A DNA stretch of 64,000 nt, taken from positions 10,540,001 to 10,604,000 of the forward strand of contig CP075496.1 in NCBI GenBank assembly GCA_021613535.1, in the 5' to 3' direction. The stretch's first letter is position 1. Each line of letters starts with the position of its first letter. Source of the DNA: Adineta vaga (Eukaryota; Animalia; Rotifera). The notes under the pieces were generated by a model. That model worked only from the letters and a program-made list of their open reading frames with translations, was not told the origin of the DNA and did not search any database. Shown one piece after another: positions 1 to 64,000 of this stretch. The position numbers and the translations under genes are program-made.

Positions 1-712
1 AAATATGTATCAAACTGAAAAGAAGAATACTATATTTAAAATATACCATATTATTGTCATTATGTCTTTTAGAAGTGATTACAGCGATATCTATAATGAA
101 GAAAAAATACATATTTCTTATTGGGCAATTGTCTATTGACCAATAGGATTGGTCTGTTATTGGACAAAGCAAAACTGTCTTCTCTTCTTCTTCTCTTTTG
201 GGTCAATTAAATATGCAGCTTTTTTCTTTTACGGAATCGTATTATGTTCAATGAAATAGGTATCAACGGATGCTTCATGCTTGTTATGGACTGTATATTG
301 CTGCTGACAAAACGCACCCGCAGTTAAACCCTTACACTCTTTCGAAAAGGATCACATTTTGTTTTCTGCGTTTCAGATCTGGAGAAATAGGCAATGTTAC
401 ATAAACTATAGTTTCGTGAAGAACTAAAGGCTAGATCAAATGAATAAACACGAGCTTTTCATATTTCTAATTCTGAGTATACGACTAATGAATATACATA
501 ACATAGGAAGTGATTTGAATTCTGAAATATTATTCATATCATCTTGTTTACGATATATTCAGGGAATGTGGCTAAAGATGATTTCAGTCGAACAAAGAAC
601 ATTGAATCTAGCAATGCTAGTCGTCACATTGTCTATGATATAATTTGAATAAAAGAAAAATACTTGAGTAAGATGATTTTTACTTTTCTACATTCATTTC
701 TAGATCTGAATA

Positions 713-1386
713 ATGCCAATTCGATTTGCTGTCGTATGTTCGTCGAATCAAAATCGAAGTATGGAAGCACATAATTTCATGAGTAAACGTGGTTTACTTG
801 TCAGATCATTTGGTTCGGGTCAACAAGTGAAATTGCCCGGAACATCATTAGAAAGACCCAATACTTATACATTTGACACAACATATGAATTTATGTATAA
901 AGATTTATATAATAAAGATGCTAATTTATATACACAAAATGGTGTTCTACATATGTTAGATCGTAATCGTCGAATTAAAGAAAAACCTGAACGTTTTCAA
1001 GATTGTCGAGAACGTTTCGATATTATTTTTACAGTTGAAGAAAGAATATTCGATCAAGTTATCGAAGGTAAGAAAAAATTTAACTAATTGAAGATAATTC
1101 TATTCTTAAATAGATTTAGAAAATCGTGATAAACGCACGAATGAAATAGTCCATATCATCAATATTGATGTTATTGATAATCCTGAAGATGCCACACTTG
1201 GAGCATTTATGCTTTGTGAATTGGGTCAAAAAGTAAGCGAAAGATAGAGAATTATGTAAACTATATCTTATGTTTCTCTTTTAGATGGAAGCTACGGAAG
1301 ATTTAGACAATAGTATCGATGAAATTCTGACGGAATTTGAACAAAAAACTAAACGAACTATTCTACATGCTGTTTCATTTTATTAA
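713..1386 (+). CDS. SSU72: RNA polymerase II CTD phosphatase SSU72 (3 exons)
   Basis: N-terminal VCSSNQNRSMEAH catalytic CX5R motif, GSGQQVKLPG, MLDRNRRIK.KPERFQ. Intron 1068-1113 and a second intron to ~1283; C-terminal LHAVSFY ends at TAA 1384-1386. Confidence 0.97.
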
Positions 1387-1508
1387 TTAAGAGAAAAACT
1401 CATTTGTGAAATGATTATTGTGTTTTGTTTTTGTTTTTGTTGTTTAGAAAACAATAATTTGTAATTCTTTTTTGTTTTGTTTGTTTTTTATATTTATTTA
1501 TTGAAGAT

Positions 1509-4500
1509 ATGAACGATCAAGCTACTGAAGCTTCGACTACCAATCAAGAAGGTATGAAGATCTTGAGTAAATAACAAATTCAATCAAATGATTATCTTTT
1601 AGAACAAAATGTTCTTCCAACAACGAAAGAATCACAACAGCAACAACAAGTACAACAACAACAACAACAGATCAATGTTGTTGATGATGCCGCACTTCAA
1701 GCTGTCCTCAGTTCAATGAGTGAAACAGAAATGAATGCTTTCCTCGAAGAATTAAATAAAACAGGCAAAGCATGTAAGACAACATATAGCAATACTTTTT
1801 AGTATTCAACTACGCGCTATTTTTATACTTTAGTTTTGCCTGCTATTGGTCAAACAATTGAATTATTAACTGTTAATGCACCTACAGAATTACCAACAAC
1901 AACGACTCAACCATCAGCAGAAATTCTGCTTCAAGAATTAACAACACTTATTCAACAAGCACCAGCTGATATTGTACCATTGAATATTGAACAAAAGATT
2001 ACTGGACCACCATCACGTACAGGAAATACAGCAGTTAAATCAACAATTACATCAAATAATAATGCAACGATTCGTAAACCTATACAACAACAAATGACAA
2101 ATGATGAACGGATGTTTTTTGGACGACCAACAACTATTGGACAAGGACAATATCATAATCGAACTGGATTAATGCCAGGAAATAGACTACAACAACATCA
2201 ACAACAACAGCAAATGCATCATCAACATCAACAACAGCAGCAACAACAACAACAACAGCAGCAGCAGCAACAACAACAACAACAACAACAGCAACAAACA
2301 ATCTCATCTCAACAACGACGACCCATATCTTGGTTTCAGTAAGTATTCCAAAACAAAAGCAATTTTCTATTTACTTTCCTGTAAGAAAAATGTCTAGAAT
2401 CTAGTGATTTTCTTTTGTAGAAAATGATTTTTCAATTAATTTTTTGTCTATTTCTAGAAATCGTTCTCGACGCCATTCATCAGATGATGATGATGATTCT
2501 GATCGTGATTCATCTCCACCAATGAGTGGTAATGATAGTTTAGGACCAACACGTCGTTCAACACGTGTACCTAAACCAAAACAAGATGCTGATTTCGTTA
2601 CATTTCCTCTTTTGGATCGTGATGAAAATGGTAATCCAATTCCACCAACACCATCATCAATGCCATTAAATAAAGGTGAAGATGATGAAGATGACATTCC
2701 TTATCGTTTAATGGATTATCCACGTCCACAACAACAGCAACAAAATCAACAATCACAATTATCAACAAGCGGACCAGGACGAAAACCGCGTTCAACAGCA
2801 GAAATTCGTAGTACGACGAATATTAATAAAAAACAAGCACGTTGGCCTGATGATGAATTATATCATGTTAAATCCTTTGTCCCACTCATTATGCCACAAC
2901 AAGTGATTAATCCGTCAATAATGAAAAATAAAATGACGCTTTGTAAACCATTAGTATCAGAACGTGAAGTAGAAGCCAAACCAACTAGATTTACAATTGC
3001 TACCCAAACAGGTTAGTTTTGTTGCATTTGTTGTAGTTTTTTTTGGAATCAATTCATATTTTGATTTTCATATAGAAATGGAACATATGATTCCTGATGT
3101 ACCGTTAGTTACTTTACCTGTACCAATATATCTTCCATCACCGACACCAAGTTTTCGTCTATTTAAACCGAAAGCTGTACCAATACCAGTACCATTTTTT
3201 GTTCCAATTATGATACCTGTACAACGTAAAACGTTTAAAAACATACGTGATTATCTTCAAGTAAGATATTTTAATTTTTGTAAAGTTTAAAAAAGAAAAT
3301 TTTAAATATTTAGACTCAACGCGATCTTTTACCTGATGATCCATTTGAAGCTGCACTTGTTATGCATGCAGAAAGTCTTGTTCGTGCAGAAAATCAACCA
3401 CAACAAACGACAGCAATCAATGGTAATGAATCTGTTATGATGATGGATTTAACACGTGATGGTATAGTTAAATTTCACTCTTTTTTTCAAAGTTAACAAC
3501 TATTTATCGTACTAGATTCATTTATAACACCTTCACAAACAATAGAAAATCTCCCAGAACTTGATTTAGAAGCACATTATATCGATCCCATTACATCCAA
3601 TGATCCTGAAGTTCAAAAAGTATAATTAATTCGAATAAGTTTTCTTTTATATAAGAAATTTTCTAGCTTCTTCGAATGTTACCTGATGCTGGATATCGTC
3701 TCAAATGGACTTATGGTGTTGAAGCATTTCAACAATGGAGTGCACAACGTAATCGACCACTTTTATCAACTACACCTGAAGGTAACACTATTGAATCAAT
3801 CGTTTGTATTTCTAATAGGAAAAAGTAACATATTCATTTAGAAGCAGAATTAGCCAAACAATATTTAATCAAATCTGATTTACTTTCATATGTTAATGGT
3901 GATGAATTACAACATGTTATGGATGCATTCATACGTGAAGTTCGTCGACCATCAGGAGAACAATATTTACCAGAGAGTATCTATTATCTCTGTTTAGGTA
4001 ATTTATATCTATTTATAGAATTCTGATTAAATGACATCATCAAATCGTTCTTTAGGTATTCAATTTTATTTGAATATAAATAATCGTCAAATGGATCTGT
4101 TCGATCCACGTTACATTGAATTCAATTCTACCTTGAATAAAATTCTTCAATCATATACACCACGTATCATGCCTGATTGTACGTTACTTTTCTTCGTTGC
4201 ACTATACAGTTTTTTTTTGTCTGTTTTTCTTCTTCTAGCTAATGAATATGTATCATTAATCGATGAAGATTTATTATATGATGTTCATCAATTAGGTATA
4301 TTGACACCATGGTCATTATTAACAACATTACTCTATACAAATTCAAAATATTTCAATTTAAAAACAGTTGAATCACACATGGCTATTTCATTTGCAAATT
4401 TTGGTAAATATGCACAATGGGGACGTCTATCGTCAAATTCATCACAAGGACAACAAATGAATTATCTACGATTTTATGCTCATAATCCAGGTAATAATAT

Positions 4501-4976
4501 TTGAAATACGATTAAAACAATCGATTCATCTTTATCGAAATTTTAGATCTAAAATCTTTAGTCAATTCACCAACTGTTTATGAAATTACGGAACAACTTA
4601 ATGATCCTGTTCGATGTCCAATAAAACAATTTGATTTCTATATTTCTAAATGGTAAGATCAAATTCTGGTAAATAGTCTGCTTTTCTATTCGATTCATTT
4701 CCTAGTCCGGAACAAGTTCGTGGTACAGCTGATGTTTTCTATTTACGTCCAATTCTTGAGCAAATTCAAGAAAATCCAATCTGGTATTCGAATGAATCCT
4801 TAGCACCAACAATTATTGATCAAATTCTCAATAGACTCAAACTAGTACCAGATTTTTATAATCAAACCAAACCTGTTGAAACAAATTCTACTTCATTAAA
4901 TGGAGCTAATTCAGTTTCATCATCAGCATCAGCAGCAGCAACAACAGCAGTAGCATCAGCAACAACCAATAATTAA
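1509..4976 (+). CDS. QRICH1/ZMYM (woc)-like protein with polyQ tract, PVPIPVP motif and C-terminal DUF3504 domain; multi-exon
   Basis: Spliced exons give a polyQ tract, PVPIYLP/PIPVPFFVP, VRRPSGEQYLPESIYYLCLGIQFYL, QLG..TPWSLLTTLLY.NSKYF and RCPIKQFDFYISKCP...FYLRP...PIWYS, typical of the ZMYM2/3/4-QRICH1 C-terminus. No MYM zinc fingers seen. Confidence 0.85.
2189..2300 (+). repeat. CAA/CAG trinucleotide repeat encoding a polyglutamine tract
   Basis: Direct reading; encodes QQHQQQQQMHHQHQ followed by more than 20 Q. Confidence 0.95.
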
Positions 4977-5875
4977 CTTGTTTTATTAGTCATTCATTGC
5001 TTTGTTTGTAATGCTCATTGTTAAGAGCAAATCGCATATGTTTGTACAGAACTTTGTCTCCTCCTCTTTTTTTTTTGTTTCTATCGGTTTGATGAAAATG
5101 TTACATCGTATATACGTGTTCTTGTATTATTTGTTCCATTGATAAAGAAAGAAAACAAACTATATATTGGGATAAGATTAAACAACATCTCTTTCCTGAT
5201 GATTTCATCTTCTTATCAGAACTTTTTTCTTTTTGATTAGACATTTATTAATCTTACAAAAAAATCTTTTTTTCTGCTTCAAACTGTTTTGACAGGCATA
5301 CGTTTACATTAACAACTTAGATATTTTTTGTTTTTGCTATAAAACTAAAAACAAAATGCAAGATTTGATAAAGCTTCATTATTTTATTAGATTTCAAAGA
5401 GTAGAAAAAAAAAGAAATCATTGAAAAGTTCTTGCTAGAACATTATTGTAAATGAAAGAGGACATTTCTTGACTGATCTATTTTATTTTTTGAATGTTTC
5501 TTCCAATTATGTCAGTTTTTCAAATCATTAATTCATCTGCAACGAAATGAAACATTATTGATTTAATCGCAGCAGAAAAGAACAAGAAAAAAAATCTTTT
5601 TGTTTTTGTTATTGATTGTTTTATAATGTTCGTTTTTTTTTTCGAAAAAATCACTTGATGATAGAAACATCATCCATACATTTTCTCTATCAAACCTTAT
5701 GTCAATATTTTTCTTCATTTACCTACAATTATGAAAATGCAAGAAGAGAAAATCTTTCGTCACCTAGCTTTACGCCCTGTTTGTCATCCATACAAAATTT
5801 CCAAACTTATTATATAAACAACATTCATTTTCTATATTCCACTCGTCAACAACAGTCTTCGTACAAAAGTAAAAG

Positions 5876-7439
5876 ATGAGCGCACTATCAGCATCCTCAC
5901 GTCGTCAATTAGTTACTCCTGATTTTAAACCCACAAATAAAAGTGATGATCCATCAACATTTGGTGAATTCTATCGAGCATCATCAGCCATTTCAACAAA
6001 TGATATTAATTTCCCTAAAGTCATTGGTAGAACAGATGAAGTTGGTGAACAAACTTTATATCAAGTAGAGATTGTTAATGAGAAGTTACAGAGAAAAGCA
6101 TTTCGATCTGAATTAGCTAGTAAAAAGAAATGTTTAACACGACGATGGCAAACAGCATTAGTCACTGGCTTAGTTCTTGGATCTCTAATTGCTGGAATAA
6201 GTAAGTGAAAGAAAGTTTTTGATTAATAGTTTTTCGAATTTTATACTGTTTAAATAGGTGGTATTGCATATTGGATGTCTATTCCAAAAACAATTACACA
6301 ACCGTATTTACTCTACGGTGAATCTTGTTATATGAATTCTCGTTCATGTGATGAATCTCGAATGCTTTGGTGTCCAGCTGGTACATGTATATGTACGGGA
6401 AATTATCAATGGAATTCAACGATACAAAATTGTACATGTGGATCATTTTCATCATGGAATGGTTTTCGTTGTCAAGGTTTAGGTTATTATGGTGATCCAT
6501 GTAATTATGTAGCTTGTCGACCGACATTAACATGTGCTCCAGTTATTAATCAAACGTATTCAACTGGTCAAGCTGTTTGCGTCTGTGATAATGCTACCTA
6601 TTTGGATACAGTTAATGCAGCAACAAAAGGCACGTGTGTTCCTCGATTAGCTTATAATACGACTTGTTTATCAAAAGACGAGTGTCAAAATTGGTTAGGC
6701 CTTTCATGCATTAATACAACAGGAAGTAAGATAATGGATTATTTTCTAATTGATATCTATAGAATCTTTCTTTTCTCATAGCTGCAAGATGTGAATGTGA
6801 TACATCAGTATCCTATTGGGATTCATCAGCAGGCAAATGTCAATCAAGTAAAATATCTTTGTCATAGTACTTTTTCGTTCATATTTATAGTCTTATTTCA
6901 TTCTTCTAGAGGTTCTCGGTTGGGATCCATGTAATGCAACTGTTCCATGTGATACGTCAAGAGGTCTGACATGTGTATCAGGTTATTGCGAATGTGATGC
7001 ATATAGTTTTTGGGATAATGTTACAACAAAATACTGTCAAACATTGGTATGTATAAGAAAAAGAATTCTTTTATGTATTTGTTTTACTTCGTATTTTATT
7101 TAGAAAACGTATGCTGTTACCTGTCAATATGATTTTCAATGTAATCAAACAGTTAATCTTTCATGTCCATCAGTAAGCACAGGTTGTAATTGTTATTCAA
7201 CATCATACGCAGGCATGTGTGATTGTCAAACCACTGATTTTTGGGACGGACTTCGTTGTACCGGTCGACACTCATTTAATGGAACTTGTCCAGGACAATA
7301 TGCTTGTTCATCGAATCTGGTTTGCTATTTAGGGCATTGTATATGTCCTGGTAATATGCAATGGGGAGCCTTAACTGCCGGTCAATGTGATTGTGTGTCA
7401 CCGTTAACGTGGAATTCTGTGATTAACACCTGTCAGTAA
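5876..7439 (+). CDS. Type II membrane protein with Cys-rich EGF/EB-like extracellular repeats; multi-exon
   Basis: Cytoplasmic N-terminus, hydrophobic ALVTGLVLGSLIAGI|SGIAYWM segment across an intron, then repeated CxCxxxxxWxxxxC modules over several exons to TAA 7437-7439. Confidence 0.8.
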
Positions 7440-7956
7440 ATACAACGGCCCATTGAACACTATCGTTACCAATAAACAGATTAAAGGAAAAAATTCGTTT
7501 CTTTCTATGTATTCAGAAGTTTTTCAGAGTTCATTTTGAACCGTTGAAAGATTGTATTTTTTAAATTTTGCTTTATAAAATGCAGAAGGTGATGTTCCTC
7601 TTAAATGTCATTTCATTCTTACATGTGATAGTCTTAACAACCTACTTTTATATTAAAAGCAAAGATGTACAGTATGAATATACTAGCGAACAAAGAAACA
7701 AAACAATCAAATTACTTTAGAATTGAATATTCTATACATGATGCTATGTCTAAATTCTGGTTCCATATTCTGTTATTAATGTTTTTGATCTGATATAATT
7801 GAACTGATAACAGTGTTCTTATTCTTCTTTTTAATTAGTCGTTTGATCTTTTCCAATCCTTTGACAATTAATGAATTGATCCGATGAGCTCATTTAATTG
7901 ATATCTATAATATATTTGACTTGCAATCAGAAACAGAAATATTCTATTCATTCAAA

Positions 7957-8423
7957 ATGTCATCTCAATCTCGTCATGTTTATACTCAAAATGAACGCAT
8001 GATATTGGAAGCAAGTTTTGCTAATCAACCACATCCTAATATTCACGAAAAAGAAAGATTAGCTAGATTATTGAATTGTAATATCATTCAAATTTCTAAC
8101 TGGTTTCAAAATTATCGAGTAAGTTAACTCCGTTTCGTATTTTACAAGTTATTATGTATTTTATTTTTCTTTTCTAGCGTCGTTTCAAGAAAGAAAACCG
8201 AAAAACTACGAAACTAAATACAAACAACGAATCCAAAAATTCTGTTGTATATGATACATCGTATTATCAATCTCCACCGACTTATTGTCCATATTGTCTT
8301 AATCAAGATTACTCTTCATATTCTCATCCTCCACCGTCATCATTTCAAAATAACTATTCCTACGAATCGAATTATACACAACCGATATTTTTTGATGATT
8401 ATGTTGTTAGTTATAACACATAG
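7957..8423 (+). CDS. Small divergent homeodomain protein (~135 aa, 2 exons)
   Basis: RHVYT...LEASF...HP...KERLA...QISNWFQNYR|RRFKK with F20, W48, F49, Q50, N51 and R53. Intron 8119-8177; Tyr/Ser/Pro-rich tail ends at TAG 8421-8423. Confidence 0.9.
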
Positions 8424-8526
8424 ATTTCTTTTGTTCAAAATAAATTGGCGCTTGATTTAAACTATCATACTAAATTTTGTTGACTCCTTTCTTTACATAC
8501 TTTTTTTTATCTGAATTTTTTCAATA

Positions 8527-10266
8527 ATGAAAAAAGTCGGTTCAACACGACGTCATCATACGGAAAAAACGATTATTGATGCGTTGTTGAAAATATCAGA
8601 AATCGTTCAGAAAACAGAAACTAGTCGACAAACGAAGAATGTAAATAAAAATTCGAAAAAAGCAATTGGTGATGGTGATTATAAAGGCTTGTACAATAAT
8701 GAAAAGGAGGACCAACAAGTACCGGTACCTCCACCTATGCGTACGTTAGATTCTTATGTATCAGAATTTAATCAACCATCAAATTGTAATCAAACATCAA
8801 ATCAATACGAACGAAATGTTTTACAAGATTTTGAAAAAAGAAGTAGATCAATTTATATTGAAGAACAATGAAACATAGATAGTTTTTCTAGATGATCGAT
8901 CGTATAAACGACATTATTCCGACACATCCTGCTCATCAAATAATGATGTCAATCAAGAACGATCTTTAAAACGTCGTTTTAGTTCTAGTTCCTTTCAATC
9001 TGATAAAACTTCACAACCGGTAAGATGAATTAAAAGGTTTCCAAATATATATGAATCGAAATTATTTAGGTATGTGAAGAATTGAAAACTGTCGATAATC
9101 AACCAACTATTACTAGTATTAATTCTCCAACGATGACGAATCAAGTGAAATCTATCTCGACTACAATTATTGATGATCAATCATCATATTCACTTTCGAT
9201 ACCTGTATTGTCCGCTACTGTTAAACAAGGAGAACCAGCATTTATGTCTTCATCAAATAACTTAAATGATCAAAAGGAAGATTTAAACAAAGTCATGGAT
9301 AAACAATTACAAGCGACATTAGAAAAGCGTTTACGAGATCATTTATTATCTTCAACGTCAATAAGAAATCAATCAAAAACTCCACCAATTACATTAACAA
9401 AATCAGAAACTGGAAAATTAATGAATGCAATACATTCAAACAAACAAACATGTGACTTAGAACATTATAATAAACAGGTTAGATAACTTGAATTCGAAAT
9501 TTGAAAAAAAAACTTCAATTCGTTTGTCTTCTCATTTCAGCGTGAATTAGCCATGGTTGCTGTTCAACAGAGCAACTATTCATTATCTTATAATATCTAT
9601 ACGAATCTATTACATGAGAATCGATATGATTACAAATTGAAATCAGACATTTTAGCGTCACGTGCCACAAGTTTATTGTTAGAACAAAAATATTTTGAAT
9701 CTATTGAAGATTGTACACAAGCAATTGTTTTTAATCAATGGAATAAATTAGCATATGTTGTACGTGCGGCATGTTGGATGATTAAACATGAATATGTAAA
9801 AGCTGTGGAAGATTATTCAAAACTATTCCATTTCTTTGATCAAAGTCAATATGTTCTTGATTTATTGAATATAGCTTTTGAAAAATCAAAACAATTAAAG
9901 AATGATAATAATCCTATAACTCCGAAGATGGAACTTGAAAATAAAAATCTTTCTTCTATGACAAATATTAAATCATCAATCGATACAGATATTCACAATC
10001 CTACGAAATCACTTTCTTTAGCATCACCCACAGCTTCATTTATTCAACCAGCTGTCTATCTATGTTATCCTTATCAAGCTTATCCAACTTGGTATACTAA
10101 TAATAATGAAGAACCAATTCAATATTCTCATGAAATCAAACAAATCTCATCAAATAACAATGCATATTTATCCTCATTCGAACCGAAATCAGATATTGAA
10201 GGTCAATCATTATTTGAGATTGAAAATTCACGATTTAATACACAAAAAAGAAGAAATCTATATTGA
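8527..10266 (+). CDS. TPR-repeat protein with low-complexity flanks; multi-exon
   Basis: ASRATSLLLEQKYFESIEDCTQAI...AYVVRAACWMIKHEYVKAVEDY resembles the DNAJC7-type TPR consensus. ORF pieces are joined by short GT-AG introns. Confidence 0.7.
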
Positions 10267-10377
10267 TCATTCTAACTAACATTCATTCATTGATATTTTA
10301 TGTTTTTTCTCGTATTCAAATAAAATATTCTGACAATACAACGACTAGAATAATATTGTAAAAAAGAGAATTGATGA

Positions 10378-11060
10378 CTACGAATAAGTGATTCCACCAA
10401 ATGATACTTCCATTTGTGTTTGTTGATCAGCAAATGCGATCCAATCAGAATTATATGTTGGTAATAAACCCATCGATTGACATTTGTATAAAGCTAATGC
10501 TAAATGAGTGAGATTACCCAAAAAATACATAATTTTATGTAACCAAATGTTTCCAACTAAACCTTCTTGTTCCAATGAAGAAAATGCTGATCCAAGTGAA
10601 ATGATTGCCTAGAATACAAAGAAATAAAACTAATTTCTAAAACAAAATCTGAATAGTGATAACCCACTTGAATAGGTTTCATGAATAACATGACAACGAT
10701 CATAATTGACATTAATGAAAATGTATTTCCAGCCATCCATGCTAAAACAACATTCATAGGTAATTGTTTTATTGGTTGTAATGCTATATCCCATGAACGT
10801 CTCGCTAATAAACGTTCATCATCTTCTGGTGTTAATAAATCTGACACTCGTTGTTCACTATAACCAATTGGTGATAATAAAAGATTCGTATTATTATTAT
10901 TATTACTAATAGATGTTGCTGTTGTACTTGTTATGATACTGTTTTCATTAGTTGTACCTGGGAGCCGTTCATTTCGACGAAGTTGAAAATCAATAAACCA
11001 TTTTCGACGTGAAGGTGTCGGCCGTGTAGATGTATTCGTTGACGGGTGTGGACTAGACAT
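10378..11060 (-). CDS. EMC4: ER membrane protein complex subunit 4 (TMEM85)
   Basis: PIGY, RSWDIALQPIKQLPMN...WMAGNT.S, LALYKCQSMGLLPT..SDW. One internal intron near 10609-10667. A possible upstream exon ends ATG|GTAAGT at 11332-11324. Confidence 0.96.
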
Positions 11061-12045
11061 CTGAAAGATAGATATCAAACTAGTCATATCTTCAAGGATA
11101 TATTTTATACAGCAAATCAATCTCTATCAACAATAAACTTAAGAATATCTTTTGTAAAAAAGACAGTTACTTTCATAGAGGAGGTTTTTATTTCGACAGA
11201 TACATAGAAAATAATTCGATCGATAGATTTAATATCAAGTGCAATCATATACGATCAAACCTCTATCTTATAGCAGACGTAATCACATATGTAATAATTG
11301 TCAAGGACCATTTCAGTACGAATACTTACCATCGTTTCGCGCTCTCTAAAACCATGATAAACATGTGCAAAGAACTGTATTTCACAGCTGTTTTCAGATC
11401 TAATTATAGTGGATTTTCACAATCTCAAAAAGAATTGTCAATGTTGTTATAAACATTCGATAGAAGACACCGATATTCCGGTACGGAAAACTGAATGTCT
11501 TTGTGACAATGAATAATCTGTTCTTACCAGTTGATGTAATTGAAAGATACACAATATCAATTCTACTATCCTTACCTTTTACAAAGTTTTTTCGTAGTTT
11601 AATTCATCTTTTTCTCGCTCTTTTTGCGAAAAGAAATGATATGACTTTTCAAAATATCGAATTAAATTGAGAAATCTGCTTGTAAGATTAAATTATAATA
11701 GAAATTTACAATAAAAAAATGAGAAAGTATCAATAATACGATAAATAAAAAACAATCCATCAAATCAATTGTAGCAAATTATTTTCCAGCGAAGAAAACC
11801 CGTTGCAATTTTTAATGATATATTCCTACTATTATGTTTTATCTAAAATTAAGCAACGAATATAGAATGAATAATTTTAGAAAAAAAAGAAAGAAACACA
11901 ATTCATTTTCATTAAATAAATATTTTACTTAAAACAAAACTTTTATCGATATACAAAAAGATAGAAGAAAAACAAACTTGGAACGTAAATTGAAAGAAAA
12001 AAGAAACTCATAAGAGATTAGAATATTTTTTCAACAAAGTTCACT

Positions 12046-13051
12046 TTATTTTGCTTGATCATTGGGTACATTCGAATCTTTCAATGGATTCTTCAAAAAT
12101 CGACCACCAACACGTACAAATGGATTATTAAATGGATTAAATTGTGGATCTTCATTGCTATTTCTATCGTTTATATTATCACCACGTGTTAAATGATATA
12201 AAACTGTTAGAATTGTAATAAAAACAAACAGAACAATAAATATCATATAAATTGTATAACGAGTACGAGACATAGGTGTCTGATTCTTGGAAACACCTTT
12301 TCGATTTGTTGTTTGTCGTGAACGTAACCATCGTGCAAACCAAGTAAAAACACTACGACGTTTATATTTATCTTCGACGTCAGGATCATTTTCTCTCGAC
12401 TAAATTTGAAAAAAATAACTATGCATTTCAAAAATGATTTGTTACATATCAACATACTTGCGGGGTGTATGTTGTTGATTCTTGTGCCATGTCAATCGTT
12501 CGATGTGGCAAATGTGATAATCGATTTGTTTCTCCTATCGTATTAATGTTACTTGTAGTTGGATTCACAATGACATAACCATTTTTTTCTGTTTCCATCA
12601 ATGATTGTTGTTTTTCATGATGCACTACAGACTCATTCGAAGATAGACTTGGTAAATTTGTTGCCCACTGAACATTTGCTAATTTTCTTCGGACATGATC
12701 AGCAACTGGCGAGACAAGATTCTCTGGTGGAAAAACACACTTATGACATATTGGACATGTGTAACCATCGGGTGCAGTATGAGATGGAAATGAACGAAAA
12801 TATTCATCAAGACACGACCAATGAAATAGATCATAACAGATCAATCGTATAGTTTCTTCTCCAGCATCCGTTAATGATCGTTGACATAGAGAACAATTGG
12901 GATTAAAATCATTATCTTGTAACCATGATACGTAAGAACGTACAATGCATTGTGGATGTTCATTGACCAGACATGATTCACAAACATTTACATGATGTTT
13001 GAAACAAAATAAAGTGGAAACTTTGCGTAGAGGACATCTGCAAAGTCCCAT
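12046..13051 (-). CDS. ZFPL1: Zinc finger protein-like 1 (B-box/RING-PHD, C-terminal TM)
   Basis: [68 protein letters not shown]-terminal TM followed by [10 protein letters not shown]. Confidence 0.97.
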
Positions 13052-13373
13052 GATTTGATCAATTAAGTAAAACTAATAGCACTCGTTTGAAGGTTGATTA
13101 GATAGACACATCGTCAATGGATTAAAAACGGTATTCATTGGACCATTGACTAACCAATCAGAAAATAATCAAGAAATTAAATCTATACTATTTAATTATA
13201 TTTAGAATTTAAAATTATTTTTTCCTATAAATAAAACTATAAAATATTTTAACCAATAAAAATTTATCATCGATGCTGACTGTTTACTTATTGCATATAT
13301 TATGTCATCATCTTTCTTCTCTTCTACTCATTATAATTTTTTTTCATACTTTAATTACGACGAATCAATTTGT
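13052..13373. promoter_or_regulatory. Candidate bidirectional promoter between ZFPL1 and the NDUFB1-like locus
   Basis: Head-to-head genes ~320 bp apart with several CCAAT/ATTGG boxes (~13137, ~13155, ~13253). Confidence 0.5.
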
Positions 13374-13697
13374 ATGGCTGATGGATCTTCATCAGTAACA
13401 ACTACAAATCCACGACCAGCATCAAATCCTTCACTGCCGATCGAATATCAAATTCGTCCACCTAATCTTCCATCTGTACGCGAATCTCCCTTAACTGGTC
13501 TCGGTGCACCTAAATATCTACCACGATCAATTTGGTACGAACTTTGGAAATCCAAATTAGCATTTATACTTTTTGCTACCTCAACTACTCTAATCTATTA
13601 CGACTATCAACGTACACAACGTTATAAAGCTCAGAAAGCTTTAAACACTGCTAGTGAAGCAAAAGAAGCACAAAATAAATCATGGCCTTCGAAGTAA
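13374..13697 (+). CDS. Small single-pass membrane protein (107 aa from ATG 13374) of unknown function
   Basis: Host-like codon usage, Pro-rich N-terminus, hydrophobic LAFILFATSTTLIYY segment, then DYQRTQRYK. It overlaps the downstream ORF. Confidence 0.6.
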   Translation: MADGSSSVTTTNPRPASNPSLPIEYQIRPPNLPSVRESPLTGLGAPKYLPRSIWYELWKSKLAFILFATSTTLIYYDYQRTQRYKAQKALNTASEAKEAQNKSWPSK

Positions 13698-13852
13698 CTC
13701 GATTTTGGCTTAAAGAAGTCTGTATTAAACGTTGGTATATATTTCCATTTATTGGTTATTCATTATTTGTTCAAAAACATGAAAATCTTCGACAAGATTA
13801 TTTTCGTAATCGAAGTCAATTAGTCGGTGGAATGAAAGAACCCAATTGGTAA
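13682..13852 (+). CDS. NDUFB1: NADH dehydrogenase 1 beta subcomplex subunit 1-like (MNLL subunit), 56 aa
   Basis: Hand translation gives MAFEVTRFWLKEVCIKRWYIFPFIGYSLFVQKHENLRQDYFRNRSQLVGGMKEPNW. It has W..FP.IG, FRNRSQL (compare FRNKSML) and a terminal W. AATAAA follows at 13858. Below the ORF-track size cutoff. Confidence 0.75.
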   Translation: MAFEVTRFWLKEVCIKRWYIFPFIGYSLFVQKHENLRQDYFRNRSQLVGGMKEPNW

Positions 13853-13962
13853 TTGAGAATAAAACAAACAATATCTTACTGTTTTTTTTCTTCTTGTCCT
13901 TATAGTTTTTCTTTTTCAGAATAGATTAATTTCTAAGAAAACAAAAAGAATCTTTTCTCTTT

Positions 13963-15295
13963 CTATTTCAATTGTGAACAAAAATAATAGAATGATAAAA
14001 CGAAACAGAGACATGTAACAACGAAGATTGTACTGAGAATTATTAAAATTATTGATTTATTTGAATCATCTGATGATAATTGTTGTAAAATTAACATATT
14101 TGTTAATGGATGCACTTTTAATTGATGTTCATTGAACCAAATATTTAAACGAAATGATTGATATACTGGTTGATGATGATTAAGATAATTCTCTGCCAAA
14201 CACATATAGTTTCCTAGAAGAAAACGTGTTGATGAAATATTTCATGTTCAGAAAGATTTACCTCGATGATGCCATGTAGCATTTTTAATCAGATATCGTC
14301 CATATATCGTTTGATTTAATAATGTTTGATTTTGTCCATTTAACACCCAAATAAGCGTATAGATTGCTTTTGGATTTGCATCAAATTCTTCGCAATTAAT
14401 TTCAATCGATGAATAACTATTGAATGAACGTATAAAATAATAATTACCTCGTAAATAAGCTTTATATTCGATATTTAGATCCTTTGATAAAGTAACATTA
14501 GTTGATTGTAGTTCTTGTTGAAACAATGTGCACGATACATGTTGATTATGATCATTACGATTTAATTCATAATTTAGAAGAGAAGCTGTGTATCTATAGG
14601 AATTCGATGATAATGGAAGTAATTGATAATGATCAGGATCATTGTTGTAAACAATCATGTACCAAGTTGAAAGTAAGGTAGAACGAAATTGTTCGATATA
14701 ACTATGATCAGCGACGAAAGATATTGAACAAGTAAAATTGATTTGTTGTTCTGCATGATAGATAAAGTGTCTATATGGTGATGATGGAAATAATGAAAGT
14801 GATAGATTTTGTGTAAGGAGAATTACCTACGAAAGAAATTGATCGATAAAAAATCTGTATTTTATTAGACTAGATCAAACTTACATGATAGAGATAATAT
14901 TTAGAAATATTTGAATTAATTCTTATTTCTAATGTATAAAATCCTTCATCGCCAATCAAAGTTTGTTCAATAAGAAGTTTTGTTTGATCTATTAGGAAAT
15001 AACGTGGTGAGATCAATGTAGGAACATCTCTTGATAGCTTATAAGGGTTTATGAATGGTACTAAGTTCGCGATCGATTGTTTCAAATCGCCTATACCTTT
15101 GTACCATGTAATCGTCTTAGAATGATCATTTTTGATAAATTCATTGATTACATCAAGATTGAATAGTAATCGAGCACCAAGAAACGATGAAATTGATGTA
15201 ATAGTATCAGAATTCTTGATAGATGGATGATAATATTTAGCAGTAATTAATTTAAATAGGATTAACAAGAAGAGAAGATGATAGTTAGATAACAT
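13963..15295 (-). CDS. Immunoglobulin-superfamily single-pass membrane protein
   Basis: Signal peptide MLSNYHLLFLLILFKLITA; ITWYK...DEGFYTL; LNRNDHNQHVSC; INC...ANPKA...W...HRGNYMC; C-terminal TM. Two introns. Confidence 0.8.
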
Positions 15296-15859
15296 TTAAC
15301 GCGCGTGATATAATCACTACTAATCAATGGATATCTAACTACCTATCGAACTTTTTTCATAGGTTTCCATTAACACAGTTGGTATATATCAAGATAGCAT
15401 TGTTCTATTCGATGATTCATTGCTTTTGAAATGACAACTTAGATTGATGGATGGCTTAATTTTGAAACCTTGAATCTACAAAGGCTATTTCTCTTCAAGC
15501 AATTTAGTTTGTATCTTATAGAACTAGAACCGATTTTTAGTAATACTTCAGTATAAATGTTCTTTTTTTATTGTCAATACTAAAAATACCAAAACACATG
15601 TATTGAAAAGAACAACAGACACATCAGACCATAATTCACATGAAATCAATTCCTATGTAACAAAAAACTATACGAATCTGATCGAAAAGAAGAAATAGCA
15701 GATTGTTTTAATATTCCTTACAGATAATAATGCACGTTTCTTGTACATCGAAATACATGTCTAGCGAGAATATATATATATATATATATGTAAAAAACAA
15801 CGAGAGGAACTAATAGGATTTGTTAAAGACAAACAATTCAGAATAATAAAACAACCTAA

Positions 15860-16314
15860 TTAGCGTTTTTTCTTATCACTACTTCCACTACCAGTTCGTT
15901 CTTCATGTGTATCTCGACGGCCAACATCATGTTTCGGTAAATGACCTTTCGTTTCTTTTTCTTTCACTGCTTCAATAGTATCACGTTGAAGATCAGTCAT
16001 ATCTTTTTTCGAATCACCTTGTTTAGCAGCATATTGTTTATCACCTTTGACTGCCGCTTCTATAACAAGAAATTTAATCAAATGAATAAGAAAAATTTAT
16101 CTATGCTTGTCAGCATACCACTATCAGTAGCTACTGTATCTAACCATCGTTTTTCTTTTCCTGATTTCAAATCATCAGATGCTTTATCTTTAGCTTTTGA
16201 TTTTGTATGATCACCATCACCGAAGCGTGATGCACTTGTATTGAATAAACGAAGTGATGTCGATGCCAACAGTCGTTGATTGAATACGACTGAGAAAATA
16301 GATCGAGTTAACAT
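15860..16314 (-). CDS. Small hydrophilic protein with N-terminal mitochondrial targeting peptide (2 exons)
   Basis: Arg/Ser/Leu-rich presequence ending RLFNTSASRF. Removing intron 16060-16118 joins WLDTVATDS|EAAVKGD; the mature part is highly charged. Confidence 0.8.
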
Positions 16315-17808
16315 GATTTTCGAGGTAAGTAAAATAAGTTTATATTTGCACTTGATGTGTAAATGACACTCTTTTATTGGATTGGAATTTTAACTAAATA
16401 GAAAGTAACGATTGGCGAATGTGTATCTGACTTATCATCGTACAACCTTCGTACGTGTAGACAAATAGAAAGAGGGCACTATTTTCTGTTTCGATTCTTT
16501 CCCAATACAACATATATTTTGTTATTAGATTTGCAGCTTTTCATTCGAACCATCGATTGTCTGATAGTGTTGAAAATAAAGATTATTTTTATACAAGCTA
16601 CAACTATCGTAGATTCAAAACATCTGAACTCGAAATTTCAAAGTTTCTTTTGTGTTCGTTATCTTATACAAAGTAAATGTGAGATTAATATTCGAAAAAG
16701 TAGAGAGAGTGTTCATCACTTCTTAGGTCTTTTCTAACAGTGATCTATTGTCAACTATTCTTTTCTGTTTAATTTAAATGAAAACAGTTTTAATCACGGC
16801 ATTCACGTATAGAATCTAATATTATATATACATATATGATAAATCAATCAATGATACTGCATTTTAGTAATAATCCCTTTGAGAATATTGTTCACTTTCG
16901 ACTTGTTTGTTAAAAATAGAGTAACTGACGTCGAATCAAGAACATGATATTTTAATTAAAAGTATATCAATAAACGTATTTTAGATAAGGAAGAATGGCT
17001 TTGACATTTCATCCCTAATCTTGTTAGAAATCTTATGTAAATCGACATTTAGTATGGATATAATAAAAACAACATTTGTTGATGTTTTTATTCATAGAAA
17101 ATCATCTTATTGACAAATTGATTATTACAAATGCATCTCAATAGAATTTCGTCGTGACATAAACTTCTACAACACTTTATATTTGTTTCCAAATGATGAA
17201 AAAGAATTCATATTATCACTGTTTATGATTTCTGATTTGAAATGAAAAAAGTCTTGGCTTGGTTCTTCATATCTTTACATGAATTTTAAACTATGAACTG
17301 TTTTACTATTAGATAATTTTTTCTAACCAATGACCAACTCAGATGTCAGAAGTAGTCAGTATAATTTTTACACTTTATCGCTATTTACTGTCTGTCAATA
17401 AACTTTTCATAAGAATCAGTGAATAATTTTCAAATAGTAGACATGTGTCATAAAGGAACATAAACCTGAGTCAATTAATGTTTTACAAGAACTTTGTTAT
17501 AATTATTTATCAGTTTTATTCTTTATCAAAATAGAGAAAGGAAGACAATGATTGTCAGACTTGCCGAGCACGAGTCAGATGAAGGAGAGAGAAGAAAGAG
17601 AAAAAAAAGTGCTCCTAAAAGACTAAACGTAAATATATATCACTATCATAGATCTTTATTTCGTCTATTAGTCTGTTATTCATTTTCTTCTTTTAGATTT
17701 TATTCGTTTTTTTCTGCGTTGTGACTGTCTATTTTTTTTTTCTATCTACTACACTTTATGACCTATTCTCAAGAAATATTCTCTATTCATTATTTTTGAT
17801 TATTATGA

Positions 17809-20800
17809 ATGAGTTTCATTAAACTAATAAATCGAAACCGGTCAGATTGAAATAAAAATAAATAAATGCTTTTAATCTTATTTCCTTTCTATATTAATAG
17901 TTCACAAGATCGTACATCGAAACAACCGTCAATATCAAGTATTTCATCACACGTTCCTCTGATGATGACTGATAAAAATGATGAAAATCTTTTTCTTACA
18001 CAATCCCTGAAAACAATGAGTACGGCACCAGATTTGCACAACTTCCTACAATCATTTCCAATGACTACGAGTGAGAAAAGACAAAAATCAAAGCAAAATT
18101 ATTTCTTTTCATTAACTAATTTATTATTTCATAGCTCGAGATGGAAAACGAAGTCGAACAATTTGCCAACCAAAAGGAACAATTTCTTACACAGTATGAA
18201 ATAACTTACTTATATGACGATATATTACATATTTATTTCAGATAAATGATGGCGATACTTTGGAGAAAGTGGCCCTTCAATTTAATTCAACACCGTCTGA
18301 ATTACTTCAACTTAATAAACTTAGTACACGTACCATCTTTCCGGGACAAGTTTGTTTCATTTGATATCTCTATAGAATCTATTCTCTAGTATATGTAGAC
18401 GATATTTGTACCTGAAGAATGTCCATCGAATAATTCTGATAAAGAAGAAACAACCAATACAAAATCTTCTACTTCTTCTCCTTCACCACCTCTTTCGACT
18501 TCAACATTAACAGCAGCAGCTAAACATAGAGATGGTGATTCGTTTGTTCTCCTATCAGATCGTCGCTTAATGAGTGATTCTACAATTTCGTCCATTTCTT
18601 CGCAAAATCAATCATCATCTCAACAAGATGTTGGTCCTATGGTTTGGTCAATGGGTCGACAATTGGCTGCACGTCCAGGTCATGTACAACGATTAAACAG
18701 TGATCCGATTTCTGACAATGATTCTACACCAAAAACGACCGAGAATCATTCGAAAGATTCTAGTGACGATAGTAACAAATCAGTACAATTGTCACAAAAA
18801 TTTTTATCAACAGATGAAAATCATCACTTAGACGACGAATGTTTACAACGTTTTATCAAAACTAATGTTCGACTAATGACTGAAGACCGTGTACGTATTA
18901 CTATTGTTCTACTAAATTTTCACAAATTCCAATGAGAATTATGAAGTGCTCATTTTCAAATGTTAGGAGAATCATACATAGAATGATTGATGTAGATAAT
19001 AAACGACATGTTTGTCTTTGTGTTGACTTGGAGTTATTGTTCCGTAATGAAGTATAAAATGTTCAATGTCATGAAACTGTTGAGATAAAGTGAATATTCA
19101 TTTGAGTAACATTAGAGAAATGTCAACATTGTAATTACTGATTGAAAATTCTCATATCTGAAAATATTTTATTTTTTAGCAAACTGTTGCAGGAACTTTA
19201 CTTGTCACGCCAAATGCAGTTATGTTTGATCCAGATGTTCTCGATCCATTAGTCAAAGAACATGGCATTATCAACTATGGACTAATAATAAGGTTAATTA
19301 AACTCTCTCTATCTTAACATATATCAATTGAATAATATTTTATGCTTGCATATCTGCTGTCTGATAGAACTTAGTATATCGTAAAGTACTTACACAATCT
19401 AAATACGTACAGTATTGCCAAAAGAGCACACATACACATTATCTACAACACTTGTTCTATTTTAAGATAATATACTGATAAATGTACTGATAAAAACAAA
19501 AAAAGTCATTTTTGTATTAATTTGAAATTTAATTATGCTATGAGAGACAAATTTTATATTATTCTGATAAAGTGTATCATTTACATATCTAAAATGAGAG
19601 ATGAGTTTCTTGATATTGAATATTCGAAATTTTCTGAATTCGTGGAACAATATTCAGTAACATGAGCAGTGAATAATTCAACATTTTACTGGATGAGAAC
19701 GTTTTTTTTCCAAAAGGAAATAATATATCAAGTTGAACAGATTGTTTCAATTAACTTTGTTTCTTGTTTCTTTGATATATAGAATGGACTTTCTTGCTCG
19801 TATTGCTCTCTACGATGATTTATCTATCTATGAACATGAAGCAACTTTTCGGTAGATACATTTTTAAAAATTCTTCTGGTTCATGAAGAAAAACAACGTT
19901 TACTTTCAATAGTGATGACGAAAAACGGAAAATGTGGCATTCAACAAGTGTAAAACATGCTCAACTTCATTCAAAAAGTCCTGTGTCAATCTCTGATGAA
20001 GAAGAAATTCAATATTTGATGACTTCATTACTCGATAAAATTGATAAAGAATTAAATTCTTCCAAAGTAACTGATACACAATGTAAATTATTTGATACAA
20101 CAACATCGAAACTTCAACGTAATCGATCAAAAACTTTATCGGGTCAGACATATGATACTGCTGATGATGATAATGATGCATTTCGTCCGTCCGTAAGAAC
20201 TGGTAGTCTTTCAGATGATTCATATCAACCGTTTGATGAATACAAACATTCTCTGGGAATTTTACTTAATGATAATGAGAAAAATGTAAATAAAACTTTC
20301 AATCAAGTACCGACACGTAAGTTATCTACATAGAATTATAGAACTACGAAAAAAATTTGAATTTCTATTTAATTATCTACAGAAATTTCTCGTGTTTTCG
20401 ATTGGACACGATTTCGACGTGCTGTAAAAATCAAAAGTAATTACTTGAACTTAGTTTTCGTCTATCTAAAGTTTCTTATAGAAGGATTTCATTTGGAAAA
20501 TTGTGTCTCACTTGATGAATTTAATAAACGTTTTGGTGAAATTGATAGTAAGTATTTATTCGATTAATTTCTATTGATAAAACCATTGTTTCATTGAATA
20601 GAATTATTACATCAACAACAACTAAATTATTGTTCACCACCACCGATTGAAATTCCTTATTATCTATGTTTAAAAACTTGTATGCATACAGATGAGATTC
20701 CATCATTACATGCTCGACCACCGAAAAAAAGTTATGAAAAAACAGCTGAAAGTATTCTCGAAAAGAAACAATCAGAACAAGAATATTGGTTTTCTGTCCC

Positions 20801-23800
20801 AAAAGAGAAGTATGACTAAACTTCACTTTTCAAGAGTACATCAGAATCATGTTTTTCTCATTTGTAGTATATCGCATGAAATTAGACATTTTAATTTCCT
20901 TGATATAGAAAAAGTTTATTGAAAAATCTAAAATAATTAGTTTTTTAGTCGTATATTTTATAGCCTTCAAGTGCAAAAACTAAATTTTTAGAAAAATTCA
21001 CTTGAATTAATCAAAAATAGTTGTATTTTATTTCTAATAGCACGTGAAATATTTCGCATATATTCACAAAGAACATCTGTAATCAACTCAAGGTCTTTGA
21101 CCTTGATTATCTCACCAAGATCCGCCGTCTTAGTGTGCATTCTTGTCGATTACATTCTGTGTCATAGGTAGCGCTAGATTTCATAATAAACGACGGGAAA
21201 TGTACTCACACTAGGCACAACAATATGTCAATGCGTGCAATAGATATTAAATGTAACATAGAGTAGCATCGAGGAAAATAACGACTGATTATTTCCGAAA
21301 GATCCTATGAGACAACAAACAGACGAATGGCAACGAAATCATGAAAAATTATAGGAACTACAATATTAAATAGATATAGAAATTTAATAATTCATAAATA
21401 ACTTTTAAATACCATTTTTTTCGAAGTTATTATTAGTAATCTAGAAAAATGCGTATCTATTTCAAATGAAACCATGAAAACTTAAATGATTTACAGCTTA
21501 ACTTTTTTGTTTTTTCCTCTTTTGAAACGCCATGATACCTGACGTTTTTTTTATTTTATGTAGTTTTCCTTTTGGATATTAACAGAAGGTCCTCAAGAAC
21601 TTCATCATGAAACATTCTACGTCTCAAGTCATCATATCTAGGCCGCTATAAACAAGTTGAAAAAAATTTATATTCGATGAAGTGGAAAATTTGCTTCTTT
21701 GATTTTTATTCATTGAAGTAATACGCCCATAAATATCATAGAAATAAGCGAATTTAACCTATTCAATGAATTCTTTTGTTTCACTTCATTTTGAACAAGA
21801 TTTTCTTTTTTACTTTAGAATCGACCAATTATATAGATTCTTTCTTCGTTGGAAACCTGAACATGAATTCAATTCTTTAATTGATGATGAATCATATTCA
21901 TCTGATATAGGATTATCAAAACATACCGATCAAACATCTAATAAAGGTTTTGTTCTATTAGTGAATAATGATCCTGAATTAAATGATGATTATCAAACGT
22001 CAACGAAAAATAACAAACAACAAAAACAAGTGCATTATTTAAAACGACAAAACACATTATTGAAAGAATGGGAGGTAATATAAATTTTCATCTGATGAAG
22101 TAGATCTTTCCCAAAAGGACAAATAATTACCTTTAAAAAAAAAGAAATAGACAAAATTTATTCATTTCCTTTCCTATGTTAAGATATTTATTCTTGATAT
22201 ATCGTCAAGAAAGAAAATAGATTTTTGGAGTATTTTGTTATTTGAAGATGATCAAAATCTATAAAAAGAAGATATATATCATATATATCAATCTCAATAT
22301 ATATATATATGATGTTTTAAACTTTACAATTGGTATTTGGATTTGACAAATGATATATAACAAAAAAAGAAGATTTTTCCTTCTGTTAATATTGTGACGT
22401 ATTTTGTTAGTGTAATTCGTTGTTGTCTTCAAAACGGAAATGAAATACTAGAATAATAATTATCTTGCAAGACGATCTATGTAAAACTAAGGAAAAAGAC
22501 ATACTCTATAAACTCTATTTTCATTCAAGAATAAATTTAAGTGGACTAGATTTTTAAGTGCAAAGATTGATTAATCGAATATATATATATATATAGACAA
22601 GAGAAAGAACTAATTCAATAAAAAAAGAATCTAATTATCAATTATATACAGATATGTTAGAAGACTAATAATCCTCAAGACAATACTTCGTTTGAGAGTC
22701 ATCGATCGTTTTGATGTTGTTTTTGTTGTTATTTGTCGATTTCTATGAGAAACTTTTTATTTGATATCTATCGATGAACGTGCTGTATGAATGATAGATT
22801 AATGTTGGATAGGAAAGAATGTAGAAAAGTAAGACGAATTTGTTGATTCAAGGATTAAGACCACTCGAAGTGTCAGATTGTCCGTGAAAATGAAATGCAA
22901 TGATAGATATATCTTTTTATCCATGATCAAATTTGATAGATATGATAAACAGATATTACACTTAGTTTTCATCACCGATATTTTGGTAATAAAACTTTAA
23001 AATCGCGTTTTTCTAATCTATTTTTTAATCTCTCTTCTATTTTTCTTTCTCTCTCTCTTCTCAACATAATTATGTATGTTCTATAATATAGCATGTCAAC
23101 AGAAGAAGACGAGACATTAAAATGAAGAACAGCATACTCACAACCGTCAGTAGCGGTAAAAAAAGTATAGACAGAACGAGAGAGAGAGAAGCTTACATAT
23201 GCTCTCTCTCTCTCTTTTTACATTGTGTGATGCTCTATAGCTATATAAGTCTAGTTAAAGAGCACCAGATATGAAACAAAATGATTCGTACTCATTCTAC
23301 TGCATCATCTAACACATCATATTCGTCTACTGAACATCAATCACCTTCTCCATCTTCTTATACACAACGTTTTACTCTTCATTCTTTCGTAACACGTTTA
23401 TCTGATTCAAAAAATAATCTTTTGGAACAAATTCCTCATCAACAACGACGATTAACACGTTTTAGAAAACGTGCCAAAAGTTTTCTATCTTCGACCATCA
23501 ATGATTACAGTCTAGGACAACGTTCAGCTTCATGTGATAGAAGAAAATCTTCTGACGGGGTATATCAGAATTTTCTCTAACATTTTCTTTGACTTTTTTT
23601 CAAAAACAAAAATACATTTGAAAATATTCATTGTTTTCATTTTATTAAGATTATCAATGTTGATGAAATCTATCGTCGATTTAATAGCACACATTCGAAT
23701 GAACCACATGTTTTCAATATTGGTATTCCCACACCCAAACTTCTTCAACCATCAATACTAATCAATGAAGAACTATCGAAAAAAGTACAAACTGTTTTTC

Positions 23801-24747
23801 TTTTCATGAGAATTACAAAAACTAAATCGAAATTTTGTTCTCTATTTAGATTCTCGTTGAACTACCGAATCGACTTCATAGTCTCGATTGGTGTATGGTA
23901 TTTAGTACTGAAGCACATGGATTTAGTTTAAGTCAATTATATCGTCGATCATTAGAATTCGATCATGACATGCCAGTATTAGTAATTGTGAAAGATGTTA
24001 AACAAAATGTAAATAAAACATTTCTTCTATGTTATAAAATAGCTTCTTGTTATCGGTTTCTAGATATTTGGTGCTTTTGTACCACATCAACTAGTCGTGA
24101 AAGAAGGCGTTTATGGCACAGGAGAATCATTTTTGTTTACACTTCTTCCTGAATTTCGAGTAAGTCTCAACAATGTTATATAGACTGGGAGAAGTGCGAG
24201 GTCTATTCATGCTAGATTGCTAGTTTTGCTTCGAGAAATTAGTCTTCCGTTTTTATGTCATGTCTATACTATTGTTTTCTTTCTCTTGCTATAATCTAAA
24301 AAAAACTAATATTTAATACTTCATTGGTCTTATTATCATGTTTGTCAGGCAGAAAAACATTCCGAAGGAAGTTAAACAGACTTGATTTTTTTATGATGTA
24401 AGTAAATAGATTAAGTTTTAATCTGTTATGGATGTGTGTGTCTAGGAAATGACGTCAATCTTTCTTTTTCTAGGTATTCAACTGGACAGGTGATAATGAT
24501 TTTTTTGTTAAAGGTGATCTTAATTCAATTGGTTTTGGAATAGGAGAGTAAGTTAAACGAATAGAATATATCATTTGTCAAATCTAATTGTCTTTGATTT
24601 GATTTTAGAGGTACATATGGTTTATGGTTTGATGCTGATTTATATCATGGACGAACATGTCCGTGTAAAACATTTAATAATGAATATTTAACCTCAAGTG
24701 AAGATTTTATCATTGCAAGTATTGAAGTATGGACATTTATAGATTGA
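17809..24747 (+). CDS. OXR1: Oxidation resistance protein 1 / NCOA7 / mustard homolog (LysM, GRAM, TLDc)
   Basis: LysM exon DTLEKVALQFNSTPSELLQLNKL...IFPGQ; GRAM AGTLLVTPNAVMFDPDVLDPLVKEHG; EYWFSVPKE; TLDc WCMVFSTEAHGFSLSQLYR...YGTGESFLF...GLWFDADLYHGRT...IEVWTFID. The start exon was inferred from splice phase. Confidence 0.93.
23178..23559 (+). promoter_or_regulatory. Candidate internal promoter and alternative first coding exon for a TLDc-only OXR1 isoform
   Basis: (GA)n/(TC)n inverted tract at 23178-23214, TATATAAG at ~23243, and ORF 23281-23559 ending at a phase-0 GT donor that matches the phase-0 acceptor at 23649. Confidence 0.65.
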
Positions 24748-26244
24748 TACAATTAATTTCTATTCTCTATTTATTTGTCCTGTATAACAATGAACTTAAA
24801 TTATATGTCAGAAAGAGTATTTTAATGTTTTTATTAATTCTATATATCTACTTTTGCTTTGTTTTTCTATTATTAATTCATTTCTCTCTTTTTTTGTATC
24901 TGAAATGATACCGAGTAAACGAGAAGAAAAAAAGGGAATATTCCGACAGACAAAAGATGAACACCTACAGTTTTTTTTCTCGTTTCTCCTACGATTGCAA
25001 TATTTTATTTAAATAAAACATGAAAATTTCATTTTGAACTTTTTCTTTTGCTTAATTGATTCATGTGACAGATGAAAATCGATGGTTTTATCAGGTTTAT
25101 TATAATTAAAAAGAAATTCTGTTGAACACACTTTAAATAGAATATGAGAACAAAAGAGAAAACTAATTAAATTTTAAAAAGTATCTCGAAGAGAATTTAT
25201 ATTCTGTCAAAAACAAGCAAGTTTCTTTTTACGTGAAAGTTTATAAATGCTGCCACAAGATACATCTGTTTATTCGGCAGTATCCGTACGATAATTATCT
25301 TGTTTCTTCATACAGGATTAAAAAATAAATTATTAATAGAACTTAAGTCAATGGATAAGTACAAAGTTGTTGCTATTAATATCAGTTTGGGTAAAAAGCT
25401 AAAAGAACTCGGACAAAAAACGTTCTGTTGTCTTTCCAACTTCGCTTTAATATTTAGATACTTTACATATTTGAATTCGTTTGATAATTAAACAAATTCT
25501 TGATTCTTCGAGTGTGTCATACCAAATGATTTATAAACAATAAACTCATTGTCTTCTACATTAATAACACTTATTCTTTATGAACAAACAAAATAACAAG
25601 GATTATCCAATTTCTCGAGAGATGAAAGGTAGTTCAACATCGATTTTCTTGCTTCAAATAACAAAGAAACACAATAAGCATTCTTCATGATTTAAAGAAT
25701 AAATTGAATAGAAATCTACATTCGAGAATTAATCACATGTTAGTATGATAATGGAAATAGGAGGTGTATATTGTCTTTAATCTTTTGTATGAATTCATAT
25801 TGTAGAGGTATCATAATAAAAGATAAGTCATTTGCTAGTAATATTTCCTTTTGTAATTCTTTATCTTATTTCAATGGTATCATTCAGACAGAAAAAAATA
25901 TTGATGCTCTAAGAATGAGTCTCTGACGTTTTTCAGTATAAAATCTTAATAAGAAGTACTCAAGCAGAAAATTCATAGTTATCTTTGATATTCGTTTTAT
26001 TTAAACAATAACTAGAATAGATTGTTATTGAAAGTAAACTATGAACAATAGTCGAAAGAACAATGATCTATCGACATCTGATTGATACATATACACTGTA
26101 GTCTTGTTTTGAAGAAAATAAAGAAAAAGAATCGAGTCACATTGGATGTGTACATGTATATATATAGATCACATTTATTCGTCATCAACATTTCGAAATA
26201 ACACTTTTCAACTCTTTTACTCCGTGTGCCAAAGAAAGACAGAA

Positions 26245-27624
26245 ATGTGTTCGATCGGATATGGTGGTTTAATTGATTGTTCATGGCACGATATAAAAGA
26301 TAATTTACAAGTAACTGAAAAGGATTTTCAACGTATGGGAAAACTTGGTGGAGGTTTGAACCGATCTTTTTCTCTCAATTAAAATTCATTTATTTGTATT
26401 CAAGGCACATATGGTGATGTATTTCGTGTTCGTCATCGAATAACGGGGGAAATCTATGCTTTAAAACAAATTCGTGATGAACATGAAGCAAATGGTATTC
26501 CAGCAACAGCCATGCGTGAAGCAGTTATACTTAAACAATTGAATCATGAAAATATTATTAAACTATTTGATGTATTTCTAACGGATGAACGATGTTATTT
26601 CTTACTTGAATATATGGATGAAGATTTAAAACGTTATTTAGATCAAAATCGACCATTAGAAAGACGAATAATTAAAGTAATTAATTTCACTAAGTATAAA
26701 AAATATTGAACAGACATTGTTTTCTTCTAGAGTTTTATGCATCAATTATTAGAAGCAGTTTTTCATTGTCATAAACATCGTATAATTCATCGTGATATTA
26801 AACCACATAATATTTTAGTGAATAATGAAGGTCGAATTAAAATCTGTGATTTTGGTAAATGAATTTGAAAAGGAAATTTTGTGAGAGAAATTCCTTTAAT
26901 TTTTCTTACTCAGGTCTTTCACGCGCTTTCACAATTCCAATGAAAATTTATACACATGAAATTGTTACACTTTGGTATCGTGCACCAGAAATTTTACTTG
27001 GATCATTAACCTATGGAACACCCGGTTTGTATGAGACTTATTTCGAAGAAAGTTTTATGACAATTCTGACTAAGTTTTTAGTGGATATGTGGTCATTAGG
27101 TTGTATATTCGGTGAAATGTATCAAGGTTGGCCATTATTTCATGGAGATTCAGAAATCGATCAAATCTTTCAAATATTTAAGTAAAATTTTGTCGATTTT
27201 TTAATGCAATCAGTGATCAGTTTTATTTTATAATTTCATAGAATATTAGGTACACCGAATGAAGAAAGTTGGCCAAATATATTTCTTTTACCACAATTTA
27301 AGTCTTCTTTTCCAAAATTTAAAATCCAAGAAACTCAATTACGAGAAATTATGGATAAAGACAAAGTTGCTTATGATTTACTTCAAGTAAATTACGAATA
27401 AATCTTTCGAAGAACAAAACATGAATTATCATTTTCTAATATCTATCTTTTAGCGATTATTAACTTGTGATCCGACGGTACGTTTAGCTGCTCGATTTGC
27501 ATTACGACATGAATATTTCAATGAATGTGATTCGAAAAAACCATTACTAACAATTACAAATATTCATTCGAATCGAACTCAATGTGATGAAAATAATAAT
27601 AACATTGAAATCAATAAAAAATAA
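26245..27624 (+). CDS. Cyclin-dependent kinase, CDK1/CDK2-like, with PATAMRE helix
   Basis: [78 protein letters not shown]. Multiple short introns. Confidence 0.92.
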
Positions 27625-28178
27625 AATGTGAAGTATCGTTCTAGTTCTTTTTTAATGTTTCATTCGTTTGTCATCTTTTCTTTTACTCTCTGTATATATA
27701 TATATGTATCGTTGAAAATAATTGTTCAAATAGTTATTAAAACCAAATATGTGTTTCTAATAAAAGTGATGTTATAGAAATCTTTCCACGAAAAAAGGAA
27801 ACAAATAAACGTTTTTTTCTGTATTCAATTTTTGTGAATATATATTAAATTGAAATCAAAAAATTTGATTCAACACTATAAATGATCATCAATCGATCTT
27901 TCGAACGAAAAAGATTATATACTGATCACTGTCGCCACCTGTCGTATACTAGTTTGATAGTTCGAAATCGTTCTTCCAATACATTTCATTCTCTCTCTCA
28001 TCTAGTAATGTGATGATGGTGATTCTTTTAGCTTTTACTTTGCCGAGTCTTATCATAAACTTGTAGGTGTGCTAGAGTGCCAAATTTCTTGGTGTCTTCT
28101 TATCTATTCTATTCTTCTTCATTTTTTGTCGACGATTCATTTCGAATCTAACATTATTTAGATGCTACATTCAAAACA

Positions 28179-31100
28179 ATGACGCATAATATACCAGACA
28201 ATCGCGATCTTTCCTGTTATCATGTAACAAAACATTCATGGCGTGGAAAATACAAACGAATATTTTCCATCGGTACACATGGTATCAGTACGTATGAACC
28301 ATCAACACTTGGTCTGACCAATGCCTGGCCATATGATCAAGTTGTGTCACTAACACTATCAAAGTCAGCAAATACAGCCGATAAATCGCAACAAACAATA
28401 GCAAATTCTTCACCGATTGCTGAGTTTATTCTAACATTTCGAACAAAATCAAAAAAAACTGATACAATGCGTTTTTCCAGTGAATATCGTGCAGAAATCT
28501 TAACAGATGCATTACGTTTTCAATCATTATTTAGTCATCAACAACCATTACCACAACCCAAAGTTATATCAGCTACAAAACTTCATTGGTCATCCCAACG
28601 TATACCTGTTCTTCTACGTATTCAATCAAATTGCATTGAACAAATCGATGGAAGTACAAATCGTTTCCTATGTTCATATGATTATAAAGATATTGATCAA
28701 TTAATTTCATTGACAAGTGAAGGTGATACAACTCCACGTGGATTTCTTATTCAAGATAAAAATACCGGACGATTACATGCATTTGTTACAACTGAGAGTC
28801 AAAGTATATTTCAAAATGTCGTTGATTCAGCTCATGCAAATCTTGGTGTACAAGTTCGTTTATCGAAAAAATCTTTTACACTCAATGATTATCAACAATT
28901 ACGTTTTGGTCCAAATTATACATCTGATGAGCATTTAACATCATTTGCTGAATTTATTGTTTACAAACATTCATCACGACATACCGAAAGTGTTCGTCGA
29001 TTACTTTGTTTAACGGAAACATGTTTAATTGAACGTGATCCAGCAACGTATCATATATGTACATTGAAACCATTAAATGAAATCTTTGCACTTGTAAGAC
29101 ATAAAGATTCTTTACAAGAATTTACCATTGAATATATACGAAATAATCCAACACGAGTTAGATGTAAATATACATCGACTGAACGAGATATTCTATTAGC
29201 AACATTATTAGATGGTGTACGTTCAGCTGGTAATAATGATTGTTGTGTTAAAACGAATCCAACAGATCGAGGAAAACGTTTTGCACCATTTGGACATTTA
29301 GTGGACGATGAAGTTGAAATACAACATTTGAAATTCTTAGTACAACCACCATCAGGTTAGAAAAGAAAAACAATAACAGAAATTTTCATTCTTTTTTCTT
29401 CTATATCTAGGTCGACTTTCATCGCCACAAGATGGAGCAAATTCTACGGCATCGCAAGGAAATGTTTCATTCAATGAAATTTTAAAACGATTTAATGCTA
29501 ATGTACCGTATAGTGGTTTAATCAATGCAGTTACATCAGAAGGTATAGTATCATAGACATTTTTCCCCAAAAAATAAGAGCAAAAAAGAAAAGTAATTTC
29601 TCATTAAATTCAAGTGTTACTTTCATGTTTACAATACTTGAGAAAAAAAAGAGAAAAGAAATTTTCATTAACATAAAAATTGTTCTTTCTTCTTTTTCAA
29701 GGTCTTTTTGCTGAAAAGAAAGAAAAATTAATTCATTCAGCATTAAATGCTTTACTCGATAATGATACAACTAATACAGTAGTTGATCTTGAATTTATCG
29801 AAGATCAATATCTTGCATTACGACGTTTATTAGCATCGAAAGCTGGTTTTCAAGCATTTACTCAATTATTGAAATTTCGTGAACGTATCGGAACAAAAAT
29901 CGTTCGTTCATTAAAATTAAATGATGATCAAGTTACATATTCGGCATTAGAAATGTTGAATACATTATTACAACCAATGCATTTAGATTATGATATACGA
30001 CAAGAACAATTGAATAAATCTAGTATATTATCATCGAAAAAATTTCTTGAAGGTTTATTAGATATTTTTTTAAAACATGTCAAACAAAATACAGGTTCAT
30101 TGATTATATCATCTTTTTTGGATTTTCTAACATATACCTTATGTCCACCATTTTCCGAAACAACAGGTAAACTTGTCATTTCAATCGATTGATCATTATA
30201 GGAAAGAATTTATTTCGATTTTAATTCTAGATGGACAACATTTTGATGTTCTTTTGGAATTAGTATCATCGAATGGAAGAATATTTTTTAAATTATTTCA
30301 ACATTCATCATTTACAATTGTGAAAGGAGCTGGATCGATAATGAAAGCTATTATTGAAGAAGGTTCATCAGATATTGCAGCACATATGCAAGATTTAGCA
30401 TTGAGTGAAGGTGCTCTACCAATTCATCTTCTACGAGCATTATTTACGTCATCGAATGATACAAGACTATTACCATTGAAATATCTTAGTCAACAATTAC
30501 TTGGTTTATGGTCAACTGGACATCCAACAACATATGGATTGTTGAAAAGAATATTTCCACTTGGTCTTGTTGCTTATTTAGATTCAAGTGAAGAACCGGA
30601 GAAAGATTTTGGTAAAGAAATTTACTTCAATAGTTGGCAGAATTTAATCTAATCGTTCTTTTCATTCTAGATGAATCATCTCTTCTTGGTCGTGATAATC
30701 TTCGACTTGCTACTGAACAACATGCTAATACAACAAAAAGTAATGCTCTATCTACTTCGATAATAAATACTGCTAATAAAATTCGTAATGCAACTCAAGT
30801 GAAAATTCTTGAAAATCATGTTCAAAATACGTTTCAACATTGGAGTTTAAAATTAAAACAAAATAATAAATATTCTTCTTCGGATAATACGAATTCTAGT
30901 GGAACAAATCTAACGAATAATTTAAATGATAAACAACAACCTGTAGTTCTACGTAAACCACGACAACGTATTCGGGCTGAAAAGAATTGGCGATTATTTT
31001 ATCAAAAATTTATGATGGATCATGCACGACCAACATTGATTTGGAATAATAAAACTCGAGATGAATTACGTGAAACAATCGAAAATGAAATAAGAAATTT

Positions 31101-34100
31101 TAATATTGATAAAGATCTTGGTCATGGACATTTAATATCATGGAATCATCATGAATTTGAAGTTTTATATCAATGTTTAAATGATGAAATCAAAATTGGA
31201 AGTGTCTATTTACGTCTATTATTAGAACAAGGTGAATTAACAACTAATACAGATGCTGCTTCAGGTTCGTAAGGATTGAATATTCTTGTTCTTTAATAAA
31301 TTATTTTCTTTGATTTTCAGATGCTTATAATGCATCGGAATTTTTCAATGATCTTTATCATCGTTTTCTTCTTTCACAACCAATTAATCCTAAACAAGCA
31401 GCTATGAAATCAATGTGTTTGCAAGCAATGACTATTGTCTATGCTCGTCATTATGAAAATATTGGAGCATTTAATGATACAAAACATATTATTCTTATGC
31501 TTGATCGTTCAACGGATAAATGTGAACGTGATCGTTTATTAATGTTTATTAGTAAATTAATCTTAAATCATCGAAATGTGCGAGATATAATCGATTGTGG
31601 TGGAATTAAAACTTTAATTCAATTGATGTGTTTAGCACATTTACATATCAATCGTGCACAAGTACCATTAGCTTCGAATGTCTTAGAATCATCATCAACA
31701 ATGACAAGAGAAAGTGAAAAAGAATGGTACTATGGTAAACAAGATAAAGAAAAACTTGGTCCATATAGTTTCAATGAAATTAAAGATTTATATAAAGAAG
31801 GAACATTTGATGCGAAAACACGGTATTGGGCACAAGGTAAATTTGTTCTTGAAACTGTTGAGAAAAATGTGAAGAGAATTAATTTTTGTTTTTAAATTTC
31901 ATCTTTAGGTTTGGATGGTTGGAAAACAATAGATCGTATTCCACAATTAAAATGGACTTTATTAGCTAATGGTCAATCCCTTCTGAATGATAGTGAATTA
32001 GCTGGAATGATTCTTGATATTTTAATATCAATGTGTGATTTATATCCTTCACGAGATGTTGTTACAGGTGCAATCATTCGTCCATTTCCAAAAATCAAAC
32101 GTTTATTAAATGATCCAACATGTTTACCACATTTAGTTCAATTATTATTAACATTTGATCCAAGTTTAGTCGAAAAAGTTGTAATATTACTCAATGCACT
32201 TGTTCAAGACAATCCATTACTTGCACAATTCTATATGACTGGTGTTTTCTATTTCATTTTAATGTATACTGGTTCAAATATTCTTCCAATTGGACATTTT
32301 CTGAAATATACACATTTAGCACAAGGATTTCGTTCCGATGAACAACAACAAAGTGGAGAGAAAAAAGATTTACTCTTTCGTTCAGTACTTGGTCATCTAT
32401 TACCTGAAGCAATGATTTGTTATTTGGAAAATCATGGACCTGAAAAATTCGCACAAATGTTTCTTGGTAAGTCAAAAACATGTTCACTATTTATTTTTTA
32501 TTTATATTAATTCGTCTATAGGGGAATTCGATCAACCGGAAACAATCTGGTCAAATGAAATGCGTCGTTTAATGATCGAAAAAATTGCTCTCCATTTAGG
32601 TTTGATAATTTCTAAATTCAGATATAGACGGGGAAAAACAAACATTTTCAATATATCTTTCTTCTTCTAGCTGATTATTCTCCACGTTTAATGTCAAATA
32701 TTGCAGCAATTTATTCCTATTGTACAATTCCAGTTATTGATTATCCACAATTAGAAAGTGAATTATTTTGCAATACATACTATTTACGTCATTTATGTGA
32801 TGAACAGAAGTTTCCAGAATGGCCTATACGTGAACCTATTGCATTACTTAAAGATTGTTTAAATATGTGGAAAGCTGAATTAGAGAAAAAAGGAAGTGAT
32901 ATGAGTGTAGATGAAGCATATCAAGTACTTGGTAAGATTCATTGAATTTTCAAATACATTATGAACTGTTCCTATTTTCTATTGATCGAAAAGAAATCAA
33001 AACAACTTTTCTATTTAGAAATATACAGTACGGAAATAGATTCCGATAACTTAAATGATATCAGAGGTGAACATAATTCCTAGTCTCATATAATCTGCAT
33101 GTATTCTAACTGGATAAAGGATAACAAAAGCAAATCTTGACTATTGATTCAACAAACATTTTTCATACTTTCATTATTATGTGATCTATCATTTTAGGTC
33201 TTGATATAAAAGATGGAGATTCTCCATCAACAAATGGTCCACCAAATGAATCAACGATTCGTAAGGCATACTTTCGTCTTGCTAATAAATATCATCCAGA
33301 TAAAAATCCAACTGGTCGTGATATGTTCGAACGTGTTAATAAAGCATATGAATTTCTTTGTGCTGCTTCACGTATTCAACAAGGTCCAAATGAATTCAAC
33401 ATTTATTTATTACTTAAAACTCAATCTATTCTCTATCGTCGATATAAAACTTTACTTTCCGAATATAAATATGCTGGTTATCCAATGTTAATTCGTATAC
33501 TTGAAACTGAAGCTAAAAATGATCAATTATTTTCAACAGGTAATACAACAAAAGCTACAGCATTATTACCTATTGCTATTGAATTACTCTATTATACACT
33601 TGATTGTTCGGAATTAAATTGTGAAGAATTACGTCGTGAAAATGGTTTAGAAATTTTAACACAAGTATTTCAACGTTGTTCATCAGTTATTACGAAATCA
33701 TCTAAATCCGATGATTTTGTTGTTGCTGTTTGTCAATATTCCGCATTATGTTATAGTGTTGCTGGACATTTTGAGAAATCACGTGATCTATTTGTTGATC
33801 CGGATAAACTTCAATGTGTATTAAAAGAATTATGTCATTGTTTAAATTATACACATTTAAAACAATTATGTACATGTATATGTAAAGCAGCAATGTCTTT
33901 ATGTCATTCAGATGTACGTTTAAGAGATTTATTACATCGTCATGGTTTCTTTGTTTATGCTTGCCGTGGATTATTTAATTATGATTATACATTAGATGTA
34001 AGTTTTCAAAAATAAAAAAATTTTCATGATCAAATCGATAATATTTTCTTTTAGGAAAGTGGTATTGCTGATGCAAGTAATAAACAATATGTTGATAATC

Positions 34101-36338
34101 AATTAGCATATGATTATTTACAAACACTTGCATCACTTATTCCAGAAAATCCACCTGCTTTAATGGCTGCACAAACATTCTTAACTCCATATATTGTTTC
34201 TCAATTACCAGATCGTGCTATATTGAAATTACTTAATTCAAATCAAGAACAACCTTACTTAGTTTGGGATAATTCATGTCGACAAGAATTAATGGATAAA
34301 ATGGATGAAACACGAGATTATTTAGTTAAAAATGATTACAAATTAGATATAGATAAATTTGGTAATCCATCCGAATTTCGTTTTTCAGCACATAAAAATG
34401 AATTAATTATTGGCGAAGTCTTTGTTCGAGTTTATAATTTACAACCAACGACTGTTCTCAAAGATCCGAAAAGATTCTGTTTAGATTTAATCGATTACTT
34501 AGGAACAAGTTCACAATATATCAATACATTGATGTCCATGCAAATTCAACAAGAACAACAGCAACAACAAAAATCAAATGTATGTATATATTCAAAAAGA
34601 GTCGATCATTCGTTGTTGAAATCTATCTATTTTGATTTAGGACGATAAAAAATCTGCTGAAGTTATTCAACAGGAAAAACAAGAGCATATATCTCAAGCA
34701 TTGGAAGCATTAAAAAATGTTATTCGTAATAATATTGGTACTGAAACATTATGTATTGGTCATTTTAAACTTTTATTTTCATTATTACGTATGGAAAACG
34801 TTGGTCGTTTACAACAATATGCATTAGAATTGATTCTTCATCTGAGTGGTTCAAATGAATGTGTCAATGATATATCACAATCGAATGTGATTGTTTATCT
34901 TTTACTTGTTCTACGTTCATCATTATCTCATCAAGAGACAACATTAGAGATATTAAATGCACTTGCATCGAATGGAAAAATTGTTCGAGATATTGTTGAT
35001 AGTGGTGGTCTTCTTTATCTACTTGATATTTTTTCCAATGGACAAAATTCCAATTTACGTGAACAAGCAGCTAATGTTCTAGCTAAATTAATGAGTGATC
35101 GTTTACATGGTCCACGTATACGTTTACAATTAATTAAATATCTACCTAATTTAGTTATTGATGCTATGCGTGAATCATGTGAAACATCTATACAATTATT
35201 TGAGACAACACATGAAAATCCGGAATTAATTTGGAATGATCATACACGTGAAATGACATGTGAACGTATTGGTAAACAACTAAATGAATTTTACATAAAA
35301 CAACGAATAGCACCAACGGAAACGAAATGGTCTCTTGATGATTCCTATCAATTATTAGGTGATGATGAAGAAACACAACGAATTCAACAAAATGAATTAG
35401 TAGTAGCTGGCGTTTATATTCGATTATTAATTGCTAATCCTGGTTGGATTGTTCGACGACCAAAAGAATTTCTTACTGAATTACTTAGTCGATGGACTAC
35501 ACATTCAAAGTAACTATTATTCATGATAATTAAGTGATCATGATTTCTTTTTTTTATTTTCGTAGACAACCTGAACAACTTCTTATATCACATACGGATG
35601 AATTTGAAATGTTAACACAATGTTTAATTCAATTATTACATGCTCAACCAACATTATGTGAACATTTACCATCAATCGGATTTTTACCATCAATTGTTCA
35701 AGCATTAGAATGTAAAAAGAATGATGCTATTGTTGCATCTGCTGTGAAAGTACTCTTTGCTCTATGTAAATCAGAGGTTTGTTTACAAACATTTTCAATG
35801 AAATGTCCACAAATTATTAGTGGATTTAAACAAGCTATGCAAGCAAGACGTGATCATCTTGGTACGAAATTTATAAAGATAATATTCATTGACTTTATTT
35901 TGTTTTTCTTTTACAGGACTTATATCGGAATGTTTACATGATCTATTTCGAACACCAGCTCCAGGTACACCGGATGAATTTATTAAAGAATCGTTACGTT
36001 GTCAATTGATTGAACATATTCTAACATTACTCGATCAACCATTAGCAGATGTTGAAAAACCAGGTTCTTGTAAAGCACACTTAGTTGATTCATGTAAATT
36101 AATGGCTGAATCATTAGTTTATGGTGAACAAGTATCACGTATACTTCAATCGTCAACAGTATGGAACGATTATAAAGATCAACGTCATGATCTTTTTATT
36201 CAAACATCATCCCATATGCAAGCATTAACAGGTGGATCAGTAGGACCACAAATTGCAGGTTATTTAACGTCATCAACATCGACAACAACTGCTGGAAAAC
36301 AAAACATGACTGTTCCTCCACCATTAATGGATAATTAA
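28179..36338 (+). CDS. DNAJC13: DnaJ homolog subfamily C member 13 (RME-8)
   Basis: [18 protein letters not shown]-terminus, IWN repeats ([24 protein letters not shown]), GYF-like region, J-domain KYHPDKNP, C-terminal [10 protein letters not shown]. Confidence 0.98.
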
Positions 36339-37013
36339 AATCAAAACGAGATTTTTTTCTTTCAAAATTTAGATGAATTTTTTTTCCTTCTGTGATAGAT
36401 TTTTGTTGCAATATGGATTGATTTAATTCTTCGTATCTTATTTGTATGTACTCACTGATATCATTTATTTATAATTCTTTTTTTCTTCTATCTCTCTTTC
36501 TTCTTATAAACATACATCTTATCGTATAAAACAAAACAACTTTTTTTTCTTTTCTGTATGTTCTTCTGAAAAAACCTCAACCGGTAATTCCTTTATCTTT
36601 CTATTTATGCGCGCATGTATGTGTGTGAGAGTGTGTGTGTGCTTGATTATTCAGTTTTTTTTGTTCATTCTTTGTCAGAAAACATACGTCAAAACGTGAA
36701 GAATGGTAAATTATAAAATATAATCATTATATTTGCTTCTATCGTGTGATTTACAATATAGATCAAGAGATCATTCTTTTTTTCTCTTCACATTCGAGTT
36801 TGATATCTTATGTGAGCCGAAAGAAGATTAGTAGTGACGTGAGAAATAATACTTTCATTCAATTATTCGCTAGTCTATTCCTATTTAGAGATTGGTTATA
36901 TCTTTCTACATTAAAGGATAAGCAACTAACTATATATAGTTGAGAATTGCATTTGATGAGCTCTGATATTTATATATTTTTTTAATCAAATTTTGGTATA
37001 TTATAGATATACC

Positions 37014-38640
37014 ATGGATGCAATTGTATCAGAGCCAGATCTTGTTACGAAAAAATCCAAATTAGCGTACAGTGTTGGTCATGTTCTCAATGATTTGACT
37101 GCATCTATGTGGTTTTCTTATTTACTTGTTTTCTATCATAGAATAGTAAATTTTCCCAATGCATCTGCTGGCTATTTACTATTAATTGGACAAATTGCTG
37201 ATGCTATATCTACAACATTTGTTGGTTTCGAATCGGATCGAACACGTACAGGTTTATTTCATTATGGTAGACGAAAAACTTGGCATCTTGTCGGTGTTAT
37301 TTGTGTATTTTGTTCGTTTCCATTTTGTTTTAATCTCTGTATTAAATGTCATCATAGTGATTTATGGGCACAATTTATTTATTATTCAATGTTTATTATT
37401 ATATTTCAATTTGGTTGGTCATGTTCACAAATTACGCATTTGTAAGTCTAGTATGTTGGGTGAAAATCACCGAATCAAATTTTATATTTAGAGCAATGAT
37501 TAATGAATTAACACATAAAGATGGTGAACGTGTTGCACTTAATTCTTATCGTTATGCTTGGACAGTTATATCGAATATATTTGTTTATACAATAGCTAGT
37601 ATTCTATTAGGTATACATTCAAGTACTGATGAAACAGATATCACATCAGCTGATGCACATATCTTTCGTACATTAACATTTATTGTTGTTGGTGTTGGTC
37701 TTGTTTGTATGATTGTATTTCATATGGGTTTACGAGAATCTCAACAACCAGCTGAAGAAACAGAACATCGTTTGCAATTGTCCTTAACATCTAGCGGAAG
37801 ATTGAAACGTATGACATGGAAATCATTTTTACGTGAAAAAGAATTCTATCAATGTGCTTTTATTTGGATGTGTGCGAGAGTTATTCTTAATGTAACACAG
37901 GTAAGACTTACTGAACAAATAAATGAATGTAATAAGAAAAGCAAACTTATCTTTAAGACTTTTAAACTAATATAATTTGTATGTTCTTTAAGGTGTTCTT
38001 ACCATTATATATTATTGATACAATCTCTACATTAAATCGTGTTTTTGTTGCTATTGCTCCATTATGTTCGTATGTTAGCGGTTTACTTGCATCATTTCCT
38101 ATGCGTGCAATCAACAAACGACTTGGTCGTAAACCAACCATAATTCTCGGTCTGTGTTTTACATTAGGTAGTGCCGTTTTGTTTTGGTTTATCATTGATT
38201 TCAAAGATAATCTTCGTATTCAAATTGCTCTAATATCGGCTTGTGTTTTACTTGGTATTGGGACATCCACAACCAATATATGTTCATTTTCATTGGCATC
38301 AGATTTAATTGGTTTAAATACCGAATGTGGTGCTTTTGTCTATGGTATCATGTCATTTTGTGACAAACTTGCTAATGGAATAGTAATTGCCATTATTCAA
38401 CAGTTTAATCCATGTATCTTAGCGTCAACAACAGCATGTACATCGTATTATCGATATATACTAACGTTTATTCCAATAGGTGTTGCTATTTTAACAATAC
38501 TAATGACATTAACACTGTGGAAAACAAATATTGGTGGGAATCGTCATGAAATTATCGTTGAAGGACAAACAGATGTACAAACGACGGATGTAATATCTGA
38601 TGAAAATGATTATAATGAAAGAAGTCCATTAATTGCATGA
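37014..38640 (+). CDS. MFSD12: Major facilitator superfamily domain-containing protein 12
   Basis: AYSVGHVLNDLTASMWFSYLL, GRRKTWHLVG, IFQFGW...QITHL, GAFVYGIMSFCDKLANG, C-terminal ERSPLI dileucine-type sorting motif. 3 exons. Confidence 0.95.
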
Positions 38641-39154
38641 AATATGTTTTATATTTTTGTAAGATTCGTCTAATCGATTGAACAAATTTATTTTGTATAG
38701 ATCTGAGACGAAAATTCTCCTATTTATATTTGTATTTTTTTCTATTACCATTGTGTAATTTAAACCATTCCAATACATCTGACTTAATGAAATAAATCAG
38801 ATTTTGTAGTCCTAAAGACAAATACGGCGAAACACTTTTGTTTCAATGTATTCGAAAAATGATTTATTACTTTCGATGGAAGTTTTGAAAAGTACAGATT
38901 TTTGAAGTTCTGTTCCTCCTATACCTACACACACATGTTTATTTAGATGTAGTATACGGTAGAACTCTCTGAGTGATTAACATCCATAATGATATGTAAA
39001 AAAAAATGTTTATTTTGAAAAATAAAGTTCAGATCAAAATTTCGTAATTGTCATCAAATTTTCAAATAGAGGAGATTCAAAAAACGATCACCGAGAAGAT
39101 ATAAACAGTACAAAAATAGAGAAAAAAAAGCCGAAAGACATAAACTCTTTTCTA

Positions 39155-42100
39155 TTATGTCGATTGTGGTGAAGTTAGTATCCATACTTGTTGCGTATTA
39201 GCTCGTTGTACTTCTTGTTGTTTTTTGATTTGTTTGAAAACGACATCAAGTTCTTCGTTAGTTTTTAAATGTAATTCTCTTCGGTGTAATGGACTTGTAT
39301 GTGGACTAACGTAGCCAACGACAACTTTATAAATTTTACTACCACGTTTAACTTCATACGTTGGAATAGGTGGACTTGTTCGTGGTCGGATAGGTCTTGG
39401 TTGGTTGATTTGTTGTTGAGGTTTGTCTTCGTCAATAGGAGACGACTTCAATGGTGTTGTAACATCGAAATTTCGTGGTGATGAACGAACACGAATTCGT
39501 GAGGGAGGACGATGAATAATATCGAAACGACTCAAAGGAGCATTTGGAGGAAGACGAACAGTTTCGACTGATGGTTCAGTATAGAATAGAGAATCTGTAC
39601 TAGCCATATGTTTTCTTAGATCAAATCGACATGGTGAAGAAGGTGGACGATCAGCAATTTTTAATGGAATAGGATGATGTTCAGAACATACAGTATCATC
39701 TTGACCTGAACAAAATGAAATATATCTTTCTAATCGAAAATAATCATTACTTACTTCTATCAGCTTTATAGAAGGATGATTGTTGAATTTTTTGAAATTC
39801 ATCTGGTACTAAATTTCGTTTTGCATCAAAACCACCACGGATTTGTCTTCTTAATAATTCTTTCGTTTCTGCTAATGATAAACTTTGTCCAGGATTTTCT
39901 TTATTTGATACTATTGTCACTTCTTTCTTTTTTTCTTCAATTATTTCTGGTGATGATCGTAGCGATAATGCTGATGATTGCCGTGATCGAATGCCTGCAC
40001 TTTTTTGTTTTCTTGCTGATAATAATGGTGATGTTGAAGTTTCTCTAATCGGTGGTATATCTTCTTCAAGTGTATAATCATATTTAATTGGTTCAAAATT
40101 CATTAGTATTAAACTACTCTTTGTATTTACAAGAAATCTAGAATCAATAGAAAACAGAACAATAGAATCTACTGTAATTAATTTTCAAAGGTCAAACCTA
40201 TCTGGTGTGGCTATGAGACTGGTAACTGGCTCTGAAACACTATTACCACGCATGACGCGTAAACAAAAACCACTTAATGCATTCCAAATACGTATTTTTC
40301 CATCAGCACAACCAGTTATAACTCGAAGATATAAATATTCAACACATAAAACTTCTCTATTTTTACAAACGAAAAAACAAAGAAACGTTGAGAATATATT
40401 TCATATTTTAATTACTTGGGATGACGGAGTGCACTCAAAGGTTTATTGAATGTTCCTTGTGTTGTCCATACATTCGCATAATTATCACGTGATGATGATG
40501 CTATATGCCATTTATCAAATTTAACACCTGTTATTGCTAATCGATGTCGAACACACTATTTAAAATCAATTTAAAGACATATTTTTTCACTTGTTTCAAT
40601 CATTCTATTACTTTAATAAATGTTCCAGTTAAATTATGCCAAACTTTAATTTTGCCTTGAATATCACCTGAGACTGTAACATCATCATTAATAGCAACAG
40701 CAGATACTGGATGTTTATGTTTGAAAATTCTCCATGGTCGATGACGTTTGTATCTCCATACTAAAATGTATTTTTCATAATGAAATTAATGTAAATGCAA
40801 ACATGTAGAAAAAATCAAACCTAAACAAATATTATCATTGCCACCAGCAGCAATGAAATCAAGATAAACAGCTAAACAAGTCACCGTTCGATCATGTCCA
40901 TGATATAATTTCATACAACGACCAGTTTCTAAACTCCAACATCGAACTGTTAAATCATAACTACCCTAAAGAATGAGAACAAAACCTAAATATAATATCT
41001 CATAAATATGAAGAAATTACCGTAAAAACACGTTTTTTATCTTCTTGGACAACAATACAATGAACAGATGCTGCATGTCCAACTAAAACCATGGATTTTT
41101 CTTGTGCTGATTTCATATCAATAAATCGTACTCGATTATCACGTGCTGCGATAGCTACAACACTCTCACCACTCATATGTGCTGGACGATGGCGTTCTGA
41201 ACTAGAAATATAATAGCAAAAGATCATAAAAACTCATGCATAAATAAATCAACTTCATCTTTAGAATCAAATAAAGAGCATATAAAAGAAATGGATGGCA
41301 GCACAATATCGATTGAAAAAAGAATGAAGCATATATGATCCATTGAACAATATCATAACTGAATCGTCACTTACGTTGTTCAGTTTTCAATAATTAAAGA
41401 ACTAGAATGCATTGAAAAAAATATACAATATGTTTCTATTGACATTTGACATGTAGCAAATTCGTTTCAACAAATAGTTTGTATCAAGACATGAAAAGTA
41501 TTTTTCTTTCTTTCTCCTTGAAATTCTATTAACGACATGGACATAAATACTACTTTCTAGGCATTAAATTGTTCATAAAACTTATTTTTTCTGTTTCTAT
41601 AGTAATGTCCATGAATTTTCACTTATGATGCTTCGATAATAAATGACTTACTCATCTTTTAATAAAAGTACATTGTATGGTCCACAATAAACATTTCGTT
41701 CTTCCATTAGAACTAAACGTGTTGGAATCTTAATTCCTTCATAGATTTTATTCCAATTGAATGTATTTTTATCATTTGATGATTTTTTCTTTCTTGCCAG
41801 TGTTTCATTTGTTGTTGTGCAATATAAATCTGGCACTGGTACAAGAATATCTCGTGCAAAATATGGATTGCACTGTAAAGCTGCTGAACTCTAAATAGTC
41901 AAAAGAATCATTTACAAAATCATGAATATCTCATGTTTAGATTTTATGTATAATCTAAGTATCAAACAGTGTTGTGACTGATTGAAGAAAGCCAAGTGCA
42001 AAATCTGTGTTGTCATTCAATATTCTTACACATTTTATGCACCGTAGTATCAATGGATCTTTTGTCCTATCTTTTTCTTTTCTAAATACTTTATTTTTGT

Positions 42101-43243
42101 AATTATAAAAAATAAAAGAAGAAAAATTAAATGAAAACTTACTTGTAAAAGCATCACGTCATCATAACGTAATTTTGTCATTTCAGCATCTTCATTTACT
42201 TCCATAACCATTTTTTTCCAATAAGCAGAAACAAGTTTACACTTGTCAAGTGATTGAACGTCCAACATATTTAATATTGATTTTGCAACATAGATTGGAA
42301 GTTGTCTAATAAAATCTTTATATTTTGGTATACGTTTTGATGACATGGGTAGTTCAGTATCCGAATCATTATTGTTTGATAATGGTAATGCAAATGAGAC
42401 AACACTTTTTCGATGTGTTCCTGATGGACCTGATGTTTTTGGACGTTTGAGAATAGGAACTGCTGTTGATATAATTGACATTGCTGGTTGAGTTGGAACA
42501 CTCAATGCAGATGAAAATCTTGAACGATTAGTAATATTAAGATCTGTATGATAATCTTCATCATCGGCTAGAGAATATTTTTCTTTAAAAATATCAATAA
42601 AAAAACGAGAATATCTATCTACTTACAGTCCATATCTTGTATTGAAAAGATATTGACTGCAATTGTAAAGATTAAATGTCCATCACACCATTGTAGAATA
42701 CTTAAAATAAATGAACCTTGAGAATATTTATCTTCAGTAGTAAACCAATGCATAAGTTTTGTTGCTTCTTCTTGTCTTTTGATAGGATCACTATCATGTG
42801 CTTTCTTTGTATTACCTGTTGATGGTCGTGAAACTCGATCAATTTTATTTCGTGCATATGTATAATCTATATATATATATATTTAGATTTAAAGTCAAAT
42901 GATGAATTTGTCTAAAGAACACGAAAAGAATACCTTTGGCATTAACGAATGGTTTAAGAATTTGTGATAAATGATCGAGTATATCAGGCTTAAGATGATT
43001 AATTAAAGTTAGAAGAAAACGTCGTCTTATCAGATCATTTGTTTGTAACCACCAATCTTTTGCTTCTTGTATATGAGAATCAACTAGACATGCTTTACAT
43101 TGTCCACATTGATTATGTGGTTGATCGGCTGTGCGACAAGTAACAAGAAATGCATCACGAAATGATGTCAAACCACTACGTAAAGCAGTATGTATGAAAT
43201 CGGAATCAATATTATCTTCAGATGATGTTTTCGGAGTTTCCAT
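39155..43243 (-). CDS. FBXW10: F-box/WD-repeat protein, FBXW10/CDRT1-like
   Basis: N-terminal CGQCKAC motif, F-box DFIRQLPIYVAKSILNMLD..SL.KC..VS.YW, MEERNVYCGPYNV, WD40 repeats (GHAASVHC, SYDLTVRCWSLETGRC, GHDRTVTCL, CADGKIRIWN). Confidence 0.8.
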
Positions 43244-43578
43244 GTCTAGTTAGATTCAAATATCCACATATGAGAAATATAATACAAAAGAAATACTGCC
43301 ATTTTTCTGTTCTTCAAATATGATTACCATAGTTTTTGTAAACATTGACTACCATCAGATGGCGATCAAAATCAGTTATGAATAGTAGAGTTTGATTTTT
43401 ATACATGCTATTTATAAAGTAATGAATAATTTAAACTGATTGAATTCGTTCAAAGAAGAATGTGATAATCATTCTATTTTTATTTTGAATTTAAAAAAAA
43501 ATGACATGCTTTCATATTTCATATGTTTATAAATGAAATTAGAAAAAAGAATGTTCATTTTTTGTGTTATTCATAAGT

Positions 43579-44038
43579 CTATCGTGCACTTGCAACTTTT
43601 CTTGGTACAGCTAAATCTTGAATTTTTGATGATGCATGGTAATTCAGTGCACCACGTGATACAGGTCGAGGACAAGGTAATTCAAATTGATGCTCTTTAG
43701 GTAATGGAACTGGTTTTGCTAGATCACTAAGACGTTCAGAACAGTCAGCATTGACAGCAGCATGTGTGACACCAGAATATCTTGGATTACTATAATAACG
43801 ATTGAAACCTAGAATGAATCATTCGTTATTGAAATGAACTAAAGTAAAATATTTTACCATCGCGAATGGTCGTGTCTCGACGTATTTTTGGTTTTGATAA
43901 TAATTGAATTCGATTTGTTGGGTGATAATTTAATGTTGATAAAGATACAACACGATACGGTGATTTTTCAAATTCATGAGCTGTTCGTTTATCAGTGACT
44001 CTTGGTGAGAATGGGACAGCACCTGAAGATATCGGCAT
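43579..44038 (-). CDS. THEG-repeat (testicular haploid expressed / sperm microtubule-associated) small protein, 2 exons
   Basis: Three repeats: VSLSTLNYHPTNRIQLLSKPK, VTHAAVNADCSERLSDLAKP and VSRGALNYHASSKIQDLAVPR, matching the THEG repeat pattern. Confidence 0.75.
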
Positions 44039-44928
44039 TATTAAAATTCACTCGATGGCAAGCGAACAATAGTCGGAATATGAAAAACAAACAAGCAAAA
44101 AATGTAAAAACACACGCGTTTTTATAAGCATATGTTTGATTAGCATGTTTTGCTTTGAAGGGTCGGATAGATGCTCAAGAAAGAAGAAAAACATAACAAC
44201 TGTAACGATAACAGCTGTAAAAATGTGAAGTAGTTTACTTATATAAATTTTTCTCCCGAAAGCTGATCATTCCTGGATAGCAAAAGGAATCAATCGACGA
44301 CTTTGTTTACGTCAATTGTTATTTAACATATTCAAGAGAGAATAATGAAGACATTCATATATTTGTACTGAAAACTAAACCTTAGTAATCGATCTGTTCT
44401 ACAGTATTTGTTTATTTACTCTGATCAAATTGTAAAAACTATTTCCAAACGAAAAGTTGAAATATGTAACTACATCCATGTATTCTCATCGTCTATCATA
44501 TTTATCTCTATATGATACTAGTCGTGATATTATTTATAATAAATTTTTATTTTCAAAATAATTAAAATAAATTTTAATTCATGAATAAACAAAAAAAAGA
44601 ACTTTTTGAGCGTTGAATTACCAGTATTTACACTCACTGTGAACAGTATACTTTTAAAAGTAATATAGACTGAAATATTAAAAAAACAAAACTCATAAAA
44701 ATATCCATCTGATTTCTATGGTTTTCCTATTGGTCATATATGGTACAGAAAACATAAATATACATAACTTATAGATATTTACAATCTACATAATGCTTAA
44801 CGTTCAAATAGATAGGACTAGAGAAATAGAAAAAGATAAAGCTTCACTAAGGAATGTACCACAAAGAAAATAACTGTTCAAGAAGAGAAGAAGAAATACC
44901 AGCAAAAATAGAGAAATAAATAATAAGA

Positions 44929-47136
<2,208 letters not shown>

Positions 47137-47628
47137 GAGAAATTATCTACAGAAAAGAAGAAAAAAAACAAGCGATAGACATCAGTGCAATATTGATTAT
47201 ATGCATACACAAAATACGCAAAGAAATATATAAAAACTCATACTCAAATATGTTTCTTTTGAAAATTGAATGAATGCCCAGAGTAAAAGAAAACATATTA
47301 CAACTACACCCATATAGAGACAACTAAATATAACACAAGTACATAGTTACATGTTCAGATACAAGAAAAAAGAAATAGATGTGTTCACCGGGTGGAACAA
47401 AAATTCAAAATACAAATATTAATGAAAGGACGGTGACATGAATAATCTGCTTACAATAACTACTTGAACGGCTTTTTTTTACATAATTCCCTGTAATTTG
47501 TTCGATAAGGAAGAATAATTTTGTCTCGCTTCTGTTCTAATACATATTACTCTGATATGTTAATGGACAACAAATACAAAAAACAAAACAACACAAAATT
47601 TAGCACCGATAATATTAAAGATTTAGCT

Positions 47629-49614
47629 TTAATCTGAATTTGCTCCGTGATCAGCTTCAATGTATGCATTACGATTGGAATTGCGAATATTATGATGATG
47701 TCTTAAGAGTGGAACAGCAAGAGCATCAGCTGAATCGGATCGTGTAGTTCGCATCGCTATAGGTGGACTTGTCGTTGTTGGTTCTCTTCGTTTCACATTT
47801 CTTGATCGAAATAAAGTTCGTTTTGCTTTAATTGGTATTTCACCTGGACGAACAAATTGACCTTCATTTTGTTTATTTTCCAAATTCATTTTTGATGTAC
47901 GTGGTGGAATAGGTGGTGGTCGTTCTAAGAGTTGTGATTTAAGTTCAATTAAACATGGTTTCAATGGTGGTGAATAAAAATCTGATGTTATTATGACTGG
48001 AGATGGACTGTTACTAGTATTATTTCCATTGATAAAACGACGACCAACAGGTGGATTACGTAGTTTGATTGGACATGAGCCGGATGAACGACGTGTTGTG
48101 AACGGTATATCAGATGGAGACAATGATTTTGTAGAAGATAGGGAATGTCCTGAAATGAAATAGAACTTCATTTTAAGCATATTTTATAGGGATTTTTACT
48201 ATTGAGATTTTCATTATTATTTGATAATGAATATAAGAAATCATTGCCATTATGTTTCATCATAAATACAAACATTTTATGCACAAATAAATATTGTTTC
48301 TAGAAAAGGAAAATATTTCAAATGTAGCAAAAACCTATGATATATATATGTATGCACTTACGACTGTTTGAATTAAAGCGATACGAAATTGACGAATATG
48401 TGAGGCTATTTCATAAAGAGGATTTGTTTGATAAGTTTCACTAAGAAATAAACCCTATAGAAAGACAAGATATAAATAATTATGAAGACTTTTGTAAATT
48501 CTTACATCATCACGAATTAATAATCGACATAAATCAATTGCAATGATACTTCCAGTTCGACCGCAACCAGCACTATAAAATAAAGAACCATATTTTGCTC
48601 ATGTTATTTCATTTTCTCATCACCTGCAATGGACAAGTATAGGTGTTTCAGGTGAAAGATTTCGATCCTCGTATAATCTTAAGAGCATCTCATATATAGA
48701 TGCTTCATCATCCGGTACATCATGATCTAACCAATGTAAAAAATGATACAATAATATATGTCGTCGATTTTCTCCATGTGTAATGATTAATGGACGAATT
48801 GTGTAATATTCACAAGTAAATGCTTTCTCATTTGTTTCATCCTGAAACGATATTTGTTCGATAAAAAAACATGAATCGATTGATAAGATTAAACTACTTT
48901 GCTAACACGGTATGGTCCAAATTGAATTGATTTTTCGTCTTCTGGCCAATAACGACGGAATTTCAACTGAAACAAAAAACATATATTGAAAATAATAGAG
49001 AAATTCTTTGAACGTCAATATTTACTCGTCCAGCTTCAATTTCATTTGCTGTACATATAACAGATGTTATTTGAAATTCCCAAATCATCCGAAGAAAATC
49101 AGTTACTGAATCATCAATAGGGCCTTGAGCAGCAATATATCGACGAGTTCCATATATATCCTTTGAAAGCAAAGGAAATAATTTTAATAAAAATAGAAAA
49201 TTATTTCAAACAAATTCACTTCAATATATGAAGCATTGATATAATCAGATTCATTATCCATTTCTAATATCACTCGATATCTATCATCTTGAAAATAAAC
49301 ATAATACTTTAGTTTTTTAAAGAATATCCTTTACTTGAATTCAAACTTACATGGTAACACATCTTTATAACGATTTTTTAAACGATTTAATGGTTTTGTA
49401 CCTTCAATAGATGGATTTTGTTCTTTCGTTGTAATCATAATTCGTTGTAATTGCTAAACATAAATAACAATCATATTGTTATCAATCCAAGTCTCTTTCT
49501 TACAGCAAATTGCTGGCCAATTTCAGTCGATTCTGGTTCACGTGATTGTTCATATTCAACAATAAGTCGTTCCACTCGACTACAGATATCATCCGTTTCA
49601 ACATTTTTCGTCAT
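47629..49614 (-). CDS. Non-receptor protein tyrosine phosphatase, PTPN12/18/22 (PEST)-like
   Basis: KNRYKDVLP, DYINASYI, YIAAQGP, DFLRMIWE, WLDHDVP, VHCSAGCGRTG, RIALIQT and a Pro-rich C-terminal tail. Many short introns. Confidence 0.9.
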
Positions 49615-49672
49615 CTATCTACAAAAAAAAAACGCACACACAAACACACGTGTCAATAGTCTTTTTTCATAA

Positions 49673-50656
49673 TCATTCTTCTCGCATATCATGAACATAT
49701 GGATCAATTCCATTATTTCTCTCTCCATCTCTTTCGTTTACGACTCCTTTGATTTGTTGTTGTAAAAGTTTCGAAAGTTTTTGTATAACTTTTGGTTGAA
49801 TTAATTCATCAGTTTCATATATCGACGAGTTATCATAGATTTGCATTATACTCGTATCATAAATCGGTAAACCAAGACGATTCAATATTTGAATGCAATT
49901 ACTGAGACGAACAATGGTTTTCCGTACATCTAGACTGACAGCTTCAATATTTTTCACATAACCACCTGTATCAACAACATTATTATCAGCCGATGTAGAC
50001 ATTGATGGACATATCCATATTGCACCATTACAACCACGTATCACAGATGCACCACAAGGTAAACTATGAAAATGATTTTTTGTCCGTTTTACAAGTGATG
50101 AACGAACATGTACTAAAATTCCTTCACCTAATTTTCCATAACGTAAACTACGTGTTTGCAATTGTAAAGTACCATCTTGATAGATTTGTTGAACTTCAGC
50201 AGTAAATAAATCACCTTCCTATAAAATAACGAAAAATGAATTAATGAAAAGTTGTCTTCAATCAAAATTTACTTTTAAATATTGACGCATATTTCTTTCA
50301 TCATCTTCCATACGTCGTCGACTTTCTCCACCAGGTAAATTTACGGACGCTAGTGGTAAATAAGCATCTAAACGTGATTGTATATCAACAATCCAACGAG
50401 TTTGATCAACTTTAAGTACACGTCCAATAACAACATGACCAACATCACCTAAATAACGTGTATTCTCAACTGGTTCAACACATAACAATCGATCGACTTT
50501 ATTAACAATGCCAGCTACCGACGCTTTTAAATGAGATTTCGTTGAATCAAGATAAGTTCCATGACCTCGCATAAAATTTGATGTATCATGCGTTAAAATT
50601 GATCCAGGAACGACTAGTTGTTGAGCAATGGACGGATCTATTGTTGATGAAGCCAT
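49673..50656 (-). CDS. EXOSC2: Exosome complex component RRP4
   Basis: VVPG...FMRGHGTY, ASVAG.V.KV, RY.GDVGHVVIGR, SVNLPGGESRRR, TRSLRYGKL, GCNGAIWI. One intron. Confidence 0.97.
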
Positions 50657-51570
50657 TAAAGTATATGTCTAGTAAGATAATTAAATGAAATTCAATATTT
50701 GATCTAGGGAAAACGAAAGACAAGCTTGGGATCATAAAAACCGGAAAGAAAAGTCACACACTTCGCGTCGCCTTCAAAAAGAAATAAATAAACAAATGGG
50801 ATTTCATTGGTTAAAAAAAACTTGACAAGCGCATGATTATCTATTCATTAATTAATAATTATCAAAAGTTTATCTTATCGTTCGAAATGAATATCAAAAT
50901 GACAATCAAAATATCATGAAAATTTCTTCCGCATATCAACAAACAAATTGTTTGCTAACGACATCTATCCGAATTTTTGAATGAAATATAGTTAGTTAGC
51001 AATGCTGAACAACTCTCATAGATCATCATTCTTTGATAAATTTCAATAACCCTTCCGATACCAACTCATTTCGAACGATAATTACAAATTTCTCAACTTT
51101 TCAAAAATGATTGAGATCTTAATCCATTTGATATCTCTGTACCAATCTTTGGACTTTATATATATATATATACATACAAGGAAAAAATTCGAATTCTCCT
51201 GTGTTAGATGATGTGAAATTTAATGACGTTTTAAAACGTCATCAGTCCCGAGAAAGGGATAGAGATTCGAACTTTTGAAATTGAATATGATATTTTTTGT
51301 GTTATTTATATTTATATCCATCATTATATTTCATAAAACAATAAACATATACACATCAAGTATTTTGGCCAAGATATAAGTATTCATATAATTCAAATAG
51401 AGTAGAAGAAAAAACGCCAAGAGATTATTTCTTTCGAGCGATAGACAGAGAGAGAGAGACAGAAAACAAATTGTATTCGACAAATAAAAAATATATTTAT
51501 ATCATACAAGGCTTAGTTCCAAAAACAAGAAAAAAAAGGTCATATAAAAAATGCACGATGGAATGATTTT

Positions 51571-54500
51571 TTAAAAATGTTCCCGAGGGACAACTACATT
51601 TGCAATTGGTAAAGTTGAACGATTATTTAATGTTGAACCGTGAGCTGAAAGAAAAGAAAAATCTCGTTTTCTTTTTTATATTGATTGACAATAATTGACT
51701 TACAAATTGATCGTTTTTTAGGATGAGTTTTAGTTGCACGATTATTTGTTGTCGGAAGTAATGGTTCTTAAAAATATGAAATGAATCATTTACAAAGAGG
51801 CAAAAGAAAGTTTCGATATTTACCAAGTGGTGTCAATTCAGGAGAATCGGAATTTGTTCGACGAAGATCATTTGTTCGATTACGAGTTGCTGCTGGATCA
51901 TTAATTGTGACGGTTTTTTTCGGTTTTACAGGAGTTATTTCTAAACCATATATACTAGCTGCATTCTCTTTGGACACAATTAGATCACGTGGAACAGTGG
52001 ATCCTAGATATAAATACAGATAAATATTCTATTTTCGAGTTTTGTCTTATGAATGTATGTATATCTTACCCATATCTTCCATTAATTCTTTATGATGAAG
52101 ATTTGCTCGTCGTTGCGCAGCTTTTGCTGCAATGTCTTGTGTTTGTTTTCTTAATTTCGTTTTATTATTTACAGGATGATTCGATAAGTCATGTGGTGGT
52201 GGTATAATGTGAGTTTTTTGACGTGTTGAACTTGTTTCATTCTTATGAATAGGCATATCAACACTTTCGGAACTCATACTAACAAGCGAATTTCCTTTTG
52301 TTAATTGTTGTTTAGATGATTGATCAAAATTGAAATGTGAATATGAGATTGGTTTATTTTTTGTTGTTGATAAATCATGATTGCTTGTATCATTATTCAC
52401 ACGAGTAAAAAGATCTTGATCGGATAGAGTTCGATTTGGAGGTAATGTTGTTATGGATTGATTTCGTCGAGAATTATTTGATGGTAAATGAAAACTTGTA
52501 ACGGATGTTGATGCACTGGTTAAATCTTCTTCGGCTATTTGAGAAAGAAATGGTAAAGTTGATTTACCATTGGCACCGGCTATTGTACGTAATGAATGAG
52601 CTAGAAAATATTTAAATAATAGAAATATGGTACGAAGATCTCGCATACTCTTTAAATCTTGAATAAGTAATCCTTCGTCAATATCTCTTGAATACAATTG
52701 ATAAAGTTCTTCAAGATCTGCTGGAACTAGAATTTGATGTTCTAAAAAGACAAAAACGATATGATGTCAATCAAAATTTTCAAGTGTTATTTTCATTTTA
52801 CAAAAAATAACTTGAAGTGCAGTTTTGTACACTTCGTCATTGAAGTCAAGTATGTTTTTTTGTTGAATATTCCTACCTTGAATAAGTCGTCGTTGTTGAT
52901 AAATTAATGTATCACATAAACTTTTATGTTGACCCATACGTAATAATTGTAAATCTTTATTTCTTATCATATGTTCACGAGAAAAGATTTCGGCCTGTAA
53001 TTCAATTGTTTTCATTTCATATTCGAAATTTTGAGAAAGTAATTTCAGTAATTCACGTTGTTCAAGACTAGTCATTTTCTTAGTTACTTTCTAGAAAATT
53101 AAAAATTTATGTTTGTTTTGAACAAGTCTTATGAATATACTTCAAATAAACGACGCGCATCATTCTTGGCCGTTTCAAAATCTTTCAATTGAACTTTACG
53201 TTGCTTTTCTAATTTTAATCGTTCTTGTTCTAAAACACGTAATTCTGCACGTGCACGTTGGACACTACTATCAGTTATTGTTGTGTCAATTGTAGTATTA
53301 TCACTTGAAGGTTTTTTACTATTTCGTGGACTATTTTCTTTATTGGAATCATGACTAAAAGAATAAGAAGAAAGTAAATAAATAAATGATCATAGAAATA
53401 AATGAATTATTTACTGTTCAATAATTGCTTCATTTCGCATAGATTCATGTTTAAGATCCATCAATCCACTATCAATTTCTAATAGTGCACGTCGAGCTTC
53501 AATTTGTTTACGATATGCTTGAACAATACTTTCTTTTAATTTTAAACCTTCTTCAACGCGATAACGTTCATTAGTATTAGAATCTATGAAATACAACAAA
53601 ACAGAACTATTCAAAATCATTCATAACAAACACGAGATTACATACCACTAAGTCGACTAAATCGTGCTTCATTTGTTGTCATTAAACGCATTTCTAAGTC
53701 ATCTTTTTGTTCTCGTAATAATTGAGCTTGATTTCGTAGATCTTTAATTATCTGTTGATATTGTGCAATGTGATATGAAACATCAATTACATTTCGTCGT
53801 ATCTAAATCATTAGATCGAATGGTTTGAAGAAAAGATCAGTTGAAAACAAACTTTTGTTTTAATATATTTTGCTCGATCAGCATAATTTAATGTATTTCT
53901 TGATTCTTCAAAATGAACAGATGCAGGTGAAATATGTGCAATCATTACTGTACGAGAATTTCCTCCGAGAGAATCTTTTAAGATTCTTGTTAATTTACTA
54001 TCACGATAATTGACATATTTCGTACTTCCTTTTTCACCTAAATGATAATTTCGAATGAAGATTTTCTGATTTCAAAAAAAGCAATTTCAATATTTACTTA
54101 ACGCATTGATACAATTTCCTAGAGCGAGTAATGAACGATTGATATGGGCACCTAGAAGATAAACGAAAAGTTTATGGATTTTGTTCGATATTCTCTGGTT
54201 TTTCATTTTCTTTTTCAAATTAAAAAATTCGATATCGAACTTTCTTTTTTCTTCGTTTACATTCTCGTGTTATTTACCTAAAATAATTAACATTTCTAAG
54301 GTTTCAAAATAATTTTATACCTTCCATCATTCGTTTGCCCGTATTTTGAGTTTGTGCTGCTCGTTCTGATCCAGCCAAATCAATCATATAAAGTTTTGCT
54401 AGAAAAATTTCAAATGTTTATGTCAGAAGAAAAGTTTCTGATGTTTTTCTTTACCAAATTGAACTTGTTCAGTATGAGATCGTGTTACATCACGTTGTTT

Positions 54501-55416
54501 AATATTAACTTGAAGAACAGCATGCGATCTCGATGATGTTTTATTCGCTTTTGTTGGTTCTTGAGTTCGAGCACGATTACCTTTATGTAACATTTCCATA
54601 ACTTCTCGAGGAGTTTTAGCAATAACTTCACTAAGACCAGCAACTTGAATTGTACCTTTTGCATCTTCACGTAATTCAAGAAATGATGATGATGGAACAA
54701 GTAAATCACGAATAAGTTCATTATATATTTCTAAATAAGACATGGTCACTTGATATTCTCGTTGACCTTCATAATTTTTTATTTCAACAAATAGATCATC
54801 TAATGTTCGATACATAACACCAGGATTATTCTCTGTGCCTAACATGGTATAAGTTTTTCCCGCTCCTATATGAAAGTATTCTCATTTGACTGCTAAGTTC
54901 TGTTTGTACGATTTGTTACCTGTTGCACCATAGGCAAATACAGTTGCATTATAACCTTCTAAAACACTACTTAAAAGAATTTTTGCTGTAGCTGCATAGA
55001 CTTCTTGTTGTTCAGCACGAGCGTCTGAAACAACGTCAAACATATATTTGCGTTCACGAGATCGATTAGCGCGTAGAATATCATCATGATCTTCTTCAGG
55101 ATCAAGCAGAACAACCATCTATAAATACCAATCAAATTATCCAAATTTTATGATGAAGTAAACGGTTATACGTACGTTATCTTCAGATACTTTATGAGCT
55201 ATAATAGTACCACCCTGTAGAATTTCTTCTTCTGTCATTGGTCGAATACGACAGGCAACCTTGAGAAAAGAAAACAAAGCATGATTGAATTGATAGAAAG
55301 ACAAAGAAAAAAAGAAAATCAGAAGATAATCTATTTACCATAATTTGTTGTTCGCCAGTTGGTAGTAAAGGTAAAGGAGTTCCAGCAATAATATTATCTT
55401 TCAGTACGTTCGTCAT
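51571..55416 (-). CDS. KIF19: Kinesin-8 family motor KIF19-like
   Basis: [36 protein letters not shown]|[63 protein letters not shown]. Last exon ends at TAA 51573-51571. Confidence 0.93.
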
Positions 55417-55951
55417 TGTTCGTTTACTATCCTGTATCTAATATCATGTGTTGAAAAAAATTTTCATTCTAAAACAAAAGAAGATGAAGTCTAAGAATAC
55501 AAAACTTCTCACTTTTTCTGTTCTTTCATTTCTCAAAGTTTATCTCTAAGTGTTTGTCGACATGAATCAAATTTCTACGTTAAGTGGCAGTCAAACTTTC
55601 TATCTAACGAACAGATGAACGTTATATCATTGTTAATCAAATGAACATGGTTGGCATGAATTTCAAGTCGTTTTTCTTCTCATGCACGACCTATTGTTGC
55701 CGAGTCGTCTTCGCATTTGTTCGATTCGATTCAAAAAGAAAGAAGAAAAAAAAACGGTAAAGAAAGAGAGCGAGAACTCTTTTCTTTTTTTACAGTACTA
55801 GCCAATATCTTCGTGGAAAAGCAATGAAATCAACAAAAAGAAAGAATGAAAAGGATGGAAAAAAGATTTGCATTTTGCGATACACCATCGACGTCTTCTT
55901 CTTTTTTCAAATACTAGAGTCATATTGCTGTTACAACGTTGAGATCGGAAC

Positions 55952-55975
55952 GAAGAAGAAGAAGAAGAAGAAGAA
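55952..55975 (+). repeat. (GAA)n microsatellite
   Basis: About 8 tandem GAA units read directly, in intergenic DNA. Confidence 0.9.
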
Positions 55976-57205
55976 GAGAAAAGAAAGAATTTCATCGTGC
56001 GTGCGTGTGTGTTTATTGTCACCTTCAGGTCGCTGTTGGTTGATGTCGACAACGTTATAAGAATACTAGAGAGGAAAAAAAACGAGAAGGAGAGAGAATG
56101 AAGTCTGATCGTGTAGCAACAACAGTGATTTTGATTAAACTTTTGAATTCGTAACAAATAGAACTAGATTTCTAAGGTTTCTCACTCGTTATGTTTCATT
56201 GGTACGTGTCATACGTATCTTTCTTCTCTAAGAGAAACAGGTGAAAATCATACTTGAGAAAACGATCGAAAGAAAACAACTACATAGGAAAAAATTACTC
56301 AACTTTACATACAATCAACGTACAACTCTCCACTTATTTTTCGATGATGTTTTCTTAGCATTTTTCATTTTCTTCTCTTTCTTCACAATGGCCTGTAATT
56401 CATTGCAATATGAGTGAATTGTATATTTTACAGAAAACTTATGAGCAAAAAAAAACTCAATTTCTATGATGTTTGTGATGAATAGAAGAAGAAAAAAGAA
56501 AGCCTAATAAAATTTCTCTCTTGTCAACAGATCTTTGATGACCGAACGTTCGTGGGAATATGTATATATATAGACTTAATTAGAAATAACTTTTAAACGT
56601 TAAGGACAAATAAAGTTTTTTTCTGAAAAAGATTTTCATTATACTGAAACATAGAATGCAGTTTCATGATTAAGTTTACCTGTCAAAATATGTCAATTTC
56701 ACTTATATTTGATCTACAAACCCATGTTAAACAAGAATATTAAAAAATACTACTATTGAACAAAATCTCAAATGACATGTACCAAGATTCTTTCATAATA
56801 TATTTCTTTTTTTTATTACAAAATCACTTCAAAAGACAGACACTCCGAGAATTCTTCAATTTTTCTCGATAAATCTCATGATTATAATCGAACCAATGAA
56901 CAAAACAAATTTAATTGAGTTAATTCAATTCTATAAATAGTAAAAGTGTTCTTTCCGTTCTGTTTGCAAGAAAAACTTATTTGTTTTTGTTATAATAACT
57001 TTCACCTCCAGTAAAAACTATGCTTTTCACATAAACAAACCAAATCATAATCATATTTGAAACGAACAAAAGCAATTCTCGGTCTTTTTTATTCAATTAC
57101 TTTCGAATCAATTTATTTTTTTCTACGTTGATAAGAACAAATAACAAGAAACAAATAGAGATATAACTAATCTACATGAAATCATAGAAGAATATGAATT
57201 TGTTT

Positions 57206-57726
57206 TTAAAGATTTGATCGATATTCAACTCTACCAAGTATAGTTGTATAAGAGACTGGACGAGGTGGAATAGGCGGAGGTTTATTTGGAACATGAAGAA
57301 TTGGACTTGATGAAAATTGATTTTCTTGTATTTTTCGTGGTTCAATAAAATTATCAACAGTCATTGGCAATGAATGTCGTCGATGAACATGATGAACACG
57401 ATTACACCAAAACCAAATACCCGTACCAACAAGAACGATAAGAAAAACCAAAGCTAATGCAGATAAGATAATTATATTCCAATTGAAATTCCAAGCAAAA
57501 GCGTGATTTTGTGATGAAGTTGAAAACAATGAAATTATTGATGATTCATTAGTAAAACTTAAAAGATAATTCAATTAGATAGATATGTTCATCGTTTAAT
57601 TTTAACATACTTTGCATTATTATCATCAAATATTACCGCTGGAATGAAAGCATCAATTGTATTGTTAGAAACATTGATTTGAATTGTTGTCATTGCTTTT
57701 TTCGATTTCAAATGTGATATGTTCAT
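57206..57726 (-). CDS. Small single-pass membrane protein with Pro-rich cytoplasmic tail (2 exons)
   Basis: Removing intron 57558-57610 joins an N-terminus carrying N-glycosylation sequons to TM IIILSALALVFLIVLVGTGIWFWC and a PNKPPPIPPRPVSY tail. Confidence 0.65.
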
Positions 57727-58012
57727 CGACAAATTTAAATTAACGAACTAACATTATTTTTCTCTTTCTCTATTTTTGTTTTCAAATACACGTGGTGAAC
57801 ATAGGAGAATTAAATTAACACGTATCTCTTTTTTTATTATATCTATCGATGTATATGTATATCATCAACATTAATGTTTACAATTGAAAACATAAATAAA
57901 CGAAAAGAGGAAAAAATATAACAAAAAAGAAACCAAAAATATATCGCTGAATTAATGCATGTTGCTGGAATAATAAACTAAAGCTTTAATAGAAGTGACT
58001 ATATGTTGAATT

Positions 58013-59466
58013 TTAACTGACAATATTCTGTTGAATTTTATAATAAAATGCACGTGCAGCATTGAAACGATTGTTATAACATTTATCTAATTCAACAAAT
58101 AATGCATCACGAGCATCATTATCATTAAGTCCAACCAACAATGTTTCATATAATTGTTGAAATTTATCTTCTCCTAGAGGTTTAAAACGATTTTTATGCA
58201 GACGTAATGCATTGAAACAAGACCAAAGATGTTCTTTAATTGATTGCCATACTTGTGTGATAATTTCATTATCACTTTCATGACCAATCATGGCTAAATA
58301 AATATCGATGATTCTTATTTTTTTAATCGAATAGAAAAAAGAAATTTTACCAATAAAAACATCTTCACTAAATGGTGAATGTGGAATATCCATAAAAATG
58401 CCAAGTAACTTTTCAAGTTTTGTCTTTTGACCAAATGCACAACCAAAATCAATATGAAGAATTTTACCATCATCCGTAATCATTATATTATCGTCTAAAA
58501 ATAGATTTGATATATATATGAATTTCTTATATATATATCTTACCATGACGATCAGCTAATTTTAAAACAATTCCCGATATGACGAAACCAAGAAATGTTC
58601 GTAATAAATTTCCTTTTCGTTCTGGTGATTTTTCAATAAAAGATTTCAATGCATCTGTCGATGTTGAATCTTTATTTTCAACAGCAGTTTTAAATTCAAT
58701 AAATGGATGAGCATTTTCCACACATTCAATAAGTCCTTCGTTTTGATCGACTGGTAAAACCTGACAAAAGAAAACAACATGAGAATTCTATTACATTAAT
58801 ATCATCTGTTTTTACTTCATATAAAACAACTTCAGCACTGACATTTTCTTCTTTGAAGATTTCATTCATTTCTTTCATTACAGCAACACACATCGCATCT
58901 TGTAATAAATCATCACCATGTTTATAGATGCATCTAAATCAAATCCATTAGAATTTTCAGAGATAGAAATAAAAAATAAAAGGTAAATCTTACACTTTTG
59001 TATTACCATCTTCATCAACAGCTGTAAATTTTAATGGTTTTCCTTTTGATGGTATAAATGATCCATCGCGTAATTCTGTAACAAGAAAATGTGGTGATGT
59101 TGGTAATAGAAATGGAACAGGTATTTGTGTTAAATCAGGTGTTTTACTATCAGCAGCTTTTGTCATGGTAGAGATTTTTTCAATTGCATCACGAGCAATA
59201 AATATACGTGCATTATTATCTAATACATGTTGACAAACTTTTCCATGTTTATGATAATGACAAGACCAATAGAGACGACTACAATCAGCATCAGTAAGTA
59301 TACCTAATGCTTGAATTAATGCTCGATCGGAATGTTCAAATAATGCCCAAAGAAAGAATGGATCATGAACATTGACAATATTTGTTGGTTCATTATCATT
59401 TTCATCTTCTTTCGATTTTACTTCCTCAACATTATGAATTGGTACATTCAGATCAAGATCGCACAT
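58013..59466 (-). CDS. Minimal PI3K/PI4K-superfamily kinase (~410 aa, 5 exons)
   Basis: Spliced exons total 1233 nt and give SKGKPLKF, IYKHGDDLLQD, GLIECV, LKLADRHDDNIMI and LHIDFG. Confidence 0.88.
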
Positions 59467-59684
59467 GATTGGTTGACTGAAATTACAACAAATCTAATTT
59501 GAAAAGAAAATAATATGACAAAGAATAATTTTATTAAGAAGAATTTTGTTTTATTTCAAACAAAAATATTATGTTACTGACAATTAACAACAATTTTATC
59601 ACACGAAACGAATTCTATTAAGCTGTAAGTTTATTTCTTGCTTAGGTATATATGCGGAAAAAAAGGAGAAAAATGTTCTTTTTT

Positions 59685-61625
59685 CTATGTAGTACGTTGT
59701 CGTTTAACAGTTGGTGTCGTACTATGTAGAATATCTTGTCGACATATGGGACATTTTCTCAAGTCTTCTTCTTGTTTAGTAGCGCAATCATTACATAAAC
59801 ATTGATGACCACATGGAAGTAAAATAACTGAAGTATTATTTGTTAAACAAATACAACAAATATCGGCAGTAGTACTTGCTGTTTTGTTTATAATAGTATC
59901 AGTTAGCTTTTCAAGCAATTCTTCAGTTTTTAAATTGCCTTTGATACTATGTTGTTTAGCTAATGTTTGTAAATCTCGACGTGGTATTGTATCAAGTGAT
60001 GGTAATGTTTTTTTAACAATTGGCGTAAGATTTGTAACAGTAGTAGTTGCAGCAGCTACTACTGTTGTCACGAGTGGAGGTAGATGAAGATCATTATTTA
60101 AAGGTATGTCATCTTCTTGTGCAATATCCAATAAATGTTTATATTCTTCATCATTCAATGATTGATCGTTGAGAAAAGCCATTTCTTTATTGAAATATTC
60201 GACCAAACGTGGAAATTGTCGACGCATTGTTTGATATTCATCAATAATTTCAGGTGTTGCTGATGCTTGACGCAATTTTAAATAACGTTTCATAAATGCA
60301 GTGTAACGCACAAGTAAAATAGCTTTACGTATTCCTGAATGCGAGAATGAATCAATATTCTTGTGAAATTCAAATTCTTGTTCATTTGTTTGTCGAATAC
60401 CAGAAACTGTATCCCATGATGTATTGATTTTGAATTTGTTCGTTTGTTCTTCTTCTCCTTCTTTTTTCGTATCAATAATACGAAATAGGAGACATCCACC
60501 ACGTACTTCATTTTTGTCATTCATTGGTGATGGAAATTCCGTAATTAATTTAATTGATTGACGAGTTTGAATTGGATCTTGAAGTTGATGAACTTCAGGT
60601 GATCCATATCCTTGTTCAAGTATATATCGTTCGCCTAAAAGTTTCAATTCAATATTAAATCCAATTGGTGTAACTGTATAATGAAATTCTGTATTCATTA
60701 ATTCATCAAATGTTCGAGCATTTCGAACATTACAATAATTACAACCAATTGTACGTGATACCGATTGAATAACTTCAGCACCTAAATCAAGACCAACACC
60801 AACAACAGTTGACCATATTGTTTGATCTTGTGCATTACGTTCAATACGTTCTAGAAATTTTTTACCATCATCTCTCGATACTTCCATATCGGTAAGAAAG
60901 AAAATACGACGACTAATCATATTATTATCATCTTTCAAACCTTTGGTATCAATCGTACTGTTGTATAATTCACTTGAAACTTCAATTGCTCGACTAATAT
61001 TTGTACCACCAGTAGAACGTAATTTCAGAATTTTCTCTTCCAGTTGTTTTTTATCTATTGAAGATAGTTTTTCAATGGGCTGTAAAACAGTTGCTGCATG
61101 ATTGAAAAGAACAATACCAAGTGCATCATCAGGTGTCAATTGTTTCAATAATGTTAGTAGTGATTGTTGTGCTACTTGCAATTTTGTTTTACCAGGTTCG
61201 CCTTCAAATCGGTCGGACATCGAACCAGATATATCAAGTGTAATAACTAAATGAAGTCGACAATGATAGGTATGAATACCAGGACCATCGAGACAACTAT
61301 TAAAATTCACACTTAACCAATGTTCTTGATTTTGTGTTCCATTTTCTAATGGATTAACTGTAGTAGCAATACCATAGGATGGTAAGAATAAATCTACAGT
61401 TGTTCGTTGTGATGCAAAATAATGTGCATAGAATGAACTTTCATAACTAACATCATAGTTAACATCAACTGGTGCTGCAGCTTCAAGTTCAGTTTCCGTA
61501 ACTGCTGCTTTGCCTTGTTGTTTAGCTTCAGCTTGTTTTCGTTGAGCGTATGCGTGAAATACTACAGTTTTTCGCGGTGCTTTACCACCTGTAGACTTAC
61601 GAGCTGTTTGCTTTGTACGAGCCAT
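59685..61625 (-). CDS. Intronless chimeric protein: histone H3 N-terminal tail + VWA domain + SAP-like motif + RING finger + NLS
   Basis: Starts MARTKQTARKSTGGKAPRK; VWA LVITLDISGSM...GGTNI...FFLTD; DLQTLAKQHSIKGNLKTEELL; RING CCIC...LPCGHQCLCNDC...CPICR; ends PTVKRQRTT. Confidence 0.9.
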   Translation of the reverse strand: MARTKQTARKSTGGKAPRKTVVFHAYAQRKQAEAKQQGKAAVTETELEAAAPVDVNYDVSYESSFYAHYFASQRTTVDLFLPSYGIATTVNPLENGTQNQEHWLSVNFNSCLDGPGIHTYHCRLHLVITLDISGSMSDRFEGEPGKTKLQVAQQSLLTLLKQLTPDDALGIVLFNHAATVLQPIEKLSSIDKKQLEEKILKLRSTGGTNISRAIEVSSELYNSTIDTKGLKDDNNMISRRIFFLTDMEVSRDDGKKFLERIERNAQDQTIWSTVVGVGLDLGAEVIQSVSRTIGCNYCNVRNARTFDELMNTEFHYTVTPIGFNIELKLLGERYILEQGYGSPEVHQLQDPIQTRQSIKLITEFPSPMNDKNEVRGGCLLFRIIDTKKEGEEEQTNKFKINTSWDTVSGIRQTNEQEFEFHKNIDSFSHSGIRKAILLVRYTAFMKRYLKLRQASATPEIIDEYQTMRRQFPRLVEYFNKEMAFLNDQSLNDEEYKHLLDIAQEDDIPLNNDLHLPPLVTTVVAAATTTVTNLTPIVKKTLPSLDTIPRRDLQTLAKQHSIKGNLKTEELLEKLTDTIINKTASTTADICCICLTNNTSVILLPCGHQCLCNDCATKQEEDLRKCPICRQDILHSTTPTVKRQRTT

Positions 61626-62382
61626 CGCGATTGACGTAAAATGAAAAATGATAGAGAAATCAGGTAAGACATATTCTTATATATTCGCTGGACGAGAATG
61701 TGTAATTGCAAAATATCTGCTCAATTTAGTGAACGAGAAAGAAATAACAAAAAACTAATATCTCAATACGAAGCACAGAGTGATAAAAAGAATATATTTT
61801 CTGCATCGGCCTTTTTAGAGGTAACAGATTGACAACAGATAGAGATATTACGAAATGAAATGTAACCAAACACATGAGTCATTCGAGATCAACCAATGAA
61901 ATTTGTTTTCGAAGTACTTGTCAGAAACCTATTTCATATACGAAAGATTACACTAGTTGACAACTATAGAAGAAATATTGTAAATATCTTTTTTCAGTGA
62001 TCATATTCAAATTAGTATATGAACGAATAGGTATTCTTTAAAGAGAAAAAAACATTAAGTTTATATCGAAAGATGTATTCTATATTAACTTCAATTGCAA
62101 AAAAAAATACAACTCGATTACATGATTGATACGTTCAATCTTCCCAAATTCAAATACAAATATACTGTTCTACCACAAAGATATATATACAAACAAATTC
62201 ACGAAAAAAAAACACATAAGAATTCTGTTCAATAGTTCATCACTCATTAAGTCATCGTCTCTTTCCAATTTTCATCTCTATGGAATACGATCTGATAGTT
62301 AAATTCTGATTTTATGGTCGAAATAAAATATAATTCTATCAAAGCACGTAACTGACATTTTCTGTTATGATATAAAAACTAT

Positions 62383-62925
62383 TTACACCATATCTTCATC
62401 ACTTTGTCCAATACGTGTTCGTTGTTCTGATGGTGATGAATTGTAACGATAACTTTGCTGTTTATTATCGAAATAATCATTTATTGACGGCTTTGTTTCA
62501 TCAACTTCTGTAATACCACCACCACCCAATAAAAACTCATCATCTGGTGTTAATTGTTCAAATTCATTTGCATAGAGATCTTCAGCAGTTGGTCGTCGAC
62601 ATCCTAATAAATATCCAATAATTCCAACAACAGCGATTATTAAAAACACCATTGCAAAAGCAATCAATACGACAGACCAAAATGGAAAGAAACCTATGTG
62701 AAAGAAATGATTATTGAATAAAAGAGAATAATGATAAAAATTACCGCGAAGTAAATAATCAGGATTGACACGATTGAACATATCTGTTCGTCGACTTCCA
62801 GACATTTCGTAATGTGTTCGAGCTCCATAACCCAAATCATGTTGTTCTCGTAATTGATCTGGTGTTAAAAACTGACTATCACAGATGATAATAAACGTTA
62901 GTAATAATCCTAAGTAGAAATTCAT
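62383..62925 (-). CDS. Small type I membrane protein of unknown function (2 exons)
   Basis: Signal peptide MNFYLGLLLTFIIICDS, in-frame 51-bp intron 62694-62744, TM FWSVVLIAFAMVFLIIAVVGIIGYLLG, acidic Tyr-containing tail. Confidence 0.7.
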   Translation of the reverse strand: MNFYLGLLLTFIIICDSQFLTPDQLREQHDLGYGARTHYEMSGSRRTDMFNRVNPDYLLRGNFYHYSLLFNNHFFHIGFFPFWSVVLIAFAMVFLIIAVVGIIGYLLGCRRPTAEDLYANEFEQLTPDDEFLLGGGGITEVDETKPSINDYFDNKQQSYRYNSSPSEQRTRIGQSDEDMV

Positions 62926-64000
62926 TTTTCGTAACGAAAACATCAGAGAAATCTTTTATATCTATACAACCTGTTACTGCCTTGACAATCATCATACTCT
63001 GCTAAGAGACCATCAACGAATATGTATGTATATGTATATGAGTAAAAAGAAGTGAAGAAGAAAAAAAAGAACGAGAAATGGGTCACCAAATGTAATTTTC
63101 AATAGGAGCACCAGTGAGAGAAAAGTAAAAATGAAAGAGAAAGAAAGAAAGAAAGAAAAAAAGAATGAAGAACTGAATATTATGAGCTCAAATAAAGCAC
63201 TAAGAAAAACGTCAAAAGAAGAGAATGTGTCGTTTGTCGAAAGAAAAAGAAAAAAACAGAACTATCATTTCTTCTCTTTTTTTTAACATACTGTTACATG
63301 TTCTGTATTTGTCATTCAATATGTCCTTCGCCAAAGAAAGGAAGTGTACACTACACTTTGACCAATAAATGTTATATTTGCATGTGAGATATATATATAT
63401 ATATATTAGATCATTCGCTTTACCGTATAATTAGAAATATTTCAGTTTGATATAATTCACCATAAATCTTAGTTAAATATGAGTTAGAACTCAAATATAA
63501 TGCTTCAGAGATCATAGAATTCTTTAGATAGCACTTTTAATCTTAGATTACCAAGAAAAACAATCAATCAACTCGTTCATCATCCCCATTCGGCTCTTCA
63601 TATTCACACACACAGAAATACCCATAATATTAAATCAAAATCGTTTTCATACGTATACACAAAGAAAAAGGAAAATAGTAATAAAATACAAGACACACTC
63701 TAATACATCTGTCTAATCATACGCGAAACTGCGTACATGGATGATAATAATATTAATAATAATAGTAATGAAGAAGAAACTCATGATGATGATGATGATC
63801 AAGAAATGTAGTAATAGTGAAAAAAGAAACAGAAACAACAAGTAGGTAATACTTTTTCAGAAAAGAAAACAAAGAAAGCAAAACTTCTCATTGTTTCACT
63901 GCTAATAAAGACAAAATGGAAGGAAAAACACACATAAATATGTAGAAACATTATTGAGAAGAAGAAGAAGAAGAAGAGAAAACAAAAAAAAACAAAAATG

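Follow-up and report, generated by a model that had tools for sequence, protein, structure and literature searches.

The window, the whole 64,000-nucleotide stretch of Adineta vaga DNA analysed here, encodes a protein whose first 18 residues after the initiator Met are identical to histone H3 residues 1-18 and which continues into a vWA core. The H3 tail has been retained by one family of non-histone proteins in at least four eukaryotic supergroups. The family, which is found in several eukaryotic groups, is apparently undescribed; no description of it was found in the literature searched, which lay outside most subscription journals and bioRxiv supplements, and the database names of its members are generic vWA or uncharacterised. 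The initial annotation of the gene was confirmed as an observation, and its interpretation was partly supported.

Overall architecture of the protein

The gene is an intronless open reading frame of 646 amino acids on the minus strand of the window sequence. The features of the locus were as follows.

59685..61625, minus strand: coding sequence for H3 tail, vWA core, SAP-like motif, RING and basic end (open reading frame and single unspliced RNA contigs)
59529..61827, minus strand: gene extent in the longest RNA-run contig, UTRs included (run X6, record 19); contig ends, not mapped transcript ends
61569..61622, minus strand: exact copy of H3 residues 1-18, protein residues 2-19 (sequence and peptide comparison)
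61260..61568, minus strand: N-terminal part of the core, residues 20-122, with helix 21-36 and two strands of the split beta-sandwich (model and structural neighbours)
60672..61259, minus strand: vWA domain, residues 123-318, with MIDAS D131-x-S133-x-S135, T208 and D246 (Pfam and homolog alignment)
60114..60671, minus strand: beta-sandwich (322-419) and helical bundle (430-504) (AlphaFold model, Foldseek and VIA)
59889..59996, minus strand: SAP-like two-helix motif (544-579), putative DNA tether (model; PDB match, E 0.014)
59727..59864, minus strand: RING-HC (zf-C3HC4_3) with all zinc ligands, predicted E3 module (Pfam and sequence)
59694..59705, minus strand: basic C-terminal motif K641-R644, predicted classical NLS (sequence and bdelloid comparison)
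61562..61672, minus strand: out-of-frame upstream ORF of 36 codons, overlapping the tail codons (window sequence)

Residues 2-19 were found to be identical to the H3(1-18) peptide in PMC8166343 (in excerpt), in agreement with the initial annotation, which had placed an exact H3 copy at the true N-terminus. An in-frame stop lies 17 codons upstream of the tail Met, which is therefore the first Met. An out-of-frame ATG is located upstream, at -47, which weighs against the mechanism proposed below; the position of the upstream ORF differs among orthologs and is not conserved. The H3 tail copy occurs once within the 64-kb window, and the family profile matches PDB H3 chains over positions 1-29. The 646-residue protein gave no Pfam histone match and its model beyond residue 20 is a vWA core, which bears out the lack of a histone fold noted earlier. 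The QRK triplet that had been taken for a remnant near H3 K27 is shifted two residues from K27 and lies inside helix 21-36; this helix belongs to the folded core, and the K27 identity was rejected.

The AlphaFold model, based on a 59-sequence alignment, had a mean pLDDT of 85.6 and revealed disordered residues 1-15 (pLDDT < 50), a split beta-sandwich that is interrupted by the vWA domain and leads into a helical bundle (residues 20-505), and two helices at 549-584 that precede the RING. In structure comparison, residues 20-122 matched the vWF_A-type region of YfbK-like proteins, and the modelled 322-504 region would complete an architecture of the ArnB, Catenulispora vWA and Sec23-core type. 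Pfam placed the VWA domain at 126-310; the MIDAS, described as intact in the initial annotation, was invariant (D131, S133, S135, T208 and D246) in 141 of 141 aligned homologs. The proposed C3HC4 RING was likewise recovered at 588-633 (zf-C3HC4_3, E 1.5e-13; PF13920 at 50.8 bits against a cut-off of 27) with all eight zinc ligands present (C590, C593, C605, H607, C611, C614, C625 and C628), and R629 follows the last ligand pair. For the SAP-like motif the picture was mixed: the helices 549-558 and 567-584 form a confident two-helix unit (pLDDT about 90), but the segment had no match in Pfam or the ESM Atlas, and its best PDB sequence match was weak (1jjr, E 0.014). The latter entry is titled 'thyroid autoantigen', and we take it to be the Ku70 SAP domain. 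Residues 544-579 thus plausibly form a SAP domain in the model. The basic C-terminus claimed earlier is present as K641-R644.

Confirmation of the gene and its transcription

The junction between tail and core was spanned in reads and transcripts. It was crossed by a contig of run X1 (record 8, 60786-62000), by one of X2 (record 22, 59578-61778) and by one of X18 (record 11, 61095-61769), and X6 record 19 (59529-61827) carried the whole gene in one unspliced contig, in a run that splices both neighbouring genes. The junction contigs of X6 and X18 are both from runs whose contigs splice neighbouring genes. The check covered eight runs (four plus four) of independent DNA and spliced RNA; among the matches listed, the X10 contigs break inside the tail and the X11 contig ends inside it, X17 covers the 3' part only and X20 has a relative in pieces. 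Runs X21-X24 share almost no sequence words with the window. The gene was confirmed to be real and transcribed. An A. vaga irradiation proteomics paper makes no mention of vWA in the parts covered (PMC10665377, in excerpt).

An assembly chimera, a gene-model fusion or the start of an H3 gene that was captured and persisted neutrally could in principle produce such a sequence. Whole-H3 gene-model fusions are common in databases, as evident from our search for other H3-tail fusions, in which 119 of the 120 matches listed carry a histone fold, and H3 reads pile up on the 57-nt tail. However, the junction lies within single contigs of both DNA and RNA runs, which are independent, and relatives are encoded at eight metagenome loci, five of which independently have the same start, with flanking genes in common (matching downstream in five loci and upstream in two). 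Moreover, the H3-type contigs of the same runs align over the 57 tail bases only and with 6-7 differences, the tail codons have dN = 0 (see below), and 121 of 310 fetched family proteins begin with the tail. Junction contigs, loci, dN, divergence from H3 and family range together refute this reading, to which we assign a negligible probability. Ongoing gene conversion or recent copying from H3 genes was also rejected, given the 6-7 differences in 57 nt.

Selection on the tail

Six bdelloid loci were compared, namely the window gene and five others that were found by patterns outside the tail. In all 15 pairs, dN over the tail codons was 0 of 38-39 sites, with pS of 0.33-0.72 in the 14 informative pairs (those not near-identical), and the vWA domain of the same pairs had pN of 0.04-0.15; Fisher tests for three pairs with the window gene gave p values of 0.002-0.006. 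Over 21 bdelloid orthologs, identity to the window protein was 95.8% in the tail, 82.4% in the vWA domain and 73.6% in the RING. The tail is not decaying but is under strong purifying selection.

Across the family, the pattern of change was uneven. On a 74-row tree, whose rows were required to have at least 7 of 18 tail matches, we counted changes at A1 (3), R2 (1), T3 (2), K4 (8), Q5 (0), T6 (0), A7 (0), R8 (2), K9 (16), S10 (7), T11 (15), G12 (4), G13 (3), K14 (10), A15 (6), P16 (11), R17 (6) and K18 (29), so that, K18 apart, no position varied more than K9. In a set of 63 dereplicated homologs, for which positions 1, 2, 3 and 5 were fixed by the search pattern, A1 changes only to G, K4 is retained in 53 and replaced by R in the other 10, and G12, G13 and A15 are kept in 58, 60 and 59 proteins, respectively. 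The tail directly follows Met in 105 of 108 proteins scored, and the most degenerate tails lose residues 9-13 and keep 2-8. The family-wide fixed unit is, as far as these alignments tell, the free N-terminal block H3 1-8, which consists largely of non-modifiable residues.

These counts bear on what the tail may be for. Since K9, K14 and K18 changed 16, 10 and 29 times, mimicry of the K9, S10, K14 and K18 marks is not the family-wide function. Bdelloid orthologs, however, retain K4 (24 of 24), K9 (23 of 24), S10 (24 of 24) and K14 (24 of 24), so that marks could matter in this lineage. Because K9 is the most variable position before K18 and importins bind H3 11-27 (PMC7752055, in excerpt), import and the reading of K9 marks explain the pattern poorly. 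Proteins whose binding depends on R2, K4 and loss of the initiator Met, such as PHD fingers and NuRD (PMC8166343, in excerpt), would fit it better.

Distribution of the family and of its effector domains

H3 1-18 was matched at 12 or more positions in 63 of the best 120 of 259 relatives, and dereplication at 60% core identity reduced the 121 tail-bearing family proteins to 63. Among the matches listed, Adineta and Rotaria proteins (80-84%) were the best with a name, and one paralog carried the label Adineta vaga. Tail carriers include Amoebozoa (Vermamoeba, Rhizamoeba, Cavostelium, Protostelium, Acanthamoeba castellanii and Paramoeba, with a decayed tail in Physarum), four sponges (Corticium, Oscarella, Sycon and Oopsacas), a choanoflagellate, the early fungi Endogone, Jimgerdemannia and Cladochytrium, the green alga Cymbomonas and the rhizarians Amorphochlora, Paulinella and Nonionella, although transcriptome labels may be contaminants, as with an amphipod-labelled record that groups among the amoebae. 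The 240 matches listed included no name from vertebrates, insects, nematodes, yeasts or land plants. Phage records gave no match to the family, and viral contigs gave, from 52 pattern matches, only two loci with a 26% vWA match and no tail-bearing member.

Prokaryotic homologs, about 30% identical, were found in Chloroflexota, methanogens, DPANN, CPR and other groups. They lack the tail, and their N-termini are hydrophobic segments resembling signals or anchors. Some carry zf-HC2, and in 11 of 80 loci the neighbour is a sigma-70-family gene, which suggests that they are extracytoplasmic sensors. Further histone fragments were seen in amoeba-side homologs among 200 proteins scanned: the H3 38-53 region in four, and in three a stretch that we take to be H4-tail-like.

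The C-terminal effector end was modular. In 61 dereplicated tail-bearing homologs, a set that excludes the window protein and one fragment, we found 7 zf-C3HC4_3, 3 zf-C3HC4 and 27 U-box domains, so that 37 of 61 carry a RING or U-box. The 24 homologs with no E3 domain include all three sponge-named rows and the chlorarachniophytes; at least three of the 24 are truncated or frameshifted records. The E3 domain of the initial annotation is present in the window protein as an intact RING, predicted to act as a ligase module, and is not a trait of all its relatives. Because three types of E3 module, or none, are attached, the module is interchangeable, and tail plus core is the constant unit.

Among tail-intact bdelloid proteins, the SAP-like motif was present in 23 of 24 and the basic end in 22 of 24, the two misses of the latter being a partial and a fused gene model. 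In contrast, all nine sequences of a bdelloid paralog combine a decayed tail with loss of the SAP-like motif and the basic end, and most retain the RING. This joint loss, which counts as one evolutionary event, ties the tail to a predicted nuclear role. Family-wide, a basic C-terminal cluster occurred in 47 of 53 tail-intact proteins and 6 of 11 others, a comparison made with no chance control, and the two traits are linked only loosely.

Origin and history

A 44-row IQ-TREE quick tree separated 36 tail-bearing rows from 8 prokaryotic rows (SH-aLRT 100), and in a 105-row FastTree the presence of the tail mapped as one change (74 with and 25 without, six N-terminally truncated rows having been dropped from the count). 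Two subfamilies were resolved, one with sponges, fungi, the choanoflagellate and algae (97) and the other with Amoebozoa, a foraminifer and bdelloids (99); within the latter, a group of 13 rows unites the bdelloids with three named amoebae (97). Vertical descent with the sponge genes was rejected, as a bdelloid-plus-sponge clade, named for the AU test after the first tree had been seen, gave p-AU 2e-85. Recent transfer was rejected as well, since GC3 is 0.136 in the gene and 0.07-0.20 in six neighbouring ORFs. The nesting of bdelloids with amoebae and the lack of introns among spliced neighbours suggest an old horizontal transfer from an amoeba-like donor, which we regard as probable. The alternative is ancient paralogy with many losses, and the Paramoeba protein, which lies outside the tree, speaks for it in having a U-box like the other subfamily.

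In a broader and tentative scenario, which we judge somewhat unlikely as a whole, the family would be an ancient eukaryotic group of ubiquitin ligases baited with a histone tail. It would have arisen when the first strand of a prokaryotic vWA sensor was exchanged for the H3 tail in an early eukaryote. This tail would then have been written and read like that of real H3, coupling the histone-modifying state to ubiquitylation of chromatin regulators. The fusion would have been kept in sponges, choanoflagellates, early fungi, amoebae and algae and lost in the standard models, and bdelloids would have acquired it by transfer from amoebae.

Proposed mechanism and alternatives

The initial annotation regarded the full H3 tail as bait used by a nuclear ubiquitin ligase. 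A nuclear E3 handle remains the best reading, although the conserved part is 1-8 and not the full modifiable set. We give roughly even credence to the following mechanism: the protein, a predicted ligase, would work as an adaptor in the nucleus, using H3 1-8 to dock on a chromatin protein that binds H3 tails and ubiquitylating this partner or a neighbour. Its nuclear location is inferred from the basic C-terminal motif and the SAP-like motif. The N-terminus of H3 is read by proteins of the ADD, RBBP4 and LSD1 type. Removal of Met before Ala would expose a free H3-like N-terminus, and tail residues 1-8 would dock in trans on a protein that normally reads the same residues of H3. The partner may read an unmodified or K4-positive tail, in the manner of PHD/ADD, RBBP4-NuRD or LSD1 proteins. 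The predicted RING would then ubiquitylate the docked partner or a member of its complex, the vWA core may act as a second, metal-dependent binding surface, and homologs with no E3 domain would serve as adaptors. Initiator Met is removed before Ala, and such N-termini are bound by PHD fingers and NuRD (PMC8166343, in excerpt).

Prokaryotic homologs have, at the slot of H3 6-13, a conserved strand that is predicted to pack on the core, and part of the tail may therefore bind in cis, an observation that stands against docking purely in trans. As a full alternative, the core would offer a groove for H3 6-13 as a strand, the tail would be a cis pseudo-substrate or switch displaced by a mark (S10 or T11 phosphorylation, or K9 modification) or by a nucleosomal H3 tail, and the core would be an H3 reader and the protein a mark-gated ligase. 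The motif [IL]-G-[FL]-[SA]-[VT]-G-G-A-K-D precedes the first core helix in 164 of 179 tail-less, mostly prokaryotic homologs with the core start present, where it occupies the slot of H3 K9-S10-T11-G12-G13 and forms a strand in a prokaryotic model (residues 39-44, pLDDT about 91). Prokaryotic tblastn matches often start at residues 37-40, K9 is replaced by a hydrophobic residue in 11 of 20 eukaryotic substitutions and T11 by V, S or A, and ArnB, of the same architecture, is switched by phosphorylation (PMC12852372, in excerpt). Nevertheless, residues 1-15 are disordered in the model of the window protein, the loss of 9-13 with retention of 2-8 in degenerate tails is the opposite of the cis prediction, hydrophobic replacement is also seen at K14 (5 of 11) and K18 (6 of 26), and the match to the prokaryotic motif amounts to four residues and may be coincidence. 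We consider a cis switch rather unlikely. A complex prediction for the core (20-506, with Mg) and the P0049 tail (2-31) scored 0.00, in a run where the alignment was not used and with peptides outside the calibration, and was given no weight.

It seems quite unlikely that the tail was taken over from H3 only as a signal for nuclear import or retention. An exported or membrane-anchored prokaryotic ancestor would need re-addressing, the H3 tail binds several importins, with G12-A15 seen in Imp4 and Kap123 structures (PMC7752055, in excerpt), and G12, G13 and A15 are well kept in the family. Yet importins bind residues 11-27, whereas the fixed block is 1-8 and includes the non-basic Q5, T6 and A7, and a separate basic cluster is already present at the C-terminus of most tail-intact proteins. 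We hold it about as unlikely that the protein is an integrated decoy, whose tail would bait histone-targeting effectors of intracellular bacteria or giant viruses for removal or reporting by the ligase. The patchy occurrence of the family in phagotrophic or microbe-rich hosts (amoebae including A. castellanii, sponges and bdelloids) would suit such a role, as would the action of Legionella RomA and LphD on H3K14 (PMC12937675, in excerpt) and the added histone fragments of some amoeba-side homologs. However, the tree shows 10 changes at K14 against a fixed 1-8 block, and the bdelloid gene is syntenic and slowly evolving, in one paralog group and with no sign of an arms race. Docking of H3 1-8 in trans by a nuclear adaptor remains our preferred reading.

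Significance and comparison with known systems

The retention of a true H3 tail on this family, joined to three different E3 modules, points to a chromatin-linked ubiquitin pathway that work on yeast, fly, human and Arabidopsis has not brought to light. The substitutions found in nature, with 1-8 fixed, K4 replaced only by R and K9 free to vary, map the needs of the reader; Acanthamoeba castellanii (ELR16267.1), Physarum and Adineta are tractable hosts, and the bdelloid paralog, whose tail has decayed, supplies a ready control. In proteomics of these organisms, H3 peptides, and likewise antibodies to the H3 tail, could report a protein of this kind in place of histone H3.

Both ingredients are of known kinds. 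The H3 N-terminal mimicry (H3TM) proteins (VRK1, BCL11B, SALL and FOG1; Chen et al. 2021, PMC8166343, in excerpt) share with the window protein a free H3-like N-terminus on a non-histone protein, and their definition, iMet-small-R-x-K, is matched by its M-A-R-T-K at the first Met. In contrast to their four-residue motif, the present family has an exact 18-residue copy, longer in some homologs, is conserved across eukaryotic supergroups, and joins the tail to a prokaryote-type vWA core and an E3 module. The histone mimics known so far consist of short motifs, most of them viral or restricted to one lineage. Influenza NS1 and G9a also hold H3-like sequence in a non-histone protein, as four-residue internal or C-terminal motifs (PMC8166343, in excerpt), whereas the copy described here is long, N-terminal, ancient and host-encoded.

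Ligases that combine vWA and RING domains are known from plants. RGLG has the same order, vWA and then a C-terminal RING (PMC12647413, in excerpt), and WAV3 ligases reportedly have a core built like that of ArnB (PMC12852372, in excerpt). The available portions of these papers describe no histone tail on either; OsRGLG6 is cytoplasmic or at the ER (PMC12647413, in excerpt), unlike the predicted nuclear window protein. No RGLG or WAV3 name occurs among the 240 matches listed, in which the nearest homologs with no tail are prokaryotic.

The core itself is most like that of YfbK, ArnB, the Catenulispora vWA protein (4FX5) and Sec23/24, which likewise have a vWA domain set into a split beta-sandwich, with a helical bundle after it. 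Foldseek with the model of the window protein gave 4fx5 (E 4e-18) and 8s05 (E 3e-17), and a prokaryotic homolog compared by VIA overlaid on the same entries with Z-scores of 20.8 (rmsd 4.7 over 356) and 19.6 (rmsd 5.6 over 338), respectively. With a sponge homolog as the query, rows 5-10 of the Atlas structural search carried PF12450 vWF_A, five of them also PF12034 YfbK_C, at TM about 0.6; PF12450 and PF12034 were absent from the 25 listed of 38 Pfam families (59 members), and neither was found on isolated segments. The differences from proteins of the YfbK/ArnB type are that the H3 tail replaces the prokaryotic signal or anchor and the first conserved strand, and that RING, U-box, SAP-like or basic extensions have been added.

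Variation of the H3 tail and its fusion partners among homologs

ENA/JGI protein records P0057, P0058, P0059, P0066 and P0091: amoeba-side subclade with additional histone fragments
P0022-P0027, P0029, P0031 and P0035: bdelloid paralog with a decayed tail
P0095, P0116, P0118, P0281, P0303 and P0099: second, apparently eukaryotic homolog set with the prokaryote-type N-terminal motif

The amoeba-side proteins formed one subclade in which further histone fragments were strung after the H3 tail, and these were followed by an acidic linker and then the core. The H3 38-53 region was present in four members, with a Pfam Histone match in P0059; three members contained a basic stretch that we take to resemble the H4 tail. 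The domain scan revealed no E3 domain in any of these proteins. Separately, the non-histone protein P0362 (JGI, 406 aa) contained three to four internal H3-tail-like repeats with acidic spacers between them, and no Pfam domain was found in it.

The tail of the bdelloid paralog had decayed to 8-11 matches of 18, with Gly1, and the paralog possessed neither the SAP-like motif nor the basic end, while the RING was retained in most sequences. It branched inside the ortholog group in the tree and was absent from the 64-kb window.

In the second set, the prokaryote-type motif was found instead of the H3 tail, and the fusion partners were Hsp70, DnaJ, actin or ubiquitin domains. These proteins represent either separate acquisitions or gene-model fusions.

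Genomic neighborhood

57942-59487, minus strand: spliced gene downstream of the 646-aa ORF, with a PI3/PI4-kinase-like Pfam match scoring below the cut-off
61726-61806, minus strand: short upstream ORF, start at -181

Synteny of the downstream gene with the gene under study was kept in five metagenome loci, and the two genes were fused in one Rotaria gene model (P0033). A sigma-70-family gene adjoined the prokaryotic homolog in 11 of 80 loci (including L011, L015, L019, L020, L023, L030, L041, L051, L075 and L076), and some prokaryotic homologs had an N-terminal zf-HC2 domain.

A short ORF was also observed at -181/-184 in the metagenome loci L006 and L007, with a 3' half similar to that of the window's ORF, and this hints that the upstream DNA holds a conserved element.

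Follow-up and report, generated by a model that had tools for sequence, protein, structure and literature searches.

A bdelloid rotifer gene combining a histone H3-like tail, a VWA core and a RING finger, probably acquired whole from an amoebozoan-type protist

In this study, we analysed a 64,000-nucleotide stretch of Adineta vaga contig CP075496.1 (hereafter, the window) and identified an intronless gene that was probably acquired whole from an amoebozoan-type protist, with its H3 tail, VWA core and RING finger already joined, and that encodes a predicted nuclear ubiquitin ligase with a putative histone-tail bait. An amoeba-like protist would have donated the ready-fused gene to a bdelloid ancestor. 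It is very probable that a single transfer took place before the split of Adineta and Rotaria and was followed by duplication, the second copy losing the tail lysines, a helix-extended-helix (HeH) segment and the basic C-terminal tail. No description of this gene or of the H3-tail/VWA family was found in the literature, the search of which covered few subscription papers; it may have been mentioned in reviews that treat protist chromatin proteins by comparative genomics.

The open reading frame (ORF; protein P0001) encodes 646 aa on the minus strand without an internal stop, and its stop-to-stop frame of 663 codons is the longest in the window, the runner-up having 402. In two of the three RNA-type runs (X7 and X8) the ORF was bridged by one joint-free contig, the X8 contig (record 18) spanning the entire ORF from 59578 to 61778; the third run, X17, covered only its 3' part. 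In the same X7 and X8 runs, four CT..AC joints, corresponding to GT-AG introns on the minus strand, were detected in the downstream neighbour gene. The type of these runs was a tool guess, and we treated them as RNA because the neighbour gene is spliced there. The comparison of joint-free contigs with four joints next door agrees with the sequence-only reading, which had described a 1.9-kb intronless ORF amid spliced neighbours. At least half of the sampled words of the ORF were found in 16 of the 24 sequencing runs listed. Among 21 variant sites within the ORF, 12 were synonymous and nine non-synonymous (pN/pS 0.215; binomial p 0.0006), which shows that it is under purifying selection. Contigs of three runs also differed by a 6-base gap inside the ORF, at about 60442-60471; this is an in-frame length polymorphism, probably in a Glu-rich loop.

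The genomic surroundings of the ORF were those of an animal genome. Pfam matches were obtained for seven of the nine window frames tested, with RME-8, kinesin, KH, SPRY and MFS among the neighbours, and the GC3 of the ORF (0.136) fell inside the range of neighbouring host frames. The PI3/PI4-kinase-like gene directly downstream also adjoins the orthologous ORF in Rotaria sp. Silwood1, where one gene model (P0035) fuses both, and the same neighbour accompanies a 69% identical ortholog at metagenome locus L081, again in a single frame. This neighbour could itself be a second foreign gene. Contamination was rejected on the basis of the animal-type neighbours, synteny, host-like GC3 and independent sequencing runs; the gene is a genuine, transcribed bdelloid gene common to Adineta and Rotaria. 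Three A. vaga VWA genes that appear in the available text of two expression papers (FUN_006836, FUN_009967 and FUN_010278) were considered and could not be tied to the ORF; the best match given there for FUN_006836, to Tetrahymena (2e-34), is at odds with it. The coordinates of the ORF, its parts and its neighbours are summarized in Table 1.

Table 1. Features of the ORF and its surroundings (window positions; aa, residues of P0001)
Feature	Position	Strand	Basis or remark
Single-exon ORF P0001: H3 tail, beta-sandwich-VWA-helical core, SAP-like HeH, RING, basic C-terminal motif	59685..61625	-	
Approximate transcript (extent of unspliced RNA-type contig over the ORF)	59529..61827	-	Run X7 record 14
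H3 N-terminal tail mimic (Met + H3 residues 1-18)	61569..61625	-	PDB H3 peptide matches
Non-histone helix after the tail	61518..61568	-	Alignment; model helix 21-36
Conserved core, aa 52-505 (VWA inserted in a beta-sandwich, then helical bundle)	60111..61472	-	Sec23/24-, ArnB-, 4FX5-like fold
VWA domain, aa 126-310	60696..61250	-	Pfam E 1e-9
HeH segment, aa 541-580	59886..60005	-	Possible SAP/LEM/Rho-N-like fold, without Pfam match
C3HC4 RING finger, aa 588-633	59727..59864	-	Pfam zf-C3HC4_3, E 1.5e-13
Basic C-terminal motif KRQR, putative nuclear localisation signal	59694..59705	-	
PI3/PI4-kinase-like gene, short, spliced, directly downstream of the ORF	57942..59375	-	
RME-8/DNAJC13 gene, large, spliced	28152-36335	+	Ordinary host context
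Kinesin gene	about 52000-55400	-	Ordinary host context, with KH-domain exosome-like, SPRY and MFS genes near

Residues 1-22 of the protein matched H3 peptides in the PDB, and the identity to H3 stopped at H3 residue 18. No histone-fold family was detected by Pfam after the tail, and the protein is not a histone H3; the helix following the tail carries the pattern V-x-F/Y-x-x-Y/W, like the Physarum-group proteins described below and unlike H3. The MIDAS of the VWA domain is complete (D131, S133, S135, T208 and D246), and the matching D/S/S/T residues were invariant in all 18 non-bdelloid relatives compared. All the flank motifs quoted in the sequence-only reading were located in the translation: YESSFYAHYF (aa 61-70), LFLPSY (79-84), NPL (91-93), HWLSVNFNS (102-110) and SGIRKAILLVRY (430-441). 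An AlphaFold model was built from a 28-row alignment (pLDDT 80), and its core matched Catenulispora 4FX5, archaeal ArnB/VWA2, ITIH1 and Sec23/24 at 10-16% identity; Foldseek searches with the core gave E values of 8e-16 to 3e-12 and a target TM of 0.56-0.62 for 4FX5, ArnB and VWA2. The predicted fold is thus shared with ArnB/VWA2, 4FX5 and ITIH1, but these are only 12-16% identical and have neither the H3 tail nor the RING, and a shared fold shows no function.

The RING finger retains all eight zinc ligands in C3HC4 spacing, with an Arg after the last Cys, and its best PDB matches were cIAP2, cIAP1 and MUL1. IAP-type RINGs need a C-terminal aromatic strand for dimerisation; this strand is absent from the bdelloid and Physarum RING, which speaks against ligase activity, and is kept in several versions from the amoebozoan clade. 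For the HeH segment, no SAP family was found in Pfam at E up to 0.1 with the whole protein or up to 1 with the segment, there was no Atlas match, and Foldseek gave no significant name (E above 3). Its model contains the two helices, and the top structural rows were Rho-N (Z 5.4), the SAP domain of Hcc-1 (5.1) and LEM (4.5), with Z values of only 4-5.4. As far as this evidence goes, the modelled segment may be called ‘SAP-like’ at most.

To describe the relatives of the protein, we searched with the core (aa 55-505) and obtained 509 matches, of which the best 120 were listed. Among these 120, the first 36 after the query were bdelloid or bdelloid-like (63-84% identity), among them named orthologs at 83-84%, and the next tier, at about 31-46%, consisted of Physarum, Vermamoeba, Cavostelium, Rhizamoeba, Protostelium, the foraminiferan Nonionella and an Acanthamoeba cluster that includes XP_004338280.1. 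The best named non-bdelloid match among those listed was from Physarum (45%, E 5e-111), and the prokaryote-type rows reached only 30-35%, with E values of about 1e-53. The closest non-bdelloid relatives among these matches are amoebozoan proteins, in line with the proposed resemblance to amoeboid protists. The resemblance to VWA proteins of Methanosarcina and haloarchaea was also real, since the flank motifs could be aligned to proteins of Methanothrix, Methanosarcinales and Haloglomus, but the amoebozoan match is much closer. The hU index, taken as defined in the accessible part of PMC5916493, was about 191 based on core BLAST scores of 393 bits for Physarum and 202 bits for Sycon, and about 70 if an entry labelled Hirondellea gigas (323 bits) is counted as animal. 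This amphipod entry grouped beside Rhizamoeba (support 97 and 88) and is likely a protist contaminant of the transcriptome.

An exhaustive search of 1.84 billion representatives yielded 1735 matches at E up to 0.001. Among the best 150 of these, the order was unchanged, and a second H3-tailed branch appeared, with Sycon (a sponge) and Jimgerdemannia (a fungus) among its members. When Sycon was used as the query, 72 matches were obtained, which brought in Corticium, Oscarella, Oopsacas and Lithocolla, and a profile of 18 non-bdelloid members (65 matches at E up to 1e-60) added U-box forms and no further named animals. Apart from the one Hirondellea transcriptome entry, no other named animal was seen in the bdelloid branch among 120 of the 509, all 72 and all 65 of these rows; among the matches listed in the three protein searches, many of which carry no species name, there was likewise no named homolog from sister rotifers or gnathiferans, and no plant protein was named for the core. 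In a scan of prokaryote genomes, at least 475 of at least 603 pattern matches were confirmed as members of the core family, the carriers being Methanothrix, Methanosarcinales, Nitrosopumilus, Dehalococcoidia and others. In a metagenome scan, genuine H3 genes predominated: the match extended past the tail at four of 80 loci (L081-L084), and no other clear H3-tail fusion was detected among the 16 tail-only loci translated.

Next to the bdelloid branch, two further sets of animal sequences were observed. Four sponge homologs (P0130, P0262, P0263 and P0265), which presumably cover three sponge classes, are H3-tail VWA proteins that lack a RING and end in a basic low-complexity region; no further animals of firm placement were seen in the sponge branch. 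In addition, the bdelloid P0115 cluster (Rotaria sordida) combines two ubiquitin-like repeats with the VWA core and lies inside the prokaryote-type group (100/97). This ubiquitin-VWA family is likely a separate acquisition, again tied to the ubiquitin system.

For phylogenetic analysis, the core regions were excised with a profile before tree building. We used 78 rows picked to span the groups, with near-duplicates and fragments omitted (FastTree), 46 rows (LG+C20 quick) and 33 rows (LG+G4 with bootstrap; LG+C20 quick), the last set being free of Hirondellea, long-branch Lithocolla and redundant rows, including prokaryotic ones. Every tree yielded the same three groups; no root was inferred. 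Group A (99/99) contains the amoebozoans, the foraminiferan, the bdelloids and rows without a species name; in the 33-row tree it comprises 16 rows, six of which are named amoebozoans. Group B (100/99) comprises the sponges, the fungus, and U-box and other forms, and group C (100/100) comprises the prokaryotes, tail-less eukaryote-type rows and the bdelloid ubiquitin-VWA protein. The bdelloids form one clade (100/100), the nearest to which is the Physarum group (82/91 and 88). Since the foraminiferan and several unlabelled rows share group A, the donor may have been something other than an amoebozoan, and an animal could be among the unlabelled rows.

Alternative topologies were compared by AU tests, all of which were performed after the first tree; the animal and prokaryote groupings had been set beforehand by the sequence-only reading, and the nesting test had not. 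The grouping of bdelloids with sponges was rejected (p 2.5e-120; 8.9e-67 under the mixture model), as were those with sponges plus the fungus (p 2.9e-78) and with prokaryotes (p 4.3e-8). A position of the bdelloids outside, as sister to the rest of group A, was also rejected (p 0.011, 0.013 and 0.0019), and their grouping with the group A protein P0043 was not rejected (p 0.33). Together with the hU value, the nesting of the bdelloids in a protist clade and the rejection of an animal grouping support the horizontal acquisition suspected from the sequence. The accompanying view that the VWA core is non-metazoan holds in part: the core is foreign to bdelloid animal ancestry, but the four sponges carry a separate branch of the family.

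The fusion predates the bdelloids, because the amoebozoan relatives already carry an H3-like tail and several of them also the RING. The zf-C3HC4_3 RING was found together with the VWA core in Acanthamoeba P0325, in Physarum P0041, in Protostelium P0053 and in the non-bdelloid relative P0043. The tail matches H3 at all 18 positions in Vermamoeba and P0043 and at 17 in Rhizamoeba, Protostelium and an Acanthamoeba-cluster protein; in the Physarum group, which contains the closest relatives, it is degenerate (8-10 of 18). Among the 23 non-bdelloid members of group A, R2, T3 and Q5 of H3 are kept throughout, position 4 is K in 14 and R in nine, and position 9 is hydrophobic (V, L, M, F, I or C) in ten. 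Of the 17 tails in the second branch, 16 agree with H3 at 12-18 of the 18 positions, and the proteins carry a RING, a U-box or no ligase domain; position 4 is K or R in all 40 non-bdelloid tails. Neither an H3 tail nor a RING was seen in prokaryote-type homologs, and the four sponge homologs are without RING, so that neither tail nor RING is universal. These results point to an apparently undescribed family with an H3 tail and a MIDAS-intact VWA core. Its members come from amoebae, a foraminiferan, a fungus and sponges, and at their end they carry a RING, a U-box or neither.

Two peculiarities of the tails were observed across this family. In several separate lineages (P0057, P0193, P0053, P0045, P0061 and P0060), the K9 position is occupied by M, V, C, L or F; K-to-M changes trap or inhibit SET methyltransferases, and the K9 replacements recall such inhibitors. 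In P0074, P0137 and P0060 an H4-tail-like stretch was present, and P0074 and P0137 also carry an H3 alpha-N-like stretch after the H3 tail; we assume these stretches to be histone-like, forming a double histone mimic. With regard to the HeH segment, P0043 has an HeH-like stretch collinear before its RING, which the bdelloid HeH profile matched at only E 1.2. The segment was significant only in bdelloid-type proteins, and judging from these sequences it may be a bdelloid addition. The proposed domestication of a foreign domain by fusion to host modules is hence not upheld for the histone and RING parts, which amoebozoans already have; the SAP-like HeH alone may have been added in bdelloids.

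Within the bdelloids, the main copy and a paralog could be compared. H3 positions 1-8 are invariant in all 23 main-copy bdelloid-type proteins and all 18 positions in 12 of them, conservation fading at about position 18; K14 is present in 23/23, K9 in 22/23 and the HeH segment in 23/23. A basic motif in the last 15 residues was found in 22 of the 23 main copies vs none of the nine paralogs. The paralog, represented by P0023 of A. vaga and eight others, with copies in A. steineri and A. ricciae among them, is without K4, R8, K14, the HeH segment and the basic C-terminus and keeps the RING in 8/9; of the HeH only a remnant was detected, in four matches. The joint disappearance of tail lysines, HeH segment and basic motif from the paralog suggests that tail, HeH and basic motif form one nuclear module. 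The nine paralogous proteins offer a natural control for the function of the tail.

How the gene entered the bdelloids can be judged from these results taken together. Under vertical inheritance with hidden paralogy, an ancestor would have had two paralogs, of which sponges kept one, bdelloids the other and the remaining sampled animals none. The family is indeed old and patchy, occurring in amoebozoans, a foraminiferan, Jimgerdemannia, Lithocolla, U-box forms and four sponges, and support within the amoebozoan clade is only moderate. Because of its two ancient branches and patchy distribution, heavy gene loss across the family is certain, and hidden paralogy stays compatible with the trees alone. 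We nevertheless regard this explanation as improbable: the bdelloid branch has no other named animal among the matches listed, except for the transcriptome entry placed with Rhizamoeba; the bdelloids are nested inside the protist clade and not beside it (p 0.011 and 0.0019); the ORF is intronless amid spliced genes; and about 8% of A. vaga genes are reported as foreign in the accessible part of PMC5916493.

An uptake of an archaeal or bacterial VWA domain, with host H3, SAP and RING modules joined to it later in the bdelloids, appears very improbable. The core is widespread in archaea and bacteria, as the prokaryote genome scan confirmed, the flank motifs are common to both, and the HeH segment is significant only in bdelloid-type proteins. 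Proteins annotated as ‘Ca-activated chloride channel family protein’ in Methanothrix, Methanosarcinales, haloarchaea, Dehalococcoidia and Sulfurovum share the whole core, the flank motifs and the MIDAS with the bdelloid protein; they differ in being only 30-35% identical, in forming a separate clade (100/100), in having signal- or membrane-type leaders in place of the H3 tail and in lacking the RING. Amoebozoans already have tail and RING attached, the sequence after the bdelloid tail resembles the Physarum group and not H3, and the AU test rejected a bdelloid-prokaryote grouping, so the archaeal source that had been envisaged does not stand. The probable origin is thus transfer of the complete gene from an amoebozoan-type protist. 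The amoebozoan relatives share with the bdelloid protein the core (38-45% identity, same clade), the H3-like N-terminus and the zf-C3HC4_3 RING; they differ in being annotated only as VWA proteins, and a clear HeH and basic C-terminus are bdelloid extras.

As for function, we tentatively propose, at slightly less than even probability, that the domain composition is that of an E3 ligase acting in the nucleus, with the H3 tail as bait for readers or writers of H3. The free tail would be bound or modified by readers and writers of H3K4, K9 and K14, the metal-binding VWA core would hold a partner or co-factor, the SAP-like HeH would tether the protein to DNA, and the RING would recruit an E2, so that the captured protein is ubiquitylated. 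Separate branches of the family end in a RING or a U-box. It is unlikely that the tail, with the same origin of the gene, serves chiefly for nuclear import or represents a captured gene start. Importins bind H3 tails, and in several protist branches K9 has changed or the tail has degenerated, in agreement with an import role; against it, the strictest conservation, in both deep branches, is at H3 positions 1-8 with a free N-terminus, the region read by K4 readers, and 22 of the 23 bdelloid copies have a separate basic C-terminal motif. Somewhat less likely still is a tail that serves, again with the same origin, as a defence sensor or decoy, whose modification by bacterial, viral or stress-activated host enzymes activates the ligase or marks the enzyme for destruction. 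The hosts are bacteria-eating or microbe-rich (amoebae, sponges and bdelloids), the hydrophobic K9 replacements in ten of the 23 non-bdelloid clade members recall K-to-M SET traps, and all bdelloid main copies keep K14, all of which would suit defence, but the gene is conserved, low-copy and under purifying selection, and the bdelloid tail retains K9 in 22/23.

The proposed bait can be set beside known proteins. G9a/GLP, DNA ligase 1 and influenza NS1 are histone mimics with short H3-tail-like motifs; the bdelloid protein resembles them in that a non-histone protein bears a sequence like the H3 tail, to which readers or writers could bind, and it differs in its 18 H3-identical residues, its free N-terminus and its junction to a ligase domain. 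The plant proteins SOR1/WAV3 unite RING, VWA and NLS in one E3 ligase and are called plant-specific in the available text of PMC5924906. The bdelloid protein would work like these and is probably not a member of their group, and an H3 tail is not reported for the plant proteins in that text. On a wider view that we consider possible but rather doubtful, an ancient eukaryotic family would use a full H3 tail as a decoy, catching H3-directed readers and enzymes of host or parasite for a RING or U-box; it would survive in amoebae, algae-type protists, some fungi and sponges, and would have been lost from most animals and have re-entered them via bdelloids.

The gene resembles other horizontally acquired bdelloid genes in its foreign best matches, host-like composition, linkage to animal genes and presence in both genera; it differs in that the donor was a eukaryote and in that the gene bears a histone mimic easily taken for a host part. 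The transfer into a bdelloid is in itself ordinary, and the family is the less ordinary result. The eukaryote-to-animal transfer concerned an entire chimera directed at chromatin, and because its histone and RING parts resemble those of the host, screens by whole-protein best match could misjudge the gene. The analysis also brings to light a widespread family in which H3-tail/VWA proteins are coupled with ubiquitin-ligase domains and distantly related eukaryotes retain an almost unaltered H3 tail. Should the tail act as bait, the family would be a natural system by which histone readers or writers are degraded.
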